Shown: positions 1 through 64,000 of the stretch, one piece after another
Layout of the letters: every line of letters begins with the position of its first letter
How positions within the stretch are numbered: position 1 is the first letter of the stretch
Origin: Rhodosorus marinus CCMP1338
Taxonomy: Eukaryota; Plantae; Rhodophyta
DNA: 64,000 nt
Direction: 5' to 3'
Assembly (NCBI GenBank): GCA_029953675.1
Contig: JAMWBK010000005.1
Location: forward strand, 930,001-994,000
The notes under the pieces: generated by a model
Database searches by the model: none
The model's input: the letters and a program-made list of their open reading frames with translations, nothing else
Told to the model about the DNA's origin: nothing
Translations under genes and position numbers: made by a program

Positions 1-868
1 TTGTATTTAGGTAGAAAAAAGAAGCAATATGAATTCAAAAGTGTTGTTCCACAACGGGTAGGGAATTGTATAGAAAACTTTTGGCCCAAGAAAATATATG
101 TTCCAAAAATGGAACGTGGAGCCGGACGTCAGTGTTTGGTGAAGATTGAGTGAGTCTTTCGTCACGATAGGTTTCTCCGGGTTTGATCCGACACGTCTAT
201 TAGGTGCTTTTTAACGTCGCGACGTGAGACTCTGCTAGGAACGAAAAAAACAAAAAACAGTTATGTTGTCGGGGGGGCGAGAGGATGCGCTGACAGATGA
301 CTCTTGAAAGTAATTTGTGAATGAGAAGAAAAGAAAAAGAAAAAAGGAGTGGCAGTTGTTGTTGTTGATGGTGAGGGCTGGTTGAATGGGTTGGTAGTGG
401 ATGGAGACGAAGAAGTGGAGCGTATGCTTGAGAAGATATTGGATGAACGCTTGGTTAGAAGGCGGGGAATGACTTACGGGTCTTTTGGGGATGATTTGAA
501 ACGAGGAGGTGAGGAGTTACTAAGTCTCCAAAGTTTGGTCCCCGTCGCTTCCAGGACGCAATCTACACGATCGGTTAGTTTTTTTTTGGGTTAGTTTTTT
601 TTTGGGTTTGTTCGTCGGTGTTCTGCTTGTGTTCTGAAAAAGTAGCCATTACGTCTCGGTAGTGCCAAGCAAACAACGAGATTGATTTTGACGTCGTTCA
701 TGAAGAGAACGAAGGTGGGATTATTGCTGTTTCTTGTTTTGATTTGGATTGAGGTTGCACTGTGGCTTCTTACTGTTCAGGCCGGGGACTAGATTGGTCC
801 GACCAGTCTTCATTTTCTTTCGAAAGCCGTTTCTGACGAGTTGCAAGTTTCCAAATATTCCAGGAGAA

Positions 869-2879
869 ATGGTAGATGCCGAGGAGGTCGCCCCTCCATC
901 AGAGAATGGAGAGGTTCAGACTGTGAAAGCTGGAGGTGGTTTGAAGTCGTGGATTACAGATTTCATGAACCTTCTCAAAGCTTTTATAGGCTTGAATTTT
1001 ATGTACATATCGTTCGCCATGTCAAAAGCGGGGCTAGTCAGAGGCGTAGTGGGCATAACTGTCATAGCTTGGTTGACTTACATTTCCTGCATCATGTTAG
1101 TCAAGGTAAGGATGAAATGCAGTCCACTGGCTGTTTGCTTGGCGGAGAAGGATCTGGTTGGTTTTCAGTCCTAAGTGCCAAGCTTCGCTCCAGGTCAAGA
1201 ACGCGCTGCCGAAGGAGGTGAGAGCTGCGAATAAGCACTTAACATACGGCGATGTGGCTAGGATCACTTCTGGACCTAGGGCTGAGCTCGTTGTCAACGG
1301 TGCACTTATTTTAACTCAATTTGGATACTGCACGGGATACCTGATATTCCTTGCTCATACGGTAAGGTTGTTTCTGTCTGATACAAAGCACTTTATTTCG
1401 CGACTCAAATTCAGGGCGATCCTGAATTTTTTGCTCTGTTCCTTCAGACTCATGATATGGTGCAATCTTCCTGGCCCAATTGGGGCTTTGTTCTCGTACC
1501 TCTGCCGCTGCTTGTTCTGATTGCGCAACTCCGATCAGTTCGTTCACTGGGACCATTCTCGGCGTTTGCGAATCTTTCCCTCTTGGTTGGATTTGTCGCT
1601 GTCGTGGTAAGCAAAGGCTTGCAAATCAATTGAAACTTCCCCGCGCCCATGCTAATCTTGAAGTGACAAATACTATGCACTCTCCAGGTATACATTAGTA
1701 TGAATTTCGAGTTCCAGCCGACGAGCCCTCCAATATCCGCGTTTCCAATATTCTTCGGACAGGTACTGACTATCGACATGTTCGTCTCAGAGCGCGATTT
1801 CGCACGTGCTAAGCTTATCGGCTCCTCTCACGTATTCAGGTCACTGCCGCTCTCGAGGGCATCGGGCTGGTCCTACCCGTTGAAGCTTCTATGTCGGATC
1901 CGAAGTACTTTGACCGCGTCTTGGCCCTGGCTTTGTCATGCCTGACTTTTGTCCTAATGACGGTTGGAGTTCTCGGATTCGTTACCTTTGGGGAGGACAC
2001 GAAATCGATTATTTTGATGAACATGGTAGGAGGTGTAGACCTGGAACACCCTCGGCCTTCGTTCTTCGAAAGCTCTCGATATCTGAAGGACCATGCTTTC
2101 TTTTATTTCGCAGCAAGGGAGCGGCATCATCACTGGAATCAAGATTGTTCTCTGCTTAGGAATACTTTTCACGTATCCGCTGCAGCTCGTTCCCGTTGTC
2201 CAGTCACTGGAAGGATGGGTTGCGGGGGGACCGCCAATTGCTGCGCACGTCATTGCTCATGAAATTGGACAAGCCGGAATCGAGATTGATCAGGAGATCG
2301 AAAGGGAGCAGGAGGAAGCTGAAGACGAAGAAAACGTATGTCGTTTCCCGAATCTTGAGACGGGAAGGTAATGATGTTGGGCGCAGATTGACCTCGGCTC
2401 ATACTCTTTCACTCTTTGTTCTTGCAGATGGCGGCTGTCGCGAACCCCGATGAGGATCCAATTCCGACGGAGCATACAGGTCGAAGAACGTTGTTTGCTA
2501 ACCAGTGGTATCAAGTGCTATGCAGATTTTTGGTGGTGATGGCAACAGCACTGGTTGCCATGTTCGCTGGAAAGAGCTTCGGCCTTTTCCAGTCCCTGAT
2601 AGGCTCGTTGGGTATGGCAAGCGAAATCCTTGCCTGTTTTCTAGTTGCTTCCTCACCGGATATAAGATCTTTCGCATTCCCTGCGCAGGAGCGGCGTTTC
2701 TAGCGTACACTGGGCCAGCCTATTTGCACTGGCACATGTTCAGGAATGAAATGGGCCCTCTCGGGAAGTTGCGGGACTTTTTCATTTTCGTTATTGGGAT
2801 CGTAGGGTCTGTCGTCGGCACGACCGTTACTTTGATGGAAATGTTTCGAGCGGATGACGGCGGCGCGTCGGCACCTTAG
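869..2879 (+). CDS. Amino-acid/auxin permease-family transporter (Aa_trans, SLC36/SLC38-like), multi-exon
   Basis: ORF pieces read N-term 'DFMNLLKAFIGLNFMYISFAMSKAGLVRG', 'LTYGDVARITSGPRAELVVNGALILTQFGYCTGYLIF', 'GVLGFVTFGEDTKSIILMN', 'GILFTYPLQLVPV' and C-term 'AFLAYTGPAYLH...GIVGSVVGT', joined by GT-AG introns. ATG at 869, TAG at 2877-2879. Confidence 0.85.
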
Positions 2880-3369
2880 AGTGTCGGTTGCGTAGATGTG
2901 AACTAGAGCAGCCGTGGTGAATTAATTTTGGGGGTTGGAAGGGAGGAATCACGAAATATTGAATCTATCTATTTATGGATGAGTTTCTCGGGTGCAAGTT
3001 GCAGAACTGCTAACTTCTCAGGCATTTCGAATAACGTGCAGGGTGATCTGTGATTACCTCCGCGCATGTCTCATCTAGTGGCCCATGACAGAGTCCGGTA
3101 GACGTCTGATAAGAACAAGGGCATTCCAAGATTATCCCCAAAAACGCGCGATCAGAAAACTCCATTGCCGCCCTTTTTCACACCAAATCAGTTAACAAGC
3201 GATTACCTAAAACCGTCGCTTGACACAATGTATGTACACAAAATGAAAAAAGCAGCCCCTGACACTTTTGTGCAAAATCGCTGGCAAACAACCCAATGCC
3301 TACAAACGCTTGTTCGGTATTGTCGCGCAAATGTACACCCGGTAAAAAATCCAATCGTCTATTAACTGC

Positions 3370-3770
3370 TGACCCGCTAAAACTTCATGTGTGTGGGCAA
3401 CAGAAACTCACAGCCATCCATTCATTTAACAGCTGATCCACTAAACCTGTCTCCAAATGTGCAACTACACACAGAACAATCCATTCATTTAGAAGCCGAT
3501 CCACTAAAACTCACGCGTAACAACTTACAGGGCCAAGTACACACCGTAAAACAAAAAAAAAAACCCAAAAACAACGGACAACAGAACCACCCAATGTCAT
3601 CATCGTCAACCAAAGACTTAGGTCTTCCACCTACCAAAGACCTATTGCCAACCAAAGACCAAACATCATCCAAAAGGCTCACCACCTATCGCCTAACACC
3701 TACCAAAAGGCCCACCACCTAACACCTAACACCTACCAAAACGCCTATCACCTACCAAAAGACCTAATAC
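3370..3770. repeat. Degenerate intergenic tandem repeats
   Basis: Three C(T/C)GA(C/T)CC(G/A)CTAAA(A/C) units at ~63-bp spacing (3370, 3434, 3497), then imperfect 'cctaacacctaccaaaa' units at ~3690-3770. Confidence 0.5.
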
Positions 3771-4949
3771 CTGACACACAGCCTTCTACCGCATTAGTCA
3801 AAAAATGTATGCAGGAAATTGTTTTTTGTTTTTCCCTTTAAATCACAAGGTCTACGGTAAAAAATAATTTCAAAAGCATTTTATCCGTTAAAATATCAAC
3901 CAATCATCATCGTTCAAAATATCCCAGAAATAGACGTTCAAATCAAAAAAAAAAAAATTGGGGGAGGAGGGCGGCCGCCTTTCTTTCTCACCAATGTGTT
4001 TTGCCCAACAAAAGCTCTTCAAAACAATTACCATCACCTCTTTTTGAAAGCAACAGCATGATCATCTACCTTCGTCAATCCCTCCCTACAAAAACAGTCA
4101 TTCATCACCAAAAAGGAGTATTAATTTCATCTTTTCAATATAAATATTAAGTCGCGTATAATATATACCCCCTGACTGTTCAACATAAACAGCCTCCACG
4201 GACGGGAAAACAAAACAGACATGAATTACTGAAAAACTTTGCATAGATTCATATCATTGGTTAAATTAAAACATACAGCTTATCATCTCCAACCCCAACC
4301 CCCCCCCAGAACAAGGTCAATGAAATGAAAGGATATTGAAAATTAGTAATAAAGTATCATAATCATGAAGTATCTGGTAAGAGTTTAAGGGGGAGGAACG
4401 GCTCTGATTTACTTGAGGAAGACCATTTTCGAGATGTTTCCATGAAAATCGAAGTTTTTTTTTTTCTCAGCGTCAGCTTTCATTACTCCTGACGGAGGTC
4501 ACTTTGGCTTGGAAGGTGAATGTCATGTGGCAAAGTGTATATTTTGGTTGGTCTGGAGGGATTAACGGAGGGGAGGGACGGAGAAGGCGGACGGAGGGGA
4601 AGGGTTGGAGTTGGTTATTCACTACTGAGAAGAGTGAGGACAGTGTGTAGTAGAGTGAATCAGTGTTGTTTCCTTAGCTTCGTGGAACGTTTTTTTTTTT
4701 TTTTTTTTTGTGGTACGGGTGAGGAATCGCAGTTTTCCTTTGTCGCTGTTGGTTCGAAGCTTTTGAGATTTGTTTGTAGAATGAGTTGAACGGGAAAAAC
4801 AAAAATCGCAAGCTGGGAGTTGGCGTGTTTTCACAAGAGGAGAGATCGTAGAGTTGCGGTTGGTGTGAGCCTCTTTGGTGTTTGGTGATTGTTGGTTTTC
4901 TTGTAGTTGTTGGTGTTTTTTTTTTTTGTGTGGTTGAAGCGCGAGCAAA

Positions 4950-6528
4950 ATGCAGATTTCAAAGCGGCAGATTTTGGTGTTGATGTCATGCTGCACCCTG
5001 CAGTTTCTGTTTGGGTCCCTGTACGCCATGTCGGCGTTTGTACCCAGCGCACCAGTTCCAAAGCAGATGATCACCGTGCTTGGCGTTATGGCATGCGCAA
5101 CCGCAATCGGGATAAGCTGCGGAGGTGAGAATTTCGACCGGACATCTGGATGTGGCATATAACCCTAGAATCTGGATACGTGCTGACTTTTCCATCCACC
5201 GTCTGCTGTATCAGGTGTACTGCTGCATAGTGGGGTTTGCCTGAGGACGCTTTCGTTGTTGGCTTCCTCCCTGCAACTTAGTCTGCTGCTTGTTGCAATG
5301 GGCTTGTCGCAGTCTATGGTCTGGCTGACATATTTTGGTGCTGTCATGACTGGGACTTCGTTCGGGGTCCTATATATTGCATCAATTACACAGCTGCAGC
5401 ACGAGTTTCACGATAACCCTGGAGTTGTTACCGGAATTGGAATGTTCTCGTCAAGCTTGGGATCCATTGTCCTAGCCTTTGTCTACTCCGTATCTCAAGA
5501 ACAATTGACTTGGTTGCAGAGCCTTTTCGCTTGTGGAATATCTATGTTTCTCGCGAACAGTGCAGCATCGCTTAGCCTAACCACTGCGCTCGAGGATGAG
5601 GTGCAAGATGAGGAAGGTGTTCCACTGTTGAGCGATCAGAAACCGGACAATTCCGTCAAGCTAGGCATCTGGGAGATACTCAGGGACCCGAACTTGTATT
5701 ATTTCTTGCTATGCTTTTCAGCAGCGGTCGGTCCTGGATATGGAACCGCCGTTGGGTTCCAGCAGATGAGTGTCGATGTTTTTAACCTGAGCAGCACGGT
5801 GTCGAACAAGTATTTCTTGCTGGTCACGGCATTAGGACTAGTTGGCAGGTAAGAATTTCACCAGAGGGAATGAATCATGGATCATTTGAAGGAGTGGACT
5901 CGGCTCATCTGTTCTACCTGTCAAATGCAATAGGCTAGGCGCAGGCTTTGGCGGGGATATTCTGAAGACGGAGAAAGGAGTGTTCTCGAACGGAGCCTTG
6001 AACGTTACAGGGCTACTGCTAGTCCTCCAAAGTGTCGCCATTCTGCTTATGCAAAACTTCCCAACGAACTTTTATTCATTCGTAATATGCAGTTGTATAA
6101 CATACTTTGTATTTGCTGGCGGGGCGGTAACTGGGGCACTGCTAGCAAGGAACCTCTTCGGTATGGCAAATGGTAGCTTGGTCTTCGGATTTACGGGCTT
6201 AGCCGTCGGGGGTGGGGATTTGCTGAGCAGCTGGCTTATCAAGCAACATGCGGGAGAGGTCACGTCTGGCGATCCAAGCTTGTTGTAAGTCAACCCACTA
6301 TAGCATCACCAGCATCATAGCAACCGGAAAAGCTTACAGTTTGTCTTCTTCTCCAGGTCTTCCTATGGAGAATTTATATACGTGTCCATCTTTTGGACTT
6401 TGGTCGGCTTTGTCGCATTGGTATTTATTAGGAAGTCCAAAAAGGCTTTTCCGCAATTAACTTGTCAAGAAACCGCAAATGTGAAGAAATATGCGGTGTA
6501 TATGGAGGAAAAAGATGACCTTATTTGA
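4950..6528 (+). CDS. Major facilitator superfamily transporter (oxalate/formate antiporter- or nodulin-like), multi-exon
   Basis: Hydrophobic helices 'LQFLFGSLYAMSAF', 'GAVMTGTSFGVLYIASITQLQHEFHDNPGVVTGIGMFSSSLGSIV', 'FVFAGGAVTGALLARNLFGMANGSLVFG'. The last exon reads '...YGEFIYVSIFWTLVGFVALVFIRK...DDLI*' with TGA at 6526-6528. Confidence 0.7.
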
Positions 6529-6795
6529 ACGAGCTCTGTTGCCTGAGCCGCAGAGCATGTAGGAAACAAAATTAAATACGATTTATATTGAAACAGTGTG
6601 AGTATTAATATGTGAGAGTAGAGCATTCGCGTAATGCGTCTAATCCCAATGTGCAGTGCCATCGAGGCGGACGCTTCGCAGGCCGAAGCCCAAGGCCACT
6701 AGAAGCTGTCCAGGGAAACACTCATGCTCCAGCTTCAAGGTACAGCAGTAGGTAGTTGGAAGATAAGCAAGCTCAAGCTAAAGAACGAGCCAAGG

Positions 6796-7706
6796 CTAGT
6801 CGTTTTCCTCGAAAGCCTCAAAAGCTTGTGGGCTCGGCATCCGGTAAAATCCGTCAGATCCATCTTCCGGCGTAATACTTAGCAGTTGGAAGTCGGCGTG
6901 GTTCACGAAGAACCATAAGCTGTAGCCAAAGACCGAAAGGAAGAAAGCGGATCCAAGGACGTACTTAATGACCCTGTTCTCAACTGCAATAGGGAAAGCG
7001 ATTGGAGACCCGTTCAAAATGCAGCTCTGCGTGAGCGTGATCCGTTTGCGGTTGACCATCAAACCTACTTCGCTCCAATTCCGTGTGTACACCGGCGATA
7101 TTCTTCTCAATGCTTGTCTCCAAGTGCTCGAGATCACTGCTGAGCAGGTGAAAATCTGACTTTTCCAAAATACGCAGCTCGGTCTTGACTTGCATGTAGT
7201 CACCTTTTGACGCGAGCTGTTCGTAATTCAACTTTTCCCTTCGAGCCAAAGTTTCTCGGAACATTTCCGTTATTACTCGAGCTTGCTCGGGAGTGAATTT
7301 CGACCGCTCGAAAGCGAGTACCATCTTTCTCGTATCTAAAGGGCACCCGTTCGACCTCCAACTGTGCAAGTCTAGATCCGTATCAGAAATTACAGATAGA
7401 GCATGAGCATTCCTCGTCAACATCAAACGATTAAAAACACACGAGCGATGTCCGCGGAGCTAAAACAACTCCCAACAAAATCGTCGCAAGAGGAGCAAAT
7501 CCATCGACGAGAAAGAAAGCAGGTGACCCAAGCATACGGTGTATTTCAAAATGCCACGAAAGAACGTAAAATGCGCCTCAAAACAAAAGAGATTTTAAGG
7601 ACGGAAATGATAGAGAACGAAAGCCGGTTACGCTCTCACGATGCTCACCTCTAAAAATCAATCTCTTCGCTTTGACCAACCCAGCCAGGGTCGCCCGTCT
7701 TATCAT
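6796..7706 (-). CDS. DUF1640 / CCDC90-MCUR1-Fmp32-like mitochondrial coiled-coil protein
   Basis: Basic presequence-like start 'MIRRATLAGLVKAKRLIF'; core 'LDTRKMVLAFERSKFTPEQARVI...KGDYMQVKTELRILEKSDF'; C-terminal 'VENRVIKYVLGSAFFLSVFGYSLWF' TM segment typical of the family. Confidence 0.7.
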
Positions 7707-8755
7707 CGCCAGGATAAACCAGAGTAACCGTTCTCCAAAGGGGATACAAACTTCATAAATTCTATATCTATGAAACAAAAAGACAACCAAAAAGCGCCAA
7801 GCAGAAACCCGAACTGTTCTACGAGAGCTTTAGTGGGCAAGCTCAAAGCCGGCCCTTCGCCCATCATGTTCCACTCTGCAGTCATTTACGGACAACGTTT
7901 GAGGATGTTTGTATTTGGAGCGATCAACAAGCTTTGAGAGTAAAAAACCGGTCTCGTCTTCGAAATCTCAGAGACGGCGGAGGACAGACTGAAATTCAGG
8001 AGCAATACAAACCCAGTGCTTTCAAAAGCAAAAGGTCGGCTAGGCGTGCATCCCATCTCACATCGCAAACGTAGACGAACCGTCTACAAGACCGGGGACC
8101 AGCCTGGTATGCCAAGGCCCGTGCATGAGATTTTCAACGTACGCAATGGATCGGAGACGCACCGGAGGACAGAACCATACTTTTCTTCAGCAACTCTAGG
8201 AAACAGGGAATTTCAGAAACAAAAGAGCAGCTTCGCTCCCGCCGTGCTCGCAGTGCATCCTCGCCTTGACACCGAAGTACCACCGAAAGACGCCTTGGGA
8301 TGACATTCGGCAAGGCCCCCGCTGTACATAGAGATTGGCCATGTGCATGGATTTTCTCAGTGAGTACAGACACACGCTTCGAGATATGACTAGGTGATGA
8401 CTTTCGAGACCCGAATACAGCTCCGAACAGTCGTCCATGACGACACAGCCTCATAGCATCCTCCTAAGTACTGGAACATCAAGGCTTCTAAATATACACT
8501 TTTAATCTAAATATCGTAGTTTTAGAATATTGGTCTAGAAAATACTCCCGCGCGATGAGATACTTTCTTCTAGTGATCACCAGGTTTTGGTTTGGGACGA
8601 TTAGGGAGCGGGCACATTGAGAATGTCTCTAAGGGTGCTGAGGTAGAATTTTTGTGGTCTTTCTTGCAAAAGGAGAAGAGGACTGCTTTTTGGTTTTCAC
8701 CTTCAATTGCATCAAACAGATAAAAAGCAAACGCCGCCACCCCGGGGAGGAGGAG

Positions 8756-10675
8756 ATGGCGCCAAAGGGGAAGGCGAAGGCGACGACGAAAGGGGTCGGG
8801 AAGGGGATCGGGAAGAAGGGATCATCGAAGAAGGGTCCTGGAGGCAGTCGGTCTGACGGCGTGCTGGCGCGGGGGTTGGCGAGGGTGAAGACTCTGACTG
8901 AGCAGTTGTTCCAGAAACATAAGGATGAGCAGCCGAAGACGTTGCAGGAGCTGGGGATTACCAACGTCCTCAAGGAAGTCGTCGAGATGGAGTCTGCGTC
9001 AGTGTCCACTGTGATCGAGAGAGTGTTCTGTGGGATCGTCGAAACTATTCTAGTGGGTGAGGGATGCCAGTACAGCATCCCGACGAGGTAGGTATACGCC
9101 ATCAAAGGAAAGGGAAACAGTAAATAGAGCAACCCGTCCTCACCATGAGCTCCACGTTCAACAGGTCGTCCTCAAACCAGCACTACGTAGAGGACCTGGA
9201 CCGGATCGTTCTGAAGGATAAGGTCTCTAAGAAAGAGTTTAGTAGCAGTTCAACGGTAAGGAAACCCAGTTGATGTTTCCCCTTTATACGCTGGAACATG
9301 ATAATCGGATCTCAGCAAGCAAATCTTCTAACCTCCATCAAGTAGGTCAGAAAAGTTACGATAACAACAAGAATTCTTCAACTTGTGAACGAACTGTGTA
9401 ACAAGGCTATTCACGTAACGAAGCGAGACCTCTTCTACACTGATGTTAAGCTTTTCAAGCAGCAGAACGACTCTGACGACGTAAGGAATGCAAGCCGTCA
9501 ATGATGCAATGAAAACGATCTGGCTCTGAGAACCTCAGTTTCTCATGAGAATTGATCAGATTTCTTGCGTCCGAAGATGCCGCGTAGCTGGTCTACAATG
9601 TTGCCTTGCTAGGCTTTTGTGGCTCTTACCTTCAGTTCGCCTTTACCACGTACGCTTAGGTATTGAACGATGTGGCCTGCTTGATTGGATGTACGAGAAC
9701 GTCCCTGAATGTCGTCGCGTCGGAGAAGGGAGTAGTTATCGGAAGAGTACAGTTTCGTGAAGCCGGTACGTAAGGTGTCCATGGACGTAGAGCGCTGCAA
9801 CCTTGTGTCCTCCTCTGACACAAAGGACGGTAATTCCTGTCCTCGTTTCCGCTTGGCTTTCATCGATCTTGCTGATGTTTCTTAGGTGACTTAATTGATT
9901 GTACAAGAATGGGCGTCGGCGGGAAGGCGATACCTCCGTTCACGGATCGGATCACGGACATCAAGTCCGACGCTTCGTTCATCTTGTTGGTGGAAAAGGA
10001 CGCCGCTTTCATGAGATTGGCTGAGGATAGGTTCTACAACAAATATCCGTGTATTATCATCACAGCCAAAGGGCAACCGGACGTAGCAACTAGGATGTTC
10101 CTCAAGAAGCTAAGGCACACGTTGAGGATCCCGATCCTCGGACTTGTAGATTCCGATCCCTACGGGCTGAAAATTCTCAGTGTGTACATGAGCGGTTCCA
10201 AATCGATGAGCTACGATTCTGCCAATCTCACAACACCTGACATCAAGTGGCTTGGTGTCCGACCGTCGGACCTTGACAAGTACAACATTCCTGAGCAATG
10301 CCGGTATTTTTTGCAGCACGAACAACATGACCACGCACTGGAGTTTAGGAGGCTCAATTGCTGTTTTTTTGTAACGTCTGCAGATTGCCGATGACTGAGT
10401 ACGATATTAAGACTGGTAAGGAGCTTCTGGAAGAAGATTTCATACGGAAGAGTGAGGTAATACAGCCACGCATCCACCAGCATTGCAGGTTCGATCCAGT
10501 CCTGAAAGTTTGGATTCCGCTCGCTGTGAATTGGAAATAGATCTGGGTGGCGGAGCTCGAGCTGATGGTCAAGAGGAAGGAGAAAGCGGAAATACAAGCC
10601 TTGAGCAACTTTGGCTTCCAATATTTAACAGAGGAGTACCTTCCCAGAAAATTGGCCGAGGGCGACTGGGTGTAG
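8756..10675 (+). CDS. TOP6A: DNA topoisomerase VI subunit A (SPO11-3/RHL2-type)
   Basis: '[16 protein letters not shown]' (catalytic Tyr region), TOPRIM '[19 protein letters not shown]...[14 protein letters not shown]', '[15 protein letters not shown]', and C-terminal '[30 protein letters not shown]' characteristic of the TOP6A clade rather than meiotic SPO11-1/2. Confidence 0.92.
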
Positions 10676-11651
10676 AAAAGCTCATGCGCTGACAGTAGCA
10701 TTGTGCTGCGACGAGGGCACCTGATCGCTCAAAAGGAAATGCGGGGTCGCTGGAAAGTGGAGTCTGCAAAGCAGAGACCAATCAAAGCTTGACTTGCGCG
10801 AGCAGCGTCAGGAAGTGTATACGGCAACTCCAAGACGGGCTGTCCCGAGTATCCAAAAAACCTTGCGGCGAAGTAACAAGGACGAAGCTACGACCACAGT
10901 CTTTCGTCGTTTGGACGCACTAACGCAGGAGCGGGAACCCTGGATCGAGCGGGTCCGCAAGCGATTCTACGAGTTCAGCCGAGGGCTATTTTTGTTTGTT
11001 TTGGTACGCAGTCACCGGAACTTTCGAACACCGGAACAAGTTCGAAAGGATTTGTCCGGTTGCTTAGCTGAGGAGTTCAGCTTAGAAATCCTGAAGATTT
11101 AGACAGGATCCAAGCATAAAGTGCAAATACGAATATCTTAAATCTCTGAACTAGCGATGAGGATTTCTCTCAAGATGGACGCCCTGAGGTTCTAGTCGCT
11201 TGCCCCGCAGATGGTGAACAGATCTGGTCCCAAAGACCCAGCATTTTTCATCGAGCTCAGTTGCTGCTGGGTACTTGTAGCTGATCAGTTGCGCGGATTC
11301 CTTTTTCTGAGGCCAACCAAATCTTCAAACTATTACTAGAGAATTTGGAATGGCAGAACTCTGGCCCATCCGCCTGGAACACGCCTCAACCGCGACGGCT
11401 AGTGAGACTCTGGCAGAAATCGTCTATCTGGAAGCCGTTCATTTGTATCGGTCGGCTAGTACATCACGCTGAGCTCTGCGATCCAAACTTTTTGGAAGCT
11501 TTGGAAGGGTTCGCTTCTTAGCTGGGCTGACGGCTTAGGTGTGAATGAGTAGTGACCCAGTGGGAATGACTGAAAAGCGCCGTGATAAGAAATGATTTGG
11601 AGTGGATCGATCGGAGCAGATCGGGGGATTTTTCGGATCGAAGAGAAAAGA

Positions 11652-14600
11652 ATGAAGTTCTCGAATACTCTGGTTTTCCTGGTGATCCTACTGATTTCGT
11701 TCGGATGCCGCTCGGATGCTGGTAAAAGCGTCTCGATCGGCTTACATGCGAAATGGAGGTGCACGCCTCTCGTTCTGGAAGCCGCGGAGGCTATCTCACA
11801 GGTACAATCATGGGTTGAAACATAAAATAAGTCTCCGCCCACGTTTTCTCATCGCCCGCGTTTTCCTTCTCTTGCAAAACGCGCTTTTTACAGACCTACG
11901 GAGAGTTCTGGTTCTGGTCATTCGTGTCTCAAGCAACTGATGCTCCTTCACATGTGAGCGACCTCGAAGAATACAAATGGTAGGAGAGAATCGATACGAA
12001 AAGCCCCGCTTAACATCCACAACAAGTCATTCGAAATCGATGAGCCCCTTCTGAAGAAGCTCTTCCTGACCGTGAAAAAAAGGACGATGGCGATCGTAAA
12101 AGACATGCTCGGAGATGGTGCTAAGACATTCGTACAGCATCAACTTGCCAGCCGAAAGCTATCCCCTACCGTTGAAGTTCACGCTACCGTCGCTGATCAG
12201 GTGAGTTTCACAATCGTACAAGTTGCACGTGTACTATTAATTGCTAGCCGGGCCAGGAAATGAACACTGTTCACAGTTTGGTCCCTGGCCAGACAACGGC
12301 GAAACTTCTTGGTGCAGACCACACAGCGGCAGCAACGTCTAGATACCGACCAGGCAAATCAGATATTATTCTTGACCTCGGATCCGGAAGACTGGTTTTC
12401 AAATCGCCAGAGAGGCTCCTCCCTGCGCTTAGATAGATCCGACCTAGGAGAACATTAGGATGCCCGCGAAGCGCTTCGCCTGGACGATCAATCTATGTCC
12501 TGTCATCCTATTCCGACCTGAACTAAACGCCGCCGGTTCCCTTTTGTTTTCCTGTGCTCTAGGCTATTGAGCTTCTAGCTTCCTCGGATGTTTCGTCTGA
12601 CACCTTTGCGGTTGTTGGGTTAGGCTCCACGCGAAGTGTGATTGTCACCAGCGTAGATGATTTGGATCGTGCCATTGTGAACTCGGAGGATGAGAAATTC
12701 GACGACTCTCCGGCTGATCTTGCAGAACTAGTCCTGAGAAACGAGCACGAGCTATCAAAATGCCGCAACTACGGCAACAGCAGCAACGACATACCTGTCG
12801 TGATCCTTTACGGTCACATAGGCAAGACGGGATTCGCAGAATGGCATTCTCATTTGACGGAGTTGAACGCAAACTGCAAGGTATGGATTGAACTAGAATC
12901 GCCAAGGGCTGGTCATTTGCTGAAAGACAGATTGTGCCTACAAACACACACGCAGGTCAGATACATTCTGAGACATCACTTTACTCCGTGCTCTGAGCAA
13001 GTAGCTCTCGATGGGTTTGATGTTTCCGTCTACCTGAAGCGCGTAGACTACGTGGTAGTGGATGACAAGAACTTCACCAACCAACTGTTCCCGTATAACG
13101 ACGGATTACCTCCGAAGAGCATTCGACAAGGGGGTCCCACTGGAGAAGGGCTCTCGACTCTGACCGACATCAGCCCGGAGGCGCTACAATGCCTGACCTT
13201 GAACGTTGTAGACGCTGCAAGGAAGGCCGGAGGTCTGGATGGACTCCTTGCTATGCTTGAAGACTTCCCATCGGCAGCTGCCGCTGCATCCGGTGAAACG
13301 GATTTCCCTTGCGATGACACGGAAGTCGAAAAGAGAAAAACCGGGCTATTTGAGTTGGAAGTCCTTGAGGGCGCCGAGGAGTTCATAGTGAACAATTTTG
13401 CGCTTGACTGGACTAATACACCGGCAGTCATGGAATGTGGAGCTGCCCTAGCCCTCTGCAAGGACGCTCTCGCCGGAGTGGGGCTCAGTGACTCTGGGAA
13501 GCGATTGCTGAGGGCATTCCCGGAGGCGACATCTAGGTCACTACGTCTGGATCTCTCAGGAGTTGAACCTTTCTTCTTGACGGATATCGAAACCGACGAT
13601 TCGTATGTACAATACTTGAGCGATTGGAGACTTTGGGCGGAGGTTCGTCTCTCTGCGGGTGCTGTACTTTTCGACTTTGCCACTCCAGGACTGAATCATG
13701 ATCATGTCAACGTCATTGTGACTTCCAACTGTACAGGGACGACTGGAACGCTTCCGATTCAGAGCAAATTTCATAACAATTACAATCACCGTTGTTGCTG
13801 CCAAATTTGAGCACTACGGGTTCATGAGTCTATTCCAGCAAGTCCTCTCTCAAGGGCTACCGTTTCGATTAGGTCTCGTTCTCCTCTACGAAGGAGACGA
13901 GGATATCCTCTCAAAGAAAATCATTGCGTTGACGAGGTCGGTTTTCGCTGTCTTCCACGGATGGAAGGGGACAAAACCCTATCGTTTTTCTACTAAGCGG
14001 TTGCGGTTGTCCTGTCCATATTCTCACCATTTGGTAGGGCTTTTCATTGGACAGGTATATTCAGGACGTTCGAGATAGCAGGTTCGATGCGTTTTCATTC
14101 CTAGGCAAAGTTTCGTATGACGGAATAGTCACGGACTCAGGGTTGATCGAAGCGGCGGAAGGTGTCGGCGTGAAGCTCAATGGTAAATCCCTCAATGAGC
14201 TTGTTGAAGAGCAGGCAGGGTACACCAACGAAGTGAACAAACTCAAGCAGAGCTTGGACCTCAATCTGGACGACTACATGTTATTCATCAATGGCCTTGT
14301 TGCCGATGGCAACGTAATGGGTTATATCGACAATGAAATTGATAGAATCCAGGAGTCAATCCGAAAGCACGGCGCAAAGAGGCCCTCACATGATATCGTA
14401 TTCTCCGATGCCAACACTGTTCTCCGGAGAAACCCAGCCGCTGCAAACGATAAAGCGCCAAGAATAAAGCTGGCGCCGCTTTTTATTGACTCACAGTTCA
14501 AGCGCGCGTTAGAGTCAGTAAGGTATGTCCTAAGTGGTCGGAAACGCAGGCAGCGCAAAATTTTTGAGTTGAGAACTGAACGAAACAGCCGTTTCGCTGA

Positions 14601-17507
14601 GCAGGTACCTGCAGACTGCGACGTTTCCGCCCTCAAAGGTGACCTTATGGCTTTGCGGCAATGCCGATTCCGATGAGACGATAAGACTTCTAGAGAAATA
14701 CCTCGAATGGTTCCTGGAGAGTCAGGAAAAGGGATCTGCAGTTTTGTAAGCCTTGCGGTAGTGAATGTGGGCCTGATCTGAATCGGTTTGATGCTGAGAT
14801 ATGCTACTCGTTTTGACTTCCGTAGGAAAAGCGTTCGTTTTGGACTGTTAGGCGTTTTCGAAAGTGCTGAGGACCTGTTAAAGCGAATGGACATGCCAAA
14901 CTTCGATGGAGATGAGCTTACAAAGCTCGTGGACGATCTACTGACTCGCAGAGAGGGCTCAAGTGATATCAGAGCTCTACTAGAGGGGGCTGTGTGCGAG
15001 TCTTTCACTTCCAGCGTCTTCCTTTTGGTGAATGGCCGATACGTTGGTCATCAGGACGTCAAAGAGGCATTGGACTACGAGCTGATCGTCTACGGGGAGT
15101 TGGCCCTTACTGCGGAAGACGCTTTTGCGACGCTGAGTACAGTCTCAGGCACCACCTCGGATCAAATTCTGTTGGGCGCCAACTGCATTGGCTTGCTGCG
15201 CAAAGCTTGTGGGTCATTCAGTAAGGCTTCCGTGGATGTCGAGAACAAGGCAGTCTCGGACTTCGTTTTCCGAAGTAAGGAGACGGAAGATGAACCCTGG
15301 ATCCAAGCAACCGCGGTTGCATCGATAGCAAACCCGTTGAGTCCCTTGTGGCTACGGACGCTGGTGACCATGAGCGAGATGCTGCATGCACGCGTGTCGT
15401 TTCTTGCGTACCCCGGGGTACGGAAACCTCATGCCGTTTTGTCTCGAAAAGCGCTCTTGGATGATTGTACTAACTCCCACGGCCTTGGCGTTGTCATGTC
15501 AGGCGATCTATGAAGATGACGTCAACACGTTTGCCTTCTCACGACGTGTCGTAGCAACTGAGCCATCCTTTGACTCCCATGGGATTCGCTCCAGTTGGGC
15601 GGAGAGGGCGGTCTTCCACGATCTTCCCCAAGACAAGATTCTCACGGTCAGCATCGGTTCACCGAGAAACTGGCTCCTCGAGTCGCACGCTGCAGCTGTC
15701 GACATGGACAACATATATCTGTCGCTAATCCCAGATGAGCATCAGGTTTGCGCCACCCTCCCATCAAGATACGTGATAGATGGACAAATCCCCTCACTTA
15801 GATTGTCTACTTCGTCCCCCTCTTTTCTCTACGTCCGCAGCACCTGCACGCTGAGTACGCCCTAGACTCTATTATCGTGGATGGATCATGTGTTGATCGA
15901 CATCGTGAGTCCCTCACTCCTTCCAACATGTGTGAATATGCGAAAGTTGGTATGCAAGCTGGTTGCTCACAGAATACTGTTTCATGTCGTTTAGAACAAC
16001 CGCCGGCGGGCACGAAGCTGGAGCTTAGGCATACCGCAAAAGGCTCCGTGGTGGATACTTTGGTAATGGAGAACTTGGGATACTATCAGTTCAAAGTCTC
16101 GCATCCAGGCCTTTGGCATTTATCGCTGGCTGGGAAGGCGGCGTCAATATTTGAACTAGACCAGTACGCGGACGGGCGTGGAGCTATTGATTTGAACGGG
16201 AAAGATAGCTTGATGGTTCACGTGGACAACCTCAAGGATGTGGAAGGGAACATGCTAAAACTGTCGAGAAAGAAGGGTATGGAGGAGGCGAGCATCGTCG
16301 AATCCCGGGAAGAGCAGAAGGCTGCGCGAGAAGATACCTGCTCAGCCAGCAGAGATTCATCGTGCGGTGCCGACGATGATACGATCAACGTTTTCTCTGT
16401 GGCCTCCGGACATCTTTACGAAAGATTTTTGAAGATTATGATTCTGTCCGTAACGAAGAATGCGTCCAAGCCGGTCAAGTTTTGGCTCCTGAAGAACTAC
16501 TTGTCGCCAGGGTTTAAGAGCATGCTTCCTCTTTTCGCAGCTGAGAGAGGTATACCTCTATTCAGTCGGTAGTGTTGGTTTGATTTCTTCACCTAGCTTC
16601 GTACCTCCGTCTAATGGGAAGTGCGTTTTACCCGTGCAGGCTTCAAGTATGAACTCGTAACGTACCGGTGGCCGGATTGGCTACGCGACCAGAAGGAAAA
16701 GCAGAGGACCCTATGGGGGTACAAGATTCTCTTCCTGGACGTCCTCTTTCCGTTGACTCTGAAGAGAGTGATATTCGTGGACTCCGATCAGGTCGTCCGA
16801 GGAGACTTGAAGGAGTTGCATGAAATGGACATCAACGGGGCGCCGTACGGGTATGCACCATTCTGTGACTCCCGGAAGGAAATCGATGGCTTCAGATTCT
16901 GGAAGTCCGGCTTTTGGAAGCAACACCTCGGAAACAAGCCCTATCATATATCGGCCTTGTACCTAGTAGACCTAGCTCGGTTTAGAGAAATCAGAGCTGG
17001 TGATAAGCTTAGACAGATATATCAGCAGCTAAGCGGTGATCCTCACAGCCTGTCCAACCTCGATCAGGACCTTCCCAACTATGCTTCATCCGGGCCAGCG
17101 GGTGATAGAGTCCCTCTGCATTCCCTTCCGAAGGTACGTTGCACGCGGCTCGAAGGCCACAGGTCATGGTACACTGAACCATTTGCTAAGGGATTACCCG
17201 TATTATGGATTGTCAGGAATGGCTTTGGTGTGAAACCTGGTGCGATGATGAAAGCAAGAAGAAGGCGAAAACAATTGACTTATGTAACAATCCGATGACG
17301 AAGGAACCAAAGCTGGATAGCGCTGCACGGATTATCGCTGAGTGGACCTCCTATGATAACGAGGCGACGAATATTACGGAACGAGCCTACGGGGAAATCC
17401 TTCAGGACGGTGAATCCAAAACAAGCGCCAGCGATCAAAGGGAGAACGAGAAGAGCGTCGTTGATGAATCAGCATCAGATGCCGAAGAAGTCAAGGAAGA
17501 GCTTTGA
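11652..17507 (+). CDS. UGGT: UDP-glucose:glycoprotein glucosyltransferase, multi-exon
   Basis: Signal peptide [19 protein letters not shown]; '[13 protein letters not shown]'; GT24 domain '[23 protein letters not shown]...[12 protein letters not shown]', '[14 protein letters not shown]...[10 protein letters not shown]', '[11 protein letters not shown]', '[16 protein letters not shown]'; ends KEEL*. Confidence 0.95.
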
Positions 17508-17641
17508 CAAGAACGGCTATCCCTAGATCCCTGCGGGTTCTCGGAAATCGCGAATGGTCCCAGTCTGAGACTGCTCTAGAGGGCTTCTATGAACGCCGAG
17601 GACTTCGGGGAACATAGGAGCTACGCTGAACAGAGCAGCGG

Positions 17642-18097
17642 TTAGAGGGTGCCATCTGCCACGAACGATCTCCATTCGCACCCGCGCAGACACGTTTGTC
17701 GATGGCTACCCGGATACTCCCCAAATGTACAGCCTCCGACATCGATGTCGATCCAATAATTCCAATTCGTCGGATGGCAGCATCTCAGACCAGAAATAAA
17801 CCTCGCCCATTTCAAGGAGTCATCACGTCCAAAATTGATCAAAAGCCAAGGGGAACCGGACTCCCTCGCCTTGGAAGATTGAAAACTTGACCGATGACGA
17901 AAATTGGGCTCAGTCGTAGCCTTGACCGGTAACTATCAATCGTCGTTGCTCACCGCCTCAGCTAAGTTGACCTGACGGCTACGCACGACCCATCCCGTCT
18001 CCAGAAGCTGAGTCTGAGGCTCTATGAGTTGACCGAATTGTTCCAGCCCAGCCCGTGGACTGTCTTTTCCTGTCATTGCCAAAACCCTAGTCGTCAT
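17642..18097 (-). CDS. Putative 123-aa hypothetical protein (two exons: 18097-17954 and 17869-17642)
   Basis: ATG at 18097, a phase-0 GTGAGC donor at 17953, an 84-nt intron ending TTCCAAG, and an in-frame second exon. No recognised domain. Confidence 0.35.
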
Positions 18098-20312
18098 TTC
18101 CTGAGCAATTAAGACACCTCGTTCAACCTACTGGGTATTTTTATTTATTTTTCCAAGTACCTTTATAGAAAGCCCTTTGCAACCGCAAAATCTCATGGAC
18201 CGATTTTATCAACAAGCACAAAAACTACCATTATAAACGAAACGCATACCAAATCAGTTAGAAAAAATTACCGCGTCTCCACATACCCCCCCCTGACCAT
18301 TTTACATAGAAAATATCAGTTGCTACTAAACTTTTTTTAAAAGTAATTTAAAGATTTTTCTCGGTCGTGAGGATGCTAAACATCAATCAGTATACCCCCT
18401 GACTGGAAAACATGACTGATCAATACCGCATCCATTTTTAATTGAAAACAATATGTTGTCTTCGCACCTATAAAAAATACTGTAAATCATCATAAGCAAT
18501 TTTCGACTTAAAATTGTTTTCAAAAATTGAAATGTGGAGGTTAGCCTACGTGTCCTTCGATTTCGATAACTAAAGCTGCTGTTCCGTACTAATCAGTTGC
18601 TCGCTGTTCAATGTATTGAAGGAGCTGAGAGGTCGTCGGCTACTAGGAGGCCGGCTGGGAATATGAACCACTGTCCAGGACGGCTGTAGATATTGTCTTT
18701 GTTTGCGCTCGTCATCGAAGTCTTCGTATTCGTAGAAAGTTCTGGCTGTGGGTTTTTGTTTTTTTTTTGTTGGCTTTGGTGACCGTTTTCTGGATCGAGA
18801 AATGGCAAACTTGGACACGCTTTTCTCCTTTTTTCCTTGTGTTCTAGCGCTTTCATAGGCCCCTCCTTGTCCCTCATGGATTGCCCAAAGAAGTATTTTG
18901 GAGCTGAGGAGGGATACTCTCTCTCTCTCTCTCTCTCTTTCACATAGCTCAGTTTCCTTCCTCTCATAGCTGGTGGGCGGGCGCTCTTCGAGAATAATGG
19001 GAATCCTACCACACCGAGCTGTTGTCTCTAAATACACATATAGTGTTGTCGATTCATTGAGTTGGTGACAAGCAGGCAAGGAGCTATAGCGATAAGGTAA
19101 AACAAAACTGATATTGCTCTGGACAATGTTTCGATTTAACTAAGACAAGTCTTGCCCATTACAAATCCCGACCAAGAGCACCGCCCCTTCTCCTTCCATC
19201 CTTTGGCTATGTTCTTACTGACAACCGCGGAAATAGTTGGCGACGAAATCCCTTCCAAGACGAACAAAAACAATATTAAAAAAGCAAAAAAAAAGAGCTT
19301 ACAATCAAAAGTTTAATAAATAAAAGAACGAAACCTCCCCACACAAAATTCAAAAAAAATTTCCAAAACCCACAATGAAGTTATTTATCTAGAAATCACT
19401 AAAAACATCTACGAACTTTCAAAACCCTATTCATGTATTCAAATCAGATTTCCGAACAAAACCAAAATATTTTAACTATTAAATATATGTTTCCACCAAA
19501 TATACATAAATTATAACATATTCTCCCCAAAAACAAACACCAAACGAAAAAGACTTTCCTACCCCCCCCCCACCCCCCTTCTCCATAGAGCAGACTATTT
19601 TATTACCAAAAAACAAAAACAAAACCCGAAATCCATTTCTCCTCGTCTTGAGAAAGAAAAATGTATGAAGTTGTCAGATGGACAACGCAACACCCACTCT
19701 ATTCTCTCCCCTCCATGGACTAAAATTGACTAGACTCCAATCGAAATGTATCTAAAATATAGAATTACAAAAATAAAAAAGTTTTATATGATTGATATTC
19801 AATCTTTTTGGGTGCTCCCTCCCAAAAAGAGGGGTTGTTTCAACGTTTGGTCCGCGACTCTCTCTCGCTCTCTATCTTTTCCTGCTTTCCTGGAAAATGG
19901 ATGTCGGGGAGGGGGGGGGGGGAAGGGAGTGGTGGTCCTTTTGCACAAATTTGTCAGGTGAATTTTAGTGTTTTTTTTTGGTTGTTTTGTTTATTTTTTG
20001 GGTGGTGAGGGAGAGGGAGACTGGGAGCTGTGTGTTGTCGATATTGGTTTTGTTAGTAGGGAATGCTGATTATTAGTAGGGGAGTGAGTAGCACTGTTCA
20101 TGTCTGGACGGGCTTGGGGGGGTTGTGTGGTATTGGTTTTTTTTGTTTTTCTGCGGTCCTGTGCTCTCTCCCTTTTGTCTAGGTGATATAGGGGAGTGTG
20201 GTTCTTAGAGAGGAACCAACCTTGGGCCTGTGACTTCAGTTTGTTTTCTGCTTTTTGTTGGTTGGTTGCTGTGTGGGGACGGGTGTTGGTGTGTGTGTGA
20301 TAGAGAGGAGCG

Positions 20313-21307
20313 ATGAGGCGAGGAGTTTGTTTGAGCATTTTTCTAGCTTTTTCGCTGGTAGTTCTGGCTTCTGGGCTCGTCGTTGGGGGCGACAAGGCAG
20401 AGTCTAGATTGTCCGCGAAGCGAGTGGCCCTGAAGCAGTATGATGTCGTTCGTCAGACTACCGGAGGCACCTCGGGAGAAGCTGCTGAGGAGCCTGTGGA
20501 TTCGGCCGTAGAGTCAGGTGGGGAGACAGAAGTGGCAGATGAGGGCAGCGAAGATGACGGTGATGCCGCAGATGATATCGAAACAGGAGGTAGCGAGACC
20601 GACGATGATGATGAGGTTACTGACTCCTCTGAAGGGGACTTGGCTGATGATTCTGATGATGCAGAAGACGATACCGATGAGGATACCGATGATGATACCG
20701 ATGAGGATGACGATGATGGTGACGATAATGATGGCGATGATGGCAATGATGACGATGATGACGATGATGACGATGATGACGATGATGACGATGATGACGA
20801 TGATGACGATGATGACGATGATGACGATGATGACGATGATGACGATGATGACGATGATGACGATGATGACGATGATGACGATGATGACGATGATGACGAT
20901 GATGACGATGACATTGATGAGGACACCGATGCGAAAGAGTCTGACTCTCCAGACGATAACGAGGATGAAGACGATGAAGAGTCCACCGCAGAATACGAGG
21001 ACGAGGACGCGGACGATGGCAGCCCACAAGTTGAAGCTGCTGCTGCTGCCCCTAGTGCGACTCCAGCCCCAGACGAAGGTAAGCGGTTTCACCACGACGA
21101 ATCGCAGCACGCAGTACGGGACTGCGCATACGAGCATAGAAGCTAATAAACGTTTAACCATTTCCAGGGTCTGGCGCCTATGGAGTTAGCCCGTTGGCTG
21201 CATTGGCGGTGCTGGCAGTTGTTGTTGTACCGATCGTGGTCTATGCAGTTGTCAAATCAAGGTCTCCACAGGACCTAGTTCCCGTTGATGAATACGAGGA
21301 TATGTAA
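20313..21307 (+). CDS. Type-I membrane protein with Asp-rich ectodomain (exons 20313-21078 and 21168-21307)
   Basis: Signal peptide MRRGVCLSIFLAFSLVVLASG; D/E-rich region; an 89-nt intron (GTAAGC...GCTAAT...TTTCCAG); second exon gives TM 'PLAALAVLAVVVVPIVVYAVV' and tail 'KSRSPQDLVPVDEYEDM*'. Confidence 0.75.
20748..20912 (+). repeat. (GATGACGAT)n coding microsatellite encoding 55 consecutive Asp
   Basis: 165 nt of uninterrupted GAT/GAC codons with 9-bp periodicity, in frame with the ORF starting at 20313. Confidence 0.95.
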
Positions 21308-21595
21308 AACAATTCACTGCATGCGATCTGGAAGGGCCTGTCCGAAGGCGTCGAGTTCGGACACCCTGGCCCATCCAAAGGACCACGCTGTGTTTGAGCC
21401 AATTCGGGTGTTTCAGCTAGGTATCGACACAGTAGGGCACGGCTGACGTTGGACTTTTTGTTCCACTGCACATTAAACTGACTCTACCAAGAACCCCCGT
21501 GAAAGCACTGTGCAAAAGTGGCCGATTTTACGACTAGCTACAACTCGTTCTAAGCAGTTTCCCCTTTGGGGTTTTGCAACCAAACATATCTGAGG

Positions 21596-23049
21596 TTACT
21601 GGAACACATAAAATGTCAACGGACCTTCCATGCCATTAAAATTGTATCCTGAAGCCGCACACGTATATGCCCCCATGTCCTTCCACAATAGGAAGTCTCC
21701 AAGTTCCAGTTTCGGCAGTGGTATACTGCCATTCGGGGTGAGGTTGTCCAATCCATCACAAGTTGGCCCAAATACGATAGTGCCGTACTCGTGCTCGCCC
21801 CCTTTGACACTCGACGAAACAACGCGGAGAGGCTCTGCTTTCGGAACGACGTGGTCGTACAGTATGCAGTTGAAGGATCCGTAAACCCCGTCATCCACAT
21901 AGTACGTTTGTAGATTCTCCGGGTCCTTTGAGCCATCCCGTCTCGCGTAGATGCTGGTAAGCAGCGTATGCGTGGGAGCAGCAAAAAATCGACCGGGCTC
22001 CGCAATCACGTTGACGTGCCGCCCGATGCCGTCTTTTGCAAAATAGAAGCAAAGCGCTTGCCGGATCTTTGTAGCCATTTGCAGGTAGAGCTCGCTATCC
22101 AACTCACCGGGAAATCCTCCACCAATATCAAGAAGATTGAATTGGCTCATCCCAAGTCGGCGGGCTGCGTCGAAAACTGTCCTCGCATCTGCAATTGCCA
22201 GTTCGTACATGCATGGATCTGTGCATCCAGATCCAACGTGGAAGGAGACCCCCACGCAGTTCAGCTGCAGATTCTGAGCGTACTTCAATACCTGACCAGT
22301 GGAAAAAATAGCGGTTAGTAAAAATTGCCAGGGTCCGCCTCAGGAACCTCCGGGTGCCAATGATCGGTTTGTACCTCCTCTGCTCTCTTCGGAGCAAGTC
22401 CGAACTTCGCACTGAACCGACAAACGGAAGTGGAATCGTCAGTAGAGATGCGCAGGACGAGTTCCGCCTCTGGATAGAACTTCTTAATCTTGTCAAGTTC
22501 TGGTTCGTTATCAAAAGTCATCATTCTGATGCCGTGCTCTCTAGCCCACCGAATGTGATGTATCTTCTTACAGGGGTTTGCAAAGATGATTCGATCGCTA
22601 CTTATGCCCAATTTTATGATCGTGCGCATTTCGGAGAGCGATGCGCAGTCAAAATTGCAGCTCAGTTTGCCAAGAATGAACAGCAAGTTTGGATCCGGGT
22701 TGCATTTCACAGCGTAAAAAGGAGTAACCGATGGCAATTCTCGTGACCAGCGCTCATACTGATCATAGAGTCGACCCAGGTTGACCATGAAGAACGACTG
22801 AGAAAGTCCATGCTTTTTTATATGCATCATAGCAGCATCGTTCCTGTCCAGCGATGGTGGCAACTCTGTTATCCCGACGTCTCTGTCTCTCATCAAGTCA
22901 AGCACCACTCGGCGTCCGAGCGCCTCGCCTCGGCTTTCAACACGGTCATAATCTTTCGATCTTTCGTTCGATTCATCTCTAGTTGCGGAAAAGAATAACT
23001 CTCTGATTCCCGCAACAGGTCGTGAGAACACGAGTGTAGATTCCCCCAT
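21596..23049 (-). CDS. ODC1: Ornithine decarboxylase (exons 23049-22375 and 22291-21596; 456 aa)
   Basis: PFYAVKCN (PLP Lys), FDCAS, FHVGSG, LDIGGGF, EPGRF, FGPTCDGLD (catalytic Cys) and GAYT motifs. An 83-nt GTAC...CAG intron keeps the frame. First in-frame ATG at 23049. Confidence 0.93.
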
Positions 23050-23330
23050 CCAACAGCCCAAAGTAAGGATCAGACACTCAAAACAACAGCAGCAAGTTCC
23101 CAAATACCAATAATATAACCTCCTTCAGGAAGTTCAGGGCGCAATCTCGTCGCTCCGAAGCACGCCAGATGCCAGCGCAGAAACCACTGCTTGTTCTGGC
23201 CTCCAAAATCTGAACCCAAAGGAGTTGTTCAACTCCTCGGCGTGGGTGTTCGTCAAAAAAACAACGCTCTCGCCGCCCCGAACCCAGTCCTATTTGTACT
23301 CGCCCTTTCCCAAGTTCACCAGCAAAGTCC

Positions 23331-23390
23331 TCACCTCCACGGTGGCTCCCCCACCGCGGCTAATATTCCCCCTATCCGTGGTGAGAAAAG
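23331..23390 (-). promoter_or_regulatory. Candidate AUG-less upstream ORF ending in EPPWR* in the ODC leader
   Basis: Frame reads LFSPRIGGILAAVGEPPWR-TGA (stop 23333-23331). Near-cognate ATA (23375, 23366) and GTG (23354) codons are in frame. No ATG between 23648 and 23050. Confidence 0.6.
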
Positions 23391-23667
23391 CTAAACACAA
23401 AAGAAACCCCCCCCCCCAAAAAGGAAAAAAAGGGTATAAAACCAAAATCCTCCCCCGCTCCCCCTCCCCCTCCCCCAAAACGAAACAAGACTCTGGAACA
23501 AAAACCAAAAAAGAAAAAACCTGCCCGATCCCAAAAACAGATACAACACTCAGTTGTTAAAACTTCCCGCCCCTCCCGCCCCAAAAACCCTCCCCAACCC
23601 CACAATACTAAAACCCCTTACCGCTCCCACCTCCCTCCCCTCCCAAATCATCCAAACAAACTTCCCA

Positions 23668-23676
23668 CTATATATA
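23668..23676 (-). promoter_or_regulatory. Putative TATA box upstream of ODC
   Basis: TATATATAG on the minus strand within a G-rich region ~620 nt upstream of the ODC ATG. Confidence 0.35.
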
Positions 23677-25918
23677 CCTCCCGTCCTTCCACAAGGGCCC
23701 CCCCCCAAAAAAAAAGGAAAATATCCTCCCTCCTTAATTTCCAAATTCAATAAATCCTCTGCTCTCACCGCCGTCCAGAAAACACCCCCCGCAACTCAAA
23801 AGCGTTTTACATCCAGTAAAGATCGGGAAGGAGAGAGAGAGTGAGTGTCGTCTACCTTTCTGAAAATGGAACTCCAGCTTTTTGGGACAAAAAATCAATT
23901 TCTAATTAATTTCTTTCGGTGCTGTCACCGACGGTGGGTGGGGAAAGCTTTTGATACAGTTTTCAATGGTGGACAGGATTGACGCTGAATTCTGATACTT
24001 TTTAAACTGGTGATCTACTGTTTTGGAGTTTTTTATTGCGGGCTTTGATTTTGATGCTGACAACGATGGATTTTTTGTGTTGTTTTTTGCGGAAAAAAAT
24101 TCAGAGAAATCTATTTGGTGATTTGTGGAATGTAATCGATGGAATAAAATAGTTTTCCAGTATTTTTCGTCATGTTTTTATTGTAAAAATAAGCTAGAGG
24201 CGGAATTATTTTTATGCTAGATGTGTTTTTGTTTTGATATATTATGAAGTTTATTTATTATATACAGAGTAAAGTAGATGTTTTTTACGCTTGTGGATTG
24301 TTTAGTATGAGTGAATTGTTTTTAAAATTGTGTTGGGAGGGATTTTAAATATCTCGATTGGCGGAGGGCCCCATGGGGAGGACTGGATTGGGCAGAGTGA
24401 GGCTGCTGAGGGACAGGTCAGCCATGGACGGGCACCTCGTATACAAAGCAGTCCGGAGGTTGACCTCTAACAAAAGAAAGGATGAGCTGACTCCAGAAGC
24501 ACAGGTCACAGGACAGGAAATGTGTTTGATACGGCGGCATTGCATTCGCGGATAGGTCTTCGGCACACGAGCTGGGTGAGCTCTCAGGATTGGGATGAGA
24601 TGAGCTGCTTCTTTTTGAGGACAGGCTTGCGTTTGATCGTTGTGACTCGTTACGAGCTGACCTGCTAGAATTCACAGTGGTCATTGCTGTGCTGCATGGT
24701 TTGTCCTCTTTTGAATTGCCTCCACAGGCGGCGCCGGGATCTACGGGGCTACCGACGAGGGATCTAATGACCTTATGCTGCGCGCATAAATTAGGTGGGC
24801 AATCGGACTTGCCAAGCAATCGCACGGAACTTTGCTCGCGGATTGAGGGAGCTCGTAAAGTTTGCGATTCTGTAACTGGCGAGATTCAGAAAATGCCAAC
24901 AACTAGGTTCGCCAAAAACCGGATCAACTCGTCAGGTCTCTAACCAAGCAGCCAAGCTTAGGGTTGTTCGTCGACACTCGCGATGTGAGGGGCTCACAAG
25001 CGTCGTGGTAAAATGCACTTTTGAGAACGTATATGCGACAGCCCAGATATTTTGTCCAGTATCTGATGAATTCGATTTCCCAGCTTCAGGAATGTTCGCG
25101 CAACGCCAGCTCTGGAACGGCAAGGAAAAGTGAGACCATGCATGATTTTACAAGTATCATGTATGGACGGAAAGACAAGCCAAGGTTAAACACCGTTGGA
25201 TCCTCTCCGTCCTTTTTCCTTCAAACATGGAGTCAGAGGAGGGAATGCGCGTCCGTCATCTGAGTGAATCCGCCGGGTTGCAACCTCAGCTAACCACGCT
25301 CGGTATTCGATGAATTTTCATGCTCTTATTTTTCCTCACCGACTTTGATGGACGTTTACACTCTCCTCATAAGATCTACCATTAGAAGACATTACGGCCA
25401 GCTAAGGGCCCCATCCCGCAACCAACAAACCGACTTCAAAACCAACACTCCGTCGCACCCACAACCGACCGCAACTTGGGAGCCGAGGGGTTAGGGCAGG
25501 TGTTAATACTTTATTGGAAAAAAACAGATTTGCACAGTGTCGTGTCAAATTTTAATTTGTGTTCGCGTAATAATCTTAGCGAATTGGATGACGAATTGGT
25601 TTGGATCGGGCTGATATCTGCTTTTTTGTTTAGTTTTTTGAGTAAATCCTCAACTTTTCCTCGAAAAAAGATCGGAGCGCTAGGGTTTGGTTAGTATGGA
25701 GTAACTTTTGGGTAGTCGGAGGGGTTGGGAGGGAGATGGGAGAAGAGGGGAAGCATTGGTACCGTTTTGGGACATGTTATGAGTAGCTGGGAGGATAATC
25801 TGTTGTTACCTTGTTGGTTTTGCTTGTTCTCTTTTGTTTGATAAAGAGGGTGTCGTGATTTTTATTATTATTATCTTGGGGTGGTTTTCTGGGCCTAGTT
25901 TATTTTTTCGCGTTGATC

Positions 25919-26633
25919 ATGTTGAGCGGGGCTGGTCGTCGTCCGTTGTTCGTCCCGGTAGGGGGAGCAGCGCTTGGTAAGACTGGTAGAAGCCGGGCTG
26001 CGTGCTATTGTTCAATTGGAAATCATGTAAAGGAGGCTCCTCTTACGCTGCATACGACTGATGATACGAGTATTAAGGTGAGTTTCGGCTAGGTAGTAAG
26101 CAGAGCAAGTCCGTTTTCGATGATGGAATGGTATTGAACGTTTCGAGGAGGTTGCTTTTTCTCATTGAAACTGTGGGTGACTTCTTTCGGCTTTTGCAGA
26201 TTCTGTACCCGGTTGAAAAGGGAGAAGAACTAATCAACGCGGTTAACTCGCTGATCTTGACCTTCAATAACATTAAAAACGCGGCTGAAGACGGAAAACG
26301 TTTTAAGGGAGACAACCTGGAGTACTTCTTGGAGCACGAAAATGTCAGATTCGAACTTCAGTGCAATCCAAATCTGTTCCCAGAGCTAGTCCACGCCAAG
26401 GTAGGAGCTTCCACGAATTCCAACGGCCGTCTTGTGTTGCATCCCACTGTTCAAAATTGCCTTGCGAGTTCGTTTAGCGACTTATTTCTTGACGCAAAAG
26501 AGCTCACGTCCATTCCGCGCTTGAACAGGTCTACGTAAAAGCGGATGACGGGCGCTTGTGTGTTTCTTCCATGGCACTGCTTCCCAAGTTGATAGAAAGT
26601 GTGAAGCTGTTCAAGGCGCAACAGCAACTCTAA
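25919..26633 (+). CDS. Probable plastid-targeted, cyanobacterial-type conserved hypothetical protein (exons 25919-26077, 26200-26400, 26529-26633; 154 aa)
   Basis: Three phase-0 exons join into one ORF. Ser/Arg/Ala-rich transit-like N-terminus. The C-terminal 'LEYFLEHENVRFELQCNPNLFPELVHAKVYVKADDGRL' recalls a cyanobacterial family with 'LEVFCNPNIWP..FAAKV...DDRIRL' (from memory, not searched). Confidence 0.6.
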
Positions 26634-26804
26634 AGATCAACAAAACAACAATCGGTGGTAAAGAGCGGGTGAAAATGAAAGAAAGATGAGGGAGTTTTTT
26701 AGTAAAATCATGAGGTCCTAAATGAAGTCCAACTTCATAGCATGAAGCCTCGAACGCAAATGCAAAACAAAAGGAAAAGCTGACCGGGAACGGAGTTCTA
26801 CTTT

Positions 26805-29800
26805 TTAGAGTTCCTCCTTGTCCGCAACTTCTTCTTCTATTTCCGTATCATACTCCTCATTGGCAAAGTCGTCTCCCTCAAGATCAATACCGTCATCGTC
26901 ATCATCAGCGTCATCGCCGAAGCCCATCGGAATATCCCCAAAGTCGATCGGAACCTCCACCTTCTCCGGCTCATCGTCGTCGACTTTGGTCATGTCTGGC
27001 ATCGGCGGCTCCTCAAAGGTTGCGTTTGGATCCATTCCCAGAGTCTGCGCCATCAGCTTCGATATTCTGATGCCATGGTCAGTATGATCATGGAGGTAGT
27101 ATCCAGAAGCCACAAGCGCGGCATCGTACAGAACATTTATGATGTCCGCGGCTTTCTGCGACTGCGGATCCCTCTCGATGAGCATGTTCAACCCTTCCAC
27201 GATCGGATGATAGGGGTTAACTTCCATAACTTTCTGCTTTGGTACGGTTTGCACTGTATCAACAAAATCATGTTAAAAGTTGTCAGCTCAGATCACCGTG
27301 AAAAGATGGTGAAGGATGGGTTCATTACCCTTTTCGGGATTCGCCAAAGCCTGTGCTCTCATGACCGTCTCCATTCGCGCTGTGTATCCAAACTGCTCGG
27401 ATGATAACGCACAGGCTGATCTTGTGAGCTTCATCGACGCCCGGACAGAGCTCACCTTGTCGCTGCCGAGAGTTTCTTTCATGAACGTTAGGAGCGATTT
27501 TATGGACTGCCTCCCCCTCTTCGCCTTCGTACGAATCACTTCATCGTCCTCGGAACCCAGACGGAAGTTGTCCTTTGCAACAGCCATGAGCTTTGTGCCT
27601 TGGAACTCCTGGTAGTACTGCAGCAAGAACTCGTCCACGGGATCCACAAGATAGATGACTTCGTACCCCAAGTCCACCAGCTGCTCAGTGAAGGGAGAGT
27701 TCTTAACAGCATCCAGCGACTCCCCACTGTGGACGTAGATATAATCTTGGCCTTCCTTTGCGCGCAACATGTAGTCTTCCAGAGTCTAAGCGAAGTGAAT
27801 AGCCGCAAAACAACGAAGTTGTCAATACGAGCCGTGCCATAGCTCTTCCAAGGTCAACGCAAATATTTTGCTGGCTAACTTACGATAACATCATTGGGAT
27901 CCCTCAGTGCAGTCTTGGAGCTCTTGAAACGAACGATTTTCGCCAGTCTGTCTCGGTTTGCAACATCCTGAACCAGTCCCATCTTGAGTGTGGCTCCATA
28001 TACTTTCCAGAAACTGCACGGTGAGGAGTGAGATGCCAACCAGATAAGATCTCCGCCGACAAGGTCACAAATTGAACGTGCAAACTTACTCAAGGAACTG
28101 TGACCCGGGCTTCCGCGGATCATCTTTTTCTGGCTCATAAGGTTCCTTGTCCATCATAATCTTGATGGCCTCGAGAGCTTTGCGGAGCAGTTTCTTCTTG
28201 ATCGCGGTGAGACTCTTTGACTGCTGAAGTGTCTCTCGAGATACATTTATGGGGAGGTCATCCGAATCGACAATACCAACGATCATGGAGAGCCAAGCAG
28301 GGAGTAGACCATCTTCGACCGTATCTGTCACAAGCACTCTCCTTACGTAGAGCCTCACGAGATCCTTCCTCGTCTTCTCTTCCACGTGGGTTAGTGAACG
28401 AATCGGCTTCTTCGGGATATACAGCAACCCACGAAATTCGACGTCACCTTCAGCCTTGAAGTGAATGTACGTCAAGGGCTCCTGTCGTTTCGGAAGGATC
28501 AGGAACAGCATTAGAACGAAGTCTGTGAGAAACCAAGCCGACGACAATGATTTCGGATTCATAAGATCGTTCTCCTTGAAAACTCTTGGATGACCGCTTG
28601 CAAGCTTGCAGACGCACCTCATCAGTCTTGGCAATAGACTTGAAGAACGAAGTGTACTCCTCCTCGGAGATTTCCGACGGGTCCCGAGTCCACAAAGGTT
28701 TGACGTCATTGACAAGGCTCCAGTCGTACTTGGGAGGAGCTTCCTCCCCTTCTTTTCTTGTTGGATCCTCTTCTTCTGAAATAATTTCCTCATCATCTTG
28801 CTCAGCACCTTCCTCGTCCGTAACATCTTCGTCCTCCGGAGTCTCAGCGTCGACTTCACCATTAGTGCTTTCATCGCCCGTACCTGTATCAATGACTGCC
28901 CCTTCCTCTTCCTCTTCCGGTTCTTCCGGCTCTGGAACCTCCGGAACCTCCTTATAAACGTAGATTGGGAAGACAATGAATTCTGAATACCTCTTAATTA
29001 ACTCTTCCAATAGCCCAATGTCCAGATATTCAGCAGCATCTTCCTTCACTTCCAGAATGACCTTCGTTCCTCGTCCTGGCGGGCAGAGAGAAGGCATTAG
29101 CTTCCACGATCTTCGGGAGACATGTTGGCCTATGTTATTAATCTTACCGAGGGGTTCAGAGTCATCCTCCTTGATCGTAAAGCCTGAGTTTGTTTTGCTC
29201 GACCACCTCCATTGCTTTGGATCGTTATTGTTCTTGGATACGACCGTAATCTTGTCGGCCACGAGGAAAGCGGAATAGAATCCCACACCGAACTGTCCGA
29301 TGAGGTTAGCGGTGTCAGCGCCCCCCCCGGACTCGAGGTCCTTGGAAATTTGCTCAAGAAACGCGGAAGTTCCAGACTTTGCGATCGTGCCCAAATTATT
29401 GATCATGTCCTGCTTGGTCATGCCCACTCCACTGTCCTCCACCGTAATTGTTCTCGAAGACAGGTCGACTTTGATCTTGATATGTAGATCTTCTCCAGCT
29501 ACGAGAGCACTGGAATCAGTGAGCGCCTGAAACCGGATCTTATCGATGGCATCATTCGCGTTCGAGATCAGTTCCCTCAGAAAAACGTCCCGGTTTGAGT
29601 ACAACGAGTGGATCAGAATATCCATCAAACGAGTTACCTACAACATCAGCGATATCAAATGATAATGAGTTGACAGCCCAGCAAATCAAAACCCTCGGTC
29701 ACAAAAACTAATACCCGGTTGTTTGCACATACCTCAGCCTGGAACTGGAAAGTTTCCACTTTCCCTAAATCCGCCCTCACGGGTGACACCCCGCACACAA

Positions 29801-29855
29801 GCGCGGTTGAAAGCAGCGCCACAGACAGTCTCCAGAACACTGAAGATCTCGCCAT
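26805..29855 (-). CDS. HSP90B1: ER Hsp90 / endoplasmin (GRP94), multi-exon
   Basis: Signal peptide MARSSVFWRLSVALLSTALVCG; 'FQFQAEV', 'MDILIHSLYSNRDVFLRELISNANDAIDKIR', 'IGQFGVGFYSAFLVAD', 'GIVDSDDLPINVSRETLQQ', 'MEVNPYHPIV'; ends KEEL*. Confidence 0.95.
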
Positions 29856-31245
29856 ATTGAAGAAAGACTACTTGGGCCGGCCCCAAAGAAAGACCCGGGC
29901 CACCGCAAAGATCGCCGACTCAAGCTGATTAAATCGGGACAAAAACGAAAACAGAAAGAAAAGGAGCTCAATGCAAAACAAAAGTGGTCAACCCCAACTA
30001 AACCAAAGACAGACTAAACCCTTGCGTGCGCCCTCCTTCCTCCCCACCTCCCCACCTCCCCACACTAACGCTCCGGCCGTAACCCTCTACATACCGATCT
30101 AAAAACAGCCAACGGACAAAAGAAAGAAAAACGAAAGCATCCTCTAGACGAGTCAATCAGTTTAACAAATAAAGACTAGATCAATCAATCAAATCTATAT
30201 ATCTTAGAAATATACCGAGAAATATTGATAGATACAGTCATTATGGGCGACTGCCAAATCGTGGTCTCGATATCCAATGAGCTGCTTGATTTTTCTTATA
30301 AGCCAATTAGAACGAATTATTGGGTATCTTAGATCGTATTTTGTCCAATACAGTATCGATTATACGACTTATGGTTGTTTTACGTTCAAAACATTATATT
30401 TATTTTTACATGATGATATAACACGTATCCAATCGTTGTTCTTAGCACGTTCCATAGGAGTAGCTCTGGGATGGTGGTTGGACGGCTTTTTCTTCTACGT
30501 TTCAATCTTTTGGTTGTTAGTGATTGAAATAAGTCATTAATACATGAAAAGTGACTGATTCTTTTGAAATACCTGTTTTTGACTGACAGTTTGCTACACG
30601 GCTACAGCGATTCCCGCGGTCGGGGGCAGCTCCAATGGGGTGCAGGCACCAGAGAGCGACCTAATGTGTATGTAGAGTAATCTATACTGTGGAATCCATC
30701 TCTACCAGACGAATAAGCCTAGTCCCTCGGCATCCATGTTTTCTGAATCTGGACGTTTCGGGTTTAAGAAAGTGCCTCCGCCTTGTTGAAGGATGTGGAT
30801 GTGGGGCATGAAGCTGGACATTTGGCCGGGTTCTCCGGTGAAAAACTGGTGAATAAGGCTTCCATTGAAAGTATTATTCTCTTTTTACTGTCAGCGTGTA
30901 CTCCAGGTTTCCATCGTCCAATTGTTTAGCATGTTGCTTGAGTGCTCTGCGCTTTAGACCCGGCCTAAGTTCTAGTACCTCGCCCCTGCGACAAGAACTA
31001 GCAAGAGGACTCCCCAGTCCCCTTCAATGTCCTCAGCTGCGAGCAACTCGAAGCGAGGTACCTCCGCAGCGACGCGAGCTTTGGACGCAAACGCATCCGC
31101 ATTCATTGGAATGCGGGACAGCCCTTCAGCCTACGCTTTTGAGTAAACAGTGCGCTGAGACGATGCCAAGCCCGCTGGAGGCGAAACCGGCTGAAGGCGC
31201 TTGAGAGATTCTGTGTGTGGTTTTGAGATCAGTAGGAGCCAAAAC

Positions 31246-33049
31246 ATGAATTCTATTCGGCTGTTGAACGTCGCTGATGGCGAGGTGCTGCCTCATCGAA
31301 TGGCACTTGTGCATGGGGTAGCAGTCGGGTGCCACCGGATTCAAGTACGAGTTCGTGGAGAGCACGTGGGAGACTCGAAGGTTGTGCATGACAGATTCAA
31401 GACTGTCTTTATGCTTGAAGATGGACATAATGCGGTTAGTGACCTGTTCAACCTGCTCCTTCTCACGAGAACGGAAAACGGATAACCTTTGATTGCCTTC
31501 TGCTCTCTGGACCGGTACGAACAGGTGGACCTTGTCGGTCAGGTGATCCAGGAGAACGACGATCGATCAGAGCTCTACGACGCAGATCACTTGTCATTCA
31601 CAGTTTTTCATAAGCCGATTCTGGGGAGAAGGGAAGTACGCCTTCACTACCTCATGACGACTGACTCCGATGGAACGTTCCAAGCCCCCCCAGGTGAACC
31701 CAACGACCAGTATACCGGGATGATGCGGGTGAGAACTATGGGTTTGGTACTGCAATTCGAAAAGCTAAACAAGCATTGTAGAGGATTGTGTCCTTTCTGA
31801 TGAGCTGACCCATGATCCCCTGTGCTGTCTATCAATTTGTGCGGTACTCCCTCTGACATTCAAGATGATCCAGCTGGCTACTGCTGAAATGCTCAGAGCA
31901 TGGTTTCCGGACCATCCTAGGACGACCTTCAAGATCTCCGATGATGTTTATGAAACTGTGCTCCCACTTACGAAGGCGGAAGCATGGGAAAAGGATGGTC
32001 ATGCCCTTTGGGGTCTAGTGAATCGCAATTTATCACTTCGAAACCCAGACCTCATCAACCTAGGAGTAAGGATATTTTACCAAAAGAAAAACGTTGGTGA
32101 TCAGTCCCTGCTCGGAAAAGGAAAAGAACTGACTGGCTTCCGTATCTGATGGGCTTAGGTAATGTCATTCTCAAAATGGAACGGAGAAAAAGCTCTGGCG
32201 CATACGGCTTTGGGAGGAAACTGTACTGCCTTGTTCGGTGGAGCCAGCATGTTCACCTGGCCGACGGACGTGAACGAGATCGAGAGTCGGTTTTTGGATA
32301 ACAGAGACATTGACCGCTCCGTAAGCTTCAAGGATGGACCAAGACAGGGTCGATGGGGCTCTGCCTCAACAACTATCGGGGCTTGTCTCCATGAGCTGGG
32401 ACACTGTCTGAACTTACCCCATCCTGGTGGGCGACTTAAGAACCTGGGAATCATGGCTCGTGGCTTCGGTAAGCCCATCAGGCGAATATCGGAACCAGGA
32501 CGAGAGTTTTTGCTAATAGCATCACCTTCCGTGATCGAATCAGACTTCTTGAATCGCGTTTTCGTATTGGAGGAAAACGGCCGGCCTCTGCAGTTGGGCG
32601 AAGTCGAGGCGTACTTCGACAGAGGGTCTGCCTGCAGGCTGTTGTATCACCCCTTCTTGACTCAACGCGAGCCCAGAAACTGCCCCAAGATGTACATTGA
32701 GCGGGGTACAGAGGATGTCATAGTAACCGCCGATGACGGGATTAGACAGGTCGCGTTTTTCGTCAACAGCGAGAACTGCGGCCACAAGGAGTTTGCGCTA
32801 ATTGATAATCCACCAAAGATGGTCAGGCTTGCGAACAAGGTATGTCCAAACGCTGAACGTTCAAAAGCAAGCTGGGAGCGTTCCCGTTGAAACCAACCGC
32901 CCCCCCCCCCCTCGCTCTTCCCATAGGACGCTCTGAGAGACGAGTATGACATCAAGAAAACCAACCACAAAATGAAAATATCTGTAGTAGACTCAAACGG
33001 CTACATCTTCGGGTTGTTTCTGAAGGATATACCTCTTCAAAGAAGCTGA
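31246..33049 (+). CDS. Putative zinc metallopeptidase (Metallopep/YIL108W-like), multi-exon
   Basis: 'VRLHYLMTTDSDGTFQAPP', 'QLATAEMLRAWF', 'AHTALGGNCTALFGGASMFTWP', zinc-binding 'TIGACLHELGHCLNLPH', 'GIMARGF'. Last exon ends TGA at 33047-33049. Confidence 0.75.
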
Positions 33050-33119
33050 CTAGATTCGTCAAAAAAAGGTTGTTTCTGAAGGATATACCTCTTCAAAGAA
33101 GCTGACTAGATTCGTCAAA
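33012..33119 (+). repeat. 52-bp direct tandem duplication spanning the peptidase stop codon
   Basis: ggttgtttctgaaggatatacctcttcaaagaagctgactagattcgtcaaa at 33012-33063 and 33068-33119, separated by extra A residues. Confidence 0.9.
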
Positions 33120-34711
33120 GGCAAAACCAGAGAATTCTTAGCATTACAAACCCCACATCAAACTAGTTTTGGTGACTAGAGCCATGATCGTGCCAACAGG
33201 TCGTTAGCAGTTGCACACTGAAACAGTATTGAACTGTCTAGACGTGCCGAATCACTCCAAGGATCATTTTCCAGGCTTTCAGAAAGAGCCATGACGGGTG
33301 ATCGAGAGACTAAAACTGAGAGAGGCGAGCGAGTGCAGGATCGGCTGCCGCGTCTAGTCCGGGTGTTGAGTCAGCATGCGAAATCTCTGCAGTTTCTGCG
33401 TTTCCAAGTCCCCATCCCATAGCAATTCGAGTGCAACCGTGCAGTCCCGCTCGGTTTCCCCGCTTCGTGGAAGATCACGTTGTGACTTTGTTCTACATAC
33501 TCAAAGTGATCCCTTCAGTAGAGTGAGCTAGCACGTGTTGCCAGCCTGAGGTTTGCATGATATAGTGCAAATTCCTCTCGCGTCGTCGCTGGGAATTTTG
33601 TTCTAATAGCGGAGCGTCATACTCGGGCAACAGTACAAGCACTACACTTAGTACGACGTACTAAATCCAATGCCATCGTAAGCGCATCATCTCCGCCAAC
33701 TCCTGGTAATCCTTTCCCCTTAGAGTACTATCGGAACGAGATGTATCATAAATAAAAAACAATTATAATGATTACTCACAAAATATATGAAGAGATATAC
33801 CCACTATAGTTTCTTAGGAAAAAGCTGTAGCATTGGACTGACGAAGGAATCTGGTCCGGATAGATATCTTCAATCAACTTAGAAACCGTTGTGATCTTGA
33901 AAATATGTAATAATACCGAATGTGCGTACGAATAGTCCTAAAAGTTTCCGCATATAAAGATAAAACTTACAAGAAATAGACACAAAAAAGGATGATACAA
34001 ATAAACTATACTCAAGAACCCACACATTCAATCAATAAAACGTCATAAGAAGAAAAATAAATGCAATATCCTATCAATAGCGGTCAATGATTGAATCCGT
34101 TTTTACCGGTTATTGGAGCGTTATGTAGCCTTTTTTTCCTTAGTGTTTTTCTAGTATTCGTTCAGTTCACATTTTAGTGTGTTTTTGGGAAGATCGGCGC
34201 AAAGGCGAGCGTTACTGAGATTTCACAGCTTGTAATATCGTTTAAGAGTCAGAATTTTATTCAGTCTCTTTGCCAGTATAGAGACTGACTACACTGTTTC
34301 CCTTCGTATTTGAACAAAATTAGTTTTAAAACGACTGACTCTGCGGAAACTCGTTCATGCTTTTGTTTTTTTCGCAGCTCGCATTTGAGGAAATGCGATG
34401 TGAGAAATATATATTGAGAATGTTGGCGAGTAGCTTGCCGGGGGGGGGGGGGGGGGTGGGGGTTAGGTCAAGGAGATTTCTCCTTTCGCCGGTGTTGTTT
34501 ATGGGGAAACAAAGCTAGTGCTATGATACGGAGTGTAGAGTATGTCGATAGAAGCAACAGGCAGATTTGTCAGATAGTAGTACGAGTGCCTCTCGTAACA
34601 ACTGAAATTCGTCGTAGGAACGGTTGACACGGGTGGTTTTTGCGGTGGGTGGATTGGTTGTGTTTATTTTTCTTGGAACTGGCTTGGGGGTTTCTCTCTC
34701 TGTGCGCATGA

Positions 34712-36121
34712 ATGGAGGAGGTCAGACCTCAGTTGTCTCAGGATGAGCTTCTGTGTATTTTTGAGGAGTTGGGGGCGCCAGAGCTTCAGACATGTTCGCA
34801 GGTATGCTCTGACTGGCGCAGACTTGCGAGGAATAAGAGACTTTGGCAGAAAATTCTCGAGGAGGAGCCACTAGTTGTGGCTCCCAACTGCAGACCGGCT
34901 CCTTGGGATGTTTACAGTTTGCACTCTAGGTGGTCATCAGGTCTCTCGACCGATTCCAGAATAGGAATACAGGGCTTGGCTCCGGCTTCGCTGGCTCTAT
35001 CTGGTAGCTTCATTATGGGAATTCAGAAAGCGAGTCCGAGAACTTTTTCTGTCGGCACTGGAGGAAATTCTGGCGTGAACATCGTCGACCTCGGCGAGAT
35101 GGAGACTTACCACTGCTCTGTCTCCGACGACGGCTTCAGCGTGTTTCATTGGGCGTATCCAAGCAGAGAATCTAGCATCCTTGATGAGTCCATTATGTCG
35201 TTCTCTTCTTGCGGCGAGGTAGCTGATATTTATGTGGACCAGTACGTCCAAGAGCTACAAGCGTCTGCACACAACATATTCCCTCAGCTCAATGTTTCTA
35301 CTGTTTCTGTGCTTGTTCTTGTAGAGCCCTAAGAAACGGCAACACTCAAGCGCTGAGTATGGGCAACGATGGTCGGATTGCTTTTGGCCTCAAGGAAGGT
35401 TCGGTCTGTATAGTATCAAGAAGATGGGGTAATCCGACAAAGGTCGATTACAGTCGATATGGAGAGCCTCCTATTTGTTGCATAGACGCCAGGGATGATT
35501 CAATGTGCGCGGCAGGATCAGAGCTTGGGGATGTAACGACAGTGGCCTGGAGTACTTTGAGCGTGAACAGGCGACTGATCGGGCCCTGTGATTGTCGTGT
35601 TTCTGCCGTATCCACAGTGAATGATAAGGTAGGGATTTTGTTATGTGTCTTGCATCGCACTTGGATATTGATGGTGCAAAGAAGCTGTTTAGCTCACAAG
35701 AAAAACGTCTGCTATTCCGGTCCTGCCCCGTGACGTAACCCAGATTGTCGTAGGAGGGTATGATCATACACAGGTCGGGAATGGCCACCGGAACACAGTA
35801 ATCGCCTGGGACGTTCGTGCCAGCTCCAGAATAGGAAGCTTTGGACGAGACGTGAGAGGATCTGGGCACTCACTGCTTCCCGTGAAATCGATATGCGGAG
35901 ATCGCTCAGATGGACGTCGCATTGCTGTTGCTTACGAGGACAGAGTAGCGATTTTTGATACGAGAACTTGGAGCTGTCTCAGGGAGCACCATGTGGCGGA
36001 CTCGGAACAGGTTAGCGCGATTGCAATGAACGATGAGTGCGCCGTTGTCGGAGTAACGGTTTCACAGGAGGACCATTTACCACCAACTGGACACTTGATT
36101 TCCCTCAGTTTTGTGGGTTAG
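34712..36121 (+). CDS. F-box protein with probable WD40-like repeats (3' end and exon structure uncertain)
   Basis: N-terminal F-box 'LSQDELLCIFEELGAPELQTCSQVCSDWRRLARNKRLWQKIL'; downstream beta-rich segments 'ICCIDARDDSMCAAGSELGDVTTVAW' and 'IAVAYEDRVAIFDTRTWSCL'. Confidence 0.65.
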
Positions 36122-37804
36122 ATACCCGCTCAACCTTTCTCCACATGAGATACATCTCAATGTCTGCAACTGGAAGGGTTTGACATGATGGACGTGGTGT
36201 GATACACTGTAGAACTGCCTTTATTGAGTGCGACACCACCCCTTCCTCGTGACCGCGGAATACTATTACCCCTCGCGCGCTGATCCGGAAAGCATCGCTG
36301 AATCAATTTTTTCGTCGTCGGACGAAAATTGACCTAACGATTTGCGGATATTTTAGGACTCCGAGCTTTTCAGAAACTCTCCTGGAAGTCCGATGCGGGC
36401 GTGCCATGGAAAAATGCTCCTCACTAAGAGGAACGGGGGAGGAAACAGAGGAAAGCTTGCGGAGCGATACGACTTTGGCTCAGGCCCTTTAGCTTTCCAG
36501 GAAATAGCTTGAGTGGCCATCCGTATCAGCTTCCATTGCTCATCGGACAGGTTTTATGCTTTGGCAAGAAGCCCGGTTCACGTCACGGCAAAAAAATTTC
36601 TTGCCATAGGGTTTCTGATAATACGAGAAGTTTCCGATTGTCCTACGCCGCGTTACTAAACTGATTCGAGTACGAACACTTGATGTGTTGCCCAACGTTT
36701 GTCGCTTTCGCGCTGTCCGATAGTGACAGGAGTAACTGAGAAAATGCTGAGTTTGATCGATAAGGTGTAGACGTTGCTAAAGCCCTGGAGTTGCTACCCT
36801 TACATGTATCACAACTCCGTGCAAACGATGTAGGAGGCCTAGCACTCACTGCTGCTCGAAACGCATCATACCTGCGGCAGACCACGGACGAGGCTATTTA
36901 TGGAAGATTCCAAACGATTTGTGAGCCTTTACCTGACGGTTATAGATCAAGTCCTGATCCCCTGTACAACAGATCATATCTCATCGATTCGTAGCCGTAG
37001 GCGTGCAAGGACAAACAGTCAGTCAAAAGTTCATTGCTGTCACTGAGACCTTTTTCGTCTGAAGGTCTTCAGTGACAGCCGCCGAGTCATCCTGGGACGG
37101 GAGAACCTTGAATTTCCTACGCTGGCACAAGCCGCCTCTGGCACCACATATGCCCAACGTTCTTCAAAAGCTGTCGGCATGCGGCAACATACGGCTCTCC
37201 GCCACTTGCATGCCACAGTGGGGGGCAGCCAGTGGGCCTCCCACACAGTTCCCGTGCTCGCCACCCTACGCAACGTGAGGCCACCTAGGCATGAATCCGT
37301 CGCGCTCGCTGATTATAAGCAGGTGCTATGCCAAGCCCTAGGAATTCCGGTCAGTATGGTCCCACACATTGACTTTGTCGCAACCCACGCTCTGCTAGTA
37401 TGTCATCCAGATGCGATTCCGCTTATCAAGAGCAGTATCGCTCGCGGAGTGTTCCGGACGGGAGTGTTTGGCTCTTTCGCAAAGCGTCGCAAGGACCACC
37501 AAGTCTCCCTGCATACTGGGCTAGCACCTGATCCACAGAATCTGCTGGGCTACAACGAACGCCAGCACATTGCTGAGCAGGACATTTCCCGCCACACTTT
37601 GGCCGGGCGATTGAGCAAGTTCAACGTATCAAGCACAACCTATCGACACGACCGCTGCCATTCTCGGTCTCAGCCGTGATTCACGCGCAGCTTGACGCCC
37701 GCTTGGAATACCTGGCTGCCCGTGTCGCGCCTAGTCCGCAGGAGCCGGCGGGCACCTGGGGGAACACAACCACCAACGCAAACGCAACCCACCCTGCAGT
37801 CTCT

Positions 37805-37912
37805 ACCCTTTCTGAAGTGGCCACCCACCCTGAAGTGCCAACCCACCCTGAAGTGGCCACCCACCCTGAAGTGCCAACCCACCCTGAAGTGCCAACCCAA
37901 CCTGAGGTCTCA
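37805..37912 (+). repeat. 18-bp coding minisatellite (THPEV[A/P])x6 inside CRE copy A1
   Basis: Six acccaccctgaagtg(gcc/cca)-like units. Confidence 0.9.
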
Positions 37913-40589
37913 ACTCAGTCTGACGGAGGAGACGAGAACCCGCACGCGGAGCTCCCCTGCAACCTTCAGGAGCCTCCTCAACAGGTTTCGGAGTCTTCCA
38001 GCGATATGGAAGTCGAACAGGATGCGGAAAGGTCTACCACAGGCGACATCAGAGCCCTGAAGAAGCCGCGACAAGCCGAGACTCATTCACCATCACCTCG
38101 CGAACAGATATGAGTGCAGGTGACTCCCGGAAGAGACTGCGCACCACACCGTTGATCATCCGACCCAGGGGCATGGCAGCACAAACTGCTAGAGTTCCTG
38201 GAGACGCACACCGATTGGGGACAAAGTTGGTGGAAAGTTACCCACAGTCCAGTACGGACCCGGGAACATGTGCCGAATGCTCAGGCCAAGAAATAGAACA
38301 CGCTTCTGCACCAAGCCCTGGGATTTGCCCTCGACTCTGATGCTGATCCTTTTCTTCGCGCTTTCATCATGGTATTACCGGGTCTCGCGCTCGGAAAGTG
38401 CGATCTCCAGCCAGGAGTGCAAGTAGAACATCTCATGGAAGGGGAATTTTCGCAAGTATGGATGGCACTCAACGCGAAGACAGCGTGCCATCCCTCGGCA
38501 CGAGCGCGACGGGCCGATGGCCATGGGGAAAAACGTCGCAATGCGCAAGTAATTCGGTTGGCCAACGTTGGACGCCTTCCGCCGCAGCCCGGAGACTTGA
38601 GGCAACGGATCTCGCCCCTCTGAAACCATCTACCTGACAGGCTCTCCGAGAGCTTTTCCCCGCCGAGCCAACAACACCGCTACACGAGGAAGTGGAATTG
38701 GAGCTCCGACGTATCCACGAACAAGCCAACACACACCCTCCACGAGTGTGGAACCCCGCAGCAGCGAGCGACGAGTCCCTTCTCTCTGTGATCAACCGAC
38801 TTCCAGCCAAAAACGAGCCCCGGACCCAGCGGACTGCGAGCAGAGCATCTCCACGCCGTTACACCTGCGAATAAGCCCAGATTGGTTAAATTTCTGCGAC
38901 TCCTAGCGGGGAAGCCTGAGTCGTTCCCGTCCATACTCGGCAGGCCCTTCGTAGCAACCGGTTGCTTCCGTTTATCAAGCCACAAGCAGAAGGAGTGGCG
39001 GCTGAGGGACGCCTCCGACTGAGACCGCTTGCCGTTCCAGAGGTTCTGCGCAAGGTCGCTGCCCAGTTGGGTACTTGGCGGAATCTCGGGTCGACTAAGC
39101 GAGTTCCTAGTTCCGGAACAGCTGGGGATTGCCGTTCGGAGCGGATGCGAACAAGCGTTACACGCGGCACAGGCCCACCTCTACTACGAACCACAACACG
39201 CCTTGCTAAAACTGGACCTGGAGAATGCATTCAATAGGATTGACAGACGATTGGCGGCGCAAGTTGCCGCGGCTTCGTTTCCAGAGTTACTACCTATCTT
39301 CCAGCTCGCTTACGGCTCATGTGCGAATGAGGCTCCCATGCAGTTCGGATGGACAGAAATCGACGAAAGCGCTGGGAGAGTCAAAGACAGGCTTTATCTG
39401 AGAGCAAGCACTGGCGTTCAACAAGGAGACCCCGTGGGACCCGTACTTCACGCACTGGCCCTGGCCCCGTTCCTTCGGGCACTACGACGCAAGTTCCCAG
39501 AACTGACGCTGGCGGCAGTACACGACGACATTTCTCTGGTGGGTGATTTGAACGTGCTTAAAAGTGCTTTAAATTGGAGTGCAGAGGCACTAATCGGGAT
39601 AGGAGCGAAGCTACAGCGATCCAAATGCCTCATCTACGCACCGCGGCTGGACACACCACGTAGGATAAATGTGGATATGCCGGACATTCAGGTGACGCGC
39701 AAGGGGACTACCCTGTACTCTATTCCCATTGGAAGGCGCCAATACGCGGAGGCAACATGCAGGACCATCCAATCACGTCATGCAAAGCTCGTGAACGCAC
39801 TTCAACGTCTCCCAGAGTCGGAATTGCACGTTAAGTTAGCGATTTTCCGATACTGTGCGAGAACGCGACTTGACTACCATACCAGGGGCCTGGTGTATCC
39901 ACTGGGCCGGACCACCGCCAGGGAAGCCGACGGCATCACCCTTGCAGAACTGGAAGGCTTATGTGGAGGACAGAGACACCATCAAGATATCACCGGAGTT
40001 GAGGCAAACGTGGTGGAGCAGCAGATTCGACTGCCATGCCGATGGGGAGGGCTAGGGTTTGCTATGCGGACGAGGATTCAACCGGTCGGTTTTCACGCTG
40101 GTGGAAGCAGAGTCTTCAGGAGAATATCACTCAGTCCGGTTACCTTAGGCGGCTACTTTTGGACTGTATTTCGCTTGCGGATGGACATCAGCGGTGTGAG
40201 ATCAGTATGCAGTGGACTACGGGCGATCTGGCGGTGCAACTTGTAGCGGCAAGTCATGCGGTACAGAGGAGGCTATCACCAACGACGAGTGCACGGATCA
40301 AGAGGCTAGCGGAATGGCAACCATTAGCAGACTGTGCAAGAGGCACTGAGACGGATCCGACGAGTTCCGGAGGATATGACGGTCCCGTTCAAAAAACGCT
40401 CTCTCGAGAGTGCATCGTCACGCCTTCGAGATACTCACGGAGGATGCAACGGTGGAGGACGTAGACAGGGCAAGAATCCGGTCGGCGGCAGGGACGGGTT
40501 GTGGTGTATGGCTAAGAGACTGCCCTAACGTGGGTCCGCGGAAATTGAGTCGGGATGAGATGTTCTGGAGCATGAGGATGTTTCTGGGG

Positions 40590-41202
40590 CGCCTTCGCTT
40601 GTTCTGCTTGTTTCGCAGCATATCCGCATCTCCAGCTCGTATGCCTCAACTGATTCCTTTGAAGTGGCGATGTTACCATCACGTCCACCACGTACACGCA
40701 ACCACTCGTCGGGTGCCGTGCTACAGTATCGGGTCGAATTCCGGACCCAGCAAAGAACCCCTGAGGCTCTACTACTATCTCTGTGAAATTCCATAGGTGT
40801 AGCCATAGACTCAGTTCGACTTTCAGCTCATCGTGCCTCTTTGTTCGCATCCCCGATGACGTCATACAGTTGCACAGTCTGCGAGCAACCAGACGATGTG
40901 CGTGGGATCCAGCGGTGCACCACTGCAGGACGTCATCGGGGATGCGAACAAAGAGGCACGATGAGCTGAAAGTCGAACTGAGTCTATGGCTACACCTATG
41001 GAATTTCACAGAGATAGTAGTAGAGCCTCAGGGGTTCTTTGCTGGGTCCGGAATTCGACCCGATACTGCAGCACGGCACCCGACGAGTGGTTGCGTGTAC
41101 GTGGTGGACGTGATGGTAACATCGCCACTTCAAAGGAATCAGTTGAGGCATACGAGCTGGAGATGCGGATATGCTGCGAATCAAGCAGAACAAGCGAAGG
41201 CG
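40590..41202. repeat. Near-perfect inverted repeat: 274-bp arms (40590-40863 and 40929-41202) with a 65-nt loop
   Basis: The left arm is the reverse complement of the RLE-coding right arm with about 2 mismatches seen, producing mirror ORFs 40512-41009(-) and 40783-41457(+). Confidence 0.95.
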
Positions 41203-43547
41203 TTGCATTATAAGGAAGTGCTGAGGGTGGAAAACCGAGACCTGGTTTTTGTGCCGTTCATTTTGGAGACTTTTGGTCGAATGGGCGAGGCAAGCCTTGA
41301 ATTTCTTCACATAGGGACGGCGCATCTACATGATCGTGACTCCCATCTGTCGTCAGTGAGGGGTCAATTCAATCGGATTCTGTGGCTGCATAACGCTGCG
41401 CTAGTTGAGCATGCGATCGAGAAAGATCGCGCGGATAGAACAATATTTCCTGAGTAGAACTTAGATGAGATCCCTGGACAGGGGGTCCAAGTGAGTTTAG
41501 AGCGAACGTATAGTAGTGGTACTGCGCTGCGGTAGGTAGCTGCCGAATAAAGGCCACGGGACATTTCTTTCCCGCCAAACTCTGAACCGATACGTTATGA
41601 TTCCCGCGAAAAACATTGCACATATCAACCATGAGCTTTTTATTGGAAATCACTGGAGGTACCTATAATATCGATATTCGACAGTCAATAATTATTTTCA
41701 TCAACAAATAATTTATTCAAAATACCGATAAATGCTAGCGTATTAAACGGTATATTGAGCCCACTAATAAATGGGTTTAATATTAAGAATACTCCCAAAA
41801 AGCATCATAATAAACCTCTATACGTAGAAACACCTCTCTAAAAACAGAAGATAATTCAACATCATTCTATAAAACAACATATTTTCAGTCCAATAAATAC
41901 AGTAAATTCGTATATATTTGATGATTACTACTTTTTTTACAACGGGGAGCAGAGAAGAGAGGGGGGGGGGTGGTGTGTGGGGGACAAGCGGAAGCTCGAA
42001 GGACAGGTTGCAAAGGGTGTTTGGATTGTGCTTGTTTTGGAGATGGGACCACCTAAAGGTGCAGAAGAAACCACTCCAAAGAAAAGCGCTTTTGGCTAAC
42101 AAGCAACAGTTAGCTAAGCCATAGAGAGAGCATGTAAGAGTAAGGTATACGGAAACACTTCAACAACGAAATGTATGTCAAGCTCCTCGGCCTTGCTCTA
42201 CCAAAACCTCCTCAGCAAGCTCAAAACTCCGTTGGCATCACGGCACCCCGTTTCATCTCATTCCGTCAGATTTCAGTGCCGATCTTTTCTTCGATAAAAA
42301 AACCGCGGCTCTTCAAAACACTTCAAAATTTCAACATATATACCATCATTCCTAATAATAAAAAAACCCCGTCCTTAAATTAGTACAAACACAAAATACT
42401 AATAGTGTACTATTCATTTTCGTAAACCCGAGCAAGAGGAACGAGGGGGTTGAAAATAATCTAGTCTTCCTCCATAAGAGCTACTTTTATTACTACAAAA
42501 GAAATATCTAGCTACTTATCACCAATATGTAAGGAGGGGGTAATAGGTGTAAGTTGTTGTTTAATTGTAGTTGTTTTTGATGGGGGTTTGGTCAATGGGG
42601 ATTTGTAAAAATGAAGGGGGAGCTGAGAATGGCGGATTGGTACACTGTCTCTTTTTTTGGGGGAGGGCCCCTGGGGGGGTGGGGTTCGCGCGGGTGATTA
42701 AAACTTTTTTTGTGTTCTGATCGTGTTTTAGGAGGGGGGGAATGAAGTTGTTTAGGTTTTCAGGGATTTTAGATTCGAGAGAGAGAGAGAGAGAGAGAAG
42801 GGAGGGAGAAAGAGAGAGAGAAAGAGAGAGATTGTAGTTAGGTGATGATTAGAGAGAGGCGTTTGGGAGTGAAATAGTATTTATTTGAAAACTGTTTTAG
42901 GTTTTTCGAGGGTATTTTTATCTTGTGGTGTTTTGTTTGTGAGATTTTTGGGGCTTGTCTTTAGAGAGATGGTTGGTGTTCGGTTGAGTACGGAAGAATT
43001 GAGATTGATAAGGTTTTGAGGGATAGTTTGGCAGAGGTAAAATCTGTTCTTGGATTTCAGAGTTTTGGTGGGTGGTGGGACGGGGTGGGAGGGGTGGGGG
43101 CGGGGCGGGGGAGGGTGAACGCTGGAGGAGAAAGGTCTGGCTGACCTGTGAAAGTCATTCTGGGTTGGATTGGCGACAATGGACGAGAAGGTAAGTATAC
43201 GCGCGGGACTGAAAGGCTTGGGAAGCGGAAGGGAGGGTTTTTGCAGTGTAGTCTAATCTGGATGTTCGGTTCGGTTTGGTTATTTGCACGGCAGGGGCAG
43301 CAGCTCCTTATGGCTTGCATTAGGGATGTAGGTCAACATTTGTTGAAGGCTGGGGAGGTTCTTATCAACTACTCAAAGTCAAATGGTGGCATGAATTTGG
43401 TGAGTGATCATCGCTTTTGCATCTGCTCGTCCTGCTTGATCGTTCGACGCTGCCCCCCAAACGGAACTGAGCTAAGATTTTGGCGCGCTTTTCAATTGTA
43501 CACGTGCTCCACAGCCCATTACACCTGCTACAAATCAAGCAGGAAAC

Positions 43548-44234
43548 ATGGCGACCTCTCAAGGTGTTTCTGCGGTAGTTCCGATCACATCAGCAATACT
43601 CCCGGCGAACTCAGTTCTTGCACCCGGCGATGCAGCAGGGCAAAGTTTGATCATGAGCGGAGGTGTCCCTCTGATGCAAGACTTTCGATACCCGCAGAAG
43701 CGAAAAGGTTCGGCAGAACATTGTCCACACGATGAACTTCTCAACAGCTAACAAGAGAATCCTACTTGTCAACGTTAACCGCCCAACCATAGGGGATGAT
43801 CGTATAGACGAGAAGGGTTCGAAAAGAATTCGAAACAACTGGACTACGGAGGAAAACAACATAATGATCAAGGTGGCGAAGGACTCCAAGTTTGACTCCG
43901 AGCGGGACATGCTTTCAACCATGCGAGACAGATTAGGAGGATCAAGGACTATTACGCAGTGCAAGAATCACTTCAAGAATCTAGTGAGAGCGGGCAAAAT
44001 TCCGTGGAACGAGGCGCTTAAAGCAGATAGCCCGGGAAAGGACAGTAGGTGCATTGCTCAAGATCTCGGATCACCTCACAGTACATCGTCCTATCCTCCG
44101 TAGCCATATTCAAGCCTGCTTGACGTCCTTATTCTGAAAAACAGCCGCTCTCTTGCTCCGCACCAGATGAAAATGAAGACGGACAACTCCACAAGGAAGA
44201 CGATGACGATGTAGACGTCGTTGAGGACAAATGA
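43548..44234 (+). CDS. Myb/SANT-like DNA-binding protein, about 3 exons
   Basis: 'KRIRNNWTTEENNIMIKVAK...LGGSRTITQCKNHFKNLVRAG' Myb-like repeat, preceded by basic 'PQKRK' and followed by an acidic tail ending 'VDVVEDK*' (splice model inferred). Confidence 0.65.
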
Positions 44235-45040
44235 TTGATGTAATATTATTAAGCCCGCTTATGTTCTAGGAGGTTCACACGGAGTTGACTCTGCGTCGGC
44301 GTGTCTCTTGGTTAGTAGCTTGCGCGAAGTTTCAAAAACAGAACGCGACTGATGATGAGAGAGTATTTAGTGCACATTTCTTATAGATCGCCCTGCTACG
44401 ACTCATGATGGTAACCAGAAACAAAATACGAAAATGCTTGAGACGGTGGATGGTGGGTTGCGAGGCCTTCGGAAGGAGGCTCTCAACAAGATAGGTCTTA
44501 ACGCCTGTACTGAAGGCTGAAGGAGTATCCCCTCCTGCTGTTGTCGTTTTTTTTTTCCGGTTAAGATTCGCCACAAATGCAGAAAAAGAAAGGAACTTGT
44601 ATTCCCGTTTGTTATCTCGACCAAATGGCTTGAAGCGTCCTCGTAAGCATCTGGCCGATTCCAGAGTATGGCTAGAACACTAAATCAGCACGCGGAACGA
44701 CCTGAGCAATTGCTGCTTGATACATCGACAGCCCGGTGATCCCACACACGGATGCAGATCGGTTTTTCTGTGGCTCCTTGTGGCGGAAGCCTAGTAGAAG
44801 TTTCCTGAGTACGAATGGACCCCTATGGCAACCCGATTTCGTCCGCTCAGCTCATGTACTTGATCGTGATCTGCAGATTTCTGCACTGAAATTTATAAAA
44901 TACTTCTCCGAGACTAACCATTTACTACTGTCGCTCGGGAGTGGTCTCTACCCCTACCGATTTCTTACTATCAACAGCAGCAATCTGCAACCAGAAACAA
45001 GCGCTCCGACAATTGACGTTATACGTGGGTGTCCGTACGT

Positions 45041-46300
45041 CTACTCCTCAGCTGCGGGCGCGGCCTCTGGCTCAGTGCTCGCAGGAGCACTCTTAAAGCC
45101 GGCATACATTTCATTGGCATCCTTCCGGAAGCTGTCGAAGAGCTCCTGCCCGCCAACGGCGAGTTGCGGGTTAGCCGCCTTCGGGAGCGAGTCAACGACC
45201 TTGTTGACCATCGGCATCGCGGCGTAGATCTCCGCGTACGTCGTAGGTCCAGCAGCTGCGAATGCAGACTTCCTCGCCTCGAATTCCTGGTTCTTCTTCG
45301 TTGCGATGTCCTTCAGGCACTCCCTGTACGACGCAGTCCTCTGCGCAACTCTGACCTCCTCAGCTTGGCCCTTTGCGATTCCATCCTGGCAGTACGATCC
45401 GTAAGTGTCGTAAACTCCGTACGGTGTATTCGCTGAATTCGCTTCCATCTGCCTCATCCTGGCAATGTGCTCATCAGCCTTAGCCATGACCTGCTTCGTT
45501 CCAGGGTTCTTGTTGCACGAGGTGATCGCGTAAATTCCAGCGTAAGCAGGGCTAAACGGATACTCAAGCATACCAGCAGTCGACTTGCCCATGAAGTTGG
45601 GGGACTTCTTGAAGCTCTCGAAGTACTCCTGCGGAGTCATCTGCTTCATGATGTTGATCGCGTCTCCTGGGTTTCGGGTTGGCAGACTGTTCTCAACCTT
45701 GTTCCTCACACCCTGAGCGCAATAGAAGTCCCTCCACGTTACAGGGCCGGAGCTTGCAAATGCAGCCGCACGAGAGCTGTAGATCTGATTCAGCCTAACG
45801 TTCATCGGCTTCTGCGACTCCTTGAACGAGGCAGTCCTGCTCGCACCCCTCTTCTTCTCAGCTTCGAACTTGGACTGTCCGTCATGGCAGTACGTGCCGT
45901 AAGTCTTAAGCTCTCCGTACTTGTACTGGCAGTTGTTGACCATATCCCTCGCGAAAACAGCCTTGGCAAGGAACTCATCAGCCTTTGCCAGTACAGAGGA
46001 GATTCCAGGTCTCTTGTTGCAAAGGGTCAATGAGTGAACACCAGCCCACGCTGGGCTTGGCGGGTAGTCCAGCAGGTCCGCAGGAGAGCCCTTCCTTGTG
46101 TACTCAAAAGGCCTCTTCCCGACTTTGTAGTCGATCATAACCTTCCCGAAGCTCTGGTAATTCTTCTGGAAAGAATCAACCCTCATCGTGACGGTGCTGG
46201 AGTTGCTCGCCTGCCTCGTCCCAGCAACTCGCTCGCCGGCGAATCCTGAGCTCAGCTTCGGCTGAACGAACATGCCCCCGACAAACCCGAGATCAGCCAT
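45041..46300 (-). CDS. Phycobilisome rod gamma-type (LRgamma, phycoerythrin gamma-subunit-like) linker, paralogue 1 (419 aa, intronless)
   Basis: Transit peptide ending 'TVTMR'; 'DSFQKNYQSFGKVMIDY', 'YPPSPAWAG..S...C', 'GTYCHDG', 'QKPMNVRL' and 'CQDGIAKGQAEEVRVA' resemble red-algal gamma-subunit chromophore-binding domains. Confidence 0.85.
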   Translation of the reverse strand: MADLGFVGGMFVQPKLSSGFAGERVAGTRQASNSSTVTMRVDSFQKNYQSFGKVMIDYKVGKRPFEYTRKGSPADLLDYPPSPAWAGVHSLTLCNKRPGISSVLAKADEFLAKAVFARDMVNNCQYKYGELKTYGTYCHDGQSKFEAEKKRGASRTASFKESQKPMNVRLNQIYSSRAAAFASSGPVTWRDFYCAQGVRNKVENSLPTRNPGDAINIMKQMTPQEYFESFKKSPNFMGKSTAGMLEYPFSPAYAGIYAITSCNKNPGTKQVMAKADEHIARMRQMEANSANTPYGVYDTYGSYCQDGIAKGQAEEVRVAQRTASYRECLKDIATKKNQEFEARKSAFAAAGPTTYAEIYAAMPMVNKVVDSLPKAANPQLAVGGQELFDSFRKDANEMYAGFKSAPASTEPEAAPAAEE

Positions 46301-48111
46301 GACGTTTCTCTCCGTAAACAACAGCAAACAACAAAGGATTAGAAGAATGAAGCAAATATCCTCAAACTATTAATCCCTCAAGATCTTGCGCACCTTCAAC
46401 ACTCCCGTCCCTTCCTCGTTTCTCCTTCCCCCGTCGGACGAAGATATTTCGAACGCATCATATATACGACATCACCCAGCGTCAAATGTCTTTGCAACCC
46501 ATCACGAGAGCTGACATCCAATTTTATACCAAAATCAAAATAGCGGAATAAATCCTAGCCGGTCTTTCCCTGGGTGTAGTTCCACTCCCCCCCCTTCTGG
46601 AGCAATCTCAAAATTGCAAAAGTACTCCAAATTGTTTTGTGATAGGCTTTCCCACAAGATGTTATGCGTTTTCTCTTACCCCGTTGGTTTTGTTTTGTTT
46701 TGGTAATCGCATTGCAAAAAGGAAACATTGGGATAGACAATTCTGGGCCAACGTGGGGGGGACTTGATGGGGGACCAGCTGATGGGTGACATGATGGGGT
46801 CACAATCGCCGATGTGACTTTTTGGCAGGGCACGGACCAGTGCCGGTTATTCGTTTGGAAAATGGGGGATGTTTGGGATGTGTGCTACCGCAGCAAGAGG
46901 AGCCCCTATGGAAAACGGTGTGACGTTGTGTAGAAGGTGATCGGACGATGACGACTACGTATTTCCACATATCCATAAACACACTTGTTGCCTTTGTCCC
47001 ATAGGAACGCAACCCAGTCCAGCAGGCCCGAAGAGAACTGACTCGGAAGCGATGGGTTCCTTTGCGAACCCCGTCCAACTGGCATCCCAAAGAACGGGAA
47101 TAGAGAGTTTTATGATAAAAAATGAGTTGAGGCCGGGACGAATTTATTTCATAATTTAGGACAGTCTGGATTGACAACCATCTCCCAGCGCTTGCCAACA
47201 GTTTTTAGCGTGGGGTGTCCTATATTTTGAATACCATTTTCTTAACTTTGGAGGAAGTTGACATTATCTGTGGTATTTGAAGGACAGTTGTAGTGGAAAC
47301 GGATAAAAATAGTAGCGAAACGGAGAAGCATAGAAAATATGCGATTCTGAATAAAAACCGACCGAACTAAAAAACATGGTTATAATCAAGCTCAGCGATC
47401 TTCCAAGCGGACGGAGGGTAATTTATTGTGAATTTCTAATTGATCGTCTGTGTCAATCTGCGGTTTTGATTTGGGAAAGTTTTAGGACGATTGCGTGCTT
47501 TCTGATGTTGAGATAGTTGCATTCACGAATAGGTGCACTGGTGTTGCGGGGAATGATGGGCTCAATTTAGGTGCCGGCGACCTGTACCGAGAGGCGTGGG
47601 TGGGTTCCTTCCAACCCAGGGATTGTCTAGTTTCTGCCGTAACATGTACAAGCTTCGCAATAGGTTGCTCTTGGCAGCAGGATTCTTGCCGAGAGCTCAG
47701 CCTGCGTACCCCCCATGCTGTACTTCCCAGTGATTTGGTTGGTATTCAGCCTTGGAAAGCGTCCCCAGCCCCCCCCGAATGGGCTTGGACTGGAAACATG
47801 ACTTAGTTGCTACCCCTAGTCACCGTGGCTGTGTTCTACAGTGCTGGCACCGTTAGTTCCTGAACAGCTAAAATTTCCATCCAGATAGAAGGAAAGGATG
47901 CACCCGTAACCCTAGATATGGCGAGATCCCAGCTCTAGGACTTGAGTGAAAACCGGAGTTCGGTGGCTGACAATTGCTGAACCTCCTCCGACGCTGGGTC
48001 GAACATAGTCTCTTCAGATTTTCCGTGCTCTTTACAGTAGGCTGCTTTGTGCAAATATTTTTGTACTTATAAACCTCCTTCTATTACTCAGAAGGTGGGG
48101 TTCCAGGGTGT

Positions 48112-49485
48112 TTATTCGTCATCGGACTTCTCGGGTTCCGCGGCTTTGGGCGCAGGCTTCGGGGCCGGCGTCGGCGCCGCTGCCTTGGGGGCGACCCCGG
48201 TGCTAGTCCACATTGGCTTTCCAACAGGCATACCGCTTCTGAAGCTTTCGTAGTAGCTCTGTCCATCTTCCTTGATGTAGCTGTCCTGCAAGGCTTGGCC
48301 TGCATCGGTTGCCGACATTTGGAAACTCTCAAAGTACTGCTGTGAGTCGGCGGTCGAACGCGAGTTCGCCAGGGCGGTTTCAACCTTGTTCACCATCGGC
48401 ATCGCGGCGTAGATCTCCGCGTACGTCGTAGGTCCAGCAGCTGCGAATGCAGACTTCCTCGCCTCGAATTCCTGGTTCTTCTTCGTTGCGATGTCCTTCA
48501 GGCACTCCCTGTACGACGCAGTCCTCTGCGCAACTCTGACCTCCTCAGCTTGGCCCTTTGCGATTCCATCCTGGCAGAACGATCCGTAAGCGTTGTAAAC
48601 TCCGTACGGTGTATTCGCTGAATTCGCTTCCATCTGCCTCATCCTGGCAATGTGCTCATCAGCCTTAGCCATGACCTGCTTCGCTCCAGGGTTCTTGTTG
48701 CACGAGGAGATCGCGTAAATTCCAGCGTAAGCAGGGCTAAACGGATACTCAAGCATACCAGCAGTCGACTTGCCCATGAAGTTGGGGGACTTCTTGAAGC
48801 TCTCGAAGTACTCCTGCGGAGTCATCTGCTTCATGATGTTGATCGCGTCTCCTGGGTTTCGGGTTGGCAGACTGTTCTCAACCTTGTTCCTCACACCCTG
48901 AGCGCAATAGAAGTCCCTCCACGTCGCGGGGCCGGAGCTTGCAAATGCAGCCGCACGAGAGCTGTAGATCTGATTCAGCCTAACGTTCATCGGCTTCTGC
49001 GACTCCTTGAACGAGGCAGTCCTACTCGCACCCCTCTTCTTCTCAGCTTCGAACTTGGACTGTCCGTCATGGCAGTACGTGCCGTAAGTCTTAAGCTCTC
49101 CGTACTTGTACTGGCAGTTGTTGACCATATCCCTCGCGAAAACAGCCTTGGCAAGGAACTCATCAGCCTTTGCCAGTACAGAGGAGATTCCAGGTCTCTT
49201 GTTGCAAAGGGTCAATGAGTGAACGCCAGCCCACGCTGGGCTTGGCGGGTAGTCCAGCAGGTCCGCAGGGGAACCCTTCCTTGTGTACTCAAATGGCCTC
49301 TTCCCGACGTTGTAGTCGATCATAACCTTCCCGAAGCTCTGGTAATTCTTCTGGAAAGAATCAACCCTCATCGTGACGGTGCTGGAGTTGCTCGCCTGCC
49401 TCGTCCCAGCAACTCGCTCGCCGGCGAACCCTGAGCTCAGCTTCGGCTGAACAAACATGCCCCCCACAAACCCGAGATCAGCCAT
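48112..49485 (-). CDS. Phycobilisome rod gamma-type linker, paralogue 2 (457 aa, intronless)
   Basis: Nearly identical to paralogue 1 up to 'MPMVNKV', then a different, longer C-terminus. Confidence 0.85.
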   Translation of the reverse strand: MADLGFVGGMFVQPKLSSGFAGERVAGTRQASNSSTVTMRVDSFQKNYQSFGKVMIDYNVGKRPFEYTRKGSPADLLDYPPSPAWAGVHSLTLCNKRPGISSVLAKADEFLAKAVFARDMVNNCQYKYGELKTYGTYCHDGQSKFEAEKKRGASRTASFKESQKPMNVRLNQIYSSRAAAFASSGPATWRDFYCAQGVRNKVENSLPTRNPGDAINIMKQMTPQEYFESFKKSPNFMGKSTAGMLEYPFSPAYAGIYAISSCNKNPGAKQVMAKADEHIARMRQMEANSANTPYGVYNAYGSFCQDGIAKGQAEEVRVAQRTASYRECLKDIATKKNQEFEARKSAFAAAGPTTYAEIYAAMPMVNKVETALANSRSTADSQQYFESFQMSATDAGQALQDSYIKEDGQSYYESFRSGMPVGKPMWTSTGVAPKAAAPTPAPKPAPKAAEPEKSDDE

Positions 49486-49680
49486 TACGTTTCTCTCCGT
49501 AAACACGGCAAACAACAAAGGATGAGAAGAATGATGCAAATATCCTCGACTATTAATCCCTCAAGATTTTTCGCTCCTCCAACACACGCGTCCCTTCCTC
49601 ATGCCGCTTACCCCGCCGACCTGATATGCTTCGGACGGCATCATATATATAGACCCCAACACCCAGCGTCAAACGTCTTC

Positions 49681-50020
49681 GAGCTAAAAATTGTTAGAAA
49701 TTGGATGACACTTCGTGATCACCAGATCGCAAAAGCCTTGAAGTTAAAAATTGTTAGAAATTGGATGACAGCCTTCATGACGAATGCATCAAGCTAAAAA
49801 TTGTTAGAAATTGGATGACGGCCTGCGTGATCACGCAGATCGTGAAACGTCTTGAAGCTAAAAATTGTTAGAAATTGGATGGCAGCCTTCGTGATCACCC
49901 AGATCGTCTTGAAGCTAAAAATTGTTAGAAATTGGATGACAGCCTTCGTGATCACGCAGATCGTCAAACGAGTTGAAGCTAAAAATTGTTAGAAATTGGA
50001 TGACAGCCTTCGTGACGAAC
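49681..50020 (+). repeat. Six-unit minisatellite (50-64 bp units) in the paralogue-2 promoter
   Basis: Core AAGCTAAAAATTGTTAGAAATTGGATGAC begins at 49681, 49741, 49791, 49855, 49912 and 49976. The variable parts are related to one another. Confidence 0.95.
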
Positions 50021-52955
50021 GAATCACGAAAGCTGCACCCCTTCACGAAGGCTGCAATTAAATTTTAAACGAAAATAGACCACATCGCCCCAGCATCAAA
50101 CTACTTGTAAACCCATCACGAAAGCTGTCATACAATTTGATACAAAAATCAAAATAACCGACCAATAGTAAACAGTCCTTCCCTGGCCGTCGCTTAACCC
50201 CGGGTCTATATCAATAATCACTCTATTCCACAAAGTATTTACCATAGCTCCCTCGGGTTTTGAACGGAGCTAGATATGTAAGCCGTTCTCCAATGAACAC
50301 GCAGCCTTCGCTTCGATAACGTTCTGCGACTTTTTTTTAATGGTGCACCATGCACTTCTCCAGATTTATAATGATTGTAAGACCACAAATAATGACTGAA
50401 ATAGAATAGGGAAATAAACAATAATAGTAATAAATGTCTTCAGTCAATTTTTGTGCAGATCTGGTGTGAACAGTCTTTATCTTGACGAGGTTTGTAATTA
50501 ATTGCAATTGATTAGAGTAGTTTCTTTCTAAAATGCTATAAATCTCAGACTCAATGAACCGGTTTCGGAACCAATTACATCACGAGTCTTGTCGCCAAAC
50601 GAGGACGGGTGTTTCTAGCGGCTTAAGGAGCGGTTTTGAATATCAAATTCTCGCAATTTCTCGGCGACTAGAAATTCCGCGAGCCCACATATCGGTGGAA
50701 AGATATGCCATCTGCTGTATGGGAAGACCCCATCCATCCATAAGAAATTTCATGGTATTATCGGATCTTAGCCAAAACCCTAAATCCGTCGCCGACTTTG
50801 ATTGGGTTTGGTTTCCTGATTTACATATTTTCGGGTACATTTTTCAGCTCACTTCTGAGAGAATAAAAAGATCGTTGAGGTGCGAGCGAATTTTTGAACA
50901 AGAGAATCCAGGCAAGACCTGAACAAAGAAATGTTGGAGAGGGGGGCTCGGAGATCTGAGCACAAAGTGGCAGGAGCGCTAAGGGCTTTTTCTTGTACGC
51001 TCCTCGAGATTTTCAATATTATTGAAAATAATTAACCCATCAACTCAACACAATCTTAGAACTCAAGTGCCCAAACCGATTGAATATTTTTTTGAGGGGG
51101 GGAAGGCAGTGAAAGCCTTTCGTAAGGGATTGTTTCCTCCGTTCAGATAGTTTTTGTTCAAACCTTGCCTGTAGTCCTGTGCTGACTCTGGGATATCGGT
51201 TGTGGTTGAATTGGTCAATTATGATATATTATATGTGGGAAAAAAAGTTCAATTAGCAAATGGGTCGGTCCAGGAATTGCACCGATTGGTGCAAAGTTCC
51301 CACGCCGGTAAACGAAGCAAAATTCAAGCTCTAGACATGATAAGTCCCGAGGACACTGCGCAGCTTGGCCCATGGCCTGGCACCGAAGCTCCGAAAGGCC
51401 TTTTTCTAATAGAAGCAACGGGCTGTGGAAACTTCGATTCGTGCTCGATGCTGCAAAAAGCGCTGAAGCTGGGCGTGGTTAGTGCTGTTGATATCCTCCT
51501 GAGCAACCCATGTGATCATTTGCACGACGGGCCGGCTGTCTGGGGGCTGCTCACAGTTGCCGCAGGCCTCTGTAACTCCTTTATCACGACAGTGCTTCTG
51601 ATTCGAAATGAAATTGTCAGTCGTCCTGCATCACTGTCATGGCTCTAGCACTGCCTCATTACTCCATGTAGACAGTCACAGCTCACCACACTTGAGGCTG
51701 TGACATGGAATCCTTTCGAGTGCAGCTGTAAGAACCGGCGGAGGCCAAAGCACAAAAATCTCAAAATTAAGTGGCACATCTCTCCCCAACAACCTTTGAA
51801 AAGCTCTAGGCAGGCCATTCATCAACATCATGGCCTTGATAAAATTTGTGTTCGCTCTCAGCTATTCATTATTCTGGGGTTACGTTAGTCTGGGGTTACT
51901 ATACATAAATCAATTATTATTTATGAATTATTTATAAACTGGAAATTCTCGATGCAGATGTGAAAGTTGAAGAGGAACGTCTCCAATGGGAAGGGGGTGA
52001 AAGTGAGCTAGCTATGTAAGAAGGCAATACCCCGGGGTAAGAATAAACAATCAGAATATCTGATTATACCTCAGAGGCACCACCAGTTTTTCTGAAAAAT
52101 AGGGGTATAGAGATCTTCGTGGGATATACCGGGATCGAGAGGGCCAGATCGAGACGAACAAGAAAACGTCCCACGTCTGTGTGTTTGGAGGCTGAAAAAA
52201 TCTGAGAAAATAATGCAGCCTGATGGATCCCCTTGAAATTCTGTTTTTGTTTGAGACCTTGACCGACATCTCGAGGATGCTTTTCCATTCCAAGGCGAGG
52301 CGGAAGGGGAAATGAATTGGGCCACATTGGATAAGTAGCGACGGATTTCTGATTTACTGGAAACGACAACTCATGGTGGATGTCCTAGGACAAAGAAAGG
52401 GTTGTCCGAGTTCAATAGCCAGAAGAGTCCTCGGATTGCTGATGCCGCCACTTTCAAAGGACCTCGTGACCGAATCTCAGCAGAATTGGGGGGGATTCCC
52501 GCGGATCTTCGGGGACCTCTAGTACCAGCCTCGGCAAAGCATGTTTGGTTACAAACGGCATGAAACGGTATCTCAGCACAATCATAATTCCATATCTTTG
52601 ACCTCCCACGATATCTTGTTCCTTAGAGGGATGGACTCCCTCTGAGTGTGTTCTCCACCTTCATAGCCCTGAACCTTTGAAACAGGGGCGAAACCACTGC
52701 CCGCCAACAACTCTGATGTTTTGCTTGCTTAGAGGCAAGCACCAAGAGAATACCTAACACCTTCGCTATGCCTGCCTGTTCGCCGTATCGAAAACTTCTC
52801 GAGTGCAAATCCAATCGGTTCTTATGGTTCGTACACCTCCACAAGTTGCTTAACATATTCAACTCCATGTCTACGCACTAAGAACCCCCTCGAGAAGATG
52901 GCATCAAGGGGGAACAGGATTTGCTCAGTGATTAGCCTGGGAAAGATTCGGCGTG

Positions 52956-53666
52956 CACGGCTCCGTCCCATGACAAACTAACAACCCGCACACATAGAAA
53001 TGCGTGTAACCTCCACCTTCACACCCGCCAACTGGCCGCTTTGTATCCACTAAACTACGTAGGTTACCGTATATTCCTGTTCTTATCCATATTATGTTGG
53101 ATATACGATTGCGGCACGGCAACCCCAGGAGACCAAGGCTGCATCTGGACCGCGCGTAAATCGTATAAGCAGCTCAGTGCCGCGGACAAGCCCAAAGGTG
53201 TCCGAAAACTGTGGCAATTCAATATTATATTTTTAGTCTAGGGCAATTTGCGTCGGATCTTTGCCAAGCGCAGTTAGTACATGGCTAATATTTCGCACTT
53301 TGTCACGGCTCCGTCCCATGACAAGCTAACAACCCACACATAGAAATGCGTGAACCCCAGACTAAACCCCAGACTAAAGTAACCTCCACCTTCGCACCCG
53401 CCAACTGGCTGCTTTGTATCCACTAAACTACGTAGGTTACCGTATATTCCTTGCCCTTATCCGTATTATGTTGGATATACGATTGCGGCACGCACCCCAA
53501 CGCTGCAGATGGCCCGCGTGTAAATCGCAATGCAGCTGGGTGGCGGACAAGCCCAAAGAAGGTGTCCGAAAACTGTGGCAATTCAATATTATATTTTTAG
53601 TATAGGGCAATTTGCCTCGTAGTCTTAGCCAACCGCAGTTAGTATATGGCTAACATTTCGCACTTT
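52956..53666 (+). repeat. Two tandem ~350-bp diverged direct repeats (LTR-like or non-autonomous element remnants)
   Basis: Units starting 'cacggctccgtcccatgacaa' at 52956 and 53304 and ending 'atttcgcactt'. The second unit starts TGTCACGG and carries a (ccccagactaaa)x2 insertion. Confidence 0.85.
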
Positions 53667-53715
53667 ATAGAGTCGCGTGCTGTTCTGGTTATAAATAGGC
53701 GTTTGACTAGCAACT

Positions 53716-56700
53716 TGTTGGAAGGTCAATGGTATGCGGCCCGCACCTCAGAGGTAGAAGCCACTTATCGTAGTAAGTAGAAGACAATATTGGTACCATA
53801 GCGGATATATGTATGAATTTATCTTTTTCTTTTCTGCTGCAAATATGCTCTCGCTACACGAGCGTTGTTCACGTGTATAAGAATCGCGGATACTGCCCTG
53901 GGCGCAAGTTTTGGCAGTTTTCGCTTTGCTTCCTTTTTGAAGGTGATCTCTGCCCCGAATGTGCAATAGGTTCTGTAGATTCGGCTTCGTTCCAAGGGCG
54001 TACTTGTAGGGGCTTATGTCCAAGGGACGCTCTCGGTGTTTTGTTCAGTCCTCTGGTCACTATCTCCAAAATTTCCGTCCAGAAGCAATTCGGTAAGCCG
54101 CTGTCATAGATGCAGGCCCTGATCCCTTCGGTGACCGTTCTGACCAACCTTTCTCCTGTTCCTGGCTGGCGATAAGAAGTCTGAAGAGGACTGGAGGGAT
54201 AAGAACAGATGAGAGCCTCCCAACCCCCTTCGACTGCGCGGGTTGCCTGAAGGCGAAAATGACTGGCATTGCAGGGCCATTCCCGGGAGGAGTGCGAAAG
54301 GAGAGATACCTCTGGTCTTCGTCGATGAGGCAAGCGGATGGTTAGGAGTCTACCTGCTGCAAAGATGAGGCATTGTCGTCGAGTCGTTCAAGGAGCACAT
54401 CAAGTACCGACAAACCCAGATGGGACCGAAGGTGAAGAGCAAAGTCCGACAACGCAAAGGAGTACGAATCTATGCAATACACCCTGAAGGAATTAGGTAT
54501 TGTATGGGACCCATCCGCCCCATATACGCCGCCAGCAACGGGATAGCAGAAAGGATGGTCAGAACGGTCACCGAGAGGATCAGGGCCTGCACGCATGCAG
54601 CGGCTTACCGAATTGCTTCTGGACGGAAACTTTGGAGACAGTGACCAGAGGACTGAACAAGACACCGAGAGCGTCCCCTGGAAACACAAGCCCCTACGTA
54701 CGCCCTTGGAACGAAGCCGAATCTGCAGAACCTATTACACATTCGGGGCAGAGATCATTTTCAAAAAGGGAGGGAAGCGAAAATTGCCAAAACTTGCGCC
54801 CAGGGGAGTACCGGAATTTTTAATTCTTATGCACGTGAGCAACGTCCTTGTAGCGAGAGCATGTTTGTAATCTGAAGTTGAGTTGTGCCCCCCCCTTAGT
54901 TTCGTTCAATGATCTGTGTTGTCAATTACTTTGTTGACAAACACAAAAATTCAGACCAACAGAAGATAAATTTACACATACGCGCTACTGGAGCATACAG
55001 GAAGGGCAACGTCCTGCGAAGCAAAGAAGATTCAGAAGCCTGACAACGAATGGCCAGAATCAACGGAAGAACCCCAGAGGACACAATAAGAAGAAAACGC
55101 GGTAACCCTGAACTTGTCCGAAGTGAGATTCCATGTACGACTTACTGGAGCCAACGACATGGGCGGAAGCAATTGGCGGCCCATACGCGGAAGAGTGGAA
55201 GAGAGCAGCCGCTGAAGAAATTGGGTCCCTGAGAGAAAAGCCAAAGTCGCAATTGATCCCAAAGGATGAAGTAACCAAGGGAATGAGTATCGTGAGCTGA
55301 AGGTAGTGTTTCGAGTGAAGGCCGGTTGTGATGGAGCGGTGACAAAGTTCAAAGTAAGAATTGTCGCGAAGGCATTCTCGCAAAGAGAAGGCGTCGGCTA
55401 TGGTGAAATATTTTCACCCATAGTTGGCTTCTCTAGTGTAAAGGTATTACTGAGTATAGCGGCGACTGAAGACCTTGAAGTGGAACAGGCAAAAGTCACT
55501 AAAGCCTACGTAACGGTACACTGGAGGGAGAACTTTTCAGGTACCAGCCGAGAGAGCTAGAAGAACCAGGAAACGCTGATAAGATATGCAAATTGAAGAA
55601 AAGTCTCTACGCTTTGAAGCGGTCCGGGAGAGTGTGGCACGAGAAACTGAAAGCCGACCTCCAAGCAAATGGTTTCGACGCCCTGAGAACTGACAGCTGC
55701 GTATTCAAGTGTGGAACGCTCATCCTCGCAGTCTATGTGGATGACATGCTGATCATTGGAAACATACCCGACGTGCCGAAAGCCAAGGAAACGCTACAGT
55801 CGATGTACAAGGTTAAAATGCTGGGAAAGGTAGATGAATTCCTCGGCGTCAAGATATGACGAGATCGAAGGAAGCGGGAAATCCACCTTGGGCAGCCAGC
55901 ATACGTCGAAGACGTCGTTAGGACGTATGGAATGTTAGGGTGCGAGCCCCTATCCACACCAATCATCAATACTTCTAAAATCCGCTGCAGAAGACCCGTT
56001 GCAGAAGAAGCCACCGAGATGACGAAAGAGCCCTTTCAAGCACTGGTTGGGTCGCTCCAATACCTCGGCACCGGAACACCTCCCGACATGGCCTATGCCG
56101 TTGGACAATGTGCAAGGAAGATGACCAACTTTAGGCTTGGAGACGGCTTAAAAGCAAGGAAAATTGTCACTTATCTCCGAGGTACAAGGAATCAAGTATA
56201 TTCACCTGGGTGCAGAGAGTGTGAACAACACAAAATACCAGGTGACAGGGTATGCTGACTCCGCTTGGGCTGAAGACATGGTCGATCGAAGGAGCACAAG
56301 CGGGATGCTGGTCAATTGAACGGATCAACAGTCCTGTACAGGTCGTGGAGGCAGCGCTCAATCGCGCAATCGACAACGGAAGCAGAGTATCAATCACTCG
56401 GCGACTTACTTGCATTACAACGCTGGCTCGAAGAATTTCTTGAGGAGCTGGGACGAGAAGTCGAGAGGCCGATGATAGCACATTCTGACGATAATTCCTG
56501 GCTCAGGTGGTCGGTAGGTGACGACAGCCGGACGTCGCGGCACGTGTCTGTGAAAAAGCATTGCGCAAGGTACCGTTGCACAAGCGGAGAGGTATCAATG
56601 AGGTATCTTCCAACGGAGGAAATGCTTGCGGATGTATTGTCAAAGGCCCTCACCGAAGGTAGGTTCGTCGTCCTGCGGAAGGGACTCGGTATGGACAATA

Positions 56701-56830
56701 GATCCCCCTGGTGGCAAGGACCGACGCGGTGTGTTGAAAGGTCAAGGGTATGCGGCCTTCACGACCTAGGTAGAAACCTTACCGTAGTAGTAGAATAATA
56801 TTGGCACCGTAGCGGGTATACACTATACCA
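53716..56830 (+). mobile_element. Degenerate Ty1/Copia LTR retrotransposon, rearranged and lacking recognisable gag/protease
   Basis: Integrase 'SNGIAERMVRT...SGLPNCFW'; RT 'KFKVRIVAKAFSQREG', 'LKKSLYALK', 'AVYVDDMLIIG'; RNase H 'STTEAEY', 'MLADVLSKAL'. Homologous LTR starts TGTTG(G/A)AAGGTCAA(T/G)GGTATGCGGCC at 53716 and 56732. Confidence 0.9.
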
Positions 56831-56940
56831 GGGGTAGAGCGAGTGAGGACCGCCCATCGTAGTTGGAGACTACGAAAGTTAGAGTACTTTTTGAATGCAT
56901 TTGTTGCATGGGGTCAGGGTACGACTAGAGGAAGGCACCG

Positions 56941-57950
56941 ATGTTTGCGAAAAGGTTACAACAGCAGGTCACAGCTGTTAAGGCGCCTTTGCAAGTAGGG
57001 GTGGGATTTTCCGGGGGTTGCGAATTGAGTACTCATGCCATCGAGCTGGAGCGGGCAAGCAAAACGGACTGGGGACTACCAAGGGTGCTGTTTTTGAAGC
57101 ACACACTGGAGTCCAACAAGGCGATTCCTGTGGCCCTTTCTACAGGCCTGTGGTTTGCAGCTCGTCTTCCTGCATCTCACGACAGAGGTACCGAATCTTC
57201 GTATCTGCGTTGTCACGATGACGTGACGTTGATGGGCACATCTGAGACACTGGCTCGGGCGTTGACCCTGATAGAGGCGATTGAAAGTGTAATAGGTCTG
57301 ATAAGGGAACCAGACAAGTGCCGTTTTCTCCCCCAGCGGGAGGTTTCGATGGCCTCGCTGCCCTCTAATCTCCGACTCATTGGCGATCGCGACGGGCTTG
57401 AGCACAACGGCGTCGGTTTCGGGAGTGATAGCTTCGTTCAAGCCTCTTGCGAACGAGTTTTGGTAAGATACAAGAAGCTCACCGACGCCATTGAGCGCCT
57501 ACCGGACAGCATGCTGGAATCGGCATGCTTGCTTTCCCCAATGAGCCTGTCCTCGGCTCAACTACTGGTTGCGCAGCTTTGCTCCACATCGGGGCGCGTG
57601 GATCGCAGATGATGATGCTGAAACACTGGGGAACCCCTTGGATGAACCCCTGGATCTTGAATCTGCTCCCGACTGGGATTTAATTCGTGCCCAGACCGTG
57701 CTACCGTTGCGATAAGGTGCATTTGGCGTTGCAGACCGTCGTCTGGTACGCTCGCCTGCGGCGGTCGCCTCCTGGGCTACCGCGCTTCGTACTTTGGTGA
57801 GCTTTGGGATGCGAAGTGCCTGTCTTTTGGCTCGAGCACCGACTAGAGAAGACCCCGTGGCTCTTCCGCCCCCGCTCTTGAGTATCTATGATGGTCTTCA
57901 ACAGCGTTGCCGTACCGCACGAGCATCGATCCAGTTTTCGCTCCTGGAGG
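56941..57950 (+). mobile_element. Degenerate CRE-clade element, family B (RT/thumb part); the RLE fragment at 60420-60804 may be its continuation
   Basis: 'LQVGVGFSGGCE', 'GVQQGDSCGP', 'LRCHDDVTLMG' and 'PAAVASWATALRTL' match family-B copy 62134-63860. Confidence 0.75.
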
Positions 57951-60404
57951 GAGCTGTTATTGGTACGCACTGAGGCGATTGAGCTCTCCCATTGACAGAG
58001 TGCTCGCGGACGAGGGGGAAACCAACCCCTGGCCACCTGTTCCAGATCACCCGGGTATGAGCCGATTGTGGAGCTCACGCACTGATGAGATTCAGCATAG
58101 CCTCACCGGGGGCCAACACAGTGCAGCTCACGCAATCTTGCTCAACTCTCCCATCACACCGCCTACCACCATCGCTCGCCTCCGCGGCCTGGGGTGCCAT
58201 CTATCGCACCTTACAACTGGGTATTGGAGTAAGTGGCGGGTGCGAACGCTCACTTCACGCGATCCAGGCCCATTTGTCATGCGAACCCGATTCGGTGGTC
58301 CTTAGATCTGGAGAATGCCTTTAATCGTATCGACCGACGCCTTGCCAAGCAACTGGTGGACGAGCACTTCCCGGAGCTTGCACCAGTGTATAGACTTGGC
58401 TATGGAAGCGACAACGCGGACTCACCGACGCTCTGTGGCTGGCGGTCTTCCCCCGGACAGAACGAAACCGACACCTCTCGTCTGACTCTCCAAGCAGCTA
58501 CACTAGTCCAACAGGGAGATCCACTGGGGGCGGTGCTGCACGCACTATCCCTGGCGCCCTTTCTAAGAGCGTTGCGAGCCAAGTTCCCCAACGAGACGAT
58601 AGTTGCTATCCACGACGATACACGATTGTCGGGCCGCTACAAGCCTTGAAGGCATCCCTGGCATGGGGAAAAACTGTGCTCCCCTCTCTTGGAGCACGCA
58701 ACTCGGCAAGTGCACTGTGGACAGGCGAACACTTGCCTTTTGCCGGGAAGGCATCCCTGGCATTGGGAAAAACTGTGCTCCCCTCTCTTGGAGCACTGCA
58801 ACTCTGCAAGTGCACTGTGTACGGGCGAACACTGATTACCACGCGAGTGGTCAATCATGAGATTCCTGGAGTCCAAGTGACCAGAGACGGAGTCACCATC
58901 CACTCGATACCGATAGGCAGCCGAGAACATATCGAACAGGAGTGCCGGGGGCTGCAAAATAAGCATGAGAAACTCTTTGAGGAAATTGCCAAGCTCCCAC
59001 AACCGGAGCTCACGACGCAAATTGCCCTCTTCAGGTTCTGTGCGGAAACGCGGCTAGACTATGTTCTACGACAGCTGTAGAGGACGACGAGTACGCAGAG
59101 CTGATCTCGGACCAAATCGCTCTGCCACTGCCGCTGGGGGGGGTTGGGTTTCGCTACTCGAAAGCGCGTCCAACCCATCGCGTTTTACTCGTCATGGAGA
59201 AACACCTTCCGGAACAATGGAGATGAATGGCCATACCTGCTGAACTAGAGCGGGAGGTTTCGGCAGAACGCTGACCAGACACATACGAGCCGATGGAGCA
59301 ACGATGGTCGACTTCACAGCTGGCGAACCAGATCTGTGCATCGTCGCGAGCAATACAACGGAGGCTCGGACCAGAAACCCCGCCGCGGATCTTGGCACTG
59401 ACTACCCTGCAACAACCGCGAGAAACATCTCTTCGAAGCGCACCGGGCGAGACTGCAGCTTGGAATAATGGTTCAATACAACAAACCCTCTCTCGAGAGG
59501 CACACCATTGTGCATTCCAAAGGTTGGTCACCAACCCACGAATCTCCCCTGAAAACCGAGCTCGAATACGGTCCGCCGCGGGATCCGGGTCGGGAGTCTG
59601 GCTGCGTGAAATACCAACGCTGACACCGAAAAAATTGAGTGCGGTTGAGATGCAGGTAAACGTTCGACAACTGCTGGGGCTGCCAATTCCGGGATTGCGG
59701 ACCACCGAGAAGTGCACTAGTTGCCGGAGTAAACACGGAAGGACTGGGGTACAACGGTTTCATCACTGCCCAACATCAACTGGACTGTGGCAACGTAGGC
59801 ACGACGAAATCTGCAGAGAGCTGGCACGGTGGCTGAGGCGATGGAACTTCATGGACGTAGAGCAAGAACCTGAGGGGTACTTCGAGAACTACGAACTGCG
59901 ACCTGATATCGTTGCTAGACATCCGAGGACCAAACAAAGGTATGCGCTGGATGTGACCGTGGTGTCACCATTACAGAGAAAATATTTGCGGTGGAGCCAA
60001 GGTGATAGCGGATACGCGGCGAGAGCTGCGGAGAAGTGGAAAATCGCTCACTACAAGGAAGCGATGGTGATCGAGAAACCGGATGACAAGTTCATCCCGG
60101 CAGCGATAGAGACGTTTGGGCGTACGGGGCAAATGGCACAAGAGTTCCTCCGCGACAGCTGCAAACACTTAGTGCACAGGAGTGAGGAGCTGAGAGACGT
60201 GAGATCGCAGATAAACCGGCAACTATGGCGAGGTAACGCAGAGATAGAACTAGGCGCTTTGCGCCTGGACCAGTTGGAGAATCCGCTGGTGCCTGTTTTT
60301 TCTTTTGAACGTAGCATGAGACCCCGGTAGCGGGGTTCCAGTAGGTTTCTCCCTAGATAGGATTAGACGTAGTCTTGCGCTGCAGTAGGCAGCTGCCCAG
60401 TAAA
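57950..60404 (+). mobile_element. CRE-clade non-LTR retrotransposon copy A2, 5'-truncated, with an internal ~99-bp tandem duplication (58648-58830)
   Basis: 'QLGIGVSGGCER', 'LDLENAFNRIDR', 'LVQQGDPLG', 'AIHDD'; intact C-terminal ORF 59293-60330 with 'CTSC...HHC', 'RRHDEI', 'RPDIV...LDVTV' and 'FIPAAIETFG'; 3'UTR motif shared with A1. Confidence 0.9.
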
Positions 60405-60419
60405 TCTTACGGTTACTTC

Positions 60420-61150
60420 TCTTGTGTCCTGGACCCTGCACTGTCCCGACCATCATCGGAGTGGGTCCTAAACCTGGAGACCGGGCGCTATCTTCCCACT
60501 TCTGCACAACGTCGTGGCGCGGCCACTGGTTCAATGCGACGGCTGAAGTAGTCTCAGTTCGCCGAGCGATGACTCACCCAGCGTGTCGGGACTCGGCGCT
60601 GTCTCATCGGTTTGTACAGTGATCATCGAGTGCTGTGGTCTTCTAGACAGTGTTGCTTCTCGCTGGCTTCGACAAGTTTCTCGCACTGCCCCCGGCCGTC
60701 TTGACCACCTCCTCACGGAGCTGTCTCGGACTCTCTGGCGTTCGAACGCCGCTTTATTGTTGGACGCGTCTCTTCAAGGTCTCCCCGTGCGCTCCTCAGG
60801 GTAGATCGGCTCTGAACAAATTGTAGTTGAGGTCTGCGGTGGGAGGTGCGACCGCGCTATTCTCTTGCGACGGCCTTTTCCATCGCTCACTCCATTCTCC
60901 CCGTTCACAGGATGGTGGCCGCAAACCCTACTGCCTCCTCGGGCGTCCTCGAAGTTGCGTAAGCTCGAGTCGTTTACGCGCCTGATCAGGGCGATGGCTT
61001 CACTTTACGAGCCAGCACAAATTGCGTTGTTGTATCAACTGCTGTGGCGCATGAATCCGCTTTGATGTTGGAGGCGCGAGTACTTCGCCGCGCTTAGTCT
61101 TTTTTTCCCCTCGGGGTTTTTTTTTTCAGCCTCCGATTAAACCATTCGTT
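60420..61150 (+). mobile_element. Two CRE-like 3'-end (RLE/3'UTR) remnants
   Basis: 'IIECCGLL...LSRTLWRSNAALLL' ends at 60804. A second 3' end at ~61020-61150 ('AVAHESALMLEAR', ...ctccgattaa) is homologous to 63765-63860. Confidence 0.6.
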
Positions 61151-62133
61151 CGTTGTATCAACAACGCAATTACAGCAAAAACAATAGAACCAATAATACT
61201 GCGACACAGGCTATATCGAGCCCAAATGCAAGTCGATGAATGAAGAGTTTGACTTCAAATGTGCGCGGTGATGACGATAGAGTATCTGGATGTCTTCATG
61301 AGAACAAAATGCTTCGTATTGTCCCCAAAGCTGATCCACATCAGCGATGATGTCCAAACGAGTTCGTCCCGATTGACGAAGCGATTTGGGACAGCGGTTT
61401 TCGATTCGGTGCGATGGGACAGTCCTAATGCCTCGTATGTTCTGTGCTAAACCGAAGCGCGAGGGGAGCTTTCTAGTTGGAAAGAATACGTCAGTGAATG
61501 GTGTGGGCCTCGATATCCTCCATCATCGTTCAGCACGCTGTGGCCGTACGTTTAGGAAGCATTGACGCTGAACTTGCTCGCCCTCTCGCGAGTGGCTAAC
61601 CACACGTGCCGAACCCCAAAATTGTAAGACCTGACACGACCAAGTCCTAACGAGTAGCCTAGCACTGGCAGCTCTGCTTGAGGAAGCGAGCATCCACAGT
61701 CTTGCTGAGTATTAGATCTCAAAGCGCCTTGTACGTCGTCAAAGCAAACCCTTCCCTGAGGATTTATTTTGATATTCATGCGTTCGGGAGTGATGATCGT
61801 GTGTTCGTCCCTCCCCAAAGCAGCCAGGAAGGAACTGGTGCGCAACGGTGGACCTGAATCGAGAACTCTGGCGTTGTACGGCTCGCTTGGCGATCCATGC
61901 CATGCGCAAAGATGGTAATGTTCGGACATTGCTTCCAAGAAAATGTAGTACTGCGCCAAGCTATGGGGTCTCACTTAGCCTAGCCTATCTTGCTTTTCTT
62001 GCGCATCCCTAGCACTGCATTCAGTAGTTGGAGTAAACGGTAAAAGGTGGAGTAAACGGTATAAGCTTGCTTTACGCCCTGCATAGCGCTTAAGGCTATG
62101 TTAGTGAAACGATAGTGGACCGCTATTCAGGCT

Positions 62134-63860
62134 TTGAATAAATGGATGACACAAATGTCCCGGAGTCAATCATGCGAAGTCGTTTTACTGGGGAGGAGAG
62201 GACATTCAAGAGCAGCAGATCCCCGAGATTTCCGGGATATTTGGTGTCGGGCCGGGTTTGTCCATCTCGGCATCCCCTATCGGTCCGCGTCGTTCGTGGA
62301 GGGTGAGTTGTCGCAGATTCTGAGTAAGCACCGGCGGCTGGTCTCGGAGCTCCGTCGGCTTCCTAGTGGCTTCCTCAATGCTCGTTGTTGCTTCATCGAT
62401 ACTGTTTAAGTGAGCGGCTCACCTGTTGGTTCCGCTCGCTCCCAACTTACAGGGGCCGGTGGCTGACAACTCGTGCCGACGGCGGGAGCTTTGGTGAGCT
62501 CGGATATTCTTAGATGAGGAACTGGGTTATCTTCCGCGCCCCACCCATTATGTCGTTCCCAAGTGGGCCTTCCCCTACGTGTGGGCGGTCTAGGCCTCTG
62601 CAGCCGAGCTGCTATTCAACCAGCGGCCGTGGTCGGGTCTTGGGGCACCGCCTTCCCGACGTTGAGCGCGTTGGGCGTGTCCAGTTGCCTTGTTTTGGAG
62701 GTCAGTCTTTCCACTGATGATCTACACTCTAGTGTCCCTGAAAGTACCCGTGGTTTGTTTCTCGAGCTCCAGTCGGCGGTCTCATCCTGTACCAGTCTCC
62801 CTGCCGACCTGCAACCACGCCTGGCTGGCTGGTGAGCCGTTTTTTTTTGCGAGCTCGCGGCCCCCCGACCCGAGAAGCCGCCGGTCCTGTTCCTGTGGTG
62901 GATGAAGAAACGGAGGTCCCTCGCGATCCTCCGGATGCTGGACTGGGCTCTGGGAGTTGCGTTTCCGCACGCACGGATGCGCTGCAAAACACTCTTTCTT
63001 GGGACTTGTACCGTGCTGCTTGTGGCCGACTCCTTTTCCAGTGCCCGCGCACGCCTGCGAAGTCTGGGGGGCTGTCTCGGCTCTCAATGGCTCACCAGAG
63101 TTCCAAATTTTCCACCCCTCACGCTAGCGTTTTTTTGACGTGCGCACTTCCCTGCGCTTGTATCTAGGATTGCATCAGCCGCCCTCGCCTTCCGAGATCG
63201 GTTCGCCCTGCACTATACGCTCTCAGAACGAATACACCGCGGATTTCGGCGCTCACCTGCTCGCCAGTTGCCCGCCTGTGAAAGGCGCCCGAACCCGCCG
63301 ATATACGCGGATCTTGAACCAATTGTACCGCGAACTTCGGCGTGTAGTACTGCAAGCCGGTCTTGAAATTGAACGTGAGAAGCCCCTGCCTGGCGCAGAC
63401 TACGACAATAACGAACCTCAAGTGGCTGGCCTCGTGGTCACCTGTGACGATAGCCGCCGTACGACGTAAGTTGATCTTGCTGTTCCTAACCCTCACTCTA
63501 GTCGTTATTTGCCGGCTACGGAAGAGCGCCTTGGATTTGCCGCTGCCATTATGAGAGGTCTCGAAGAGGTGAAATATATGGGGGCTTTATCTTCCCCAGG
63601 CATTCGTGCTTCGTCTCTAGCTCATTACCTGGTACTTCTGGTCACTGAGTGCTTTGGATGGATTCCGTTGGTTCTCGTTGGCTTCGGGAGTTGTTCCGCG
63701 GACGCCCTGACCGTCTATCCTCGTTGTTTATCCGATAACGTTTCTTGCTGTGGCGTACGAACGCTGCTTTGATGTTGGAGGTGCGCGGTCTTCGCCGCAA
63801 CATAGTCCGTTTTTCCTTTCAGGGTTTCTTCTTTCAGTCTCCGATTAAGCAGATTCATTC
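62134..63860 (+). mobile_element. Degenerate CRE-clade element, family B (thumb, zinc knuckle, RLE, 3'UTR)
   Basis: 'HLGIPY', 'LPLRVGGLG', 'VRTSLRLYLG', 'GAHLLASC' and 'LVTECFG' across frameshifts; 3' end similar to 61020-61150. Confidence 0.75.
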
Positions 63861-64000
63861 AATGTAACATAGGAAGAAGAAGATTGAAAATCCTATCAAT
63901 AACAGTGATTGATTGAGGAAATTAGTAGTTTAATCTGAAAGAAAAAACCCTGAAAGAAAAAGGGACTAGGCGCGGCAAAGACCCCTCGCCTCCAACTTCA

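Follow-up and report, generated by a model that had tools for sequence, protein, structure and literature searches.

A conserved hairpin element with hallmarks of non-AUG upstream translation in the leader of red-algal ornithine decarboxylase mRNAs

In animals and fungi, ornithine decarboxylase (ODC) is held in check by antizyme, by a C-terminal degron and by upstream coding regions. The stretch of Rhodosorus marinus CCMP1338 DNA analysed in this study (64,000 nt, hereafter the window) carries an ODC gene on its minus strand, made up of exon 1 (22375..23049, with the ATG at 23049), an intron with GT...AG borders and a TACTAAC branch site (22292..22374) and exon 2 including the stop codon (21596..22291). 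The spliced model encodes a protein of 456 amino acids identical to KAJ8904739.1; the intron is missing from the transcripts L001 and L002 and kept in L010. The catalytic motifs (K69, C360, GGGFPG and others) were all found in the product, together with the Pfam domains PF02784 and PF00278, and the protein ends directly after the catalytic domain, without a degron tail. Comparison with mouse/human ODC gave E=1e-102 versus E=1e-65 for antizyme inhibitor. Judged by these features, the gene is a catalytically intact ODC, which bears out the claim of a previous interpretation of this locus made from the letters alone (the sequence-only reading).

The extent of the 5' leader follows from alignment of L001, a transcript of a sister strain, whose 5' end falls on window position 23647. 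This is 22-29 nt downstream of a likely TATA box read directly from the sequence (TATATATA, 23669..23676, minus strand), and a similar TATA box (GTATATAAAG) is located upstream of the leader in L012, a sequence from another lineage. The leader (23050..23647, minus) comprises ~598 nt, is G/T-rich and contains no AUG: minus-strand ATGs occur at 23651 and next at 23049, the ODC start, with none between. This absence compares with a mean of 4.5 ATGs expected when the 598-nt leader is shuffled 2000 times with dinucleotides preserved (0.8% of shuffles, P=0.008), and ATG depletion was observed in all five leaders examined, each with P<=0.02. The sequence-only reading had described 23648-23050 as free of ATG, which is right for the leader itself, but its limit is off by one with respect to the ODC start at 23049. 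The upstream ATG at 23651 was set aside, as it is located at or before the inferred transcription start (L001 5' end at 23647; TATA box at 23676-23669). Moreover, L001, from which the CDS intron has been removed, is colinear with the genome from ~23647 to the ATG and shows no leader intron. Therefore, neither of the two splicing events that had been feared (donor 23621 to acceptor 23391, and donor 23334) is used, and the segment described below, found in the CDS-spliced transcripts L001 and L002, is part of the mature leader. A second, weaker conserved stretch, with 79-80% identity among Rhodosorus strains, lies just 5' of the ODC AUG (23050..23164, minus).

Of special interest is a frame at 23390..23331 (minus), which reads LFSPRIGGILAAVGEPPWR-TGA without any AUG, 282 nt upstream of the ODC ATG and directly preceded by an in-frame TAG (codons 23393..23331, minus: TAG CTT TTC TCA CCA CGG ATA GGG GGA ATA TTA GCC GCG GTG GGG GAG CCA CCG TGG AGG TGA). 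Both this frame and its in-frame near-cognate codons, ATA 23375, ATA 23366 and GTG 23354, had been identified correctly. Starting from the first of these, the candidate uORF in the Pro-Pro (PP) frame spans 23331..23375 (minus) from AUA to UGA, i.e., 14 codons plus stop with the product (M/I)GGILAAVGEPPWR; the EPPW codons are found at 23348-23337, and the second Pro codon follows 33 nt downstream of the AUA. Among the shuffled leaders, PPW appeared in any frame in 2%, EPPW in 0.25% and PPW with a stop within four codons in 0.45%. The previous estimate of ~7e-4 for EPPW was consequently too low by a factor of about 3-4, although chance is still an improbable source of the motif. Conservation is the stronger argument than any of these figures.

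The comparison set comprised five sequences from three independent lineages, namely three Rhodosorus strains, Bangiopsis and a third, stylonematophyte-like lineage (L012). Within Rhodosorus, an island of 117 nt (23290..23406, minus) is 96% identical to L001 and 95% identical to L010, compared to 51-59% for the flanking leader and 91-93% for exon 1. A 45-nt core is kept in Bangiopsis and in the third lineage, where ODC itself is only ~60% identical: an exact match of 23 nt (GCCGCGGTGGGGGAGCCACCGTG) is common to the otherwise unalignable Bangiopsis ODC leader, and an exact match of 16 nt to L012. At the synonymous sites of ODC, divergence between lineages is saturated (42.5% identical codons at identical residues). 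A search with the Rfam 15 covariance models returned no family, the sole match being located elsewhere in the leader at chance level (E=6.5). A metagenome scan with the back-translated pattern ATHNNNGCNGCNGTNGGNGARCCNCCNTG gave seven matches, all of them on high-GC bacterial contigs without ODC and therefore regarded as chance matches.

The conserved layout is CACC-ACG-G-AUA/U-GG, followed by an 11-nt variable spacer of constant length and a hairpin. Block 1 (CACCACGGATAGG, 23371..23383, minus) harbors the ACG at 23379-23377 and the AUA at 23375-23373 (AUU in Bangiopsis), and CACCACGGAT is invariant in all five sequences. The ACG, with A at -3 and G at +4 (CACC-ACG-G), is located 4 nt upstream of the AUA and in another frame. 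The AUA (AUA/AUA/AUA/AUU/AUA across the set) is the only conserved in-frame start and has C at -3; the seven long ORFs of the window are too few to derive a Rhodosorus Kozak consensus. GUG 23354 (codon 13) was rejected as a start, its context not being conserved. The spacer (23360..23370, minus) differs in sequence per lineage and even among Rhodosorus strains, without a single indel, and its codons vary freely (GGIL, VGIF, GGRL, GFIE, GDNA).

The predicted hairpin A (23337..23359, minus) consists of CCGCGGUGG, a GGGAG loop and CCACCGUGG, and appears with 9-11 bp and -17.1 to -18.3 kcal/mol in the minimum-free-energy fold of each of the five sequences. In the alignment, 94% of cells are paired and the loop is invariant; changes in the stem amount to one both-sided G.U to U.G exchange, one C-G to U.G exchange and a lineage-specific added AU or GC closing pair, a covariation reached by 22 of 500 shuffles. 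All five sequences share an unchanged core of 16 nt, GGTGGGGGAGCCACCG, of which the 64-kb window holds a single copy. In all five sequences, the first stem nucleotide is found at +21 from the A of ACG and at +17 from the A of AUA/AUU. Two further candidates at this site were discarded: an alternative "structure B", in which block 1 pairs with the 5' arm, reaches -17.8 kcal/mol in Rhodosorus, but only -3.0 in L012, shows no covariation and is not conserved, and a GCCACC-GUG-G start within the 3' arm looks like a perfect Kozak site, but its GUG is GGG in L012.

No frame other than the PP frame stays open across the core (AUA/AUU through Pro-Pro) in all five sequences. Glu-Pro-Pro is invariant throughout (5/5), and read from the AUA onwards, the hairpin spells VGEPP, with W, C or G as the next residue. 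Behind this residue the lineages part: the endings are PPWR-stop in Rhodosorus, PPCALQSTLTV-stop in Bangiopsis and PPGFFVF... in L012, so that the stop follows 1, 10 or ~47 codons past W, C and G, respectively (2, 11 and ~48 codons from Pro-Pro to stop), and the uORF measures 14, 21 or ~59 codons from AUA/AUU. An antizyme-type +1 frameshift at AGG-UGA was likewise rejected, the downstream frame not being conserved. From lineage to lineage, the conserved codons match at each of their three positions, which has a probability of P=1.5e-5 under a peptide-only model with ODC-CDS-like divergence; the only synonymous changes are ATA to ATT at codon 6 in Bangiopsis and ATA to ATC at codon 9, the latter at a non-conserved residue (Ile, Arg or Asn). 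It is therefore the hairpin-forming RNA sequence that is under selection, and, judged from these alignments, what is conserved is the nucleotides and not a peptide.

This bears directly on the idea of an AZIN1-type PPW region defined by its peptide alone, with a functional Trp, a functional stop close by and no role for RNA structure. The sequence-only reading had made conservation of PPW in related species its own test beforehand and had proposed to look for amino-acid conservation with synonymous changes. What we found is that PPW is confined to the three Rhodosorus strains, with PPC taking its place in Bangiopsis and PPG in L012, and that the conserved codons are devoid of synonymous variation (P=1.5e-5, as above). 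PPW-R-stop is indeed identical in the three Rhodosorus strains and appears, as a PPW with a close stop, in only 0.45% of shuffled leaders, but outside this genus Trp is replaced by Cys or Gly, the stop moves by 9 to ~46 codons and the PPWxxPS-stop ending of animals is missing. Moreover, the stem ends with the Trp codon as its final 3 nt, and where this codon has become GGG, the 5' arm carries a compensating change, i.e., the Trp-to-Gly replacement covaries with the opposite stem position. With the comparative sequence data already contradicting it, the peptide-defined reading is hardly credible.

The same observations could be viewed at the level of DNA, for example as a bipartite transcription-factor site within the transcribed leader, or as conservation without function. 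Two invariant blocks at fixed spacing could be the site of a DNA-bound protein, and CCGCGG is palindromic. However, the G.U to U.G exchange keeps pairing only in sense-strand RNA, the distance from the presumed transcription start varies (roughly +270 in the window, ~+200 in L012), and an identity above that of coding sequence excludes neutrality, which renders this option very unlikely.

Where the PP frame crosses the stem, third codon positions on one arm always face second codon positions on the other; peptide and stem constraints combined would therefore freeze the sequence, which agrees with the invariance observed and speaks for a uORF in this frame. Beyond these needs, the conservation of the loop and of wobble-tolerant sites hints at recognition by a trans-acting factor. 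An IRE-like hairpin operator, with the stem, the GGGAG loop and possibly block 1 bound by a factor that blocks or permits scanning and without any upstream translation, would account for a 16-nt core that stays invariant, loop and wobble-tolerant positions included, in spite of saturated synonymous sites in ODC, and that exceeds what a generic stable hairpin requires. It would also match the coincidence of the invariant block limits with the hairpin limits and the finding that no positive signature of peptide selection was seen. On the other hand, a hairpin of -17 kcal/mol at ~290 nt from the cap is not enough to block scanning alone, the constant spacing of 17-21 nt to the near-cognates and the Kozak-like context of the ACG are left unexplained, and neither an Rfam match nor a known binding factor supports the operator. 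We consider it unlikely.

The 51 nt located 3' of the PPW-frame stop are nearly invariant in Rhodosorus as well, which is not explained by a uORF in the PP frame. An alternative is a uORF in the ACG frame (23290..23379, minus; 29 codons plus stop, (M)DRGNISRGGGATVEVRTLLVNLGKGEYK), whose TAG (23292-23290) falls at the 3' limit of the Rhodosorus island and in which the only substitution further downstream, GTG to GTA in L001, changes no residue. Here, the hairpin would promote initiation at ACG and the uORF would lower or gate access to the ODC AUG, while EPP/PPW would be the 3' arm CCACCGUGG read in an unused frame. The start has much to offer, as CACCACGG is invariant in all five sequences with A at -3 and G at +4, the stem at +21 lies within the published optimum, and ACG starts are the exception described as enriched for stable downstream structures (PMC11165317). 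However, the lineages do not share the peptide (in Bangiopsis, the frame runs for 32 codons and its C-terminus is dissimilar), and the only tie to polyamines would be that these generally stimulate near-cognate initiation. In L012 a TAA stops the frame after four codons, before the hairpin, and the frozen hairpin sequence of this lineage therefore cannot come from ACG-frame coding. Use of the ACG frame as the functional one appears improbable to us.

Taken together, the leader element probably throttles synthesis of ODC, the polyamine-making enzyme. Our main reading is a hairpin-assisted non-AUG uORF, in whichever frame, that would lower ODC translation, and we put its probability at roughly 0.6; among the points in its favor, the stem at +21/+17 falls within the published range and stability for structure-assisted initiation (+17 to +32 effective, +20 to +26 optimal, ~-15 kcal/mol or stronger; PMC11165317). 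Its full version, in which the uORF additionally contains a functional eIF5A-dependent Pro-Pro pause by analogy with the polyamine-sensing upstream coding regions (uCCs) of animals and fungi, is put forward more tentatively, at somewhat less than even odds. It is suggested because only the PP frame is open through the core in all five sequences, because EPP, PPW and PPG are among the published eIF5A/EF-P-dependent pause motifs (PMC5499558, PMC13602936) and because non-AUG uCCs with adjacent prolines arose repeatedly in the leaders of ODC homologues, with at least four independent origins (PMC2811004). Several points speak against the full version: the substitution pattern, with neither synonymous nor conservative-only changes, does not indicate peptide selection, Trp gives way to other residues outside Rhodosorus, the PPC of Bangiopsis is missing from the listed strong motifs, and the stop position and uORF length vary. 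Moreover, with C at -3 the AUA would make a poor start next to the better ACG, which has optimal context and distance in the other frame, and the comparison is limited to five sequences from three independent lineages.

In the mechanism that we infer, which takes in uORF translation, the frame used, Pro-Pro pausing and polyamines as the signal, a 43S complex would scan the long AUG-free leader and be slowed by the stable hairpin (-17 to -18 kcal/mol), whose base, at a fixed 17-21 nt past ACG and AUA/AUU, could park one of these codons in the P site and lead to initiation there. Ribosomes started at AUA/AUU would melt the hairpin and translate Val-Gly-Glu-Pro-Pro-(Trp/Cys/Gly), where Glu-Pro-Pro-X would require eIF5A. 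At high polyamine levels, impaired eIF5A action could cause a pause on Pro-Pro, 33 nt or about one ribosome length past the start codon, and the paused ribosome would replace the hairpin as roadblock and keep the next scanning complex on the weak start. A rise in uORF initiation would leave fewer ribosomes for the ODC AUG 280 nt downstream and consequently exert negative feedback on putrescine synthesis. A dual use of the same 23 nt, first as hairpin recruiting ribosomes to AUA/AUU and then as a polyamine-sensing Glu-Pro-Pro-X pause at which a single stalled ribosome sustains initiation, is rather doubtful.

Being deeply conserved and showing the hallmarks of upstream translation from non-AUG starts, the leader element would offer a testable handle on polyamine homeostasis in red algae. 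If the proposal is true, it would add another convergent case of proline-based translational sensors and provide a natural example of an RNA hairpin and its encoded peptide both being functional, which would explain the full freezing of the sequence. With the dual use, if true, polyamine-sensing uCCs would have arisen in ODC mRNAs for a fifth time, independently and in an unusually compact form, and for ODC this would be the first case in Archaeplastida.

Among known systems, the element resembles an IRE bound by IRP in being a small hairpin, unvarying in loop and stem, in the leader of an mRNA for a metabolic enzyme, but IREs act near the cap, whereas the ODC element lies ~290 nt from the presumed 5' end and has no Rfam match. 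With the AdoMetDC uORFs (mammalian MAGDIS; the plant/algal tiny and small uORFs) it would have in common a polyamine-pathway mRNA and a short upstream peptide with a proline near its end. In contrast, these uORFs are AUG-started, peptide-defined, act at termination and come without a hairpin. A hairpin located downstream of the start was reportedly described by Kozak in 1990 as assisting non-AUG initiation. With a near-cognate codon in strong context and, at +17 to +21 from it, a stable hairpin (-17 to -18 kcal/mol), the element resembles such START/Kozak sites and is within published limits (PMC11165317), but differs from them in a hairpin sequence frozen beyond the needs of stability and in two candidate starts of different frames sharing one hairpin.

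The closest counterparts could be the uCCs of ODC-homologue mRNAs, known from animals, Pezizomycotina, Basidiomycota and Zygomycota through the work of Ivanov, Atkins and colleagues (reviewed in PMC2811004). The AZIN1 uCC operates by a polyamine- and eIF5A-dependent PPW pause with ribosome queuing (summarised in PMC8705083 and PMC10855120), and the animal type carries a C-terminal PPWxxPS-stop motif (PMC10855120). Rhodosorus shares with the animal AZIN1 uCC its PPW, but across lineages Trp is not conserved and no PPWxxPS-stop ending is present. Unlike in uCCs, it is the nucleotides that are conserved and nothing points to selection on the peptide, the two prolines come close to the C-terminus in Rhodosorus alone, the candidate start in this frame is AUA/AUU in an apparently poor context, the invariant hairpin overlaps the Pro-Pro codons, and the distance from start to pause equals a single ribosome length instead of a queue of about five. 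As in uCCs, the location is the 5' leader of an mRNA from the ODC family, where the element features only near-cognate starts and two invariant adjacent prolines; the Rhodosorus candidate is short, like the Zygomycota uCC with its 22 codons. By analogy, the expected logic would also be that of uCCs, i.e., polyamine negative feedback in which an eIF5A-dependent pause and a queue raise initiation at a weak start. For red algae, only AdoMetDC uORFs have been noted (PMC2811004), and in comparison to the known uCCs the lineage described here, Stylonematophyceae within Rhodophyta, is new for ODC.

The ODC leader had been proposed, from sequence alone, to carry a polyamine-sensing upstream frame of PPW type with a non-AUG start. 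On the minus strand, this frame runs from 23393 to 23331 (TAG CTT TTC TCA CCA CGG ATA GGG GGA ATA TTA GCC GCG GTG GGG GAG CCA CCG TGG AGG TGA) and translates as LFSPRIGGILAAVGEPPWR between the two stops, exactly as the sequence-only reading had it, and the near-cognate in-frame codons (ATA 23375, ATA 23366, GTG 23354) lie where it had placed them. The leader is indeed free of ATG: on the minus strand, the ATG at 23651 is followed only by the one at 23049, the ODC start, formerly put at 23050. The 598-nt leader was shuffled 2000 times with its dinucleotides preserved; 2% of the shuffles had PPW in at least one frame, 0.25% had EPPW, 0.45% had PPW with a stop at most four codons away, and 0.8% had no ATG (4.5 expected). 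The motif is thus unlikely by chance, as had been claimed, and the estimate of 7e-4 given for EPPW was too low. The leader is strongly G/T-rich (G 37%, T 32%).

The gene itself is a catalytically intact red-algal ODC, as had been read: 23049..22375 and 22291..21596 (minus strand), separated by an intron of 83 nt (GT..AG, branch site TACTAAC), join to a 456-aa protein identical to KAJ8904739.1 of Rhodosorus marinus (JAMWBK010000005.1, assembly GCA_029953675.1), whose assembly strain is CCMP1338 (PMC10250338). Both ODC Pfam domains were found, mouse/human ODC is matched at E=1e-102 and antizyme inhibitor at 1e-65, and the catalytic motifs, among them the PLP lysine and the active-site cysteine, are retained. 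The protein (21596-23049, minus) stops right behind the catalytic domain (…FYVFQ*) and lacks a C-terminal extension like the degron tail of vertebrate ODC. Its lineage-specific N-terminal extension of ~85 aa, starting MGESTL, is kept in Bangiopsis, Purpureofilum and L012, a third, stylonematophyte-like lineage. The MMETSP0315 Rhodosorus protein P0123 begins MTVLKA..., i.e., the N-terminal region read in a different frame, which indicates an indel or assembly difference there. Elsewhere in the window, a 277-aa ORF (20313-21146, plus) that begins like a signal peptide and contains a very long Asp-codon run is convergent with the ODC 3' end and has no Pfam match. Two paralogous ORFs in tandem, encoding 419 and 457 aa (45041-46300 and 48112-49485, minus), likewise lack a Pfam match and share their first 25 residues (MADLGFVGGMFVQPKLSSGFAGERV) and a near-identical upstream context. 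An ORF at 28450-29625 (minus) encodes an HSP90-family N-terminal segment (PF00183, HATPase_c), and one at 39338-40246 (plus) matches reverse transcriptase weakly, below the threshold, and may be what is left of a retroelement.

Comparative evidence came from five sequences of three independent lineages: the window, an MMETSP transcript, CDS-spliced, from a second Rhodosorus strain (L001; ODC 93% identical, leader 566 nt), a transcript of a third strain (L010; leader 417 nt), which retains the ODC intron and whose protein P0124 ends in ...AEEVQVDR, a transcript of Bangiopsis sp. CCMP1999, also CDS-spliced (L002; ODC 60% identical), and Logan genomic contigs of the third lineage (L012, L013), with an ODC exon 1 57-63% identical to every other. 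From ~23647 to the ATG, L001 and the window align colinearly apart from small indels, so that the leader is intronless and neither of the two splices feared earlier is used. Since the 5' end of L001 follows a TATATATA box (23676-23669, minus) by 22-29 nt, ATG 23651 is probably outside the transcript. ATG depletion was found in all five leaders (each P<=0.02), which fits a long leader that ribosomes scan. Two leaders each contain a single conventional AUG uORF, and its positions in the two are not homologous (L001 369-464, ATGCTAGGG..., downstream of the conserved element; L002 76-123, ATGGGAGTGGGC..., upstream of it); no such uORF is present in the leaders of the window, L010 or L012.

Rhodosorus leaders are only 51-59% identical outside a 117-nt island (23406..23290), which contains the candidate uORF and reaches 95-96%, more than ODC exon 1 (91-93%). 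Just upstream, 23407-23470 (minus) holds strain-variable long G runs and GGGGGA repeats. The leaders of Bangiopsis and L012 are unalignable apart from a 45-nt core consisting of CACCACGGAT(A/T)GG, an 11-nt spacer different in sequence in each lineage and constant in length, and the 23-nt GCCGCGGTGGGGGAGCCACCGTG, identical in Bangiopsis, of which the 16 core nt GGTGGGGGAGCCACCG are identical in L012 and occur once in the 64-kb window. A DNA-level element or a functionless one appears highly improbable. Directly before the ODC AUG, 23050-23164 (minus) is 79-80% identical among Rhodosorus strains vs 51-59% in the neighbouring leader. Bangiopsis has the same AUG context as the window, UUGG-AUG-GGGGAA, and L012 has AUGGGGGAA in common; U at -3 is a weak start context under general eukaryotic rules.

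Conservation of amino acids with synonymous change, the check put forward with the original proposal, gave a negative result. The ten conserved codons of the element are identical in 10/10 cases, with P=1.5e-5 under the codon divergence of the ODC CDS, where only 42.5% of identical residues in the window and Bangiopsis use the same codon. The four spacer codons vary freely and mostly non-synonymously (GGIL, VGIF, GGRL, GFIE, GDNA). PPW itself is not kept: behind Pro-Pro, the Trp of Rhodosorus is replaced by Cys in Bangiopsis and by Gly in L012. An upstream coding region defined purely by its PPW peptide, the original proposal, is now the least credible explanation of all.

The invariant 23-mer forms the hairpin CCGCGGUGG-GGGAG-CCACCGUGG, present in the minimum-free-energy fold of each of the five sequences, with energies between -17.1 and -18.3 kcal/mol. 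L012 has U for G at position 3 of the 5' arm and G for U at the base paired with it, where the Trp codon begins; the adjacent pair changes from C-G to U.G in L012, and an extra closing pair is A-U in L012 and G-C in Bangiopsis. Overall, 94% of alignment cells are paired, two pairs are altered on both sides and one covarying pair lies within the stem, a level matched in 22/500 column shuffles; with only three independent lineages, covariation support is suggestive rather than conclusive. An alternative pairing of block 1 (the part with the putative starts) with the 5' arm was rejected (-3.0 kcal/mol in L012, zero covariation). In predicted folds, the hairpin is the tip of a longer irregular stem (Rhodosorus z=-2.4; L012 z=-3.3, 0/200 shuffles).

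Under selection on the peptide alone, codons could drift synonymously; under selection on the stem alone, paired bases could change in compensation and the loop could vary. In the AUA frame, third codon positions pair with second positions of the opposite arm (including GCC3-UGG2, GCG3-CCG2, GUG3-CCA2, CCA3-GUG2 and CCG3-GCG2), so that, if both stem and peptide were needed, hardly any single change would be tolerated. Sites expected to be free even then (two loop third positions, wobble-tolerant positions) are also unchanged, which keeps recognition by a sequence-specific factor a live alternative; a hairpin bound by such a factor, with no upstream translation, is rather unlikely in our view.

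Structure-assisted near-cognate initiation operates with the start +17 to +32 from the stem, an optimum at +20 to +26 and a threshold near -15 kcal/mol (PMC11165317); an earlier Kozak figure, as cited there, is 14 nt from codon to hairpin. Upstream of the hairpin lie an ACG (23379-23377, minus) in the context CACC-ACG-G, with A at -3 and G at +4, and an AUA (23375-23373, minus; AUU in Bangiopsis) with C at -3, their first nucleotides at +21 and +17 from the first stem nucleotide, distances unchanged in 5/5 sequences. At the sequence level, the element fits such a design, and we put the probability of a hairpin-assisted non-AUG uORF, in some frame, at about 0.6.

ACG and AUA/AUU open different frames. 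The AUA frame, that of the original proposal, is the sole one open through the core in 5/5 sequences and translates the hairpin into Val-Gly-Glu-Pro-Pro-X; published lists of eIF5A/EF-P-dependent pause motifs include EPP, PPW and PPG and omit PPC (PMC5499558, PMC13602936). Scanning complexes would be held up by the hairpin while their P site covers ACG or AUA/AUU, where they would occasionally initiate, and ribosomes in the AUA frame would unfold the hairpin and have to make the eIF5A-requiring Glu-Pro-Pro-X. High polyamines interfere with eIF5A, as has been demonstrated for the upstream conserved coding region (uCC) of AZIN1 (summarised in PMC8705083, PMC10855120). With eIF5A likewise hindered, a ribosome would pause at Pro-Pro, and, since roughly one ribosome length (33 nt) separates the AUA from the second Pro codon, would keep the following scanning complex at the weak start; uORF use would rise and ODC output fall.

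This full version with a functional Pro-Pro pause is a tentative proposal, held at somewhat less than even odds, and it leaves unexplained the Rhodosorus-specific conservation of 51 nt past the PPW-frame stop. There, the ~40-50 nt that follow that stop (23290-23330, minus) are near-invariant in three Rhodosorus strains (one substitution), with no recognisable conservation in Bangiopsis or L012, and island conservation stops at the TAG (23292-23290) that ends the 29-codon Rhodosorus ACG-frame ORF. An ACG-frame uORF, with PPW merely CCACCGUGG spelled in an unused frame, is an alternative; as that frame has 32 codons and a dissimilar C-terminus in Bangiopsis and four codons before TAA in L012, we consider it rather unlikely as well. 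The remainder of the probability given to a hairpin-assisted uORF overlaps with this ACG-frame alternative, so that the weights of the full version and its rivals do not sum to one.

uCCs of ODC homologues are described from animals and three fungal groups, with independent origins thought likely; they have non-AUG starts, 22 to 100 codons and nearly always two adjacent prolines, animal ones ending in PPWxxPS* (PMC2811004, PMC10855120). For red algae, the review covers AdoMetDC uORFs only (PMC2811004), and our literature search found no ODC case. The element differs from uCCs in lacking coding-level conservation, and from animal ones in lacking the PPWxxPS* ending. Its in-frame start, AUA/AUU, has C at -3. 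As to the position of Pro-Pro relative to the C-terminus, the stop follows the next residue after 1 (W, Rhodosorus), 10 (C, Bangiopsis) or ~47 codons (G, L012). We do not file it as a uCC, although on paper it would act like one.
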